Assembly (NCBI GenBank): GCA_027604505.1
Contig: JADIIX010000025.1
Location: 62,001-126,000 of the forward strand
Direction: 5' to 3'
Origin: Gonapodya sp. JEL0774
Taxonomy: Eukaryota
DNA length: 64,000 bases
Positions 1 through 64,000 of this stretch are shown piece after piece (position 1 is the first letter of the stretch; each line of letters begins with the position of its first letter). Both the position numbers and the translations under genes were made by a program. A model generated the notes under the pieces. It was not told the DNA's origin, made no database searches, and worked only from the letters and a program-made list of their open reading frames with translations.

Positions 1-1012
1 TCACTCAGCTATGGCCATTAGGGACTCTTTGCATACTGGTGGTTGCCATCAAGGTGGCAGGATTCACACCGTCGAGACCGGCGTGGCTTGCAATGGGCTT
101 GGGGAGCCCATTCCGAGGGCCACCACGCACAGTTGTCGCTCTTGCAGCTGACGTCGCTACACCTCCAGCGAGAAAACGTGAAAAAGTGAAGGTTCCTCAA
201 TCAAAATCACAGCGGGATAAAGCACCTCCAAGAGCTTCTTCACTTTCGCTTCCAGCTTCTCCCCGACACCGCACTGCATCGTCCTTGGGCGAGCCTGGCG
301 CACTACCAAACTTGAATCTGTCACAGTCCATGGCAGGTGATCTAGGAACGACCGCATATCCCACACCTGCTCTCACGCCGCGTTCAGTTCCGTCAAGTCC
401 TCCATCGTATAAAGTGAGCTTTCCTGAGCGTCTTCATCGTCGTAGGACTACTTCTCTGACTGAAAACGACAGATGCTGCCCTCCACACCGTCATCATCGT
501 CGCCACGCTTCTCAGTGTCCTCTCTGAATGGGCCATCAGGGACAAGCAGTCCACAAATCTCCCCTCGTCTCCTCCCAGCCAGTTTTACGGGCACAACATC
601 TTCCCCCAGGATAGTTTCCTCACCCAAACTTACCGCCAGTCCCCACTTCCGCCCGTCCACTCCCTCCGCACTCGCTCCCGAAGGACTCGATCTATTTGAG
701 CACGAACCACTTCTTCTTGGCAGATCTGCTTCCTTGGTTTTCTCAGAAAGCGCGACACTTGGGAGTGATAGAAGCGGTAGTAATGCCGGTTTGAGCACCT
801 GGATCAATGTGGACGCGTGGGACGAGGATATGGCCCGAGTGAGAAACGTGCTCGAGGCAGGACGGGCAGGAAAGGAGCTGACCCCTGTTGTCGGCACTGG
901 CGTCACTGGACTCAGCATGGGGGATGTGGGTGTTGTTGAGGCGAATGAGGACATTCAGGCAGTCGCGATGACACCGAGTGCGATGATCGGGTTGCCGCTC
1001 TTGGGGAGGTGA
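1..1012 (+). CDS. 3' part of a hypothetical protein (hydrophobic segment then Ser/Pro-rich low-complexity tail); 5' end lies outside the window
   Basis: ORFs 39-527 and 473-1012 join in frame through a phase-0 intron 414-472 (GTGAGC...CTGAC...CAG); stop TGA at 1010-1012. Confidence 0.6.
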
Positions 1013-1425
1013 GCGTGGTAAATATGGACTGATGGGTAGGTTTGTAGACCGTGTAGACCGTAATTACTTCGACTGTTAATCTCGTACCATGACACAAGTG
1101 CATTTACTGTATATTAGCCAGATATAGAATGTGGTGAAGACCAAAATTCAATCCTGACTTCATAACCCACACACGTTTTCCTAAAAAGCACACAAATCTT
1201 CTCCCATGCATCTGCCACTGCAAAAGAGATTTGCTTGGAGTAAGTTATCAAGGCGCTCAGATGGTTTTACCGTACCTCTGGCGGTGCATGAGAACATCAC
1301 CGCCACGTCATGCTCATGCGTTACATTACCCCGAACGAAGTTAACTTAGTTCGTTCCATCTCACAACGCACGCAGACAGCTTTCAATAGAAATTTGGAGT
1401 GAAATACCAAGGGAGGAAAGAGATA

Positions 1426-2369
1426 ATGGTGAGTGGCCCGGTATCGACTCGGTTCAAGGCTTTGATTTCATTCGTTGCGATGATCCTGATCCGCATGATC
1501 CCACCAGTCCAAAGGATCGTACTTGCCTCTGTTCATGTTCGGGAGATCTAAAGACGACCAGCAAACCCAAGGACTGTCGTCTACAGATGCGTGGCTGTCT
1601 GAATGGGCTCTTCAGCCTGTCGACGTGAGTCCTCAGGCTGCACGTGCGCTGCAACGATGTTTCGCCGATGATCAGCTCATTCTCCCCTCCATCATGCAAC
1701 ACCTTAACAGACCATCATTCGGATCGTTATCCAGGCAGCGACTTTAGTGGCATCTGCGATTGCGGCTGGCCTGGCAATCGCGGGTTTCGTTAGCCCAACG
1801 GGCACTTCCGACCGTCTCCCACTTCATTCTTACAATAGTGGTTATCTGGGCGCATTTCTGGGATGCGCTCTCACTCAAATTGTTACCAGTGCTATCTTTT
1901 TGGTGTACTTGTTCACTCTGGGTAGAAAACAGAAATGGAGCGGGCGCTGGACTTTGTGGGACATCGCTGGAGGTTGTTTCAGCCGGCAAATGCGGTGAGT
2001 CAGCGTTTGCGGAATGAAGTATTACAAGCTGTGAGCGATTTTAAAATCCCTTGTTTTCCCCGCAGTTCGATTCAGTTTTCGAACATGGGATGCTGCCTTC
2101 TCATTTTCTGGGGTATTATGATGCGCTTGGCATCAAGCCCGACCGATATATGCAGGTCAGGAAATTACACGACTTTCGATACGTCTGATGTAATCTTCAA
2201 GAGAGCCACCGCGGACGCGCCGGACTCGTGCCAAAAGTCGGCGTTTCAAGAGGCCGGACACGAGCTGCTCTTCAAGGTGTCTGGGTTCACCGCTTTGGGA
2301 CTCACAGCACTCGCGACTTTGGTAGAGCTGTCGACGTTTTTCGCAAAGTGGGGTCCTTGGGTGCCGTAG
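1426..2369 (+). CDS. Small multi-pass (about 4 TM) membrane protein of unknown function
   Basis: ATG at 1426 is followed directly by donor GTGAGT. Introns 1429-1507, 1625-1710, ~1789-1838 and ~1996-2064 link hydrophobic segments (IVIQAATLVASAIAAGLAIAGF; YLGAFLGCALTQIVTSAIFLVYLF; CCLLIFWGIMM; VSGFTALGLTALATLV). Stop at 2369. Confidence 0.6.
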
Positions 2370-2999
2370 AACTGGAACCTTTGTGTTTTGGTCATTAATT
2401 CACTCACTATTGTAACGTCAAGGATTCTGTGAGACAAAGAAGTAATAATGTAACTCCGTATGTGCAGCTCCGGCTCATGAAAAGTCTCCCGACTCGTCCA
2501 GCACGAGTCGACGAAGGAGACCATGCGGGCGCGGATTGGACTCGTATGGTTCTGCAGATGTCAAAACCGGCAGATCGAGTGAGGACCGGCTCACTCATGT
2601 ACATTGTAATATGTACAGAATGGCATGTCGCAATTTGAATGATCTGCCGGGAGAGCATCACAGAATCGCACGACAAATCCTCCGAATCGAACCAACTACA
2701 CTGCATCTGCGCAAGCTCGCATGCACTCTACTTGAGAGTTCACAGGCGTCATTGGTGAGTTGGGAATCGTACGCTGGTATTTGCGTCTCGTTTTCATCAG
2801 CCGACGTCTCTATGATGCTCGAGCCCCTGTTGCGCTAGCTCCAGCACACACCGTGGTTCTCTTACGAATCAATCAATATGTGCGCTCTGTTATTCTCCGA
2901 GAATACACAATGATCAGGATATCACAACCGATGCGTCATCCTCGATCCTACCCCCACCTCGATCCTCTTTCCACCGGCGCCGCCCAACCACACTCAGTC

Positions 3000-4215
3000 C
3001 TACTCCAAGGATCCGCCCACGTAGACACCCTCTCTAGGGAACTCGAAAACAACGTCCTTTCCGGTGAGACGGCGGTACACTGAGGAGAAGGTGTCGAGCT
3101 TGTATTCGAGGGAGGTGTGGTCTTTGCGGTCGAGGAAGCTGGGGGCGGGGTGATGTTTTGATTGGGGAGGGATGGGGTGACGAAGATGAGGAAGATTTGG
3201 AGTATTGGAAGGTAGATTTTAGTGATGATGGTGGTCATGGGGGAAGGATAATCTGACTCAAGCATTCCATGACGACACTGGTGTACGCCTCCATCAGGTC
3301 GAACACAAAAGACAAAGAGAGTCCCAAGTCGCTTGTTATTATTTGTGCTCAACAACGGAAGTGGTGTACCCGGTGTATCCGCCCACAACCAACGTGCTGC
3401 CATTTGAGGGGAACACGGTCACATACTACTCACACTTTGATGACCCTCGACCCGTCAACCTTGACTTTCGTCCTCTTCCCGACAATCTCGGTGGGGTAGC
3501 ACATATCCTCCAACAGCTTCTCGTGCACGCTTGTCAAGGTCCTGGACCTCGGCCTCTTTTGTCCGACCCGCGAGGTCCTGGTGGGCTTGTGCAGAATGCG
3601 TCGTTGGGCGACAAAGACAACGTGGCGGTCCGACAGTTTCTTTTCGAGCTCGCGGACCAGGCGGGTTTGGACACGGCGGAGGGTTTTGAGGAGGGGGACG
3701 GGGACGAAGATGAGGACTGCGCGTTTTGAGTGGCCGATATCGAGCTGGAGAGTGGTGGAGGGAGATAGGAATGGGAAGGAAACAAATTTGTTTGGGATTG
3801 GTTCGTATTGGAGCGGAAGGGAGCGAGAAAGCGACATCAGTCCAACATCCACCGTTCTCCACGACAACAACACGTCATTTAACGCCTTCTCATTCAAAAT
3901 GTCCTGCAATTTCTGGTCATATGGCCTGACTTCATGCATGCATCACTCCAGCCCTGGAGGATCCATTCCATCCCCATTCGAACGTCCAGAGGAGGTTCAT
4001 CGTAGGACGCACGCATTCACCATACTTGTATGCACCCCGCTGCGTTTGGTAGAAGAACTCACCTCTTTGGCAGCGTTGAACTGAAGGATTCGCAGATCGG
4101 CCCTGAGTTCTGGCACGTTCTGCTCCAGCTCGTATACGTTCCTGGCGACCTCAAGTTCCAGCTCGTCTGGCTCTACGCCGGTGGGCTTGATAATTTTAGA
4201 GCGAGCGGATGCCAT
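3000..4215 (-). CDS. RPS7: 40S ribosomal protein eS7
   Basis: Three exons (4215-4063, 3744-3434, 3138-3000) read [11 protein letters not shown]..., AVLIFVPVP...RLVRELEKK...RRIL...[13 protein letters not shown]...PTEIVGKR and [24 protein letters not shown], all eS7 hallmark motifs. Confidence 0.97.
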
Positions 4216-4650
4216 GGGTCTGATGGTCTTTCGATATTCAGCTCGGATTCCAACGGGTTGTGGAACTGTCGGGCACTGTGTTGATTGGCCAGAAAATTTC
4301 GCACCAATCAAAACTCTGCGATGGCTCGCGCACAAAGATTGAAAACTGTGCGAAAATTTCGCAATTTTATTAATGTAATTCATTTATTAATGTCATGGCT
4401 CTGACCGTAAGCCGTCTACCGCGTGATTTCCCCGACACCTTCTGAATGACTCCACGTAATTCGGGTTACGGGTGTTCCACCATGAACAAACTTTCACTTT
4501 GTGAGATCAACTGCACACGCTACATGCCTTGTTAATGAAAACCAAAAACATCATTCGTTAGGCTTGTGAACGCTTGTGCACCACCTCAAGCGAATGTGTA
4601 CTGGGAGACGGAATGCGCAATGGTTTGGGAGCTGTGGGCCGTGTGGGGAA

Positions 4651-4861
4651 TCCGTGCCGCAAAAGACACCAACGGAATCAGGAATTTTGGATGATTCTAG
4701 ATCGTACTTTTGCGGCATGGATATGGGGAAACCCCGCCTCGCTCCTGGTGAGAAGCCGAGGTGGCGCCATTGGGGGGAAGGAGTGCTGTACTCTTAGGAA
4801 CTGAAGGGGGTAATTCTAGATCGTGCTTCTGCGGCACGGTTATGAGAAAAACCCGCCTCGC
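4651..4861. repeat. Imperfect inverted repeat (4651-4721) overlapping a 49-bp direct repeat (4694-4742 and 4813-4861)
   Basis: TCCGTGCCGCAAAAG pairs with CTTTTGCGGCATGGA (one mismatch) and GAATCA pairs with TGATTC in register. The direct-repeat copies match at 42/49 nt by manual alignment. Confidence 0.75.
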
Positions 4862-5550
4862 CTCGGGGGAGACGTACTGGAAGCCACCCACATGGCCCGT
4901 GCACGCGAACCGAAGCCAACACAATGGAAGATTTATATCCTCTCATTGAAGGAGTGGATTTGCATGCGATGGACAATGTCAGCAAAGAGCAATCGGATAC
5001 TCGCGCGATGTAGTAGCGTGGGTGGGTCCGGCAATACCCGTCATCGGCATTCGGCAATATTGGACAGACAGAGCCATTCCCCGCCGCACACGTTACCAGG
5101 GCTTCAGGACCGAAAGCATTCTGAATGGATACACGAAGTCCTGTAAAAGCGCATATGACCCTTTGCTGGGATTTCCAGTTTGGCGTGGTGAGCACATTCG
5201 GTGACATTGTTTGTTTTGTGCCGTAGTTCTTGCTCATGATCACATATGATTGCTTGGTGATGGCGATCTCCCGCAATACAAGATGCAGGATTTTCGCTCG
5301 TAACGCGCCAGCACAAGTAACACCGCAAAACTCCCAAAGGCGGTATCCAAACACAAGGACGACAAGAACTGGCAATCCTGATTACTGCAATACAACCAAA
5401 AGTAAAAGCAAAGAAGATGAATACAAAATTTTGTCGTACTGACTCTACCCCAAATTTCGACCCGTCTGATACAATAATGACGTGGCCGAGTCACCGCGAT
5501 CAATAATGCTCGAAGCACACATTCTCCATCTTTCGACCCCGGCCTCACCC

Positions 5551-8500
5551 CTAAAAGTTTTCCTTGTGGAACCTGAACACCGTCGGCGCCTCTCCGCCGG
5601 CCTTCCTTCCAACCTTGGAGTGGCGTACGCACGCGTTGGAGATGTCCTTGGCCTGCGTAAAATGACAGGTCGCGTACGAGACCGGATAAGTCACCATTTC
5701 AGGACGTGCTTTTCATGTTCATACAGCACTGCGCTCTCTTCGACGCACCATGGGACCCGGTCCACACAAGAACACGCCCACTTCCTCTCCCTTGTGTGCT
5801 AATGCCTTCTCCTTGAGGATACGATTCCAGTTGGGACGTCCCGAAAACTAGACGGAAAAGCAACGCATATCAGACAAACTCTCTCGCTGCATATACTGCG
5901 ACGCTGGATCACACCGCTGAGGGGCTTCTTCAGCTCACCTGGTTCCACTTCTCGAGATTAACGCGCTTGAGATCGAGTTCACCCGTCGTGTAAGTGTTCA
6001 GCTCTACTTCCCTCGAAAGGTTTTCGTCCGACGCCACCTCCCACTGTCAGGATGAAAACAAAAGCAATCATGTCGAGTGACAAGTGATCACACCGACGTA
6101 AACGAGAATTTCCTCCAAAATCAAGGTATCCACTCACCATCAAATCCTTAAAGCTCTCAAATTCCTGCACATCTCTACATATCCAGTAGAAGTAAACCTT
6201 GAGCAGCCGCGGTTGCTGTGCGCCGGGTCGCGCGGACATTGCAGAGGCGGTGGTGCGGAGGTTGATGGATTTGATGACACTTGCGAACGGGGTGACACCA
6301 ATGCCTGAAGTAATACAATGCATCGCGAAAAGACCAAGGAACAAGTGTCAGCGTATTGGTTGGAGCAGTACAGCTTCAGTCCCCTATTTTGAAACGTCTC
6401 ATCATCCGACAAACTCACCAGCCCCAACCAACACCACCGTATTGTAATCAAATACCTCTTCACTCGCACTTCCATAAGGCCCATCAATCTTCAATGTCGG
6501 CATCTTATCCTCGGGTGGCACAGGAGGCCCAGTTCTGGACCCCCTCGGCGATGGTTTACCCTTCTCCTCCGAGTCCACCATACGAGCCCGCGAGCTGGCA
6601 TCTACGTCGGCGAGGTTGGTGCCAGGCGAGTCAGGAGACGTGGGATACGAAGATTGGACAAAGTCGGCGGCTGTGTTCGCGGCCAGCTTGCCTTCCTTGA
6701 CTTTAGCCATGGCGGCGATCACGTGGTCGCGGAGCTTGGGAGTCCAGTTCTGTGTGTCAGAGGTGAAGTAAATGGAGAAAGGATGTTGTTGTTCTGGTCA
6801 GGAGTGCGCCAATGTTTCAAATGGTTCAACTCACGAATTCCGGTCTGCATCGAATGTGCAACGTTAAGTGCGGTTCTTCTGGAGCAGATGTAATGGTGAA
6901 AGGATGCCACCTGGCACACCAAAATACAATGAATTGTTAATGACAGGGGCACTCTCCAAACTGTCCGGCTCTAGGTGTGATGTGAAAGCCACTCGGAAAC
7001 ACTTACTCGGTGGTAGTTACATCGGGACAGCAAAGATACAGGTACTGTCCCGCTTTGTATCTGTGGATGAGACGAAAAAGTGGATTTTTGAGAGGAAGCC
7101 GCGTTGCTCCGCTCTACAATGGGTCGCAACTCACGAAAACTTTTTGTTACTCTTCACTGCCATGGTAAGCTTCATAACCTCCTTGTTCACCATCTTTGCG
7201 TCCACGAGCGCTACATCGAGTTTGGCACGGCGACTTTGGATGAGTTTTTCGAGGAGGAGGAATGCGAGCGGCCACTATTGAGGACAACAATAAACAGCGG
7301 GTGAGCATGCGAGGCCGAGAGCACGAGTAGACACAAAGACTCACAAGCACAAATATCCAAAAGGGTGGCCCGTGGAGAATGAGGATCGCGATAGTAGGCA
7401 TCCATAGCTTGTGGAACCAGAGGAAAATAGCGTATCCCTGGGAATATTAAAGGGTTACGCTTGGATATTCGCCTGGAAAGCTAACATTGGAAGACCCACA
7501 TCGTAACGCTTCTTGGCGATCGTGAAATATCGGCGAGAAATGAGGGCAGTGACTTTGAAGTGGAGAGCTCAATCAGTCAGAGTCCTCCGATGCACCCCCG
7601 TATTTGGACTCACCAAACATAATTGACATAAGAAGCAATACCAAATGACCGGTCGCTCCGGCTAAGTTGTTGAGCGCTTGGTCCAGGAATGTGGTACCAA
7701 ACACCTGGTTGGACCAGGCAAAGTCGAGGTAGTGCATGACAACATGTCCAACAGTACAGACGAAGATGAACAAGGCTGTCAGCTGAAAGGCCGGTCAAAA
7801 GACGAGAGGAGGGATCAGTTCCCGCATATATGATGGACTTGCAGCACCGACGCCGACGGAATTTTACCTTGTGCATAAGAATGTTATCGTCAAGGGGAAT
7901 CGCGTCGGCAGCCGGTGTGGTCCTGAGCCAACTGAGGACATTTCTCAACACAGGGAGCAAAATGAAAGAGCAGTTGAAGTCAAGTGCCTTGCCGAAACCC
8001 TTCGCAAAAGGGAAGTAGGGTGCACCCGAACCGCCTCCCAAATTGGTGACGTAGCCCCATACCCAGATAGCGATGTTGGCACCAAGGTACAAAAGCAAAC
8101 ACACGATGCGGGATTCGTTCCATTCCCACCAGTCTTGGAACTTCGCGAGACGTCTTCCAAACCACGTTGTGGCCTCCTGATCAAAACCTAGGCTGCCTCG
8201 GCGAGGCGAATCGGGTGAGTCAAGGTGCTTACGACCACGTGTGCGAACAAACAGGTGGGCGAATCGATGAGTAGGGTTCTTTCGTGTGTATAATAGACCG
8301 ATACTAAGTTATGGAAAGAGCAGGACGCTATTGAGTTCAGTCAATGTGGAAAGTTAACTGCCGAACTCACATGAACCCGGCACCAGAAATTGTAATGAGA
8401 CCTCCTGCACCGATCGCGACGGATGCTCCAGCAGTTACGGCATCAGTAGTTACTGTGACTGTCCCTTTTTGGTCACGATTCGTGAACGCATCGTTCCTTG

Positions 8501-10623
8501 TGGACATCAAATTGAAAACTCCAGTGTTATCCATACGAACAAGGCCGACGTTGACGTAAGCGGGAGCGGCATTCAATTGCTTGCAGTTCATGTTGTCGTC
8601 CGCGTTGGCTGTGTTCGGGTCGCATTTTGTCTGATTGAGGTAGGCCATAAAGGCGCTTACGGCAAAGAAAAGGTGTTATAGCGCGAAGACGTCGCTGTAA
8701 ATTGAGTGATGAACTTGACGAACGACGATCCTCACATAGTGGTCCAATTGTTGGTGAAGTGGACTGGTGCATTAGGATTCTCATTCGGGTTCACGTTCAC
8801 AGGAAACGACGTTCCCCGACTTTTCGTTAAAACGATGTTGGACCGGTCGGTCCCTGTTTTTCCATTACCGTTGTTACCACGATCGTTTGCGTCAGAGCCA
8901 GTCCACTGGACATGGAGGTAGTCGCCGAGGGCGACCGAGACATCGGTTGGGACGAAGTCATACTCAACACTGAAAAAACAATACGGATATGCTACATTTC
9001 CAACTCCTTTGTGTGAGTTGCATAAAGACGTACCTCGGGTACACCTGCACAATATTCCCACGTCGGCCACGAACATTCAGATTTACGATCCTCGGACGAC
9101 GAAGCATTCCTTTGTCGATATCGGCAGGTCGACTGCGAATGATAAATACGTGAGATCGGTCCTCGAATGTCCTGAAAAATTGAGCGGTGTTGATGTTTAG
9201 CCTGAGTGGTCCAGAAACGTTTGCTCCGAGACCAACGAAATCCTTGGCAGGATTGCCCGTGACAGGAGAATTGGCACCATTGTAGAGCGCGAAGGTGTTC
9301 CACCCGTCGAAATCCAGCGAGGAAGTATTGTAGCGGAAGCGGACAACACACTTGGTGCCGTCAGGATGAACACCTTCAGGAATACGCCACGTGTACGAGC
9401 TTGATTGCATTGACCTGTCGTTGGAGCAAAGCATGTGTCAACCAAGATTTTTGGCACAGGGTAATCGTCCTTGAAAACAAAATGACTGACTTGGTGTTGC
9501 CCAAATGATTTACGCGAGAATCTTCACAAGCCCAGCAGTCTGGGGCCGACACGTTCCAGTTCTTACCTGTCATCCATGTAGCGCCTCCTCGCGCACAGGA
9601 TATAGGCTGGTTGAACTGGGGGTCCGAGCAAACTCCTTTGTCACCATTCACGTTCTGAGATTCTCTTTGGTACATGCTGCAGCGATCGGGGTTCCCAGTG
9701 CATACAAAAATGTCCCTCCATGGACTAGGGTGCCAATAAGGATAATAGTCGCGTTCTTCGGGGCACTCGAATCCGAACCGTTGGCCGTTATTGTTTTGTC
9801 GTGTAAACTGGGCCGTGTCACCCTGCAAGTTTTGATCCGCAGTGAACAAGCCCTTGTTTCTTTGTCGGGTGACGCAAGATTGATACCAGCTCAGTGGCTC
9901 GTGTTGTCCGTAAGTCAACCAGCCAGCTGAGTTTGGGTCCGTTGGAATGGTGTTGGTGGTGTAGCCGTCTCGAAGAAGAGAATTACTGTCATCACATGTG
10001 TACTTGGAACGGGAGGTGAGTTTTGATAAATTGGGGAAGAGGATGGCTCACGACGAAACAAGTGAACTCGCATACCTGGATAACAACCTCGCATTTGAGA
10101 TTCGGATTGCCCATCCCACACCCGTGTTGGGCACTCCACTGAAGCGTTAGCTCCGACCCTTCATAAAATTGCATGATTCCTTGACCAGCGCCAGGAATGC
10201 TTGTGTTGTAATTGGTGTTCGCGTTCAAGCAGTTGGGGACGCAAGCATCTAACCAATGACTCCGTCAGAACGTGCCCAATCAGCTTGATGGAGCTTTGAC
10301 GCGTCCAAGGCATAAAGTCGACCTACCTCCTACTTGGTAGCCACCGTTTCCGTTGTTCTGACTGTCGAACAACCTGTTGGCATTGTTCCTCCCGTTACTT
10401 TGCTCGTTGAGCTTGTTGTTGGAGCCTTCAAGAGTGCGGATCAACAGATGCGGTAAACACGTGTCCATATACGACAAAGACGGGAGTTATCAAACTCAAG
10501 GACTTCCATGCCGTGACTCTCACCGCGAGGGTTGTGCATGTAAATGTCACCGACCACGGCATGGGCCATCATGAAGATGATGCCCACCGCGGTACTCGTG
10601 CTGATGGCTCGCATGCGCGCCAT
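5551..10623 (-). CDS. DD3-3-like extracellular domain fused to a NADPH oxidase (NOX) flavocytochrome, about 1,200 aa, multi-exon
   Basis: N-terminal signal peptide, then DD3-3 motifs DIYMHNPRGSNNKLNE, NRLFDSQNN, RNKGLFTADQ, ECPEERDYYPYWHPSPW, RGRRGNIVQVYP, VEYDFVP, QWTGS, GTDRSN and STRNDAFTNRDQKG. One TM helix follows, then the NOX core: heme His pairs spaced 14 (H-KLTALFIFVCTVG-H) and 13 (H-KLWMPTIAILIL-H), TG motif (AGATGH), EWHPFTITSAP, DGPYG, GAGIGVTPF, VYFYWICRD, GRPNW, VGVFLCGP and C-terminal FHKENF*. Confidence 0.88.
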
Positions 10624-10793
10624 TGTCGTTGTACAAATGATGATGAATGTTTCGTGCGACGCGTCTTTGTGGTGTCTGTGCCTTTGAATTTTGTATCATC
10701 GAGAGTCCCTTTGACAATCGCAAAGCTCAAGGCTCAAGGCCTCTTTGACCATCAAAAATTGTACAAGAAAGTCCACGAGTATTCACATCATTC

Positions 10794-12844
10794 TTACTCT
10801 TGCTTCAAAACACTTATACCGAACCCTTGCCGTCCACGACCAGCGAGCCTCTTCGGCTCCTCTATCCACGACGTGGTCCACTCGCACGGCTTCAGTGTTT
10901 CTGAGTGGGTCGGCTTGTCGTGAATATGGGGTTTGGCACGAGAGTATTGAAGCTTTTGCAAATTTGATCCCGTCATGATCGTGTTTCAGCGGAGCGCGCC
11001 GCCAATTCATTAGCAACTCACTGGCTCAAGGAGTCAAGCACGTGCCTCATTTTCGTCGGATATTGACTTTGATCGAATCTCCGATACTTTGAAGGTTGAT
11101 ATATGTGAACTCACCCATTGTACTTCGACTCCCAAATCTTCTCCCCACCTCAATACCATTCTTGCATCTCTCAAGAAACCCCTGGCCACGAAAACCGCGT
11201 CGCACATCTCTTCTTGTGAAAGCCGTTCAGCCTGGTTCCCGTCAGTGATCATCCCTACAGGCGCTGTCAGCAGACCAGGGACTTCCCGGCATACTGGAGC
11301 CGCAAACTCGGCATTATATCCTGGTGAATGGGACACGCGCTGCTTTGTAGAATTGCCCCCGGAAGAGCAGTCGAGAAGGTCCACACCGAGTTTGTGAAGC
11401 TGGTGGAACGTGGCAGTGATTGAACCGTGAGAATCGGAGTGAAGCCCTGTGCCGCACCTACCTCCCTGGCCACTCTCACCGTCTGTTCGACTTCCGATCC
11501 ATCCGGATCCGTACTTTCAAACTAGTCGGTGCAGGAGAGGCGCACAAAAAGCGGCTTGCCTTGGGGCCACACATCGCGGACCGCCTTCGTAATACGGTAA
11601 AGAAGACGCGCACGGTTATCGAGGGAGCCGCCCTACCACGAAAAATCCGATCAGTGCCAAGAATTTGGATTGTATAGAGACTTTCTGAGAAACGTACTAT
11701 TCATCCGTCCGTTTGTTGCTGTGGCCGGACAGAAAGTTGTGGATCAAGTATCCATCTGTTGTTGCGGTTAGAACTTCGATGCATACTGTCGCGCATCATG
11801 CACTGACGTGCGCCATGAGTCTCCAAAACATCGAAACCGGCCCTGTCTGCCCTTGTCGCTGCCTCTGTGAAGGCTTGGACGATGGTATCGAGGTCGTCTT
11901 TTGAGGCCTCTCGGGGCACGCCCGTTTTGTCCGAGTACGCGACAGCAGAAGGTCCTACAATGTCACCAGGCCTTTGCGGAGATATTGGCGCGTACAGACT
12001 AGGTCAGGGTTCAGGCGATTCCCTGAGGAAGTCTCAGAGTACAGTCCTCACCAACCCCCTTTTTCGGCACATGTTTCTGGCCCTTCACCATAGAACGGAC
12101 TCAAGCAGCTTGATTTTCTCCCTGCATGCGAGATCTGCGGTCCAACTGCGCATCCTTGAGACCTGACAAAGGAAGCTACTTGACGGAGAGCGGTGACGTG
12201 GGAAACCAACCATATGCCGGAGTCAGAAGGAGTGATCCGGCCTTCTGAAAACACAGCTGTGAATTAGATACCGATATCAGACTTTTGCGCTGTGCTGATA
12301 GAACTGCATTCACAGGGCTCGCCTCGCAAGTAACTTCGATCATCACAAGCCCCGCACCTCTTGCCGCGAATGACCCTGCGAAGTACAAAGCACGCAAGTT
12401 GAGCTCAAATACTGTTATTTGCTGTAGTCAATCCGCGCACCAGCGTTTTGTAGATGCCAAGAGTTCAAGAAGCCTGACGTCACCAGCATCAAATCACAAT
12501 CATGTCATTCAGTATCCCAAATTCAGCAGACGGAGACTGTGAGCAAACCCACCGTTCTCACTCGAGTACTGACACATCGGGCTCTGCACCAACAAGAAGT
12601 GTTTAGAGGAATGAAAGACATTTGCACGGCCACGATCAACAGGAAACTCACAACCCAGATCCTGTTCTTGAACACCACCCCTTTTATCGTCAGAGGCTCA
12701 AAACTCTTTTTTTTTCTCGCTCTCAGCAGCTGATCCAGATGATATGAATTTGAGAACCTGAAGCGTTGGGACTGGAGCCAGCAGGACTGCAGCCAACCCC
12801 GCCGAAGGAAACATGTTGGTGGGCGTGACGCCGGTCGCGTCCAT
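10794..12844 (-). CDS. NADH:flavin oxidoreductase / Old Yellow Enzyme, YqjM-like class
   Basis: Spliced motifs FEPLTIKGVVFKNRIWV|SPMCQYS, GSFAARGAGLVMIE, EGRITPSDSGIW, QISHAGRK, AGFDVLETHGAHGYL (HxxH), NKRTDEY, VDLLDCSSGG, PGYNAEFA, ARGFLRD and W-P-LQYSRA. The start codon is tentative. Confidence 0.9.
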
Positions 12845-13043
12845 ATTAAGAGAAGATGAGATACTGCGAGATAACATAGGCGAAAATGCGTTTTGAAATG
12901 AACTTTTTCCTCGGATTGGAAACGGCTATTAGTACCGTGCACCATCCACTTCCATACAACTCCGGATCTGATGACCACAACATAATAATTCACAATCCCA
13001 ACACAGCGCAGCCAACGTATGTAGCGTGGGCGCTCTTTACATC

Positions 13044-14445
13044 ATGGAAACTCTTCCGCTAGAAATCCTGCACCGTATTCTTCGGTTTCTTCCGCCGAAA
13101 ACTTTCTATTCGGTCATACCCCGACTCTCCCGAAGCTTGTACAGCGCTTCCCTGGACGCCATACCCGGATGCGCAGGAAACGATGTCGCAGTAGCGTGCT
13201 ATGTCATTGTGCACGTCGTCGGAACGGCGGACGAGGATTTTGCTGACCCGTATATGTTCAGGCCACCGGACCGGTTCATTGGCACACAACACGCATCAGG
13301 AGACTCCATATGGACTTGTCTTTCACTCTCAATTCGTATTAAATCGAAGTGGGAGAGTGGAGCGGACTTACTTTTCCGCATCAAAGCGCAAGCGTTGCGC
13401 GGTGTACTCCGTTGGAACCCCAAGTGCGCTTGTATCGAAGACCGCTTGCGACGATCGTTGTAGCGGAAGTCGCCCCAACGGACGTCGGAGACGAGATTAG
13501 ACCCCTTCAACCGCTGCTAGAGTTTACAAGGAAGAACAAGGTCCCCAATTTTAATCTCACCTACATGGCTGGAGGATGGACATTACTACAGAACTTTCAA
13601 AATAGCTTGGCGATGGATTCAGTGACACGAGTTACTGGTCCCTATACTGTGCAGGACGCTCAAGAGTGTACGAGGTTGATTCGAACCACCTTGGCGAGCT
13701 TTCCGTCCCTAACCGCTCTTTCTGGCCACTGTTATTTCCCGTTCGGGAGTCGCTTCTTCCAGGAAGCAATAATTGAGGGACGGTTAGCGATATCGGAGAC
13801 TCAGCGGGCTCGTATTTCTTCACTCATGCTCTACACCCTGCATCCCCCACCTCCGTTCCCACCTCCGCCCGAACACGATATTCAGTTACGAGAGTCCTTT
13901 TTCCAAGCCCCTCTTATGTTCCCAAGTCTGCGAGAGCTTGGAATCCTCCCTTTGGTGTTTGCCCAGGACGGCCCACCACGCTGTTGCCAGGGAGTGCGTC
14001 ATGTCAGCCTTTGGCCACTGTTCGAATATTCCACGTACAGATTCCCATCGCAAATGATTATGGCTCCTCGGACTCTGAAGTTGACGTCAGACTCATCGCA
14101 AAAGATCTCATGCGACTGCTTCCTTCACTGAGACGCCTTGTCGTCAATCTCACTTTCCACTACTACAATATAGTCAACCACCTGGGAAGACTGCGGAATT
14201 TGCTGGATTGCCTGCTTAAAGAGGCACCTGCTAGATGCGTTGTGCAATTGGCTGCCCCGCCTGATGTTGTCAGCGCTTTGAGGGTGGTACCGGCAATGGC
14301 CCCGCCACCAGGACGTAGATTTGGGGTGGATCCCAAAAAGTTGAGGGCAAAGTGTTGGGGGTGGGATGGAACTTCGGAAGTGACAAAGGTGGCTGTGGGA
14401 CCGAAGAGAATTAACACTGAACAGGTCATAACGGATCTGAATTGA
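13044..14445 (+). pseudogene. F-box protein with two apparent frameshifts (pseudogene, assembly error or unrecognised introns)
   Basis: METLPLEILHRILRFLPP...IPRLSRSL is an F-box motif. Coding-like sequence continues in two other frames (13349-14131, 13984-14445), and I found no frame-restoring canonical intron. Confidence 0.55.
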
Positions 14446-14924
14446 GGAGTAACGTCCGCATATATACAATTGCATAGAAACGTATTCAAACATCCAATGA
14501 CTATAGTGCGGCTATTTTGATACCCCATTTCCATTGTGACAAATGCGGGAAGGGGGGGGGAGGGAGGGGTGGCGTGACGCTTGATCCTTCCGTCATCATG
14601 AAGATTGACGGTGGACAACAATGCATGGTATATCTCTAGTGGCCTACAATGTGCTTGCTAAATCATGCAGATACTGCAAAATTGAATGAGCAAGAAATGG
14701 CGCTGTAATAGTCAGTATATGATTCAATTCGTCCGCCATCAAAAACCTTTTTGCCGAGCTCAAGCACTCTTTGGCGCTAAGGCAAGCGATATAATTATTT
14801 TGAATTTGAAAAGATCGAAGCGTCTGAGTGCGATCTCCTTGCAAGTTGTGGTGAGTCCTCAGCCGCAAAACAGGACATGGGCCTTGTCCTTTCCCCAAAC
14901 CCGCCAATTTTGGAAATCGCATGA

Positions 14925-16011
14925 ATGCCCCCTCCCCGTGGTCGAAACACCGTTTACGATGCGCAGTCATGGCCGTCTGCTGACTCCCGCGATTTAACTG
15001 CCAGCAACTGGAGCTACCGACTGGTGGATCGCCAGACAGGACGGGGATCGATTCCCCCGCCCCTCCGAGACCAGAAGAGAGATTACAGAGATCGAGCGAG
15101 AGATAGGGAGAGGGAAAAAGACGTGTATGGCGGGGGATTGTCTGGGATAGAAGAACTGGAAAGGGGTCGAGAACCAAAGGCGGGGTTATCGAAACTTACC
15201 ATTTTCGGGATTGTTGGTGAGTGATGCCAACGCTTTATGCGATCACTCAACTAAGGGCCTTGCCATCTCTAGTCTTCTCTATCGTGGGCGTTGTGGTCAT
15301 TATCGTTGGCTTCGTCGTCGTCCTCAAACCATCAGGAGACTCCTCTACGACAAATGTCGCTGCATTACAACTTGGCGCGCAATCGCAGTCATCGTCGTCC
15401 ACACGAACAACAACGACACCCCGAACAACGTTAGTGGCGTCGTCGTCGTCAACAATACCAGCCGGTACTCTGAAGTACCTCAACACAATTGCGTAAGTGG
15501 CGTACTCTGTCCATACGACTACTTGCCGTACGCACATCAAATATTGCAACTGCTTTTCAGCAACCCTGGTGCCTATTCATCTCCAACGTTTGCCGCTCCC
15601 ACCTCTGCCTCCGCGACCCGCACTGCAACCGTTTCTCGAACTGCTGCTACACTCTCCGCTAGTGGCACAGCCAACGGAGTCGAGGGTGACCTCACCGGGG
15701 TTGCTCTGCAACGTTGCCTTCAAAACCTTAGTTGGACACCCTATCCTTTCCAGGCTCCCTTTTCTAATGTCGTGGACGGCTCAGACGTCACGGATGTTGC
15801 ATACTGCAGAACCGACGCGGCGGGTCCGTGCGGACAAGGCATCTACAACGGGAGTGTCACAAACTGTTCACTCACATTTGAATCTATTTGTTACTACAAC
15901 AAGGCGATGGGACAGTTTGTTCAGTCAACTATTTACACCGGCGAAAATCCTCCCGCCAGGTACTTCAACTGCGGGCAGGAGGAGTGCGGGGCGACGGCAA
16001 ATTGCGAATGA
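14925..16011 (+). CDS. Type II single-pass membrane protein with Ser/Thr stalk and Cys-rich extracellular C-terminal domain
   Basis: The charged N-terminal exon ends at donor GTGAGT (~15218) and joins the TM IFGIV|VFSIVGVVVIIVGFVVVL. Intron 15493-15560 joins the S/T-rich stalk to a C-terminal domain with 8 Cys. Stop at 16011. Confidence 0.7.
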
Positions 16012-16751
16012 ATGAGATTATGAAGCAATGGAGGCACTAGTGTAGTATCTCCATATTCTTTATGTAATGTTGAATGATTGGCGTCACTTGGACAGCACCT
16101 TGCGCGGGCAGAACCGACCGACCGATCATCTGCCGGGGCGTAGCACATGGTCTACAGAGCGCAAACACATTGCAGATGTACAGTCGGGGGTCATCTGCTA
16201 TTGCGACATTTGGCTCTCTTAATCAAAGAGTGGATCGTATTCCTACACGCCTGAACATAGAAACTCCTTACGGTCGACGTAAACAATCCAGGGTAAGTCG
16301 CAAGTAATGTGATACAAAAGGTTTTGTAATGACGGACATACATTCAAGCAAATAGTCCAGCGTTCGGTGCTGGCAAACTATGTAATCTGCACCAACAGCA
16401 CAGCGTCCGATCTGCTCACCTCATCGCCGAGGCGTTTCACCTTCTCAGTAGCAGTAAGCTTACAGGAGGGCAGATATCGGCCATGCGGTGGAACATGTTA
16501 CCAAACAGCAACAACAGCGGATTAGTATCTCGTTCATAAAAAGTTTTGAGTGAAGGATTCAAAAGTGAATAAGTGTGAGGACCCAACTATCCTGGGAGAT
16601 CAGATTAGTCTAATGGTTTTAGGTGTGATTTCATTATAGTTGAATTGGTTCTGGAATGTTCCCATTAACGGTTTTCCTCTCCGAGTTATCGTCGCTTCTT
16701 TAGGTGCAAAGGGGCGATTATGGATGGTGCGGCTTTGACCTCAATCCTCTA

Positions 16752-19183
16752 TCAGGTTTGGACAGATCTATCGCTTTTTACTTGGCGAATCCGGATACTG
16801 AGACCGTCGGTATCGATCCTGGACTTTTCGTTGTGCGTCTCGACGGCGCTGTCCCTCTTGCTCTCAACATCTTGAGACGTGGTAGGAAGTGAAGGAAGCA
16901 AGGTGAGGTGTGTTTGGGTGTCGGACTCTCGATGATCTTCTTCTTCCAGGCTCACAATCCTCAAGTGGTCCGGGGCAGACTTGTTGCGCTCGGAAACCCG
17001 CACTTCGTTTGTAGTCACTTCTAGATGTGATGATACGTGGTTGTCTGCATCATGTACCAATACGGACGGCGGTACCTCAATAACGCCAGTGGCCAGACTG
17101 ATGGAGACATTGTCGTCTGTTGGTCCGCGCTCGAAAACATTTTTTTCGGATCCGGAACTTCTGGATATGCTTCTGGCGTCAAGTTGCACCTCAGTCAATC
17201 CCAACTCATGGGTCGTCGCGCGCGACAAAGTCGGTGGGTTCGATCCTTCTGAGCGTGTTCTGTCAAGCGATTCTCCGAGGATCGACTCGGAAGGATGTAG
17301 TTGTGGTCGCGTGAGTTCCACCGCCTTTCTTCCTCCGACGTGTCCAGGAAAAACTACATCCCCAATATCTGTGGATGATGGAGTGACTGGAAAACCTCCA
17401 CTCAGGGAAGAATCGCTTCGCAGATGCGAAGGTGATTGAGCGGAATCGTCTGCGCCTGGAGGAGCCACAGGGTGCCACCGACGCCTTCCCGTTCCTCTTG
17501 CTAAGCTACTGAAAGACAGTCTGGGTACATCGGTGGCGGTTCGGTCCCGACTCCCCCTCGAAGGCAAGGAGGTGGTCCATCGAGCGAAAATACCTGACGC
17601 CTCACCGTCAAACAGCGATGGAGTGGAAGGGCGGTCCCGGAGCGAAGGCGCAGATAAAGTTGCGGCACGGGCGGTTGTTGTGCTTCGGCGGGATGTTTTG
17701 AAGAGACTGGCGAAAGACTGGAATGATCCCGCAATTGTTTGATCGCTGGTTGCGCTACCCGCCCGACGGAAGAAAGGCCAGAAAGTAAGACGACTAACGG
17801 CTGGTGATGGATTGCTGGAACTCGACAGTGTTTCCTCGGTGTGCTCAGATGATCCGATATGAGCGACACCTTCGTCGTTCAGGGTGATAACGGGAATGGG
17901 CGACCGCAATTGGACAACTGGAGACTCGAGTGGTTCCGGGCCGCCAAATATTCCAGTGTTCCGCCGTGAGATCGCGGGTGACAGCTCCTGCTCTGAGACA
18001 CTCGCGTGCGATTCTGGAAGCCGGAACACCGGCCAGGAGCGGGGACGAAAGTCCGTTGGCTGCGAGAGAACTTTCTAAATGTACATTCATCGCAGCGCAA
18101 AACTAGCAATACACTACCTTATAATCCGAAAGACAGGCGAGGTGGAAATAGCCGTACTTGTTGGTGGCCAGGTTTCTGCCCTGGAAGGGGAAGATTGAAA
18201 ATTTCGATTTGCTCGGGCACAATGGAGGCAAAGTGCTGTGTTTCTGCATGAAAACTCACGAAAGCTCTCCCGTCAGGATATTTGCGAACACAAAACACTC
18301 TCTGTCCATACTTTAGTCTTAGAGCCTCCAAACGGTCCTCCCTGTACCACTGAGGATCCTTGGATACAATCATATCCTTGGCGACTATTGTTCCACCGTC
18401 TGTGGTGGGGACGGCCTCGTCGCGGGCGGTGGCAAGGGCAGCTTGAGTCACGAGGTGGTTCTCGAGCAGTTCGACAAAGTGCCGCTCTGGTAGTGCAGAA
18501 GCCAGCCTCAATACTTGGTCCGTGATTGGAGCGCCGTGCTCAATAAGTGCTCGCACGATGCCGATATTGGGGGTAATGCGGACGAGCCGAGAGCATTCAT
18601 CCAGTCCTGATGGGTTGTCCACAACCACAGTAGCGCCAGGGAGGTTCACTCGGATGAAACCACGGTCCGCCATGTTTTGCAGACTAGGCTCTCGCTTGAC
18701 CAAGCGAGAAAGAGTACCCGCAATTCCATCAGTGACGTCCGTTTGGTCTGTAACGTCACCCCCACGCCCAAGGGCAAGCGCTAAGGGGCACGAATACTCG
18801 TAGCGGATAGGCCACCTCTTCGTATCCCATTCATGTTGTGTCCATGGCTTGGTGCTCCTTTTCCAGCCGGGAATGCTCCATTCTTCTCTCCCAGTCACCA
18901 CGGCGCCATGTTGAAGCAAACACCGTACGGTGTCTTCCCTACCCGCAATGATGGCCGCCGCAAGCGCGCTTTCGCAATTTTTCTCGTCTGCAATAGCCTT
19001 CGTTCCATTTTTGGTTCCATCGCCGACGCGGCAGACAATTGTTGCTTGTTTCCACGCTTTCGCCGGTTGAGCGCCCGTTCGTATCAACACCCGCATTGAC
19101 GAAAGTGAGCCCGACTCGGCAGCCTGTACGAGGTCGCGGTCCAGAGCATGGGATGGAGGCGAGTGACTGTTGGCGGCGCCCAT
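16752..19183 (-). CDS. Ankyrin-like repeat protein with possible degenerate SH3-like segment and long Ser-rich tail
   Basis: LVQAAESGSLSSMRVLIRTGA, ESALAAAIIAGREDTVRCLLQHGA and IVRALIEHGAPIT are ankyrin-like. A phase-0 intron (~18154-18063) joins ORF 16752-18029 in frame. The start MGAANS is at 19183. Confidence 0.7.
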
Positions 19184-19228
19184 AGTCTGCTTGGGTGTTT
19201 CAAGTGTGCGCTTCGGCCCCAAGCAGCG

Positions 19229-19604
19229 GCCCAGCCAACTTTGCACCCCGCCCAACGTGTTCACGCTTGAAGATTTGCGGAGGGTTGCAAGGAGTAGTGA
19301 GCTGAGGGGTTTCGAGGTTCCAAGAGCAGTTTCGCTTGATCCGGACACGTTCTCACTTGAGAAGGATCTTCTCACCCCAACGGTGAGAGTTCGGGCTGAT
19401 TGTTGAGCATTGCAGCTGGCAGATCAAAACTAATGTAATGATTTTCTGCCTCCTCAGTTTAAGAACAAGAGACCTCAGCTCAAAAAGCATTATTACGGAA
19501 TAATACAGGGTGAGGGCTTCGGCATTCTCGACTGTTCGCCACGAGTGCAGCAAATCAAATATTGTTGTGTATCCCCAGAGCTTTATTCTGCCAATCGTGA
19601 CTGA
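19229..19604 (+). pseudogene. Orphan 3' fragment of a long-chain acyl-CoA synthetase gene
   Basis: The spliced reading LEDLRRVARSSELRGFEVPRAVSLDPDTFSLEKDLLTPT|FKNKRPQLKKHYYGIIQ|ELYSANRD* (introns 19383-19457 and 19510-19578) matches the ACSL/FAA C-terminal pattern. No upstream AMP-binding domain is present. Confidence 0.7.
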
Positions 19605-19714
19605 ATGGAGTACGTCTGCATTTTCTCACGATTCCATTTAACTCTGTTACCGCTTCGTTTTAGCATGCTGTAGCGGTATTGTTGTTGAACAAAAGATCAA
19701 TTCAATCAAATTGG

Positions 19715-21182
19715 CTACACTTTTGCCTTCTTTCCTGCCCCTCCGAACAAGCCCAAACCCTGCTTCATTTCCCTTTCTCTCCTCTTTTTTTCATCGTCCG
19801 CAAACGTCTCTCCTTTCTTCTTCAAAGCATCCACACGTGCACGCATTGCGAGGTACATACTCTCGGTAGCGACAAAGGCGCCGAAGGTGGAGTATGGGAG
19901 CAAGCTATCGCCACCAGTGAAAACGGATGCGAGATGGACCAGGATGTGGGCGGTAAGACCGAACTGGAGTGAGAACGAGTTAGGAAATGTTGGTGGTGTT
20001 GTAGATGATTCGAATAACTCAAGTGGAAGCTAGTGAAAGGAAAGTCTTACCGTGATATGACCAGTTGGTAAGTCAAACGCATGTCGGGCGGGCGAATTTT
20101 CCGTTTTCTCAGTTCGGTCTTCCGTGCGCGAGAGATTGTACTTGGTTGGACACCATCTCGAGAACTGGGATAAGTCAACAACATAAATAGATACTCACGC
20201 CGTTTGGCATCGAATAAGGTTGAAAGAGGAGCATAGAAAACTGTAGTGAGTAATATCGGAGGGTGCAGTCAGTGAGTGGTAGCAGTATTCAGGGTTGAAA
20301 GAGAGGTCACCCACTGTGGTCAACCTCCCGCTCGTTTATAGTCGGTACAAATTCCAGCTGTTTGTTTGGAGTTTTGGTTGGAGGGATGAACGCAACAATG
20401 GGAGTGACGAGAAGTGCCTGTAACAAGGAGGCTGGGTGAACCAGAGATCACACAAGCGGGGCCTCCCGGGTCTGTAGTTCACATTTCTGCTCATGAAGCC
20501 AGTAAGCCGAGTGACAAGTTCGATTTGGTCAGAACGGAGTCCAATCTCCTCATGGGCTTCTCTGTGACGTGTTGAAGACCGAAGATGAACCATTGCTCGA
20601 TCACAAGAAGAGCAATCGTATAGAAGCGCACCGAACTGCAGTAAATGTGGGATCTGGATCTTGCGCTTCCATTCTACCTCCTGGTAGTGCAACCTTGAAA
20701 TCGAATCCGTTGTTAGCCCAATTGAATGGTCTTGGCACTTCGGATCCGATGAGGGGGGACTCCGGTATTGAAACCTACTTCATCGGGGAAGCTTTTGATC
20801 CTCTTGGATCGCACGGTAAAGAGTATGTCGATTTCGCCAGCTGCAAGTTTGGCGGAAGTACAATCAAGACTCAGTCGGCTCGCAGGTCCCGGTTTCAGCG
20901 TTCTGTCCAGCGATTCGTGCAAGCACTACAAAAATCCGATTGAAGCTCACTTTGCTCATTCACACAGAGTGGTACTAGGACACTGGCTCTCGTGTTCTTG
21001 TCTTTCGCCCACGAATCCTGGTCAGTCTCTGGTTTATACTCAAGCAATCGCCTGATTCCGGTTCCCGCAAATTCAACCTTCCCAGACTGAAGAAGCCGCA
21101 ATGCCGGGGAAGATGAGGATTGCTGAGAAAATATTCGCGACGTGTAGGTGCCTCGGGGAGCGGTCGTTAGAGATATTGACAT
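19715..21182 (-). CDS. Nudix CoA diphosphatase (PCD1/NUDT7/NUDT8-like)
   Basis: RASVLVPL, ILFTVRSKRIKSFPDE|VALPGG (NuCoA-type motif), REAHEEIG (Nudix box), VTPIVAFI and FGLTAHIL; the protein ends GKKAKV*. Confidence 0.85.
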
Positions 21183-21599
21183 TGTGGTGGATAAATGAAC
21201 ATCACGGGTGTCATGGGTTGGTGCTGCTTGATCAAACATGAACATTTATAGAGTATCGCACGAGACTCATTGTAACAAGCACAGAGTTGCATAGCCGGAT
21301 ACCTAATACATCGACGGTGGCTATTGAATAAAGATTTTCAAGATTCTCGTTTGAGATTGGAAGGTTCCGAAGCTGCGGCACTTTTATCCGGCAAGTTAAT
21401 GTAAAAGCACTCATCCTTTGGGCACCGAACAATCACATAAGTCTCATTTACAAATCAAATTATTTCCTGGTGGTATGAGAATTTGGTTAATAATTCGAGC
21501 TCCTCCAGAGGTGCCATGCTCTGTGCTGTAACGGGGGGCGGCAAGAGGTATCGTGTCATGTGACATGCCCAGACGCCATCTTCGCTACCAGACCAAAGT

Positions 21600-23487
21600 A
21601 TGACCCCGGAATTCAGCGGCGACGGTCATCGAATGACGTGTTCTTGCGGCAATACTCGAATCACGAGTGCGGCATCGTTCCCGGCGCCGCTCTCTCGTGA
21701 CCAGATGCCCGCAGACACGATGCCCGTCTTTGATACCTTTCCATCTGATCATTTCTCCGAGACCCTCATAGTGGTCCAAATCGGGCGAGACGCTGCCCAT
21801 CTCTCAATACTGTACCCGTTTCTGGTGTCTAGCGTTCCTCTGCAATCTCCAAAGGCCGACGGAACCAACGTGTGGAGCGCTGTTGCCTGTGGGATCTGCC
21901 AGTCCTCCAGCGTTGAGAAACCACTCTTTTATTGGAAAGGGCTGTCTTTGGATGCTGTTGTAGAATCAGATGCAGCTTCATATCAGATCCTCGTTACGGA
22001 TACGGCAAAAGTGCGTGATTATAGCACCCACCAAATTATCTCGCAACAATTAGAGTGAATCTGACGCAATCGCACCGCACAATAAAGGTTGATAAGGTCT
22101 TCGAGGCTGATCCTGCCTTTTCTCCTGCGTTTGGAATCTGTATCCCCGGAGGGATTTCGGAACTGGACCCGCAGGATGATGATACTTCGGACGACGGTGA
22201 GCTCCGACCCCGCGAATTCATGATCTCGTTAGTTGTTTTATTCGTGCGTTTCATTGCACTTTGCGCTTTATAGATGATCCCAACTCCAGTCTCTCTTCAA
22301 TATTCCAATCCTACGCTTCATCACAACGCCTCCTCACCGAAACCCGCATCGCGCGGTTCCGCGAAGAGCAGTTGCTTGCTTACCATCGCCTTTTGGTCGC
22401 CGCAAGGAGTGGCAAGCGATTCCTGGAGTCTCGCCTTGAGTTACTACAAGCGGCCGCAGCGGCCCGCCGAAAATATGGTTTCGATTCCATCCCCTCCAGC
22501 TCCGCGCCTGTACCAGGAATCACACGAGTGACGAGTGTGCCCTCGACTCACATTCATCGTGAACCCCTTCAGCCATCGCCCAGGCGAACTTCGTCTGCAC
22601 TCTCTACCAGTTTGAGCAATCCATCTTATCTGGCGAACCGTCCTTCACCCAAACCACCGGCAGCCGTGACGCCAGTCTCCCTACCTCCTGCCACGCCAAT
22701 AGCAGACTTTGCCTCAACAGAAAATGCCTCATCTTCAGACGATCTGGACGCGCCCAAGATTCAATCTAAAGGGAAGGATCCAGAAACCAAAGAGCCGCTA
22801 GAGGTCACCGTGATTGTGTCGCCTGGCCCTGGCGTGAAAGCGAGAGTTCACTTTCACTCAGAGATCAAGGATCCACGTACCACCAGGATCAAGGGAAAAG
22901 AAAAGGAACGATCAAGAAGTAACGTGCCTGATCAGAATGGTCAGTCGACGGCATACAAACTCTTTTGGCATTGACATTGGTTCCCCAAATGTTAATCATC
23001 TGATTACACTTGAATTCAGGGATCTTTGCCCTCGAAGGTTTTGAGTCTGAAATGGAGAGACCATCCTCGACCCAGGATGAACCTGACGCAGGGCTCGAGG
23101 ACGACTCGCCGGATGAAGCACCCAGTAAGTGACGCGTCCGAGGAGCCACCTAATTTCCGGCACTCATCCATGGATCTAGCGTTTGTCGCCCGATCCCCCC
23201 TCTCTCAGGGTACACTCCATGTACACCCCTCACCAGGAGCTGCGTCCATCTCCCTTTCCACGTCCCTCCCGGTCTCAATTCCTACCCTCGTCCGCGCCAC
23301 ATCTCCTGGTGTCTCATCGTCCAAGTTTGGTCCTTCCTCTCACCCTAGGCTTGTACCAGCTGACACGGATTCCGAGGGATTCGTTGCACCTCACATCATA
23401 GTGCAAAGGGAGAGAGCCGAGGAAGCTGGCGAGTTTGACAGGCCGATAGCGGCAAGTGTGCGGAAGATTGGGATCTGGGTGGAGTGA
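21600..23487 (+). CDS. Hypothetical protein, possible PRAS40/Lobe (AKT1S1)-like
   Basis: Multi-exon gene with N-terminal TCSCGN...CGIC, a central helix ETRIARFREEQLLAYHRLL, IFALE, STSLPVSIP and FVAPH. The family assignment is from recalled motifs only. Confidence 0.45.
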
Positions 23488-23873
23488 TGATCGGCGACTG
23501 TCTACCGACTCTTTCTGTGTTTTGAGACTGCATGCATTCTGGTCAGATCCATGTTCCATTCACCTTCGTTCCTTTCCACTCATGCTACGTAAAGTGAGGT
23601 TAGTCACACTCGTGTACGGGTTACATAATATCGTATAGAAGAATATGCAAATTGCTGGTTCAGTGATCACAGGGCGCTGCCACATTTATTGGCGCCCCAC
23701 GCCGGCTTCTCATCTCGTTCCCTCGAGGAGATAATGAACATAAATGATAACGGATCCAACTGAGCGCGTTTATTGCAAAGAGCTGATAGACTTTCGATTC
23801 GCTTTTCACTGCTTGGAGGGCATCCACCAGCCCTCACTCAACTACACCTTCATTTGTGAGTCCAACAGCCATA

Positions 23874-25811
23874 TCATACTACAAACCGCCATATCCTCAC
23901 CACCCCATCATCGCCTCCACTTGCCAGCAACCACCTCTTGCCTTCCTTATCCGCTTCCCCGGTCTTCCCTGCCGCGTCGTTCCATGCAACGCAGTTCACA
24001 TCGAAGGCACCGTGAGGGTGGGTGAGATGGGCGGTGGGGAGGAGCTTAGACGTGGAAGGCTACAATCGTGGAACGTGTAATCGTTTAGGCTGAGGTGTTA
24101 AAAATCAGCGACAAACTCACGTCCACAGTGTAGATGTGAACGGCATTATCCCCTCCGCCCGTCGCCACACACCCGTTCTCCACATTCTTGCTCCAGCTCA
24201 CACTATACACTGGTCGCGTGTGCGCTTTCTCCACCTTTGCCGATTCCACCAACTTGGTCTTGCTCCGACTCCCTCCCACCCCTCCGCTCTCCTCCACCTT
24301 GTACACCCTCACACCCCCATCCTCATTCCCAACTACTAAGTTCTTTCCATCGCCATCCCAATCCACTTCCCACACTGTGCCACCTTTGCAATCCAACAAA
24401 GCCACTTGCTCCCACTCATCCGAGTCCAGGTTTTCCCTCCATAGGCGAATCGTATCATCGTAAGAGACAGAGGCCAAAGTGGTTGTCGAGGCGTTAAAGC
24501 GAAGAGATTTTACGTCGGCGGTGTGATCTTGGAGGACGGAGAGGCAAGAGAACTCCGGCGGTTGGGATGTGGGATCGGCTGAGAGGTAAAGAGGAGCGAG
24601 AAATGGCAGTGAGCGGGAACACTTGCAAACTTCCATCGATCGAGAATACGAAGATCTGAGTTGTCCGATTGGCTGAACCAGTCACCATCTCCAGGCCTGC
24701 TTGTAAACCTTGTCTCACTTCATTCCCTGAGTCCGCAAAAGAGCTTTGGAATTTTCCGCTTGCTTTTGCTGCACCATACGAAAATTTCACCCAACCGTCA
24801 ACAGTAGAACTCACCTTCCCATATCCATACACTCTTATCCCTCCCACAAGTCGCGACCACCCCATCACCCCAGCTTACCGCCTTAACTTCATTCTCATGT
24901 CCCTCCAATACAGCGACACAGGGCCACTCATCCTGACCCCCGTCATCTTCAAATTGCATTCCCAATCCAGGACCCGCATCCCCGGAAAACATGGGCTCTG
25001 GTCGTTCCCAAACGGCGACCGTGGCGTCAAACGAGGCAGAAGCGAGGTAGGCTCCGGTGGGAGACCAGGTGATCCGCCGCACGGTGCGGGAGTGGGAACC
25101 GGAGAGGAGAGCGGTACAGTGCCAGGAGTTAGAGGTGTCCGGTGATTGTGGATTTGAGGTGATGGTATCGGTTAACTCGGTGGTTGGACTCAGTTCGGAC
25201 TTTCGGTGTAAGCCGAGGGAGAGCGGGAATGGGGGCGAGGGGAATGGTGTTCGGGGTTCAATTGCGGAGAGTACGTTTTCCAGTGAAACAACGACAGCGA
25301 GTCAAGTGTTGGAAAAAAACGTAGCCGTGGGTCAAAACGATGACCCGCGTCTTGGAAAGAATCTTTTCTTGTTTTAGTTATCTGCTTCAGTTCTCGAAAA
25401 AATGAATTGCCAGTGCGACCATTTCCACATGACTTCTCCAACCTGAGTCCCGTCATCCCTCGATCACCACCAACAGAAGCCCAGCAGCATAGCGATGTGA
25501 TGCACGCACCTTGAGTGGCATCCAGGACTTGGGTGATGCAGGCACCCATATGCGAACTGACTTGTCGCCAGAGCAAGTCGCCAGTTCTCGTCCCGACGGT
25601 GACCAGGCACAGTGCCAAACACGGTCGGTATGACCTACAGCCGTTCATTTGAGCGGGATGGCCAACCAAGCGGGGTTACAGCGAATCAAACGATTCACAA
25701 GGCAAAAGTGGTGGGCATCAGTTCTTTGCTCATGCAACGTCCATCGCACGGTACCGTCATGAGTGGCTCCACTTCACCTTTAAGTTCTGCCACAAGTTCC
25801 AATTTCGGCAT
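23874..25811 (-). CDS. CIA1: Cytosolic Fe-S assembly WD40 protein Cia1
   Basis: [24 protein letters not shown]...[53 protein letters not shown]...[22 protein letters not shown]...[21 protein letters not shown]...[14 protein letters not shown]. Confidence 0.93.
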
Positions 25812-26512
25812 CACTGCTGATGGGTTCAACTCCGGGGTCGATCTTTGCAACAAGATGATGATGGGGCAATTGGTCCGCCCACCTCGGCCAATTATCGTCA
25901 CCCCGCACTTTACGTAAATTTAATACGTCTCCAGTGGCAGAAGATGCACGCGACCATGTCATTTTATAGTTGCAGAGTGGTGAGGGAATTTTCGTCATTA
26001 TTCGGTTAGTTACACAATGACTTCAGGAGTACCGCCGCGCGAGCATCTCGCAGTTTCTCCACTATGTAGAAAAGGCAACTGTTCTGCTAGGGCTCTGCCA
26101 GTCTTGATCTCCACACTTTGATAGTGGATGACCTAAGAGCGGCATGCCTACGACATCCATTACATTGTATAAGTTATCGTCCGCGTCTAACACAAGTGCT
26201 TGGTATTTTTACCGATTTATCGAGTGGGAAGAGCATGCCAAATTATGCGAACGTCGTAATTTTGTTTCATGGAATCCGTGTTCTGGTGTAAACGAAGCAT
26301 CGACGCTTTGGGGCGTCCACCCAAGTGCCGAAGTATTCTGCCTTTGTCTGAGTCGAGGACCACGATTACCGTGGTTTCTTCTCCAGTGTTCCGGCATCTG
26401 GCAACCGCTGAGATTGTGAGTCTGCGGCAATTCGAATGCGGGAAATGCGTTTGATTTGGACGGTTAATGAATCCAGAATCACACTTCGATAAGTGTTTTC
26501 ACTTGCCAGACT

Positions 26513-28165
26513 ATGTCTGTTTCTCTCCCTTCCTCGTCTGGCTCCAAATCCAAATATCTCTCGCTGCTGACTGCCGCCGACGTCGATGTAGCTGGTCCAG
26601 ACGTATATGAGACTCCTGACGTTGAACCTCGTTCGAGGGCCGATTCCGCCTCCAAGGGTGGCATAGGCAGTCGATCTTCCGAATTTTCGTCGAGGAGAGT
26701 GAATTTGTATTCAGGGAGTGTGACTGAACTGGAGCAGTACGCGGGAGAGTCGGACGAGGATGAGGAGTATGACGGGGTGCATTCTGCCATTTCAAGGGCT
26801 AGACTGGATGTGTCCCGAGCCACGCACCGGTTTGTGGCGGCCGATAAAGACGGTGTCGGAGATCCTTCCGGACTGGCCTACGTGAGCGCACCTCGTGCGG
26901 GGATCGGCAGACGACGTATCAAGGTCGTCGACGAGGTCACAGGACCGGACATGGAGGACGAGACCCTGGAAACCCCGACCGAGAGACTCGCTCGTCTCAA
27001 AGCTGAACTGTACGATCTACGGGTGCACCTGCAGTCTAAAGCTGAACCGGCCAAGCCTTCTGCCGCTGATTCCTCGAAAGGCTCAAGCAAACCAACCGCC
27101 CCGTCGTATTCGTCGCTGCTGGCCAACGTGTCATCCCTCGAGACACAGCTGGATCATGTCGGGGGCCTTGTGGGGTCCTCTCAATCCAATTCAGATGTTA
27201 TCAAGGGAAATAGGGACGCTCGCTTGGAACGGGAACTTGTGGGTCGCATCAAGGCCCTCCAGACACTCCCGCAGCAAGTTTCTACTGGCACAGCATCCAA
27301 TATACGTGCTGCTTCTTCAGACTTGACTGCCGCAACTGCACCCCAACCAACGTCAGGAACACTCACCTACGAACTGCACTACACCCCTACAACATCCCGC
27401 CTCACCCACCTCTCCCGTCTCGCGCACCTTGAATCTCGTCTATCTGCCCTGGAAAAGCTCGTCGGTGCCTCGGATATTCTATTGCGGGACCTACCTGACG
27501 CCGGACTCAACACGGGTACCCTACCAGGTGTCCCAGGCCAACCCACCGTGCTTGCCACCCTTGCCAGGCTCGACGATTTGCTGACACTGGTCACGTCTAA
27601 GCCAGCAATGGATGCTCTTATACCTCGAGTGCGCCGCTTGGTCGCGGAGCTGGAACGGGCTACGGAGCTTACTTCGAGGGGAGGTGGCGGTCGTGATAGC
27701 AGTGCTGCCCCGGGCCGAGGTTCGCAGTCCTCGGTTCCAAGCTCTCCTATTCGCACCGCTCAGCCCACCAGCCCAACGATGACCGCGTCAACTCTGCCAG
27801 GGGGCACTGAGGATGAGGACCCGCAACTCTCCGACCCGGGGGTTGCTGCTCGGGTCGCCCACCTCCACTCCCTCCTCGCCCCACTCTCCCCAATGATTCC
27901 TGCCCTTCCGCACCTCGTCAGCCGTCTCCGCGCCCTCCGTGGTCTTCACGGGGAGCAAGCCCGATTGGCCGCGACCGTTGCGGCTCTGAGTGAGTCGCAA
28001 AAGGGCGTAGAAGGGGAAGTCAAGAGGCTTACCGAGGTTTTGGGAAAAGTTGATGTTGGCATGAAGGAGACGGAGGAGAGGGTAAAGGGAAACGTGGAGG
28101 AGGTGGCGAGGAGGTGGGAGGAGTTGATCGCAAGGTGGGAGAAGGTGAAAGTGGTTTCAAAGTAG
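26513..28165 (+). CDS. DCTN2: Dynactin subunit p50 / dynamitin
   Basis: Intronless 550-aa ORF with KY...PDVYETPD, ETPTERLARLKAEL, LTYELHY, LESRLSALEKLVG, LPHLVSRLRALRGLH and a C-terminal coiled coil. Confidence 0.9.
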   Translation: MSVSLPSSSGSKSKYLSLLTAADVDVAGPDVYETPDVEPRSRADSASKGGIGSRSSEFSSRRVNLYSGSVTELEQYAGESDEDEEYDGVHSAISRARLDVSRATHRFVAADKDGVGDPSGLAYVSAPRAGIGRRRIKVVDEVTGPDMEDETLETPTERLARLKAELYDLRVHLQSKAEPAKPSAADSSKGSSKPTAPSYSSLLANVSSLETQLDHVGGLVGSSQSNSDVIKGNRDARLERELVGRIKALQTLPQQVSTGTASNIRAASSDLTAATAPQPTSGTLTYELHYTPTTSRLTHLSRLAHLESRLSALEKLVGASDILLRDLPDAGLNTGTLPGVPGQPTVLATLARLDDLLTLVTSKPAMDALIPRVRRLVAELERATELTSRGGGGRDSSAAPGRGSQSSVPSSPIRTAQPTSPTMTASTLPGGTEDEDPQLSDPGVAARVAHLHSLLAPLSPMIPALPHLVSRLRALRGLHGEQARLAATVAALSESQKGVEGEVKRLTEVLGKVDVGMKETEERVKGNVEEVARRWEELIARWEKVKVVSK

Positions 28166-28770
28166 CGTAAGCGGACGTGATTGAATAGAAAAGATACTAG
28201 TGTTTCTAGATTGCAGTACCGAACTTTGTGGTACCGAATCTTGAACGACATCGAATGAGGACGTAATTATTCAATATGTTTGCCAGAATCTCCAATCGAT
28301 TAATTTCACTGCCAGCTCCACAGTCTTCTTTGTATAGTTTGTATACGTGAAGTAAGCCAAGGCTCCCAGTCCTCAGTTAGGCTACGACTCTAACTTTGTT
28401 TATGTACGACATTGGCTTAAACTCATAAAGTACGCTTTCCAAAACACAGCTGACCAGAGAATGGAAGTAGAAGAAAAAAGACTAGTACAATGTTCGGACC
28501 CTGCAGAGTGTAGAGTGCACTCATCGCTGACCCCAGCCAATGGCACGAATGTACCCCCCTACTTGAATGCTACCCGGACATGCCATTCAAAGCCTCGGGT
28601 ATTCACCGCAGAACTCCAAGTCAAATTAAGTCACTGCAGTTACTGCTTACGGATCAACTCTCAAAGTCCCAGAGTGCGATACAAACGACTCCACCACACG
28701 CCCCCATTCACCTCAAATGGCCAGTCCAGATATTCTCCATACATGAATGTGTGCCCTTTTTGTTTCGCCA

Positions 28771-31326
28771 TCAAGCTGCGGTCCTCGACCTGTTCTGTCC
28801 GGTCTTCCGCCTGCTCACGTACGCCTCAGGGAACACTCCTTCTTGGCCTGTAGCGAGATCCACTCCACGGGCCCAGCTATTTAGCGGAGTTAGGGTCATA
28901 GTTAAGTTCGGTGGGAGAGACATGTGTAATGGGAGAGATTGCGTTGTGTGGCTGTCAGCGCACTGGGCGAAGATAGCAACTAGCACGGGGAAAATTTAAC
29001 CGAGCAACTCACCCGTCACCATATCGGGCAATCACCTGGATTTTCGACGAGGGTACAAGGCGGAGATCACCTTGGAACTGGGGCTGTTGTTTCGTCGGGA
29101 GTCCGTGGTGGCAAATCAATGGTCAAGCCCGGCACGTTGACGGCGCGAAACAAAACTTCGACTACATCTTCGACCCACCTCATATGGTGCAACCACTCTT
29201 GCCAGATCCATTTTGACTCTGCCGGAACCCGATCCCGCACTACTGTAACCCCCCGCATCGGAGTCGCTCCACTCTGTTTCGCTAAGGTACATCGAGCCCC
29301 GCTTTGGGGGCGCGAGGCGATGGGATGGTGTGAGCAATTGTGTGGGGTTAGACGGGCTGGCAGGAGGTGAGTCATGCGACAGGCGGCGGGAGCCGGAGTT
29401 CAGGGATGAGGAAGAGTGTTTGGATGTGAGGAGGGGCTTGGTGGACAAGGTACCAGAGGGCGTACGATTGTATGATGCGGAGCTTGGAGCGAGAGCGAGG
29501 TTATTGACCGAGGGTGGTTTGTTGGTGGTGGTGGGGTGGCTGCCACCGCCAATGGTACCTGAAGGGGTTCGAGTGTAGGTTCCGGAATGGGTTAGAGATT
29601 GCCCTTGTGGACTAGGAGAAGTAGCGAGGCTTCCCGAAGGAGTGCGCCACGTGCCCGAAGGAGTTTGGTAGTGGCCTGCCGGTGGGGTACTAGAGATGGT
29701 GCCTGACGGGGTGCGCCACTGGCCCGAAGGAGTTTGCCGATGGCCCGAAGATGGAGAGCCGCTGAGCGTTCCCGAGGGGCTTCGAAACATGCCCTGAGGT
29801 GATGCCGCGCCCAGAGTGGCAGAAGGACTGGGCGATGTCGCTTGCCCCTGAGTTGGTGACACAGGGGGCCACATGTACGTCACCGCCGGAGAGGCAGTTG
29901 ATGACCGGCGGCCATCAGAAAGCGTGGGTGACGAGGGAGGCTGTTGACCGGCCGGGGGAGAAAGCGTTCCTGAAGCTGATGCGGAGGCCGGGTAGTTTGG
30001 AAGTGGGCTTGGACTGGGTGAATGGCCGACAGGGTATGGGCTGGGAGAGGCCCCTTGAGGGTATGGCGACAGCTGGCCCGAGTTACTGCCAGGGTAAGGT
30101 GACTGTGCGTACAGGGCTGTGTACCCAGAGTCTGGGGTAGCGGTGCCGTACATGCTGGCCTGCCGAACTCTTCGGGCGTCAACCTGGTCAATAACAGCGC
30201 CACGGGGGCCAGTGGCGGATGTGCTGCTTGGGGGTGGTGTGTAGGGTACTGGTGAGAATCCTGACTGGTTGTAGGAAGACGGTGTACCGGTTCCGGACTG
30301 GTTGGTGTAGAACGAAGCGGAGGAGGTGGAGACGGTGGACGCATAGTCGGTTGGAGGTAACGATGCGGGTGACATGACAGCGCTGAGGCGACTACTGTTG
30401 TTTGTTGGATAAAATGGGTCCGAGGATGTGGAGGGATGGGACTTCGAAGACTATTTGATGGTGGACGGTGGGGAGGACAGTACAAAATGGGATTTGAAAT
30501 TACAGATCGGGCAATTGTCAGAGTGCGAAGCCCGGTAGCTTGCACATTTTGAATGTAGACTTGCAGGGATGCATACCTTTCTATTTTGCGAACCGCCGGC
30601 TGCATGGCTGTCCTGCGGCTTTTTGGAACGGGACTTCTTGAGTGGTACGTCGGCGGGTTCCTTGGTTCGCCTTCTCGCCAGGATGATGATCGTAATCGCG
30701 ATTATTATCACAAGTACTCCAACAACGATTGCTATGAGGATTGGAATGGTGAGTTTACCACCGAAAAGACCGTTTTCTGCTTGCACCGCGTCTGTGGGCA
30801 AGGTCAACGAAGCGGCGGCAGCGGCAGGGGTCGAACTGGGTGAAGCTGAAGAGGATGAAGAAGTCACTGCGGAAGGAGAGGCTAAACGGCCCGCTGTCGT
30901 GGAGGATGCGCGCGCCTGTGACGTCGTGGTCAGGGCTGCTGTGGTGGAGACACTGACAATAGGAGGAGAGGACGTCCCCGTTCCTTCCACAGAAGAAGAC
31001 GATATTGCAGCTGATGATGCCACAGATGATATCTGGGTTGGTGTTTGTGTCGCTTCCGTCACACTCGGGGTGTCGGACACAGTCGAAGGCGGTGGCTGGA
31101 GAACATCCGTTGACGACAATACCAACGCGCTAGACGTATCCACCGCAGATAGCACCGTATCTGTGCTCTGTCCGACGACCGATGTCGCCATCACCACCGC
31201 CAGTGCAAAGACGAGACCTAAAACTGTCCCTGTCCTGGAGACTCGCGACAATATCCGCGAACCCGGTGATCGAAGAGAACTCTCTGCCGAGTTTGGAAAG
31301 TTCGTTTTGCTTGTCATTTTCCCCAT
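28771..31326 (-). CDS. Type I membrane protein: signal peptide, Ser/Thr-rich ectodomain, TM, Pro/Ser-rich tail, C-terminal SH3 domain
   Basis: Signal-like LGLVFALAVVMATSVVG; TM IPILIAIVVGVLVIIIAITIIILARRR; SH3 motifs ARVVAPYE and WARGVDLATGQEGVFPEAYV. Confidence 0.8.
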
Positions 31327-32027
31327 TTTTTCCGGTCCACAAGAACAGAGGTCGCTCTCCGTTCTTTTGCTGATGGGGTGTGGCTGCCTTGTGCAAAGTC
31401 GGCCAAATCCTATTTGTTATATATTACGCCCTGTTACTGCATGTATATCCAAAACGCCCATACGCTCTTTTCGGCTGGAGGCTGCGCACTGACGATAGTA
31501 CAGCGTACAACTTTATCACATATCGTCGCAATTGCCGAGTGCATTTTTCGTCACCCGGGAAGAGCAGAACGACCAGGACTCGAAAACCACATACCTAGAA
31601 CGCACTCCGACGCGTAGGAACACTTTTTAGTATCATAGCGGGCACAATAATTCTAAAATTTTGAGAGTTACTTGTCGCGTTGATGTGGTCTCTGGTTGGT
31701 TGGTTCCTTTTCCGCCCACTCGACGGTCCAGTAGTGGCGCAGGGCTTGTGGTTGAGGTTTGCGTTAGTTTATCTTGAGAACAGCGCCTAAGAAGAGTGTT
31801 TGTAGTGATTTGTGCGGGGTTCTTCTGCAGGATATCGTATGTATGGGAGCAGTGTCGTAATCCTCTCATTCGAGTCCCTTATGTAATTACTACAGAGATA
31901 ATGAAAATGACCGCAATGACTGCAATGCGACTACGTCACGGAAACTGTAAATATCTAACACAAACAATAGTTCCAGCTCAAACAGACTGTCTCCAAGCGT
32001 GCACCAGGCAGCTGACGACAATCAAAG

Positions 32028-33516
32028 TTATTCCTTGATATGTACAGGTGCTGGGACCTTTCTCCGCCTCCCGCTTACAGTTCGCATGGGCTCGAACCCG
32101 CCCTCATCGTCTCCGGTTGACGAATCCCCGCCTCCAAGCTCCCTCTCCGTTTTCCCGAGCCCATGACTAGCGAGCTTCGGTGGTAGTGAAACTGTTGCGC
32201 TCGTCGTTACTGGAAACGGTGGTGAGATCAACGACGAGGTGGAGTTCGTCCTGGTATGAGTGTCCAGGAACCCCTCAGAATTTATGCGGTAGGTGACAAG
32301 TCCTGGCTCTTGGTCCGTTATGTTTTGTTGGGATGTCGCCGTCCAAAGACTGTGATGTACAGAAGGAGGTTCTGATACGGTGCTTTGCGAAATCATTGAG
32401 GAACCTCGGAGGGAAACTGCGCGGTAGAGTATGGTTCCGGAATCGGGAGTCCGCGAGGACTCGGTGACTGAGATCAGATCAAATGTTGGCGCTAGACCGA
32501 TACCATATAATAAGACTTGTGCGGTTCCAGCCCCGATTATGCGCCCTATTTGTGCTCGTTACTCACTTATGCTTCTCATCTCCGGCACGGAAACCACCTT
32601 TCCGGAGTATCTGCTCGTTGTCACTCGTGTCCTCCTCCTCTTCCACACCAAAATCCCCACAATCAACGCCGCAAGAACCAAAGCACTCACAACACCCGCA
32701 ATAATAGTGGTCCTTGGCATCATTGAGGTGGGACTGTTGTTCGCCGATTGAACTTGAGCATTATCTACGATGTCCGTTGCAACGGGTGATACGTCAGATC
32801 GTAGAATCGAAGTTGGAAGAGATGGATTTTGAGAAATCAGGTCCGTCTGCAGCGCTGGAAGCATGAGCGTTGCAGTAGAAGTGAGTTTTTGTGTTGAATT
32901 TGATACATGTGCACCGAGTGCTGATACAGGTGTTGCGGACGCTGACACCGAGCCAGATGTTGCAGCTGCTGGGAACGGCGAAGGTGGTGTGTTGATACCG
33001 CCCTGAGTCGTGGCCGAAAGGGGAGGAGCAGAGTAACTCGTTTGAGTAGCGAGAGGCAGGGTTGTTGGCGGGACAGAAGAGGAGGGGGACAAGGCAGGCG
33101 GCGCAGGGGGAGGCGACGCAGGGGTTGGGCTTGGTGGTGGTGGGGCGGGTGGTGGGGCAGGAGGGGTTGGCGGCGGGGCTGGTGGCGGGGTTGGTGGCGG
33201 GGGTGGTGGTGGACTGTCCAGCCGAGACGAGCAGAGATAGCATGCATCGGCTCGGTTACCACACTTGCGATGTCTGCGTCACGAATTACAACACTCACGT
33301 CACCGGGGGAGGTGGGGAGCTGCAGGAGTTCCCGAGCACCAAATTCCCGTTCCTGCAACCGTACATATCACAGACGTAGCAGGCTTGCCCGCACTGCAAC
33401 ATCGTCCCAGTACACAAGTTTTGCGCTCTTCCTGTCCCTGCAGCGAGTGCGAAAAACGGCGCGATCACTCCCGGCCATTTGCGGAGCAACGATTGGGGTG
33501 CCTGAGGACGAGACAT
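32028..33516 (-). CDS. Type I membrane protein with CBM52-like Cys-rich N-terminal module, polyproline and Ser/Thr stalk
   Basis: Signal-like N-terminus, then LCTGTMLQCGQACYVCDMYGCRNGNL. Intron 33298-33214 joins in frame to PPPPPPPTPPPAPPP.... TM IIAGVVSALVLAALIVGILVW followed by KRRR. Confidence 0.7.
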
Positions 33517-34973
33517 GGACGATTTCGGAGCTACAAAAAGCACCAGGCTTTACAAAAATGTTGGGAATCGTCTCAGCTGGTCGTTCAAAGACGACACAGC
33601 GTATAAAGTGAGTTGGGTGGAAGCCGCGACTTCGCTTGTGGCTGCTGGCCTCATATATTCTCCGTACAACCGTCGAACCGCAAGAACTTTGCCCAAATTC
33701 GAACTCCACTAACAGCAAAGTCCACGAATTTTAGGCGAATTCACGGTATCGAGAGACATTGTGCCTCTGTTAGCTCTCGGCACTGTCGCTTGCCGGGTGA
33801 ACGTGTAACCATCGTTTCCCTTCCGTCGTAATCATCGAAATTCGGTTCTGAGCTTTGAGCTCTTTTTGACCCGATTGTGGAAACTCGTTCACATGGTACT
33901 CATGAGTGTTGTGTGTTAGTCGTCCCAAACTTTAATGCGTCCTCCTATGTGTGCCCCAAACACTGCAAGCTGCGGCAAGCCAGCCATTTCAGCTCTTTCT
34001 TGTGATTCATGTGGACCCCCGAAGCTGCATGCCTTTGAGATCATGTTCATCATAATCCGATCAAGGTGGTGCTAAGGATTTGCTGTAAGATGTGTGCAAA
34101 GGGAAAGCCGTCGCACACATTAATTGGTCGATTGAACCATTACAATCGGCTTGGAAAAGTTCAGCGCAAAGTTCAGTGCATCTGAGTGTGTTGATCGATT
34201 GCTGTTGTAACATCACACTCATTACACATGCGTCTACCCTGCGAACTTTAGACGGCGACCGAACTAATCAAAGTGTTGTCTGCCGCAGTTGGCAGTTGCT
34301 TGAACCGTGCTTGGGCCAAATTTGCAAGCTTTGGACTCAATTGTGCACCAAAGAATTTGATTTTGTCTTTTCTCAAGATTTATGAAAGGGCAATCCTCGT
34401 CGCTCATTTGTGGAAACGCCGCTTGCGGAGAAGGCAGCTCAGATCATCTGCCTGAACGCAGAACTCAATTTGTACATCAACGCCAACTCTCGCTGGAAGC
34501 CAACACCCCATCAGACAGACAATCTGTCGAAACGTGTAATGGCACTCCATTGCACATTTGGAAGTGAAAGAATATGCACCGCGATCGGAAAACCTCTCAG
34601 ACATTCTAGTAATACGAACCACTTCTCACATGAGTTCTCCCCAAAATTCTGGCTCACGTAAAGTCTTTGAGCTAAGACTATTGGAATATCCGGGTGGAGC
34701 ATGAAGTCCCCTGTATATTCTTCGAGTTTCAAAGCATCACGCGTTCCGGAAGTGCATCCCCCCGCTGTCAGCAAGGCAATAGCAGGTCCACGCCCTTCCG
34801 TCTACGTGAGCTAGGTGGACACGCAGGTAATTCTTTTGTAGTTCCATGGGTCCAATTCGGGGGTAGACGTTGTTCAGAGGTAGGTACTGATGGATTAGAG
34901 GGAAATCCTCGATGCTTGGGAACATTTTACGCATCGACGTTATGCAAAAGCATTCATTGCAGCGAAGATTTCA

Positions 34974-36846
34974 ATGCAACCAGATCACGGACTGCAAGAA
35001 GTGGTGCTCGATGTGGTTGAGTGCGGCCTGCCCCACTGCTCGCACGGGAGCCTGAGAAAATCCTCTATGGAAGACCCCCTATGTTGGAGTAAACCACCGC
35101 CAATCGAACGCATGTTGCCGATTGCAGATGTCACGCAGCCCCTAGAGATCCAGAAAAGGGCGGACCATCGACAGAGCTCTCACGACAGTGGAATGGCGGT
35201 AAGTTGTTTTCTTCAGGCCAACGCGCCACGTTATGTTTCTCCACCGACTTCTGCTTTTATACCGTTTCGATAGACTCCAATCGTTGGATCTCCGGATACC
35301 GCCGTCGCCGTTGCGGAGTATTTGGCAGCTCACGAGTTGGAAGGCGGAGATGGCTTGGCAGAGACGATCCGGGGAACGTTGTCTCGAGGGTCCTCGGACG
35401 GCTCGGAGCGGGTATTGTCGCCGAGACGCTACCGACCAAATGTGGACCGTCTCAAGGCTGAGCTAGAGAAACTTCATCTACGAGCCGGAGAGACTTCTGG
35501 GGGTGCACGTGGGAGTGGTGCTGTTTCGGACACACAGTCTCTTCCAGAGGGAACGGCTCGTCCAGGAGTAGCGCGGCACACGTCTGTGTTCTCTGACACT
35601 GGAAAGTACCACGAAACGAGCTCGTGGGCAGAACGTTCGAATGGTTGGCGTTCAGCGTGTGACCCCTCGTCGGAACCATCGTCAGGATTCTCCCCCAGGC
35701 GTGTGACATTACCTCGGCCCAGTTACTCCCATGCTTCAGAAGCTGCGTTTTCACTGCCTTTTCTGGTCGAGGACTTGGAACTCGATTTTGGAGTGGATGT
35801 TCCGGAAACGCCGCAGGTCACCGTGGTTGCAGGATCCTTCCTGCGCAACCAACCAGCTCTAGTATCCCCTCAACCCAATATCTCCTACGACGAACTCGCA
35901 ACATTCCGCCCATACAACCCTTCCAATGTCCGGGACTCGGACAGGCTGTCTATTCTGAGCTATCCGAGTAGCAGCATCATCCGTCCGTCCTCTCCCCAGC
36001 CTGCCCCGAGACCAGCCACAAGGCCGACCCTGCCGGTATCGGCATCAGTGATGGATACCCTTCGGGTGACAGATAGAGAGCTTGGCGAGCTTGAATTCAG
36101 GTTGGAATGGAAGAGTGCGACCGAGTCGACGTACAAGGAGCTCATGGGTATTCTTGGAACAGACGAATGTAGGATACAGCGAGGCTGGGAGTACAAGAAG
36201 GTACGAACTTTCTCTGAGTTTGTATACACGTGCTCTGACGGGTTTGTTCTGATGATCCTGTTGAATTCCCAAAAACAGAAAGATGTAGACTCGCTACAGT
36301 GGAGTGTGACGTACGCACCGGGAAAGCACGAGAATCTGCGACATGATCCATCGGGGATGTTACCGCGAATGGAAATGGTGAGATCTCTGGGCTATGGTGC
36401 AATTTGACCTGTTGTTATCTGCGTACACTCATGTTTGTCCACTTTGGTGATTGGACCCTTCACAGACCATCTTCTACAACTCTATCCAACTTTTTCTCCT
36501 CGCCGGCCGCTCGCTTCCCCGGAAACTTTCCAACCTCCGGGTACCAAACTTCATCGCCGAGTTCGTAGAACCTCTCGCGACGCCCACTGAATGGGCAGAA
36601 ATCGAGGCTCAAGGATCAACCGCCAACAACACCTACCACGTAGGCCTCGTTGTGCGTGCGCAAGGGGATCCGCTCAACGACCGGTGTAAGAAGATATTGG
36701 AAGCGTGGACCAAGTACGAATTCGTGAAAGTCAAGTCCGCGCAGGTTGGAATCCTCGGGAGGGCGACGAGTGTGGCCAGGATCATGGCACAGAAAGCTCA
36801 GGGGCACTCTGGTGGATCCGATCGGCTCGACTCCAAAAAGCGATGA
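34974..36846 (+). CDS. Hypothetical protein, uncharacterised family copy 1 (5' end uncertain)
   Basis: Intron 35199-35273 joins ORFs in frame. Shares blocks LPFLVE, ISY..L..F.PY, LEWKS...STYKELMG..G.DECR..RGWEYK, YAPG..EN.R.DP.G and T.FYNS..LF with the gene at 39983-41301. Confidence 0.75.
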
Positions 36847-37384
36847 GTCGGTGTGCTGAGGAAGCGAACAGTAATAGTATTGAAATGCCCACCGGCCGTA
36901 CAGGATTCCACAAAGGTTAATTAGATGCTCATGGGAGAGGTGGCAGTGAAAGTATTGTATATTCAATTTTGGACGAGTAATGGACATTATGGAGAATTGG
37001 AGATAGATTGCTAGTAGACTTGTACTCGTACCGTTTCAAATAGTCTCTACATGTAGTAAGGTATCGTTTGAACATTGAAGTCATGCATATGTATGTATGC
37101 ATAATGTCGACTGTTGCTCTGATCGATCCTGCCATCCTTGATCAGTCTCGGCCTGTTACTATACACAAATATAGCTTACTTTAAGTTTTTGTGTGCTGAC
37201 CATGCAAGCACAAATGACTTTCTTTGACCGCGTGGTGATACTCATTATTAGACTGCATTTTCTAGTATTTGTGTGCGTGCTAAAGATTGCCTGTGTCCGC
37301 ACAAACGATCATGTACCTTGCCTCTCAGATCAAACATCTGGCGACGTGCGGCGCCAAGCACCACATTTTTGAATCAGAACGACG

Positions 37385-38658
37385 ATGGAGCCGAATCTCT
37401 TGAAGCTAGCGCTGGCTGCGATATTGGTGCTTGCGTTTCCGTCCGCATCCTTGCAGCAGGTTCTGCCAGCTTGTCTCTCCATCCCTATTCCCCAAAGTAG
37501 TCCGCTCCTTCCGTTCAAGAACGTGGTCGTATTCGGTGCATCGTGGGCCGACGATGCACACAGAAATGGTGGAGCGATGGCGTCACTAGCGGCATCGCTG
37601 GATCCGGCGGGGATCTCTCAATTCAGTGGACGTGCAAGCAATGGTGAGAGATTGCAGATAAACCCACAACCGGGGAGCCACTCCTCAATTGTATTGCGGC
37701 TCCTTCCCACGTAACAACAGGTCCAACATTTGCTGAATTTTTGACCATGAATACCGGTTTATTCCATGACGGAAGCGCGGCAGCTGCCGGTGGAACTTGC
37801 CGACCTGGTCTGCTGAATGCAAATTTGACCAACCTTGCATTCAGCGGTGCCGCATGCGATAATAAAATTGTAAGTTTCAAGAGACTGCTTGGTGTGCATG
37901 TGGATGCATTTTTAGGTTTAACGACCTATCCATGATATTAGTTTGGGCAACCGGACCCAACAAAAGCACCCTTCAGTGTCGTTCAGCAAGTACAAATGGC
38001 CATCAGCAACGGCCTACCTGACGCTGCGACCACTTTGTACCTCTTCCTGCCGGCCACCCAGGACATTACCGGCCTCAAAGCCATGGACAACGCAACAACA
38101 GAGGCTCAGGTTGCAACGTGCTACCAGAATGCCATGATGACGATCGCATCCATGGGTGGCAAGAACTTTATGCTGGCTACGAGCTACCCGTACAACTTGG
38201 CACCCGAGACCGTCAATGCAAACAAGACAACTCTTCAGGCCGAGGTCGCGAAAGTGAACTCTGGGATTTACGCCGCGCCATCCGCTCTCAAGACTGCATT
38301 TCCAGCGACAAACACGTGGCTTGTCGACATGGTCTACGTGGTCCAAACGTTCGTCATGGGCAACAGCGCCTTGTTCTACGGGCCCGCGTCCAACATGAAT
38401 ACGGCGTGCAGCGCTGGTGGGACTGCCACTGCCGCATGTCAGGCGGGAGGACCGGACACGTTCTTTTGGTGGGATGGTCATCGTGCGTATACTTCTTTTT
38501 GAGTGCGGACGACATGTGCTCATGCTAACCCCCGCGACACAAACGACCCTACTTGATTCTCCACATCAAAAGATCCCACCAGAAAGACGCACAGTATATT
38601 AGCACAAATTATGTTTTATTACCTCTCTCTCAATCCTTTCACGGGGCCTTTGGCGTAG
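37385..38658 (+). CDS. Secreted GDSL/SGNH esterase-lipase (CE16-like)
   Basis: Signal peptide; block I VVFGASWAD; GRASNG|PTFAEFL; NLAFSGA; block V WWDGH|HPT...H (DxxH). Stop at 38656-38658. Confidence 0.85.
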
Positions 38659-38855
38659 TGTCGCATGCGCACTTTCTCCCATGACAGTTTCCTGAAACTC
38701 AACATCCAGATACGTTTTCCAAACAGCCTTTTATCAAAACTTGTAAATATTCTAGTATCGTAGTGCATGTATTGCGTAACAAAGCATAGTCGGAACAGCC
38801 AGGCCCAAACAAATCTGTTCGTCGACACCCGCATTTGGGGCAGATCCATGCTCAC

Positions 38856-39237
38856 GAGTTGGTACTCCCATTCTCGCTGGACACTCCATTCCTCCCGTCC
38901 CAGTGTTCCTATGAGCTCTTTGTGCGTCGACGTGGTGGCGCTCTTCCACTCCAATTGAAACTCGACATCATCAGTGTTCCCTTCTGATATTACATACTCG
39001 GAAGGTACACATGGAGACTCTTGAGTTGAATCGAATCAAAGGATCACGATGACCACCCTCATTGACACTGATAGGATAAGTGAGGATACATAGCCTTGAC
39101 TCTTTCGGGAGTGCTGCAAGTGATATACTGACGGAGCGAGGAGAGATCTTTGTACGATATATCGGTCTTGGGAAACGGTTTTGAACGTTCGGGGCCTCTG
39201 CAGTGGGAGACAGGTGGGCTCGGAATAGTACACGCAT
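38856..39237 (-). pseudogene. Degenerate third copy of the uncharacterised family
   Basis: ISYKDL, RLCILTYP and LEWKSATTSTHKELIGTLGREEWSVQREWEYQ lie in different frames with an intervening stop; the C-terminal exons are absent. Confidence 0.7.
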
Positions 39238-39982
39238 TCTCCCTCTTCTCTATGAACGCATTGGGCCTATATGTGAGCGTTTCTGATCTTGAAAGAGCTG
39301 TCGCGCTTCGCAGTGGTCGCCCGAGCTTGCCGCATAATGGCCGCTTCCGTGATCCGTGGATGTCTCAATCCAGTCACTTGGGTCCAGCTGGTGGGCAGCT
39401 ACGAACTTGGTGATGGACATGATATATTCGTACAGTTGGACCAACTAGTATACAACCTCCGTAGCCAAGAAGCCAATCAGGCTCGGTATCTCTTCGCTGG
39501 CGAATCCTTATTCCACCTGACTGTGGTCGTGTGGCTCCCGATAACGTTGGTGGTGGTCTAATTCTGGTTGTCTCAAAACGAGATGGGCAGCGCACCTCCC
39601 ACTGGATGCCTCTGTTTATTACCAGGACACAATCCTTTTTATCCGACCAGAAAAAAAAAGTGGAGCAAAAAGAGTTCATGCAGAAACACGTACCAAAATT
39701 CGCAAAACTTTGAGCGCCCAAGTCACAAGCGTGGAAACTACGGCACTGAACATCTATAATGCATATTTTGAGCAGTCGACTCGCAGAAAAAGTGGAAAGA
39801 GCTCTGGAAAGGCTGAACACCGAAAAGATACAGCTTACAAATACAAAAAATACAGGAAGAAACAAATATGCTCAAGTAAATAGCGTAAAATCTCTGCTGG
39901 ATAAAAGTATGCACTCTCCTCCGTGCCGGATCCTTGTTGCATCCCAACCAACTCCGTACCTTCGTCATCCTCCTCACAACCG

Positions 39983-41301
39983 TCAGGCCCGAACGATTGA
40001 CCGCGCCACACTCAGAGTCACTGCCTTTGCAATGGTAGACGATTTACCAACTAGACCCTTCTGCATGGCGGTGATCCGCCATAATTCGTCCTGAGTCCAC
40101 CTTTCAACACTGCTCCGACATTTATTCGAAAGCTTGGCACCCTGCACTTTGACAATAAGTCCGACATTTTGGGTATTGCAAAAGAACTTGGAGGCGCCTA
40201 GTGGTTCAACGTGGGACCACTCGGTGGGGCAGGCAAGCGGATCGACAAGCAGAGCTGCAAAGGTCGGTACCCGTAGGTTGGGGAGCCATCGAGGAAGTTC
40301 CTTGCAAGCTGTTCGAAAGAGTTCGAAAGAGTTGTAAAACATAGTCTGGTAATGAGACCCATTTAGCTGTTGAGGAGTTGATACCATGGATGAAGACGCA
40401 CTCCATCAAACACGCACCAGCTGGAATCGTGGCAGTGCACCGGTAGGATCAGCTCTGATATTCTCTAAGGCACCAGGCGCGTAGCAGATTCTCCAGTTGT
40501 AAGAATCTATTTTGACCTAGATGCATCCGACGAAGGGCGTGTAAGAAAATACCATATATCTCTGATTGATAACTCAAGCAGCAAGCTCATGCGAACCTGC
40601 TTATACTCCCAGCCACGGTGAACGCGACATTCATCCCGCCCAAAGGCACCCATGAGTTCTTTATACGTGGAGTCTGAGACGCTTTTCCACTCTAAACCGA
40701 GCTCAAAATCCCAGACATCTCTTTCCGAAATGCGCAGTGTCTCATCTCTAGACGATCTGATTGAAGGAGAACAGCTCCCACGGGTTCGAGGATGAGGCGG
40801 TCCATCAGGGACTTGAGGCAAGGACGCCGGGTAGCTCATAAGTGATAAACGCTCGTCGTTGGTCGCCGAGGTAGGATCGTAGGGGTGGAAGTTCGCAAGG
40901 TCCTCGTAAGAGATGTGATCATGTTTGGCGTTTGTTGGCAGCTTGCCCATAGATTCCGTCCCATGGGAGGCTGGAATTAATTCGTCGGGGTATTCCAGCT
41001 GCTCGACAAGGAATGGCAGCTCGTATTTGAGACCCTCGTGTGTACCCAAAAGGGTGCGAGGCTGGTCGGAGAAGCTCGTTGAGAGGGATCCCCGTTGACC
41101 CAGCGTCACGAATGATTTTGCAGATCCCAGAATCGGAGACTTTCCGCTGAGAGCGTTCGAGTGGTCAGCATCAGAATGGCGAGAAAGTTGATACTGTTCG
41201 GGATTGTCAAGCCCGCGAGAACTGATATGAGAGGCACTTGGGTTCTCCTGTTGTGCCTCGAGGGACTTCATTTCTGACGAGAGCTTCGCGGTTTTCTGCA
41301 A
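39983..41301 (-). CDS. Hypothetical protein, uncharacterised family copy 2 (5' end uncertain)
   Basis: Paralog of 34974-36846 with matching intron positions (after WEYK-x and after LPR-x-x-x). Confidence 0.75.
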
Positions 41302-41701
41302 TCAAGCAAGAGGATGAAATGAATCGTAAGCAGTGGCTGCAGGTTTCGTGTGCAGGTTTCGTGTGCCTGATGAACCTTGTCACGAGGCCTCTCTACAAGC
41401 GGCTCCTCGCAATTTTTGCACCGCCGTTTCAGAAATATTCTGTGACACGATTATCAAATAAATTTATTGGCAAGTTTCGAATAATGCAAAAGACTCGACC
41501 GTCATTCATGTGGAGGAAGGGATTCCAATGGCTATGGAACAAATCCGGCCGAACCCATTGAGATTTTCTGAGAAAAAGCGTTCTACGCTAGGATTCCAGC
41601 GGATTGTCTGTCTACTGCGAGGGAATACATTCGGCGACTGGAATGTGTGCGGTTCACCCACATCACGGCATCCCAAACACCTATTGAAATCCCTCTGCAC
41701 G

Positions 41702-42949
41702 ATGCTGTCATGGATCCAGGACCAGCTTAAAGGATGGTCTCTGAGGCAGGTGAATGGTCTTTTCCATGAATGTCACCATTACGAAAGTCCAACGAGCTCT
41801 CCCTTCACTGCCCCTATCGCGATTCTCTCCCACAATCGGCATCATCAGTTCCTTCTGCAGACTCTGAATTTTTTCATAATCATAGCGTCTGTTTTCATGC
41901 TCTGGAAAGGCTGGTCCCTCTATGTCAACAGCGAAAGCCCCATTGTGGTTGTCCTAACGTAAGTGTCAATTCCTCGGGAAATGGTGACTCACCAACATAT
42001 TTGAAGCATGCTAATTGATTTTCGGTGTTCCATGGTGACTGTAGTGAGAGTATGGAGCCGGCTTTTCAACGAGGGTAGGAACCCAGGATGTTTCTATCCT
42101 CCATCATCGCAGAGAGCAGGCTTCTGAACTCTGCCACCGACGCTCCTATCTCGTCCGCTGCACGTCATCACAGCGATCTTTTGTTTTTATCCCTGCCGGA
42201 TGCACCCATTCGCGTTGGGGATATAACTGTGTTTAACATCAAAGGGCGAGACGTGCCAATTGTACATAGAGTTTTGACCGTGCACGACGAGTGAGTAGCG
42301 CCTACTTTGACGACGCAAACGTGTGCTGGGTTCTGGGCTGTTGTGCTTGTTGGTTGGAGCCTGTAGGTTTAAAGATAGCCCGTTCGGAAATTGATGTCCG
42401 GCTCGCACTGTAAGCGACACTTTGGGAAAGGGCTTGTTCACGGGACGTGCAGTAGCGGACTCGGTCACGTTGATTTATTGTGCAACGCCGCCTGAGTGAC
42501 TTGTTTGCAGATATCTCATAATATCTTTTGTCCTTGCGAAAACAGGATTGACACAGGCAAGCAGTACATTCTCACGAAAGGCGACAACAATCTAGCTGAT
42601 GACCGAGGCGGAGGCCTTTGTGAGCACAAAGTGATGGTTGTGTTTTGTCCTGAACTCTCAATCTCTCAACTCAATCGTGAACCTCCAGACAATCCGAACC
42701 AGCTCTGGATCCACCGCGAGGATGTTATAGGCAAAGTACAAGGGTGAGCATTTTGTATATAGATCTCCTTAGCGCACAACTTTTCTCGTCAATGCTGACG
42801 GTTTCCTTCTCCATCCGCATACTTCTCCACTTGACCCAAGTTTCCTGCCCTATGCTGGCATGGTGACCATCATTATGAACGAATATCCTCAGCTGAAGGT
42901 TGCGCTGTTAGGAGTTTTGGGATTGTTGGTCATATTCCAAAGAGAATGA
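41702..42949 (+). CDS. SEC11: Signal peptidase complex catalytic subunit
   Basis: [42 protein letters not shown] and [19 protein letters not shown]...QRE*. Confidence 0.96.
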
Positions 42950-43472
42950 CGGATCGCGGACCGCCGAGAAGGCATTTGCTGCACCCTTAAGTTGAGCGCA
43001 CATACCAATAAAACAATCATAATATTTCTTGGCGATCGAGTCTGAAGCCAACTAGCCAACCGAATCCTCGTAATTGTCTCGAGATTTGCCCTACTGGGAG
43101 AGTTTGGGAGTGCTTCTCCCTTACTTCCACTCGAACGTTTGACTTTCATCCCCGCACATACACTACACCGTTGATAGATTGATCATGAATGCAACAATCT
43201 GGACGTGGGTAGTGGAAGAATCGTGATGGTTACAAACACAATCCAACCAACGAAGTAAGTTTGATATTTGTTTGATCTAACGATCTAATTATTATGATGC
43301 TCTTTTACTTTTTCGTTTCAACATTTTTCATCGCACCCGTGTGCGGTTTCCCTAGCGCTGGCAGCTGGCTTTCATCGTGGGAAGAAGCTGAACCTCAACA
43401 AAGTGCGCAAGGTGAGTTGCCATGACTCAAAAAATGCTTGGAGCTTCCTTTTGGAGTGCTCACTAGTGTACC

Positions 43473-45796
43473 CTATTCCGACGCCGGCTCATCGGCTTCC
43501 GTCTCCCCCTCCCGAATACTGGGTGTCCTGCTCCTCTCGCTCGGAATCCAATGAAGCACCCTGGTTCTAACTACTTCAGGGATGGAGCAGAGCCGGGCGT
43601 GTAATGACTCGAGCTCCGTGGGAGAACGCAGCTCAACATCGGCAATGAGGTACGAGAAGGAGCCCCTGGACGCGGAAGTTTGACGTTCGATATTGACATC
43701 AGAGAGAATATTGTTGATTTGCTGGGGTTCGTGAATCGAAGAGAAGGACCCGGATGAATGTAAGGATTGCGCTCTCACAGGTATACGTATACAACCTTGA
43801 GCACACCGGGAACATTCTTGTGTACGTTAACCAGCCTGAAGACATGCTCGTTCTCGGGATGACGAGACCCTACAAAAAGGAGCGAGTTTCAACAGTAACG
43901 CTGATCCCAACCTCCAAGAGAAACTCACCCTCCACATTTGCCATATTCACACTTCCATGAGTCCCCGCCATATTCACGTACCCCACTAACTTGGTCGCCA
44001 CTTCTTCTCCAATAGCCTCCTGGGCTTCCTCGGTGCTTCCTCCTACATGAGGAGTTAATATTACATTGGGTACTCCTTGTACTATAGACTCGAAAGAGGC
44101 GTCATTGGTTGATGGCTCGTTTGTGAAGACATCAATAGCAGCACCACCGAGATGACCAGAACGGATAGAAGAGACGAGGGAGGGCAGGTGGATCTAGGCG
44201 GTGAAAGTAGGAAATGGTTGAATGTACCTGAAAATGGCGAGTACGATGCCCCACGAACCACTGATCCACGAGATGTGTCTGGGTGAAATGGATGTAACCA
44301 ACCACAGGTGTAGCACACAATGTTTAGCACTATCTGGTGAGTTCTGAGATGAAAAACTCACTGATAATACAGGCCCCCTTCTTACAAGCTGCCAATTGTT
44401 CAGCACCAATCATGCCATCTGTGTCTTTCGTGGCCGGAACGTGCAATGTGATGAAATCGGAGCGAGAGAGAACGTCAACGACCTGTTGCAACCGCGCAAA
44501 TGCATTGTGCGTCAGTATTAGAGGTGCAAGTCCTCGTCCCAATCCGGTTCCATGAAGCACCGCCAACATTTACCGAGGGCATCATCCTCGCGTTTCCTTT
44601 CGGCCGCATAGGAAAAGCGTCGTAGTACACGACGTTCATGCCCAAAGATTCGGCCATCATGCCGGCGGTGGAGCCAATTTTGCCGTACCCTACGATACCG
44701 AGTGTTTTTCCGTGAATTGTGTGGGAGCCCGTGGACGTCTGTGCGGAACCGACAAAAAACGATGGTAGTGAGTGTCGAATGAAGTTCAAGTCACTGTTGC
44801 GAACTATTGGATTCCCATTGTCATCTCACCTTCACCCACCGCTTGTTGTGCATCAGATTGTTAGAGTCACCAATGCGTCGAGCGAGAGCGAAAACATTCG
44901 CGAGAACAAGCTCAGCTATGCAATAAGAGAATAACAAGTCGGAGATGTTCCATCGCCACGAATACCGTGATTCATTCTCCTCCCTTCTCTCTTTATAACT
45001 CACCTACACTCCTAGTGCTCCCTCCCTGTGAATTAAACACTACAATGCCCATCGCAGTACAGGTTTCGAGATCAATCTGGTTGGTACCGATCCCGAACGC
45101 TCCGACGGCAATGAGGTTCTGGGCGTACTGGAGCACCCGTTTGGTAATTTTGGTTTTTGAGCTGATGGTGAAAAGCATATGAAGGGTCGAAGATGTTGGG
45201 AGGGAAACAGTCGTTTGTTCAAAATATTTTTGCGTGCAAACAGGAAAATTTCACACATATCGGCTCACCGGATTCCTAGAACATGAACAGTCGGTATGCG
45301 AGCAATAAGCTCCTCTTCCGTCAGGGACTTCTTCTCTGTTTCGATCTGAAAATGTGTGAAAAGGACGGAACTTGATTATCTTGTGAACACCCGTCCTCAC
45401 CCTGAATCCAGCCTGTCTCAGAACTTCCACACCCTTTTCGTTGATATTCTCCAGGAGCAGAACCTTCATCTCTGAAGCCTCCTTGAATGGATCGAAGAAG
45501 TTTAATGCATCATCCTAGCGGTGTGGTGTTCGGTTGTCAGTTTCGGTTGTGGACATTGGGAGACAAAACCTTTTGAGGGAGACGTACGTGGTGGGCCGCC
45601 CCGTGAACAGTCTTTAACGGTGCCAGCGATGAATGACAGAAAATATGACAGAATGTAATCAAAGAATATGTTGAAAGATGATGGAATCGTCCAGTCATGA
45701 TTGAGCGGGAGAGAAACTCGAACGACGCGAGAGGAAAGGGAATTGGATACGAACCTCGAGCACCCATGAAGCCGGAAGAGCAGCCGTTGTCACCAT
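43473..45796 (-). CDS. D-3-phosphoglycerate dehydrogenase (SER3/SER33-like) with C-terminal ACT-like region
   Basis: KVLLLENIN, GIGTNQIDL, GKTLGIVGYGKIG, DFITLHVP, INTSRG, GAAIDVF..EP, NVILTPHVGGSTEEAQ and the C-terminal YLIADV...TRVL. Confidence 0.92.
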
Positions 45797-46478
45797 TAGT
45801 CCCGATGGATTTTTGGGGGGAAGTGTATTGGTGATGACAATTTACAGCACTGTCGGTTCGGGATATACTCTATTTTCGTCAACGTTTGACGGCGAATCAC
45901 TTGCCGCAAAAGGATGCATTTCTCTTTCCTGTATGTACTTCATCATGCAATACAAATATAATTATCTAGGGTGCTGCCTTTTGCTGCATTGCTTATGATT
46001 GAAGTACGAGAAACTGCTGAAACAGCGAAAATAATATTCGGAGAATACTTCTGTAATAAGTTCATGGCATCGCGAAAAGGGTGATTAGCAATTCAAAGTG
46101 AAGTATCCGGTTAACAGGAACGCGATAGAGGAATGGCGTCCCATGATAACATGTTGCACAGTGCATGCAAAGTACATTTTCATTACAAGCATGAACCAAC
46201 ATACCTACTTAGCTTATTGTCGCCAAGGTGCGAAGTTCGAGCACGCAGGCTGGCGAATTACTGACTGACCAATCGTCCAACCGACCGCGTATCACTGCAT
46301 GGTGCGGATCGTGGAGACTGCGCACCAACGCCAATTCTTCGACACGTATCGGACAGGCGTACACACAATAAATTCTAGTTACACAACTACAGAGTGCAGC
46401 GTCCCAGAAGGAAGAGTCCCACCAAATCACACAAATCCCTTGCACAAGGCCTGGAGACCAAAAGCAGCACCTGTATTT

Positions 46479-47252
46479 TCACCGCCTCTTCCTTGCGGGC
46501 GGCCTACATCCAGCGTGCCTGACCGGCGTCACGTCCTCCACCCTGACCAACCTCCAACCAGCCGCCCTGAACGCACGAGCACTCTGGTCCCGACCTGGTC
46601 CAAACCCAGAAAGTCTCAGGGCTACTCCACCGGTCATCGGCACATCACTGAGCTTCTCCACAATGTCCAGGCAAACAGCGTACGCCGCATCAGGGGTTCC
46701 CCTATTAGCTTTCTTGAACCCAACTTTACCTGCCGACCGCACGCACAGGGTTCGGCCCGCAGAGTCAGACACGCTCACAATCGTGTTTCCTCGGCGTGCA
46801 GTGACGGTGACCACATGAGGGGGGCTGTAGGAGTTTCGGGGATCAATAAGCCCCGACGTAGGATCGCGCGTTTCGTTAAGGAGGGCTTCGAGGGTGGAAC
46901 GCGACGAGCCACGGGAGAGCGTGGGTGCTACGGAAGGCGTAGAAGATAGAGCCTTCAGAGGGGTTCCAAAGAGTTCTGCTGTGATGGATTTGCCCTGCGA
47001 GGACGACTCCAGAGGTTCGTATGGCAAGGTTGGACTCGGTTGCGAGAATCCTCTTGATCCATTGGTCGTAGAAGAATACGAATTTGCTGTACTAGGAGTT
47101 GAAGCGATTGTCCTGGACGCTCCAATGAGATTTGTCGCAAGTGGGTATCCCCTCAGAGCTCCTGTCGACAGCGATGAAAGAGAGGGGGACGAGATTGAAT
47201 GAAGCAGACTCTGCGCACCAAAAGCGCTTAATCTAGCGCAAGAAGCGGCCAT
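46479..47252 (-). CDS. MRPS11: Mitochondrial ribosomal protein uS11m
   Basis: Presequence-like N-terminus; GNTIVSVSD, SAGKVGFKK, GFGPGR and EDVTPVRHAGCRPP are uS11 motifs. Confidence 0.9.
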   Translation of the reverse strand: MAASCARLSAFGAQSLLHSISSPSLSSLSTGALRGYPLATNLIGASRTIASTPSTANSYSSTTNGSRGFSQPSPTLPYEPLESSSQGKSITAELFGTPLKALSSTPSVAPTLSRGSSRSTLEALLNETRDPTSGLIDPRNSYSPPHVVTVTARRGNTIVSVSDSAGRTLCVRSAGKVGFKKANRGTPDAAYAVCLDIVEKLSDVPMTGGVALRLSGFGPGRDQSARAFRAAGWRLVRVEDVTPVRHAGCRPPARKRR

Positions 47253-47525
47253 CGCCGGTGCGATTATGGAATTACGATATTCTTGTGGATGGTTCTAAAA
47301 TGGTGCCCCCGGCGACCAAAATTGGACTTTGAAAATAACCTTGCAATTTGCACGACTGAGCAACAAGATATCTAGTATGAGTAGCGTCGCTGGTTTCTGT
47401 TCCTCTTTTTCGTCTCTTCTGTCCCTGGTTTTACCTCCCGACGGCGAAGCCCCCCTCGTTCTTCGCTACACACAACCCGATTTGACGAGAATCTCTGATC
47501 CGTATTAAACACTCAAAGAAAAGCT

Positions 47526-50500
47526 ATGGCAGAAGGAAGTGTAACTCCAGATCAACACTCATCCCCCGCTGGATTGCCATCATTCTTCAATTCAATGGTG
47601 CAACCCGGACTCTCTGTCCGATCGAACAACCCTCCTGAACCCAACCCCTCTCAGACCTTCTCTCTTCGCCTCTTCGAAGGTGTCTGGATGCTCATCTCTG
47701 TTGTTCCACAATACTTGCTTTCACTCACGAAGCTCAGCACGCTTGTGAAGCAAAGGATGGTCCGCTGCCTCGTGGCTCTGTACATAGCGTACTCGATTGT
47801 ACTCATCAAGCCCATAGCGCGCAGTTTGCCTCCCTCTATTACTGGACTGCCTCTGGCCCTTGTCTTCATTCACGTACGTTAATGAAAGCACTTTCCACGT
47901 CGGTGCCTTTTTCGCACATCTCTTGACACCGCCCTCTTCCCCGTTTGGAATTAGCCCGGCCGCACTCTCGGAGCCGTCCTGGAAACTACTGTTGTTTCTG
48001 GTTTCACTGGGTCGCTGGTGGCAAGTCTGGTCCACTTGGCTGCTGAGGCTGTGACCGTGCAGCATAACCAGATCCTTCTCGCTACGCACCCCAACAACCC
48101 AACGGTAGTCGAAGAGAGCAACAAGGGGTCCATAATTAAGCTGATATTTATGCTTGCTGCTGTTTTCGCAACGTCATGGATTCGCTCCAGATTCGCACGT
48201 CTACGCACTTTCGCCTTAATTGCTGGCACCACAGTTGTGGTGAACATGGAAGTGGCACGGGGCAACATCCTTCAAACTGACGCAACTCGCTCCTTCGGCC
48301 CCTTTCTCAATTTTATTATTGCTTCTCTCATTTCATTGAGCTCGGCGCTCATCCTCTGGCCAGACAGTGCCAACGGTCAAGTCAAGCTCGCAGTAGTAGC
48401 CTCTCTTGACGCTATGCGTGCTTCTCTTGACGCTCAGCTTGAGTGCTTCCTTCCCAACACCGTTGGAAGTGAGCAAGGAGAAGGAACGGGAGGTCCAGGC
48501 ATTGTAGCCAAACTGGCAGCAGATTTCGCCGCCGCGAAAGAGGCGCAAGACAGATTATTATCTTGTGTGAAGCAGTTAGCGACCGCAAGAGATGAGGCGA
48601 GGATGGAAGTTTCATATGGATAGTAAGTACTTTCGCCGACTCAAAGCAAATCATCAATTGCCTGACACACCACTTTTGAAGCTATGATCCACATGACCTC
48701 GGACTTGTGTCAAAGGCAGTTCAGCGCTTGAGTCAGGATATGGGTGGCATGTAAGCTTTGCTTTCAAAATGCACGTAGTGCCTCCCGTGCGCAAAGCGTC
48801 TTCACCCACCCCGTTTTTCAGATACTCTGCCACGCTCGCTAAAAAGGACTGGCTTGATCCTTCTTCAAGTGACGTTGCATTGCACCAAATGACCAAATCT
48901 CTGGTTCCCACTCTGCAAGCGCTTGGTACCGAATGTACAGCCACCCTTGCGCAAATGAAACGTGCATTCCACAATGTGAAAGCACGTGCTGTTACACCTT
49001 CTGGTGGTCTATATGGCCGGTTGGTGGAAGAAGGAGCCGTCAGCGTTTCTGATGAAGTTTTTCTTGATGACGAGCGGGCAAGACTGGAGGTAGCCATCCA
49101 AGAATTCGACACATCGAAATTCGAGCTCGAAGAAAGACTCTTTCGTGAAGCTGGAACAGGATCACATTTGTTACTGATGGAACTCTCAAACACCGACGCA
49201 CCCAACCTTAATGATAAGGTGAGAATCGTAAAAACATGTTTAACGTCACGATTTCTCCGGAAGATTGCTCTAAGCCATCCACGCATAAAGGTTCTTATTC
49301 TCCACTTTTTCATCTTCTCTTTCCGGGAGTTTGCCCAAGAACTCAACAGAGTGACCTCGTACGTAAAAACACTCTATTCCACCCGACAAACTGTTACAAA
49401 GCCTTGGCTTCCTCGAGCGCTGTTTAAGCGCAAGGCTGGTGCTAATGAATGGGATCATGACAGCTCATTAAAGTCCCTCCCCGATCATGAAGGCATCCGC
49501 CCTGTGAAGAACTTTGGTTCCACTCGGGAGACACAGAAACCGGGACTGTTAAGGAACCTCCTAGACGATACTCTTTACACATCTCACACATTTTTCAGTT
49601 CTCCTCATACTTCATACGCTATTACTGTTACTGTGACAGTTTTCCTGGCGTCCGTGTTGGCGCTGTTTGATGCAACAAACGCTGTAAGTACGTGAACTTC
49701 ATCACGAACACGCACCCGTTCTACTTAGCTGATGGTATTCCAATCAAACATCAGTTCTACTTGGACAAGAAGGCATATAACACCGCTTTCGCCGCGCTCC
49801 TTTGCTTGAGCCCCAGTGTAGGCTCCACAATGCAGGCCACCGCACAGAGAACCGCTGGCATGATATTTGGTGCCATTTGGGGCTACTTGTCTTGGTGGTC
49901 CATTCTTCCGGGCAACGGATACGTCATAGCTGTGATGCTACTGCCGTTCGCGGTTGTCGTCGTGCACCTCCTTTTAGGTCCTTCAAATGTTGTAGCAATC
50001 ATGGCATTCATCACATTCACGAACGTTGTGAATCCACTTTATGTAAGTGCTTTTGGTGGCGCGGCTAAATTGTTTTTCCGATAGTTTTTCATCTTTCGAA
50101 CAATTAATGTACCTAGATGCTTGACGAGGCACCTATCCGTAACCGGGAGGTGATTTTGGAAAGGTTTCTTGAGGTCCTTGCGGGTGCTGTCCTGGCCCTC
50201 GTGCTTATGGCAGTCGGTAGCCCTACTTTGGCGAAAGTGACACTGAGGGAAGAACTAGCGAAGGTGAGTCTTCGTCATATTATCTATCGGAAGTTCAGAG
50301 TTATAACAGAACCAGTTAACATTTAGACTCTTTATGACGTTTCGATGCTTTATCAACGTCTTGCCCAATCATTCTTTTCGGCTACCCTTTCGCCAAAAAA
50401 GAATGCTATGATACCCTTAGAAACTGAAATTTCGGGAGAAAACTTCGAAGCATGTGCCGCGGACAACGTGCTCTTAACACCTGTGACTAAAACCGCAGCA

Positions 50501-51336
50501 GAACCTATGCCGGGGTCAACTTCTTTCATAAGTGATCCAACGCCTGTGGATACTTACAAACTCCATCTCGCAGCACAATTACAAGTCTTGCGAATGAATG
50601 AGCTCTTCGGCCTCGCTGAGAGGGAGCCGAATTTGGAGCGACCGTGGAACGGCCGGTGAGATTGGAGAGCCGCTGGTAGTAGTCATTTTCCTTAAGGAGA
50701 TCATCCAATTTGTTCCCGATCTAGAGTTATTCGCGCGATAGTTGACCGAGTCCAAAGCTGTCTCGATCTTATGGGCAGTTTACGTAGCGTCACCGGTCGC
50801 AGATTGGACTCAAAACAGATGAGCTTTGCGTGCGACTTCAAATGCCGTGAAGTAGAAATGGTGGGAAATCATTCGATAGAATGGATGCTGCTTTTAAAGT
50901 CAACATGAACCTTGCTCCGCCTGTTCAGATTTCATCCATTGTAATGTACCTGCAAATCCTGTCGGGAGTGGTCGATTCTAAGAGGCCAGCTCCGACGTTT
51001 GTTCCTCGACCTTGGGTTGCATGGTTGCAATGGTTGCGTGCATTGCAGCGGCATCCCGAATCCCTTAACCAAATCGACCGTAATTCTTCTTATGCTGCTG
51101 ACGTGACTTACTTGTTTGCTTGGGGTGCTGCTACTGGTCGCCTGATCACCGAGATGTTGGAAATTGAGCAACTTCTGGAGCAGGTCTATGGTCGGGAGGA
51201 TGGGGGCATCTACTCCAGGAATTTGGCGGGGGAGCTTGAGCTGCACGAAGATCTAGGAGGCAAGGACGAAAAATCGTTCGTCGGGTCTCAATATGCGCAC
51301 ATTCAGAAGACGGTATCAACTTTCCGTGGCAACTGA
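47526..51336 (+). CDS. ArAE/FUSC (aromatic acid exporter / fusaric acid resistance)-family membrane protein
   Basis: Two hydrophobic clusters separated by a soluble region. SPSVGST...QRTAGMIFGAIWG and ERFLEVLAGAVLAL...P..A...LREEL are typical of the FUSC-like second module. Confidence 0.7.
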
Positions 51337-51487
51337 AAGAGTAGCTGAATTGCTGAATTGCTGGTTGCTCCTGGTTTGAGGCATTTCGATGGTATAGGAA
51401 AGTCTCTTTAGAATCATAATCATAATGTAGCAATACTGTATATCGACCATTCAACTGAAATACGTGGGAACAATGGGTACGGTCCCG

Positions 51488-53437
51488 TCACCAGCTCACC
51501 ACCGCAAAGTCCTTCAAAAGAACACCCCACAGTCTTTTCTCGCCATTTAATCCGGATATTACAGGATCAAGAACACGCGCCGCACCATCCCACTCGTCTA
51601 TTGGCACCTCCCACTCGTCTTTTGCTGCCAGTGGAGTTGGGCGCTCATCGGTAACCCAACCAGTATCAACTGATGTCATCAAAATATTTCTTTTCGAAAG
51701 CCCGATGGCAGATGTACGAGTGAGCATGTTTAATGCAGCTGGTAGAAAAATCGTGACTAAGGTATTCCTTAGCCAACGGTGCCACTAAATTTGCAGCTCA
51801 CCTTTGGCCATGTTTGTGTGCGGATGTCGTGTAGATTTTGGTCGATTGAATTGCCCTTCTGCAGCGCTCACATTGACAATGTACTTGTCACAGTTCCGAC
51901 CCAAGGTGCTCCCTTGGTTCTTTCTCGTTGCCTCCATGACCGGGAGGAGCTCAGAAACTAAAATCCACGGTACGAAAGTGTTGATCACTTGGCACTCCAG
52001 AAACTCGACTGTATTGACTTGGCCGATCTCAAGCATCCACGAGTTGCTCGAACGGAGATCCACCTGCTGACCGTGACGATCCAACGCTCCGTCGGGAAAA
52101 AGTGATGCGTCCTCATCAAGGAAGTCAGATTGCAGGAGGTGAGTCTGTGACAGATCAGCGCTGTAACTGTCACGAGATGGCCATCCCGCTGTTCCTGCCA
52201 CGAGCAAAGAGGATGAAACTGCTGACATTTCTGAAGCCACACCCATTCCTAGCAATCTAGGATTTCTGAGTGTAGTGGGATCACCACATGTGACTCTCCG
52301 TACGGTCGGCGCTCCGGACTGGGATCGAGTCAGAGTAAACACCGCAACAACATCCAAAACCGATTGAGGAAGGTGGGCAGACTCCACTGAGAGTAAGTGC
52401 TGGTAGAATTTTGGGGGTCTCTAGTTAATATGCACATGAGAGGGAGTGAGTTGTGCCACGCATTTGAAGAAATTGGAAAACTGCCCTCACTCGAATAGTT
52501 TGCGCGGCATTGTTGATGAGTACATCCAGACGATAGAAATGCTCCTTTACATGAGACGTAAAGCAGTGTACCGCATTAACGTCTCGAAAATCGATCCCAT
52601 AGATAAACAGGCGATCTTTGAAGGAGGAGAAGTCTTTCTCTTGTGAGAAGCGCCAGGCACAGTCATGTGGAAAGCGAGTTGTCACAATGACCGTTGCGCT
52701 CATCCTCAAAAGACGCAGAACAATACAGTATCCAATCTTAAGGAGAAATTTAATGAGCGAAAAATGTCTCCGAGGACCTGCACAGCAACTTTTAACCTAC
52801 TTTCAATCGCCCACCAGTCACAAGGCACACAAAACCTTCCATTTTAGCAACAGTATCACGCTTCTGATAGTTCACATCACCACAAGCTTGGCACAATTTA
52901 TCGTAAAATGTGTGCAACTCCGTGTACGGTTGATGGCAACAGTAACAGTCTCTTGGGCGATTGAGCTTCCTCGCCTTGGTTCTAAAGGGTTCATCAGGAG
53001 ATGAGAGCAATCGTTTCCTGGAAGAAATGTGGTGGTCGTTTTCGAGAGTGTTATCAAACAATCCTTCCTCCCCAACCTGGGGACAAGGCGTGGACCCGAC
53101 CTTCCATGAGAGTGAACATCGTGATCTCGAGATTCGGGCACAACATAGAAAAGCTTACCAGTTGTTTGCTTCTTGACAACCGAATGCCCGTTCTGGCCAT
53201 GGAGGCACGATCTTTCTCACGATTGGTAGCCCGCCGCCGTGCTGTGATCCTGTCATTTTTGCTCGGAAACAACGCCAGCGATGCTGTTCGGAAAAGGTCT
53301 GCGATCTCCTTCGACTCATTTGCTTGCGATCGATAATCGGGATTTTCTTGATAAACTCGCAGAACTTTCAACGCCGTTTGAAGTTCCTCTCCAGTGAAAC
53401 ACGATGTCCAATGTGGCGGAGAAGCTTTGCTCGACAT
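51488..53437 (-). CDS. Short-chain dehydrogenase with N-terminal Cys/His (CxxC...HxFY..LCxxC) region
   Basis: CYCCHQPYTELHTFYDKLCQAC; LVTGGRLK|IG; VTTRFPHD; LDVLINNAAQT; IVNVSAAEGQF; HPHTNMAK; SVDTGWVTDE; DGAARVLDP. Confidence 0.85.
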
Positions 53438-53762
53438 TTTTGGGTTGAGAATGCAATGCTGGTGTGGGATTCACGAACGAATCACTCCTGGGCAAATGCA
53501 TTTCAAATTTGGGGTGTTTGGGTCTGAGCGAGTGGTGCTGTGCCCTCTCTGGAGCAATGGCTGGGCGAGGGGAGCAAAACGTCTGCCCACGGGAGTCTCC
53601 GGACGTGGGACTAATGTCTGCTGTTGAATTTTCTGTTGATGATAACATTAAATATCACTGAATGATACTACATTAACAATCATCCACCGATTCGCCCTTC
53701 AAGGATGCCACTGGATAAGGAACGGGTGAGAAACTAATCTCTTGGTGAGGAGCACTTCTGGG

Positions 53763-54980
53763 TTAGCCGTAGTAGCTTGGTGACGGAGATAGAGCATTGT
53801 GGCAGTTTTCAAAACCCGCATCACGCACAATATGACTTACAATCCCAAAACCACGCCGCCCGTGAATGCTGGAGAGAGTTGGTATGAATTCGTTTTCGAG
53901 GTATGTAAAAGAAGATGATCGGCGCGATTGTCAGGGAAGGCTCACCGGTAGACACTGGGAAACCGGTTGTCGCAATCCACTTGAGAAACTGCGCATACCC
54001 TGCTTGAACGTCCTTGAAATCAAGAGTACCGTCTTCATCTTTCTAAAGTTAGCGAATGAGATTGGTTGGGCTGCCTCAAGGCATTCTCTGACCATTGTTA
54101 ATGTCCAGTCTTCGCTTGAATGAGTCAGATATCACATCCCAGTGGATCTCAACGAAACCAATATAGTCTGCGAGATAGAATCGGGATACTCTTACGGCTC
54201 AAGGATAGAAGCAATCGCTCTGACTCAGAAGGCTAGACTCACGCAAGTACTGAAGCGCATAATTGTGCAGAGATCAGCAAATGCGCAAATCACCTCACAA
54301 TTCGATGAGCCTATCTGTCACCACCAGAACTCACCGAGAGGAAGAGAATCAAGCCTCCCACAAAAAACATGGTAGCTGATAGTAGAGAGTCAGATTTTGA
54401 GGGACGCGTCACTCGGATGATCACTCGGACTCACCTTGCCCCATCTTCTTTCCGAAATAACCTGTTCGCAAATGTGTTCATGGATGGGTCCAGCAAGATT
54501 GTTGGAGATACCGCGCGGGTGTCGCTCACCAACAGCGAAGCCACAGAAGCTGAAGTGTTGACCAGATTGAAGTTATTATTTTGTCGACCGACTGAAGGAC
54601 AATGTATCCTTCCTCACCCAGCGAAAGAAAAGAGAACGGCCCCTGAAATCAGCCTGAAATATTAGTGAATCGGTGCGTGGTGGTGAGAGGTGCAGCCGAT
54701 CCTCACAGTTCACATAGCTGCATTATTTGAAGCAACAGAACTTCGTGAGCCACACTTCACAGGTATTCTATTCCCCCATGAATCGCCTTGGAGCTATTGG
54801 TTCGCACTTAGATCCAAGGGAAACAGACTCGCTCGTCTCCTTCCTCGGCTCAGGAACGGATCCGTACTCGTTTGAACCTGACCCTGCTGATGCGCCGATT
54901 AAAGGGGTTTTCGGGCCTGAAGGGATTCCGATGGACGTTGAGTGCGGCGGCACTGTCTGATTTGACGGTGTTGCAGCCAT
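53763..54980 (-). CDS. FUN14: FUN14/FUNDC-family mitochondrial outer membrane protein (micro-exon-rich)
   Basis: Manually spliced: WAVLFSFAGFCGFAVGYFGKKMGQATMFFVGGLILFLSYLHYIGFVEIHWDVISDSFKRRLDINNDGTLDFKDV...AFTGGVVLGFYYG*. All junctions are GT-AG and in phase. Confidence 0.8.
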
Positions 54981-55331
54981 TTTCTTGATCTGCGTGGTGG
55001 TGTTGGGGGGTGGTGTTGTGGGGGCAGGGGTAATCTGAAGCGGTTGTTTCAGTTCCTGCCAGTGCTCAAAACACTTTACAGTAACAGGAAGGAGCCTTTT
55101 ACTGTTGTAGATACGTAATAAGTTCGATAGCCTGGACGTTGTGCAAGAGCAATTTAGTGCGCTGACTTTCTTAGAACAATGCTGTTAACTGAATAGAACA
55201 CGTGAAAGGTGGGCAAACTGTGGTTCTCAGCAGAACTTTTATCAGTTGGTCTTGAAACAATGAATGTTGTGGTGAGCTCCAAAGGTGAAACCCGCGGTCA
55301 CAACCATTCCACTCGCTCCAACCTGACCCCG

Positions 55332-55907
55332 ATGTCTCAGTTCATCCTCTCTGCTACTGGTGCGTCCTCGAAGGGAGCGAGCGGCGTCATTCGTGATTTT
55401 CACTCTTGTGGAACTCGTGTCCCACCGACCCTGTATTCCGTTTCGTTCAAAAATCCCTTCCCAATGGCTGCAAGGGGGTGCAATTTTGGGTACTTCAGCC
55501 TACTATCTTGCCCGAACAAAGTTTGAGTCCGATGCTCAGCAACTAGATGCAGCATTGCGGGATTGTCGAAGTACAGTGGAAAGCATCGCACCCCGAGAAG
55601 TCCGCGATGTGGTGAGAGCGAATTAAACTTTTGAGTTTTCGTCTTGCGTTTTCTCTCAATGTCTCATTTTATCGTCTCAAATTGTCAATTGGTGCCTTCC
55701 CAGTCAGCAATTCGGGGTTTCGCCAAACCTTCGACACCGGAGTTCTCCTTGGCTGAGGTAGCCCACTCCATACTTCCCGAAACCCTCGTACCTGCTCACC
55801 TTTCCCTTCCTGCACGACCACCGAGCGTGGTTGAGGTGAAAGAAGCCTGGAATTCGGGGGTCCACAAGATTGGAAAGCTGGTGATTGGGGTGACAGGCAC
55901 AGCATGA
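55332..55907 (+). CDS. MICOS subunit MIC12/QIL1-like small mitochondrial membrane protein
   Basis: MSQFILSATG|GAILGTSAYYLAR (N-terminal TM with GxxxG) and C-terminal KEAWNSGV (WN motif). Confidence 0.55.
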
Positions 55908-56607
55908 AAGTCGGCTCGACTTGGGTTGGCGGACACCTTGAATCCATGGTTTGAAATCATACAATTATACAGAACTCCTTGGGATCCGATAATGGAATCC
56001 ACCCTCATGAATAAGATCCATGCTCATATAGTACACTCAAAACACTTTTTGGTGTTTGTAATGAACGGAACGCAGCGTATAAATGACAATGGAAGTTTGG
56101 TTTCTGGTGATTAAGAATTCTTATGGACGATTAGCGCTTCCCAGAAGTACATAGGTGTTCTCGTCAACAGTCACATATCAGTTTTGGACTCATCGCATAA
56201 AGACCATAACCATCTTCAAACTGTTGATGCGATTCCGTCGCTTACTGGTTACCGTCTGGGCAAGGACGGCGCTTCATCTCAAATCGCGGCCGCCGCCCCC
56301 TGAACGACACGACCACCGTCATCATGGCAGGTAACGTTCGTACTGTACGAAGTGACGAGTGGAAAACTCCCCAACCCTAGATAACCTCTAGAGAAATCGA
56401 ATGCAAAGGTACTTGTTTGCGAATACGGGTTGTGTGATTCATGATCGGAACTGTCAAGGTACATGGTCCGCGATCGGCACTACCACAAAAATCGGCAGAG
56501 CACCCGTCGCTTCACCAACCGCTTTTCTCAAATACCGTTCATAACTGCGAATTTCCTTCTGATTCGCTCGCAGTATCCATCGACCATTTCTCAGCTTGTG
56601 CATCGCG

Positions 56608-57919
56608 ATGTCCGCCGTATGGCAAACCATTGGCTCCTATTGGGTGCCGTTCGCTGAATATCTCGTTGGCACAATCGGTGGTGTGGGCACGCACACATTA
56701 CTCTCAACAGTTGTATTCTGGTCCAACTATATTCCTTTGGTGTGTCGGATCTCGTTCCACGGGAAACCTGTTGACTGTCCCAACACATCAAACCGTTGCT
56801 GTCTTAGTATTGTTTCTACCGATACCTTGATCACACCGGTATATTTAAACAATACAAACTCCATCAAGGAAAGATGGAGCCTCAGTCGTTGAACGACAAG
56901 GTTGTTGACGGGATGCGGTGAGTGACACATCATTCGTGGGGGGCAGAATTGGAAATAACGTGCTTTTGCTTTTTAGGAAAGGGTGGTGGCGTGGGGTGAG
57001 AAATCGGGGGGCAATTGTTGTCGCAGGACCACACTGACCCGGAACGCTTACATCCCTGTCTTCTTAGCCACCCCGAACCGCTCTGATGTACTACATTTTC
57101 TTCTACGGTCGCATGAACCTTACCTCGTTCCCCTCATTCTCCGACATGTGCATTAACATCATGATGGCACAGGTGATGAACGTTACCTCGTTCCCCTCAT
57201 TCTCTGAGCTGTCCATTAACATCATGACCGCTCAGGTGATGAATGACTGCCTCTTCTACTTTTGGCACCGAGCTTCGCATCATCCAAAATTGTACAAGTT
57301 GATTCACAAACAGCACCACGAGGTGACTATCGAGTAAAATCTTTTGATGTGATCTCCTGGTGGTTGATCATCACTCATCAGTTCAAGGTTGCGAACACTG
57401 GAGCAACAAGCTGGAATACCGCGGTTGAGTCATTTATTATCCTCGCGACTGCTGATTTATGTGTCAGTGGTTCCCTTGTGCAATCTTTACAATGCAATTG
57501 CAGTGATTCATGGAACGTTTTTGAAACAGGTGTCATTGATAAACTTCGATCTCTTCACCTGGCTAGTATGGTTGGCGGTTGTGAACTACCTGGACCATCA
57601 TGTCCACTGTGGTGAGTAGACTTTGCATAGTTGGGGAGGTTCCTGGACCTAAGCATGTTTCCTTTGTTCAGGATACTCCTTTCCTTTCAACCCATGGAAC
57701 TTATTTATCGACCCCGAAATTCACGACTGGCACCACTTCCAAAACGCTGGTAGCTACGCAACATTCCCGCTCTTTGACTGGCTCTTTGGTACCGATAGAA
57801 ACTTCCGAGCCTACAAGCAGAGGCAACTTGACGCTCTCAAGAAGGGAGTTGAAGACCAGGAAAAGGAAAACCGACTTGATGTCTTGAGTGATTCGGAGGA
57901 AGCGACGGGATTTTGTTGA
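56608..57919 (+). CDS. Sterol desaturase / fatty acid hydroxylase superfamily enzyme (ERG25-like)
   Basis: His boxes YFWHRASHH, IHKQHHE, HHVHCG|Y and HDWHH, plus FDWLFGTD. Confidence 0.88.
57113..57238 (+). repeat. In-frame 63-bp tandem duplication within the desaturase gene
   Basis: Units 57113-57175 and 57176-57238 encode MNLTSFPSFSDMCINIMMAQV and MNVTSFPSFSELSINIMTAQV. Confidence 0.92.
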
Positions 57920-58454
57920 GGGGTTTCGGGTTTTCAATCGGGATGTGGTTTCGCCTGGACCTTCTCATCTCTCTATAATATATTAGTACCGTTTGAGAGG
58001 GATTAAATATGAACTATTGGGAGTTTGAAACTCGCATTTAACACAAAGTCCAGTGCAGTTCGGCATAACATCGGCTACTGGAGACAGGTCTTCGTTTCTC
58101 CTGGTGTACTACCTGTCTTTCTTCTTTTTCAGAAATTACAGCCTCACGATTTCATGATAAGCACTCAAAGCTTGTTCTCTTGTTTATAAGTGAGTTATTG
58201 TGCAATTTACCCATTTTGAACGACGGAGGTGAAGGATGTGTAGAGACAGCGAGTACCACCTGTACTTCATTAACGTATCTCGCGAACACTATAAAGCCAA
58301 TCAAATTCAGACCAAATAGTTGATTCGGTGTGGGAAAACGGACTGCGGCCCCTGAACCTGCTCCGTTATTCACTCCTCTCGGAAATTTCAGCACACCACC
58401 ATATTTTCTTCGACCTCCCCACCTGGTCTCAGGATCTAAGGAGCAGTCTCTTTG

Positions 58455-60101
58455 ATGGGACGAAGAGCTTCGAAGCTAGTACCCTCATGGGTCTGGTTGG
58501 TGGCTCTTCGATTGGAGTGTGTCGTCGGTACACAGCTCCACCACCAGGAATCTCAAAGTGGATGTCGTTGCCAAACTGCATGCATGATGGTAGACAATAT
58601 GGAACTGAAGCCTGCAGCATATGTGAGTCCTCGTTGGTCTCCAAGTCTCAGTCCTGAGTCTCAGGGGATTCGGACCGCGCTACAATGGTTTAGTGGTGCT
58701 ATACGACCTCTCACTGCGGTATGGGCCACGATGATGGGGCTGGCCTGTTTTGGGACTGGTGCAGCACAGTGAGTTGGGGGATAGTGGAGTACTAAGTTTA
58801 TATACAGTACACGTCTCATCTCATCGGGGATTCTCCTCAGGAAACCAGCTCCTTGGAAAGTAGATCTAGCAGGCGGAAGCATCATAGAGCTTCCGAATTG
58901 TCGCAACAGCGAACGACCCTCTTGAGCAATTTGCCCTTCAAACGGTCGCGGAAGTCAACCCCCACGACCCTCCATATCGACGAACATTTTTCAACTGTTC
59001 ACACACTCTCCGTATCTCCTCTCCTTCGTCGCCAACAGAACTCCACTTCCTCAATACTCGCAGCGGTCTCGCAGACAACCTTCGGGATAATCTTGAACGG
59101 CACCGCCACAAGTATAAGTGGTGCGGACGAACCCGGTTCTGGGTCCGGTGGCGGCATCTTTGACAATGTTGTGTTCTCGGCCCTCGTTGGGGCGGGCATC
59201 GCCATTGTTACCGTCTCTGCCTTCTTACTCGCAATGACATTCTATAGACGACGGCAAACAACTAAAGGGGTGTTGCCTGTGCCAGTGGTTGAGGATGTCC
59301 ATATGCAAGTGTACCGATCGCCCGAGAGCTTGCCGAGCGGCTCGGCAACACTTACGCACGATACTGATAGCAACTTTTCGGACTCTGACCGGAGAAGACC
59401 ATTACCTTTGCCTGCGTCTCCTACTTCAGGTGGCCGTCCCTCTATCGGGTCGGATAGAGGGTTATTGAACAATGCTGTTCCACATTCCAGGTCGCCACCC
59501 TTGGTGTCAAGTCGCAGGACAGATCCGCCGACAAATGATTTCACCAGGGGAAACGTAACACCACCGCAGAATACTGTCCCCATTGTTTCAGTTTCCCTGG
59601 AGATGAGCACTGCTGCTCTTTCTAGAATGACTAAAAGCAGGGGAAGCACATCCGTGATGACACCTTCGCCGATACCTACTGATGTGCGGGGTCCACCATC
59701 CTCTTGGGTCAGTCGTGTAGCTGGCACTGCTCAGGAGAGCGGACCATCAGCTGAGCTTTCGACTGCGAGTTTGCCTCGGGGTCTGCTTCGGGAATTCTTT
59801 GTTGTGTCTACTGAGTACGAGGTGAATGAATTGTGCGGATGCTGTTATGGACATTCCAATGGCGCTCACGATCCCACTTCCTCTTCCTCTCAAAATATAA
59901 TCCGTTTTATGACTTTGTCACTGACAGCCTGAATTTGAAGGGGACCTTGCCCTCGTCGTTGGTCAAACAGTGATAGTGCAACAGCGTTACGGAGATGGGT
60001 GGTGCTGGGGCACAGACATTGCCACTGGTGCAACTGGAGTTTTTCCTGAAGATGCTCTAGGGCGACGCATCGAGGCAACTGGATATGCCGGTGCGGAGTA
60101 A
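58455..60101 (+). CDS. Single-pass membrane protein with C-terminal SH3 domain (5' exons uncertain)
   Basis: TM VVFSALVGAGIAIVTVSAFLLAMTFY followed by RRR; spliced SH3 FVVSTEYE|PEFEGDLALVVGQTVIVQQRYGDGWCWGTDIATGATGVFPEDAL. Confidence 0.7.
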
Positions 60102-61142
60102 ATATTTGGTTGTTGCGCCAGGTTCCGGGCAGATAATACGCTCTCAATCATGGATTGTACCATATGCTCGTTCGCTGCATAGAACGAGGCCTACGTTGTC
60201 TTGATTGTTTCAAACTTGTAACTTATTCATGTCATTTGCTGGATTACTATGCATCGAATATCCTTACATTATTAGTGCAACGCCGGCAGTTCGCGTACAT
60301 GTAATGGTATCCGAACACACTGGCAGGTGAGTGAGAGGTCTGGACCTAAGTGGGGGATTAGAGCTTCTAACCAAAACATGAGTTGTTATTCGTATGTGTT
60401 TAAGAGAAATGTCTCAACCGGTCCTTATAACTTTTGCGAGATTGGCTGGTGCACCGAATAGTGATCTTGAATGACGAAGCAAAGAGAGACAACAATCAGG
60501 TTACGTTATTTCATTTTTGTTGCTTCCCTTCTGACAATTTTTTTCCTGCCAATGTCCCCTTAGAACCCACCGAAATGCCTGCATGTCACATTTTCTGGCC
60601 AATTCCTCTCCCAGATAAGCGGTAAGCGTGGCAGTACTCGGTCAATTACAGAAGTTTCGCCTGCCTTCGGGTGGGAAAAAATTTATCACTGGTGCTGTCA
60701 TGACTTTATCATGACTTAGACAAGGTTCGGTCGCGGCTAAATGTTTCCTCCTCCCCAGTAGCAAAGCCCGTTACCGAAAGTGCGACTGAGCCCAAATCAT
60801 GCTCATCTCCTCAAAACGGATGTTATTTTTAACTTCACTAGTGATCCCCGTTTGAGGCAAGACCGGTGAGCATCTCTTGAATCTCCCATCGTTGTCATTC
60901 CTCCACCACTTGTCAGTGCCAATAATCCTTGCAAGAGTTGCGGAAGGGTTGTCCTGCACTATATCGCTAATAAGTTCTTCCTGCCATACCTTGTGATTTC
61001 TTATGGTTTCTTGGTGCAGCGAATTCTCTTGGAATGACGCATTGTCGCTTTGAATTCAACAAAACCTCCGACAAACGCATTGTCGCTTTGAGTTCAACAA
61101 AGACTTCGACTGTCCTTCTCTACACTCCACTTACTTGTAGCG

Positions 61143-63408
61143 ATGCACAATCCCCTATACCCCTCTGTTTCCATCGAAGATGTGCCAAACGTGGCAAAAA
61201 GTACTGTTTCTTCAAGCAGTTCCCTCCCTCACGCATCATTCTCCAACATCAACAGTCCTAGCGAGTCCTTTCAGCAAGCATCTCCTGAACATGCAGCTGA
61301 TACTACCATAACTTTCAGCATTTCGTCCAAACCAAAGTTCCACGCATCGCTTCCCTACTCGAACAGTCATCGTTCCCATGATACCAAATTGGACGTGGAG
61401 CAAGTAGTACAAAATGCTACCCAAATTATTCAAAATGATGACGGTATCGGTCTGGATGAAGTGGATGAATTGGATGCTTTCGAAATAGTCTCTGGTGCAT
61501 CTCTTGAAATCGATCAGTTGGATCCCTCTTCTCGAGATCACAGAGCATACAAAGTCAAAAGGGTAAGATGTGCTATCATTGCGTCTGCTTCAAACTTGCG
61601 TTCCAACTGGCTCGTCCACAAGTGTCTGAATTGCGGAAAGACTTTCGATCGCATGTGGAATTTCAAGTCACATATGCTCGTGTGTACCGTGTTGCTTCTC
61701 TTTGATGTTATCAAACGTTTAATACGTAAGAATGCCTTTGAACCGAAGACTCATAGTGGCGAGAAAAGATTTCCCTGTGACATCTGCAACATGCGCTTTG
61801 CGCGGGCTTACGACCTCAAGAGGCATGGCCGATTTCACACCGATGAAAAGTAGGTTACGTGCTAGTGTGTTAATGCTCTTCAAAACCGATCTGATTCTCT
61901 CATTACCCCCTCCGCGCGACCTAGGCCGTATCAGTGCTCTATGTGTCAGCAGTCGTTCTTCCGATCAGATGCTCTCAAACGACATGAAAAGCAGTGTGGC
62001 CGGAGCTCCCCGGAGCCACCCGCAAAAAGCAAGGAGCATCGCCGCTCTTCTCGTGCTCGAAGAAAAAGTGTATCAAAGACCTCAGCCTCAGCAGCACCGG
62101 TGCAAAGTAACGAACGACCACGATCCAAGTCAGCTTCTGTATTATCCGCAACAACGGAGACAGCTTCGGCATCTCCTTCCGTCTCCGTGGATACCATGCC
62201 AGCTTCAACAATATCAGAGTCTAGCTCTCACGTATTCACCGACGGTTCATCCGCGGCACCCTACAGCGGCCAAGCTGCGACGAATCCTTCCGTACCAGCA
62301 TATGAAGTCTCTACCAGCCTCGCAGCAGCTGCCTCGATTAATGCATCTTCGCAATCCTTCCTTCCCATCAGTCCTTACTTATTTCCATCTCCGCTCGATG
62401 AAAACGGCAATCCGACTGCCTTTCTGGAGGATTCCGAAGCTGCTGCTTCTGCAGCTGCGGTAGCATCCCGATATCTACCTAGTCTGGCAAGAGCGGCAAC
62501 GCTCGCGGCACAAGGGAGGGCGAGCGCCGCGCAAGCAGCGGCTGCCGCCGCCACCTATGCCGCTGCTTACGCACATCTTCTTCCAGCTGAGGTGCAGGTG
62601 AGAGTTTTCTAGTCTTGATTCATCTGATTTTTCGATCTCTTATGCTCGCCGATATCAGGCTGCCTTCGCACAAGCCGCACATTTGGCTCAGGTCCATGCA
62701 GCTCAGCAGGCAGCAGCCGCTGCTGCCGTGTCTCGTGCTTCCAGCTCTTCTGAGTCGGCGCCACTGGACCGAGAGGACACACCAGGCCACCCCACGACTA
62801 ATCCGTGGGCCTCCTTATACCCTAACTACCCTGACTATGGATACGATTTTGGAGACTCGGAAAGAAGCCTTGATGATGGTGGAGAAGCCCGCGGGAGTGC
62901 TGGGGCAGATCTGAGAAACACCGCTGAAGTTCAGAATTATGGAGGATACTCCAAGTATGAGGACTATCAGCCGGCTGTTGGCATCGATGGAGCGTTTGAG
63001 GTGGGGGATGGAGGCGACTACCAGCAGAGCTCGCTATACTCTGAACCCACACATAATTACGATGAAGGCGCACAATCGTCTCCAACCCTAGGCGAGGACG
63101 GGATAGAGCAGTCTGAAGTGACGTATGGAGATCCAGCGGAAAGCTACATTTCCTCTAACGGCAATGTACAAGAGCTTCACAGCGAATTTGTGTCGGATTC
63201 TGGGGCGACCATTGGAGACACTGCTGAATACCACTCTGACTTGCCCAGACTGGACTCCACGTTCTCAGTCTCCAGGACTCTGCCTGCAGCCGTCTTGACA
63301 TCCGTCAGTGATGCTATTGTGGAGACAAATTCGGACGTTGAGCCCGATGCGGCTTTCCGACGCAAGAGGCGAAAGCTGGAGCAAGGGGACACAGAACTTC
63401 GACTTTAA
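61143..63408 (+). CDS. C2H2 zinc-finger transcription factor (three fingers)
   Basis: CLNCGKTFDRMWNFKSHML|THSGEKRFPCDICNMRFARAYDLKRHGRFHTDEK|RPYQCSMCQQSFFRSDALKRHEKQC, followed by an Ala-rich and acidic tail and basic RRKRRK. Confidence 0.9.
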
Positions 63409-64000
63409 CCTCACCTCAGATACTGTAACAAGCTGCGGTGTTGATTTTTTACTCTCTGGTTGGTGGCGAATTATGGTCTGGTGCGCAAACATATGTCCGA
63501 TCTCGTGACTGTTAAGCATAATGCGGTGTTTCTTTTGTTTTGTATCTTATACTGGGACTTACATAATATCTGCATCCTTCGTCTTGAGAGAGTAACTGCA
63601 GTTTGCAAGCATTCAATTATTGTTTCTAGTTATCAACCCGTCCATACCAGGAGGTTTCAGTCTCCGAAACAGGCAATTGCGACCACCATATAGAGATGAG
63701 CAAAGTCTGTAGGCTGTCTTTCGTGAAAAAATTCCACGCTGGTAAATAGTCTATCGGCGGGTGATTGTGAAGAATTGCACATCCGATAACCCACAGCAAG
63801 TTTGATGATAAGCAGCTTCTGGTTCGCAAAATATTCATCCAGTGGCTTCTTCCCCCACTCTACCAAGGATTCAATATTCAGGTCCAATCAGGGTGGCGCG
63901 GTGGTTTCTGGCTCGCTTCGAATAACATCTCATGAGGGATCCGCTTAACGCAAGCATGAAGCCACCACTTTCGGAACCGGCGTTGGCGAACTCGGTCCTT

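What the first reader, a model, noticed from the sequence alone, without database searches (positions are those of the whole stretch)
5551..10623. DD3-3 ectodomain-NADPH oxidase fusion: a Duox-like 7-TM oxidase with a non-peroxidase extracellular domain
Seen in sequence: exons 10623-10524, 10425-10327, 10248-10076, 10002-9491, 9414-9034, 8969-8736 and 8655-8371 splice in phase to a signal peptide plus a ~570-aa Cys/Asn-rich domain. A 67-nt intron (8370-8304) completes a TM helix (AGASVAIGAGGLITISGAGFI|IGLLY). A 71-nt exon and a 45-nt intron (stop-free even if retained) then run in frame into NOX TM1. There is no in-frame ATG between the upstream stop near 8310 and the NOX domain, and no room for a separate promoter. 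Established knowledge: the four heme His, TG motif, HPFT, GIGVTPF, GRP, CGP and terminal ENF mark a true NOX rather than a ferric reductase. The ectodomain motifs match my recollection of Dictyostelium DD3-3, a protein of unknown function. Duox has the same ectodomain-TM-NOX layout but with a peroxidase domain and EF-hands, both absent here, and fungal NoxA/B/C lack ectodomains. Inference: an undescribed NOX subfamily in which an extracellular DD3-3 domain gates ROS production or acts on the ROS produced. It would also give a functional clue for stand-alone DD3-3 proteins.
Basis: partly seen in the sequence, partly recalled or inferred. Interest (0 to 1): 0.92.

Follow-up and report, generated by a model that had tools for sequence, protein, structure and literature searches.

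The report
NADPH oxidase with LPMO-like outer domain
This gene of an early-branching fungus, shared by many unrelated single-celled eukaryotes, joins a membrane oxidase predicted to make superoxide to a large outer domain predicted to fold like the copper enzymes that cut polysaccharides, so the protein likely makes its own oxidant for an attached metal site.

Summary
The fusion is real. Nineteen GT-AG exons give a 1202-aa protein: signal peptide, DD3-3 ectodomain, one extra TM helix and a complete NOX core. One open exon (8303-7868) codes both the end of the DD3-3 helix and NOX TM1-3. Orthologous fusions, several from complete transcripts, occur in chytrids, aphelids, Amoebozoa, a malawimonad, Discoba, green algae, a pelagophyte and dinoflagellates. 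Both halves cluster in trees. All 77 fusions scored keep the four heme His, His119 and Thr/Ser178-Gly179. New here: DD3-3 is predicted to be an LPMO-like beta-sandwich plus a cupredoxin fold lacking the type-1 Cys. A near-invariant mature N-terminal Asp (157 of 160) aligns with LPMO His1, and a second His is near-invariant. The fold support is moderate (Z up to 5.9; no sequence-profile signal). Best reading (0.38): the oxidase feeds H2O2 and electrons to a tethered Asp/His metal site. Main rival: a ligand-gated oxidase. Corrections: the 45-nt 'intron' is probably coding, and NCBI's model misses exon 1. No paper describing the fusion was found; this scan noted it before in another chytrid genome.

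The parts
5551..10623 (-). Whole gene, 19 exons, 1202 aa: 10623-10524, 10425-10327, 10248-10076, 10002-9491, 9414-9034, 8969-8736, 8655-8371, 8303-7868, 7782-7614, 7552-7500, 7437-7345, 7274-7135, 7060-7007, 6910-6835, 6749-6419, 6304-6138, 6043-5939, 5847-5749, 5652-5551
10549..10623 (-). Predicted signal peptide, aa 1-25 (missing from NCBI's model)
   Evidence: hydropathy; orthologue starts; cleavage site inferred, no predictor run
10546..10548 (-). Asp26, predicted mature residue 1; sits where LPMOs have His1
   Evidence: Asp in 157 of 160; its equivalent aligned to the first residue of 17 of 20 LPMO-type chains
9129..10548 (-). Predicted LPMO-like beta-sandwich with large conserved insertions, aa 26-390
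   Evidence: models of orthologues P0012 and P0046; fold searches
10124..10126 (-). His108 (W-x-x-Q-H), candidate second metal ligand
   Evidence: 107 of 107, 155 of 156; position by motif, no residue-level structural alignment
9165..9173 (-). Arg376-Thr-Phe378; the Phe is a candidate for the LPMO buried aromatic residue
   Evidence: Arg and Phe each 114 of 117; matched by eye to AA10 'NAF'
8448..9089 (-). Predicted cupredoxin-fold domain, aa 404-569; Ser551 in place of the type-1 Cys
   Evidence: Z 7.5, rmsd 2.4, 94 aligned to 5fc9; Foldseek E 1.1e-3 auracyanin; Cys in 0 of 24 fusions, 64 of 179 others
8291..8432 (-). Extra TM helix (TM0), aa about 575-599, split by intron 7
8304..8370 (-). 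Intron 7 (67 nt, GTGAGT..TAG); joins the ectodomain exon to the NOX exon
7868..8303 (-). Exon 8: one open frame from the end of TM0 through the cytosolic linker to NOX TM3 His739
8188..8232 (-). 45-nt GT..AG segment, stop-free, probably coding
7266..8128 (-). NOX transmembrane domain, aa 654-848: heme His739/753/823/836, His757 (NOX2 His119), Thr784-Gly785, Lys696 (NOX2 Arg54 position)
6465..7214 (-). FAD-binding domain (HPFT, DGPYG)
   Evidence: PF08022 E 2e-18
5554..6446 (-). NADPH-binding domain (GIGVTPF, GRP, CGP, terminal ENF)
   Evidence: PF08030 E 2.5e-26

Best explanation
The gene encodes one seven-helix membrane protein whose NOX core is predicted to pass electrons from cytosolic NADPH to oxygen outside the cell, and whose ectodomain, predicted to have an LPMO-like fold, likely binds a metal through its N-terminal Asp and a conserved His and would use that oxidant on a cell-surface substrate. 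Shown: the gene structure, the fusion, its conservation, the NOX signature residues, the near-invariant Asp and His. Predicted: 7-TM topology with the ectodomain outside; LPMO-like plus cupredoxin folds; Asp at the His1 position. Inferred: metal binding by the free amine and carboxylate of Asp1 plus His (amine plus Asp side chain makes the same six-membered chelate ring as His1 of the brace; own chemical reasoning); priming reduction and H2O2 supplied by the NOX; a glycan or wall-polymer substrate. It would work like Duox (oxidant source tied to an oxidant user) or like an oxidase-LPMO pair in one chain. The fusion itself is about 0.97 certain; the confidence given is for the mechanism.
For: Fusion; 82 of 128 NOX-bearing proteins retrieved also match the ectodomain (includes the window's own and one with reversed order); complete transcripts from several supergroups. 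Co-inheritance: 33 fusion NOX cores split from 18 others at 99/99; 58 of 59 fused ectodomains form one group, support 98. ROS-type core: four heme His, His119, T/S178, G179 in 77 of 77, the signature of PMC3591440 and PMC9421330. Fold: models at pLDDT 90 and 89; of 48,161 chains the top 9 and 20 of the top 50 are LPMO-type, 116-163 residues aligned against 88-129 for other rows, 17 of 20 starting at the Asp (same pattern with a second model). Site: Asp 157 of 160, His 107 of 107; Tyr3 and Pro7 at the same places as in AA10. 48 of 370 columns are at least 97% identical in 156 sequences (some chosen by motif), which fits an active site. LPMOs need reduction and H2O2, also from outside oxidases (PMC10472438, passages). 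Stand-alone DD3-3 proteins carry glycan-binding WSC (1) and SUEL (2) domains among 88 scanned.
Against: Best Z is only 5.8-5.9 with rmsd 3.5-5.2, below the tool's mark of 8; generic Ig folds reach 5.3. Foldseek gives no hit at E 0.001 (AA15 at E 1.4). Profile comparison with AA10 gives nothing: probability 0.1 or less, 96 of 100 shuffles score as high. His1 is strictly conserved in active LPMOs, and its loss cut copper binding in CWR-1 (PMC10472438, PMC9550227, passages). LPMO-fold proteins can be redox-inactive (Bim1, PMC7529816 abstract). An invariant Arg near the site could pair with the Asp instead of a metal. The cupredoxin lacks its Cys, so no electron relay is evident. Most DD3-3 proteins have no fused NOX (118 with a TM tail against 59 fused). 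The models are of orthologues, not of this protein, and no coordinates were available to check that Asp, His and Phe meet.
Confidence: 0.38

Rival explanations
1. Ligand-gated oxidase: the ectodomain is a non-catalytic receptor that binds a glycan, a neighbouring cell, a metal or H2O2 and switches the NOX on through TM0 and the cytosolic linker, in place of EF-hands.
For: No EF-hand pattern in 77 of 77 fusions, so another switch is needed. SH3 in the linker of P0071 and in the tails of stand-alone P0229 and P0249, WW in P0261. An antibody to the ascidian DD3-3 homologue triggers phenol oxidase release (PMC6916515, passages); a sponge homologue rises after microbial signals (PMC6208332, passages); the LPMO CWR-1 acts in allorecognition without catalysis (PMC9550227, passages).
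Against: About 50% identity across supergroups with many invariant charged residues is unlike a polymorphic recognition surface. The linker is poorly conserved in length and sequence. It does not explain the need for Asp at residue 1, unless the ligand is a metal.
Confidence: 0.25
2. Structural role: the ectodomain is a dead enzyme fold that drives folding, dimerisation or surface delivery of the NOX, as the peroxidase-like domain of mammalian Duox is thought to (recalled).
For: His1 and the type-1 Cys are both replaced. LPMO-fold proteins without a brace are known (LsAA9B, cited in PMC10354095, passages).
Against: The same residues are kept in stand-alone DD3-3 proteins that have no NOX to stabilise and in giant-virus copies.
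Confidence: 0.12
3. Metal uptake: the ectodomain captures Cu(II) or Fe(III), as Bim1/X325 does, and the NOX-like core reduces it for import.
For: X325 is among the top fold matches (Z 5.4-5.5); two copper-protein folds sit on a transmembrane reductase; an O-donor favours harder ions (own knowledge).
Against: His119 and T/S178-G179, which separate NOX from metal reductases, are in 77 of 77 (PMC3591440 section 14). The closest solved structures are NOX5 and NOX2.
Confidence: 0.1
4. ROS conversion: the metal site turns the NOX's superoxide into H2O2 or removes it, with no outside substrate.
For: A coral protein is listed as 'Protein DD3-3 (SOD domains)' (PMC12960093, passage and supplement row), which may be a second fusion to a ROS enzyme. 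Not checked on sequence.
Against: No SOD domain among the 88 plus 9 DD3-3 proteins scanned with Pfam. The large conserved insertions suggest a bigger ligand.
Confidence: 0.08
5. Artefact: two adjacent genes, a secreted or anchored DD3-3 ending at the TGA in intron 7 and a separate NOX.
For: No transcript of this organism was seen. The unspliced frame does stop at 8369-8367. One relative (P0003) is annotated as ectodomain only.
Against: Exon 8 begins with the end of the DD3-3 helix and its conserved basic-NP tail and runs open into NOX TM3, with no Met before TM3. Complete fused transcripts exist in distant lineages.
Confidence: 0.02

Closest known systems
DUOX (dual oxidase)
   Same: Signal peptide, large ectodomain, one extra TM helix, cytosolic linker, NOX core.
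   Different: Ectodomain is DD3-3 (predicted beta-sandwich plus cupredoxin), not a heme-peroxidase fold; no EF-hands; NOX core is closer by score to NOX5 and NOX2 (E 1e-54, 3e-52) than to DUOX1 (E 6e-36).
NOX5 / RBOH-type single-chain NADPH oxidases
   Same: Heme His, His119, Thr-Gly, Lys at the Arg54 position as in human NOX5, short extracellular loops, FAD and NADPH motifs.
   Different: No EF-hands; a 550-aa ectodomain and TM0; separate from the cyanobacterial EF-hand NOX rows in the tree.
LPMOs (AA9/10/11/13/15/16) and LPMO-like X325/Bim1
   Same: Predicted fold and register from residue 1; second His after a strand; Tyr3 and Pro7; a late invariant Phe.
   Different: Asp instead of His1; about 200 extra residues in insertions; no sequence-profile match to AA10; tied to a membrane oxidase.
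Cupredoxins (plastocyanin, purple cupredoxin, auracyanin)
   Same: Predicted fold of aa 404-569, Z 7.0-7.5.
   Different: Type-1 Cys is Ser or Asn in all 24 fusions scored; the loop is a conserved S-T-R-N-x-x-F-[ST]-N-R.
Stand-alone DD3-3 (Dictyostelium DD3-3, ascidian HrSMLP1)
   Same: Whole ectodomain and TM helix, about 45-55% identity, same Asp and His.
   Different: They end after a short tail. Fused ectodomains carry a G-D-x-C-x-P-x-C insert (40 of 47 fused, 2 of 96 stand-alone).
DspNOX of demosponges (PMC9524095)
   Same: Unusual NOX with extra domains; one species has cupredoxin domains.
   Different: PAS domain, extra TM bundle, EF-hand, cupredoxins at the C-terminus; no DD3-3.

Membership tests
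NOX (ROS-generating NADPH oxidases) | Ferric_reduct + FAD_binding_8 + NAD_binding_6 in order | tested here: met
   E 1.8e-8, 2e-18, 2.5e-26
NOX (ROS-generating NADPH oxidases) | Four heme His (101, 115, 209, 222) | tested here: met
   77 of 77 fusions; mapped on NOX2/NOX5
NOX (ROS-generating NADPH oxidases) | His119 and Thr/Ser178-Gly179, which separate NOX from FRE | tested here: met
   His 77/77, Thr 62 + Ser 15, Gly 77/77; criterion from PMC3591440 section 14
NOX (ROS-generating NADPH oxidases) | Makes superoxide or H2O2 | not testable with these tools
   needs an assay
DUOX | Ectodomain + extra TM before the NOX core | tested here: met
   hydropathy and alignment; topology predicted
DUOX | Peroxidase-homology ectodomain | tested here: not met
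   no peroxidase Pfam at E 1; model is mostly beta and coil
DUOX | EF-hands in the linker | tested here: not met
   0 of 77 by pattern; none by Pfam in the fusions scanned
DUOX | NOX core groups with DUOX | not tested
   no DUOX, RBOH, animal NOX5, NoxC or NoxD was among the rows of the trees
LPMO | LPMO beta-sandwich fold | tested here: inconclusive
   top 9 of 48,161 chains are LPMO-type but Z is at most 5.8; Foldseek silent
LPMO | His at mature residue 1 | tested here: not met
   Asp 157, Asn 2, Gly 1 of 160
LPMO | Second brace His | tested here: inconclusive
   His108 near-invariant and after the expected strand; no residue-level superposition
LPMO | Buried Tyr/Phe under the metal | tested here: inconclusive
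   Phe378 114 of 117, matched by eye only
LPMO | Detectable sequence homology | tested here: not met
   no LPMO Pfam, no PDB hit at E 10, hhalign with 71 AA10 not above shuffles; other LPMO families not compared
LPMO | Binds Cu and oxidises a polysaccharide | not testable with these tools
   needs protein work
Type-1 blue copper cupredoxin | Cupredoxin fold | tested here: met
   Z 7.5, rmsd 2.4, 94 of 95 residues; Foldseek prob 0.99, E 1.1e-3
Type-1 blue copper cupredoxin | His...Cys-His-Met ligand set | tested here: not met
   Cys in 0 of 24 fusions; ligand positions assigned from a recalled motif
DD3-3 family | Full-length homology to named DD3-3 proteins | tested here: met
   the family has no Pfam model
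Ferric reductase (FRE/FRO) | Lack of His119 and Thr178 | tested here: not met

The most novel reading that the evidence does not exclude
An ancient eukaryotic NOX subfamily carries its own oxidant-using enzyme: DD3-3 is a distant LPMO relative with an 'aspartate brace' (amine and carboxylate of Asp1 plus His) and is a metalloenzyme in all its hosts, from social amoebae and invertebrates to giant viruses, fed by a fused or a separate NOX.
Probability: 0.3. Interest if true: 0.95.

Novelty: new variant of a known kind. Interest (0 to 1): 0.8.

Why it matters
It adds a widespread NOX architecture that the family surveys read here do not list, in lineages said to have few or no NOX genes (chytrids, dinoflagellates, green algae, pelagophytes). 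It also gives a testable biochemical idea for DD3-3, a family of unknown function with 513 clusters at E 1e-30 that is tied to allorecognition and immunity in invertebrates. If the Asp/His site binds metal, it is a natural variant of the histidine brace, of direct interest to LPMO and copper chemists. Two point mutants and a metal analysis would test it.

Tried and rejected
No whole genome is held, so paralogues and stand-alone DD3-3 in this organism were not checked. No sequencing run was listed; this is no evidence on expression. The complex prediction of ectodomain with NOX TM domain of P0006 gave no verdict. Foldseek against PDB and viral models gave no hit at E 0.001 for the N-terminal domain. 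hhalign of DD3-3 with one and with 71 AA10 sequences, whole or cut to core blocks, gave no signal. The ESM Atlas returned only DD3-3-type or unnamed clusters. A first tree with the mixture model timed out. The motif count of the second His was spoiled by a look-alike motif and is not used. In one search Arg374, Phe376, Arg379 and Phe383 (P0012 numbers) and the AA10 control residues are invariant by selection, so one search is quoted instead. Prokaryotes: 2 loci in 185,579 genomes, both looking like mis-binned viral or eukaryotic DNA. The 'unclassified chytrid NOX' of PMC9421330 are other proteins: the two chytrid sequences seen start differently, and four DD3-3 motifs occur in none of its 4 supplements, nor three in the 4 of PMC3591440 (line breaks could hide a motif). 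The original DD3-3 paper (PMID 15883003) is not held and is known only through citations.
Full report
1. Gene. A full model of 19 exons gives 1202 aa with 18 GT..AG introns of 61-114 nt and one terminal stop. Exon 4 finds a 100% match, NCBI HDU93_004319 of Gonapodya sp. JEL0774, annotated as one 1183-aa protein with the three NOX domains. The model equals it from Gly34 on (NOX junctions fitted to it). The key fact is exon 8 (8303-7868): it opens with the last residues of the DD3-3 TM helix and the basic-NP tail seen in orthologues, and runs without a stop or a Met to NOX TM3. The 45-nt segment is probably coding.

2. Spread. Exon 4 has 1185 relatives at E 0.001 among 1293 candidates; an ectodomain orthologue has 2142 clusters at E 0.001 and 513 at 1e-30. 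Of 355 proteins held at that point, 128 carry a NOX core and 82 of these also match the ectodomain. This is a biased sample of best hits, not a census. Named fusions: Spizellomyces, Rhizophlyctis, Gorgonomyces, Boothiomyces, Globomyces, Phlyctochytrium, Borealophlyctis (partial), two Amoeboaphelidium species, Cymbomonas (partial), Symbiodinium, Durusdinium, and transcript-derived proteins of Ceratiomyxa, Gefionella, Artemidia, Gymnodinium, Nephroselmis and a pelagophyte. No named animal, land-plant or Dikarya fusion appeared in the lists shown; absence was not tested.

3. One origin. In a FastTree tree of 119 NOX cores (9 of 128 left out for missing motifs) the 77 fusions fall on one side, with 9 rows lacking an ectodomain inside; most of these come from short contigs or start in TM0 or the linker and look truncated, which I did not prove for each. 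IQ-TREE on 33 fusions and 18 others gives the split at 99/99. The other rows are EF-hand NOX of cyanobacterial type, fungal, dictyostelid and one sponge NOX; DUOX, RBOH, animal NOX5, NoxC and NoxD are missing, so the root and sister group are open. In a tree of 255 ectodomains, 58 of 59 fused ones form a group (support 98) that also holds 4 of 118 stand-alone and 8 of 78 unclassified rows. Whether the wide spread reflects descent from an early eukaryote or transfer was not tested.

4. NOX core. Best solved relatives are human NOX5 and NOX2. In 77 of 77 fusions the four heme His, His119, Thr/Ser178, Gly179 and a Lys at the Arg54 position (as in NOX5) are kept; the NADPH-domain Cys and the terminal Glu are in 73, with 4 gaps. 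These mark ROS-making NOX according to PMC3591440 (section 14 and passages read) and PMC9421330 (part 2 of 6 and passages read). No EF-hand was found.

5. Ectodomain. It has no Pfam or PDB sequence match. AlphaFold models of two orthologues, P0012 (56% identical) and the shorter P0046, are confident (pLDDT 90.3 and 89.0). The last 165 residues match cupredoxins (Z 7.5 and 7.0), but the type-1 Cys position is Ser or Asn in 24 of 24 fusions and Cys in 64 of 179 others. The first 370 residues match LPMO-type chains: the top 9 rows and 20 of 50 (AA10, AA13, X325, AA15, fusolin, AA9, AA11, AA16; fusolin as an LPMO is recalled). Seventeen of the 20 alignments start with the model's Asp on the chain's first residue, two are off by one, one starts two earlier. 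That Asp follows the signal peptide in 53 of 53 and 157 of 160 sequences. A His at the end of W-x-x-Q-H is in 107 of 107. Side by side, AA10 'H-G-Y-v-x-x-P', 'f-t-W-x-y-T-A-x-H' and 'N-A-F' face DD3-3 'D-v-Y-l-h-n-P', 'L-x-i-E-W-T-n-Q-H' and 'R-T-F'; this is a match by eye. Against it: Z is at most 5.9, Foldseek and hhalign give nothing. I put real LPMO ancestry at about 0.65 and a working metal site at about 0.45.

6. Mechanism. Active LPMOs need a priming electron and H2O2, which can come from other oxidases (PMC10472438, passages). A NOX delivers both at the outer membrane face, under the tethered domain. This gives the best reading (0.38). Brace-like sites vary from chelators to redox-inactive carriers (PMC7529816, abstract), an AA9 without a brace is known (PMC10354095, passages), and an LPMO acts in allorecognition without catalysis (PMC9550227, passages). 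With the ascidian and sponge data on DD3-3 (PMC6916515, PMC6208332, passages) these keep the receptor reading at 0.25.

7. Literature. 'DD3-3' as a whole word is in 11 papers and as a substring in 30 (mostly unrelated strings); no listed paper held both 'DD3-3' and 'NADPH oxidase' (papers with more terms rank first). Searches on chytrid or dinoflagellate NOX architecture and on LPMO-oxidase fusions showed no description in their listings. Passages of PMC9421330, PMC3591440, PMC9524095 and PMC7730656 do not describe it. PMC6916515 notes only a region like an FNIII domain. PMC10022678 and bioRxiv 10.64898/2026.09.20.752982 (passages) mention DD3-3 as a single-pass protein and an epidermal marker. 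Subscription journals and bioRxiv supplements were not searchable, one supplement of PMC12960093 was cut, and databases already hold these proteins (some named 'Protein DD3-3' with NOX domains; one JGI label 'ferric reductase/plastocyanin'). The scan's own notes hold the same fusion from another chytrid genome, without a fold in the lines shown.

8. Verdict. A real, old and widespread NOX variant, a member of the NOX family by every sequence test, not a DUOX, and not an LPMO by the His1 test, though its ectodomain is predicted to be built like one. Interest 0.8.

Noticed in passing
L003:4995-6860, L004:4953-6803, L005:1918-3702, L006:2386-4188: Four giant-virus genome bins (GVMAG) carry intronless stand-alone DD3-3 genes with signal peptide, Asp1 and a C-terminal TM helix.
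   Followed up: partly
L001:3822-5513: A contig binned as Bacteroidetes holds a stand-alone DD3-3 beside an intronless RNA polymerase Rpb2 gene and a Lys-rich ORF; it looks like giant-virus DNA in a bacterial bin.
   Followed up: partly
window:10426-10623: The public model HDU93_004319 starts inside intron 1 and so lacks the signal peptide and Asp1; several other public fusions (P0005, P0080, P0003) also look cut at one end.
   Followed up: yes
P0071, P0229, P0249, P0261, P0177, P0167, P0178, P0049, P0135: DD3-3 relatives with added SH3, WW, WSC, SUEL lectin, fn3 or DUF7495 domains. P0002 is a tandem double DD3-3.
   Followed up: partly
PMC12960093 supplement, RMX55427.1 / KAK2572311.1: A coral protein listed as 'Protein DD3-3 (SOD domains)': possibly DD3-3 joined to another ROS enzyme.
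   Followed up: no
P0264: A sponge (Corticium) record of 1821 aa made of three NOX2-like units in a row; tandem genes merged by annotation or a real triple.
   Followed up: no
window:11037-11516 (-): The upstream neighbour on the same strand ends with a weak match to NADH:flavin oxidoreductase (PF00724, E 0.007, below cut-off).
   Followed up: partly
window:3433-4383, 24088-25301, 26471-28162, 44478-44825, 46482-47294, 49671-50081, 52428-52796, 61092-61850: Other genes by Pfam: ribosomal S7e, WD40, dynamitin, 2-hydroxyacid dehydrogenase, ribosomal S11, FUSC-like, short-chain dehydrogenase, C2H2 finger (106 of 143 long frames scanned). No copper or glycan gene was seen near the NOX.
   Followed up: no
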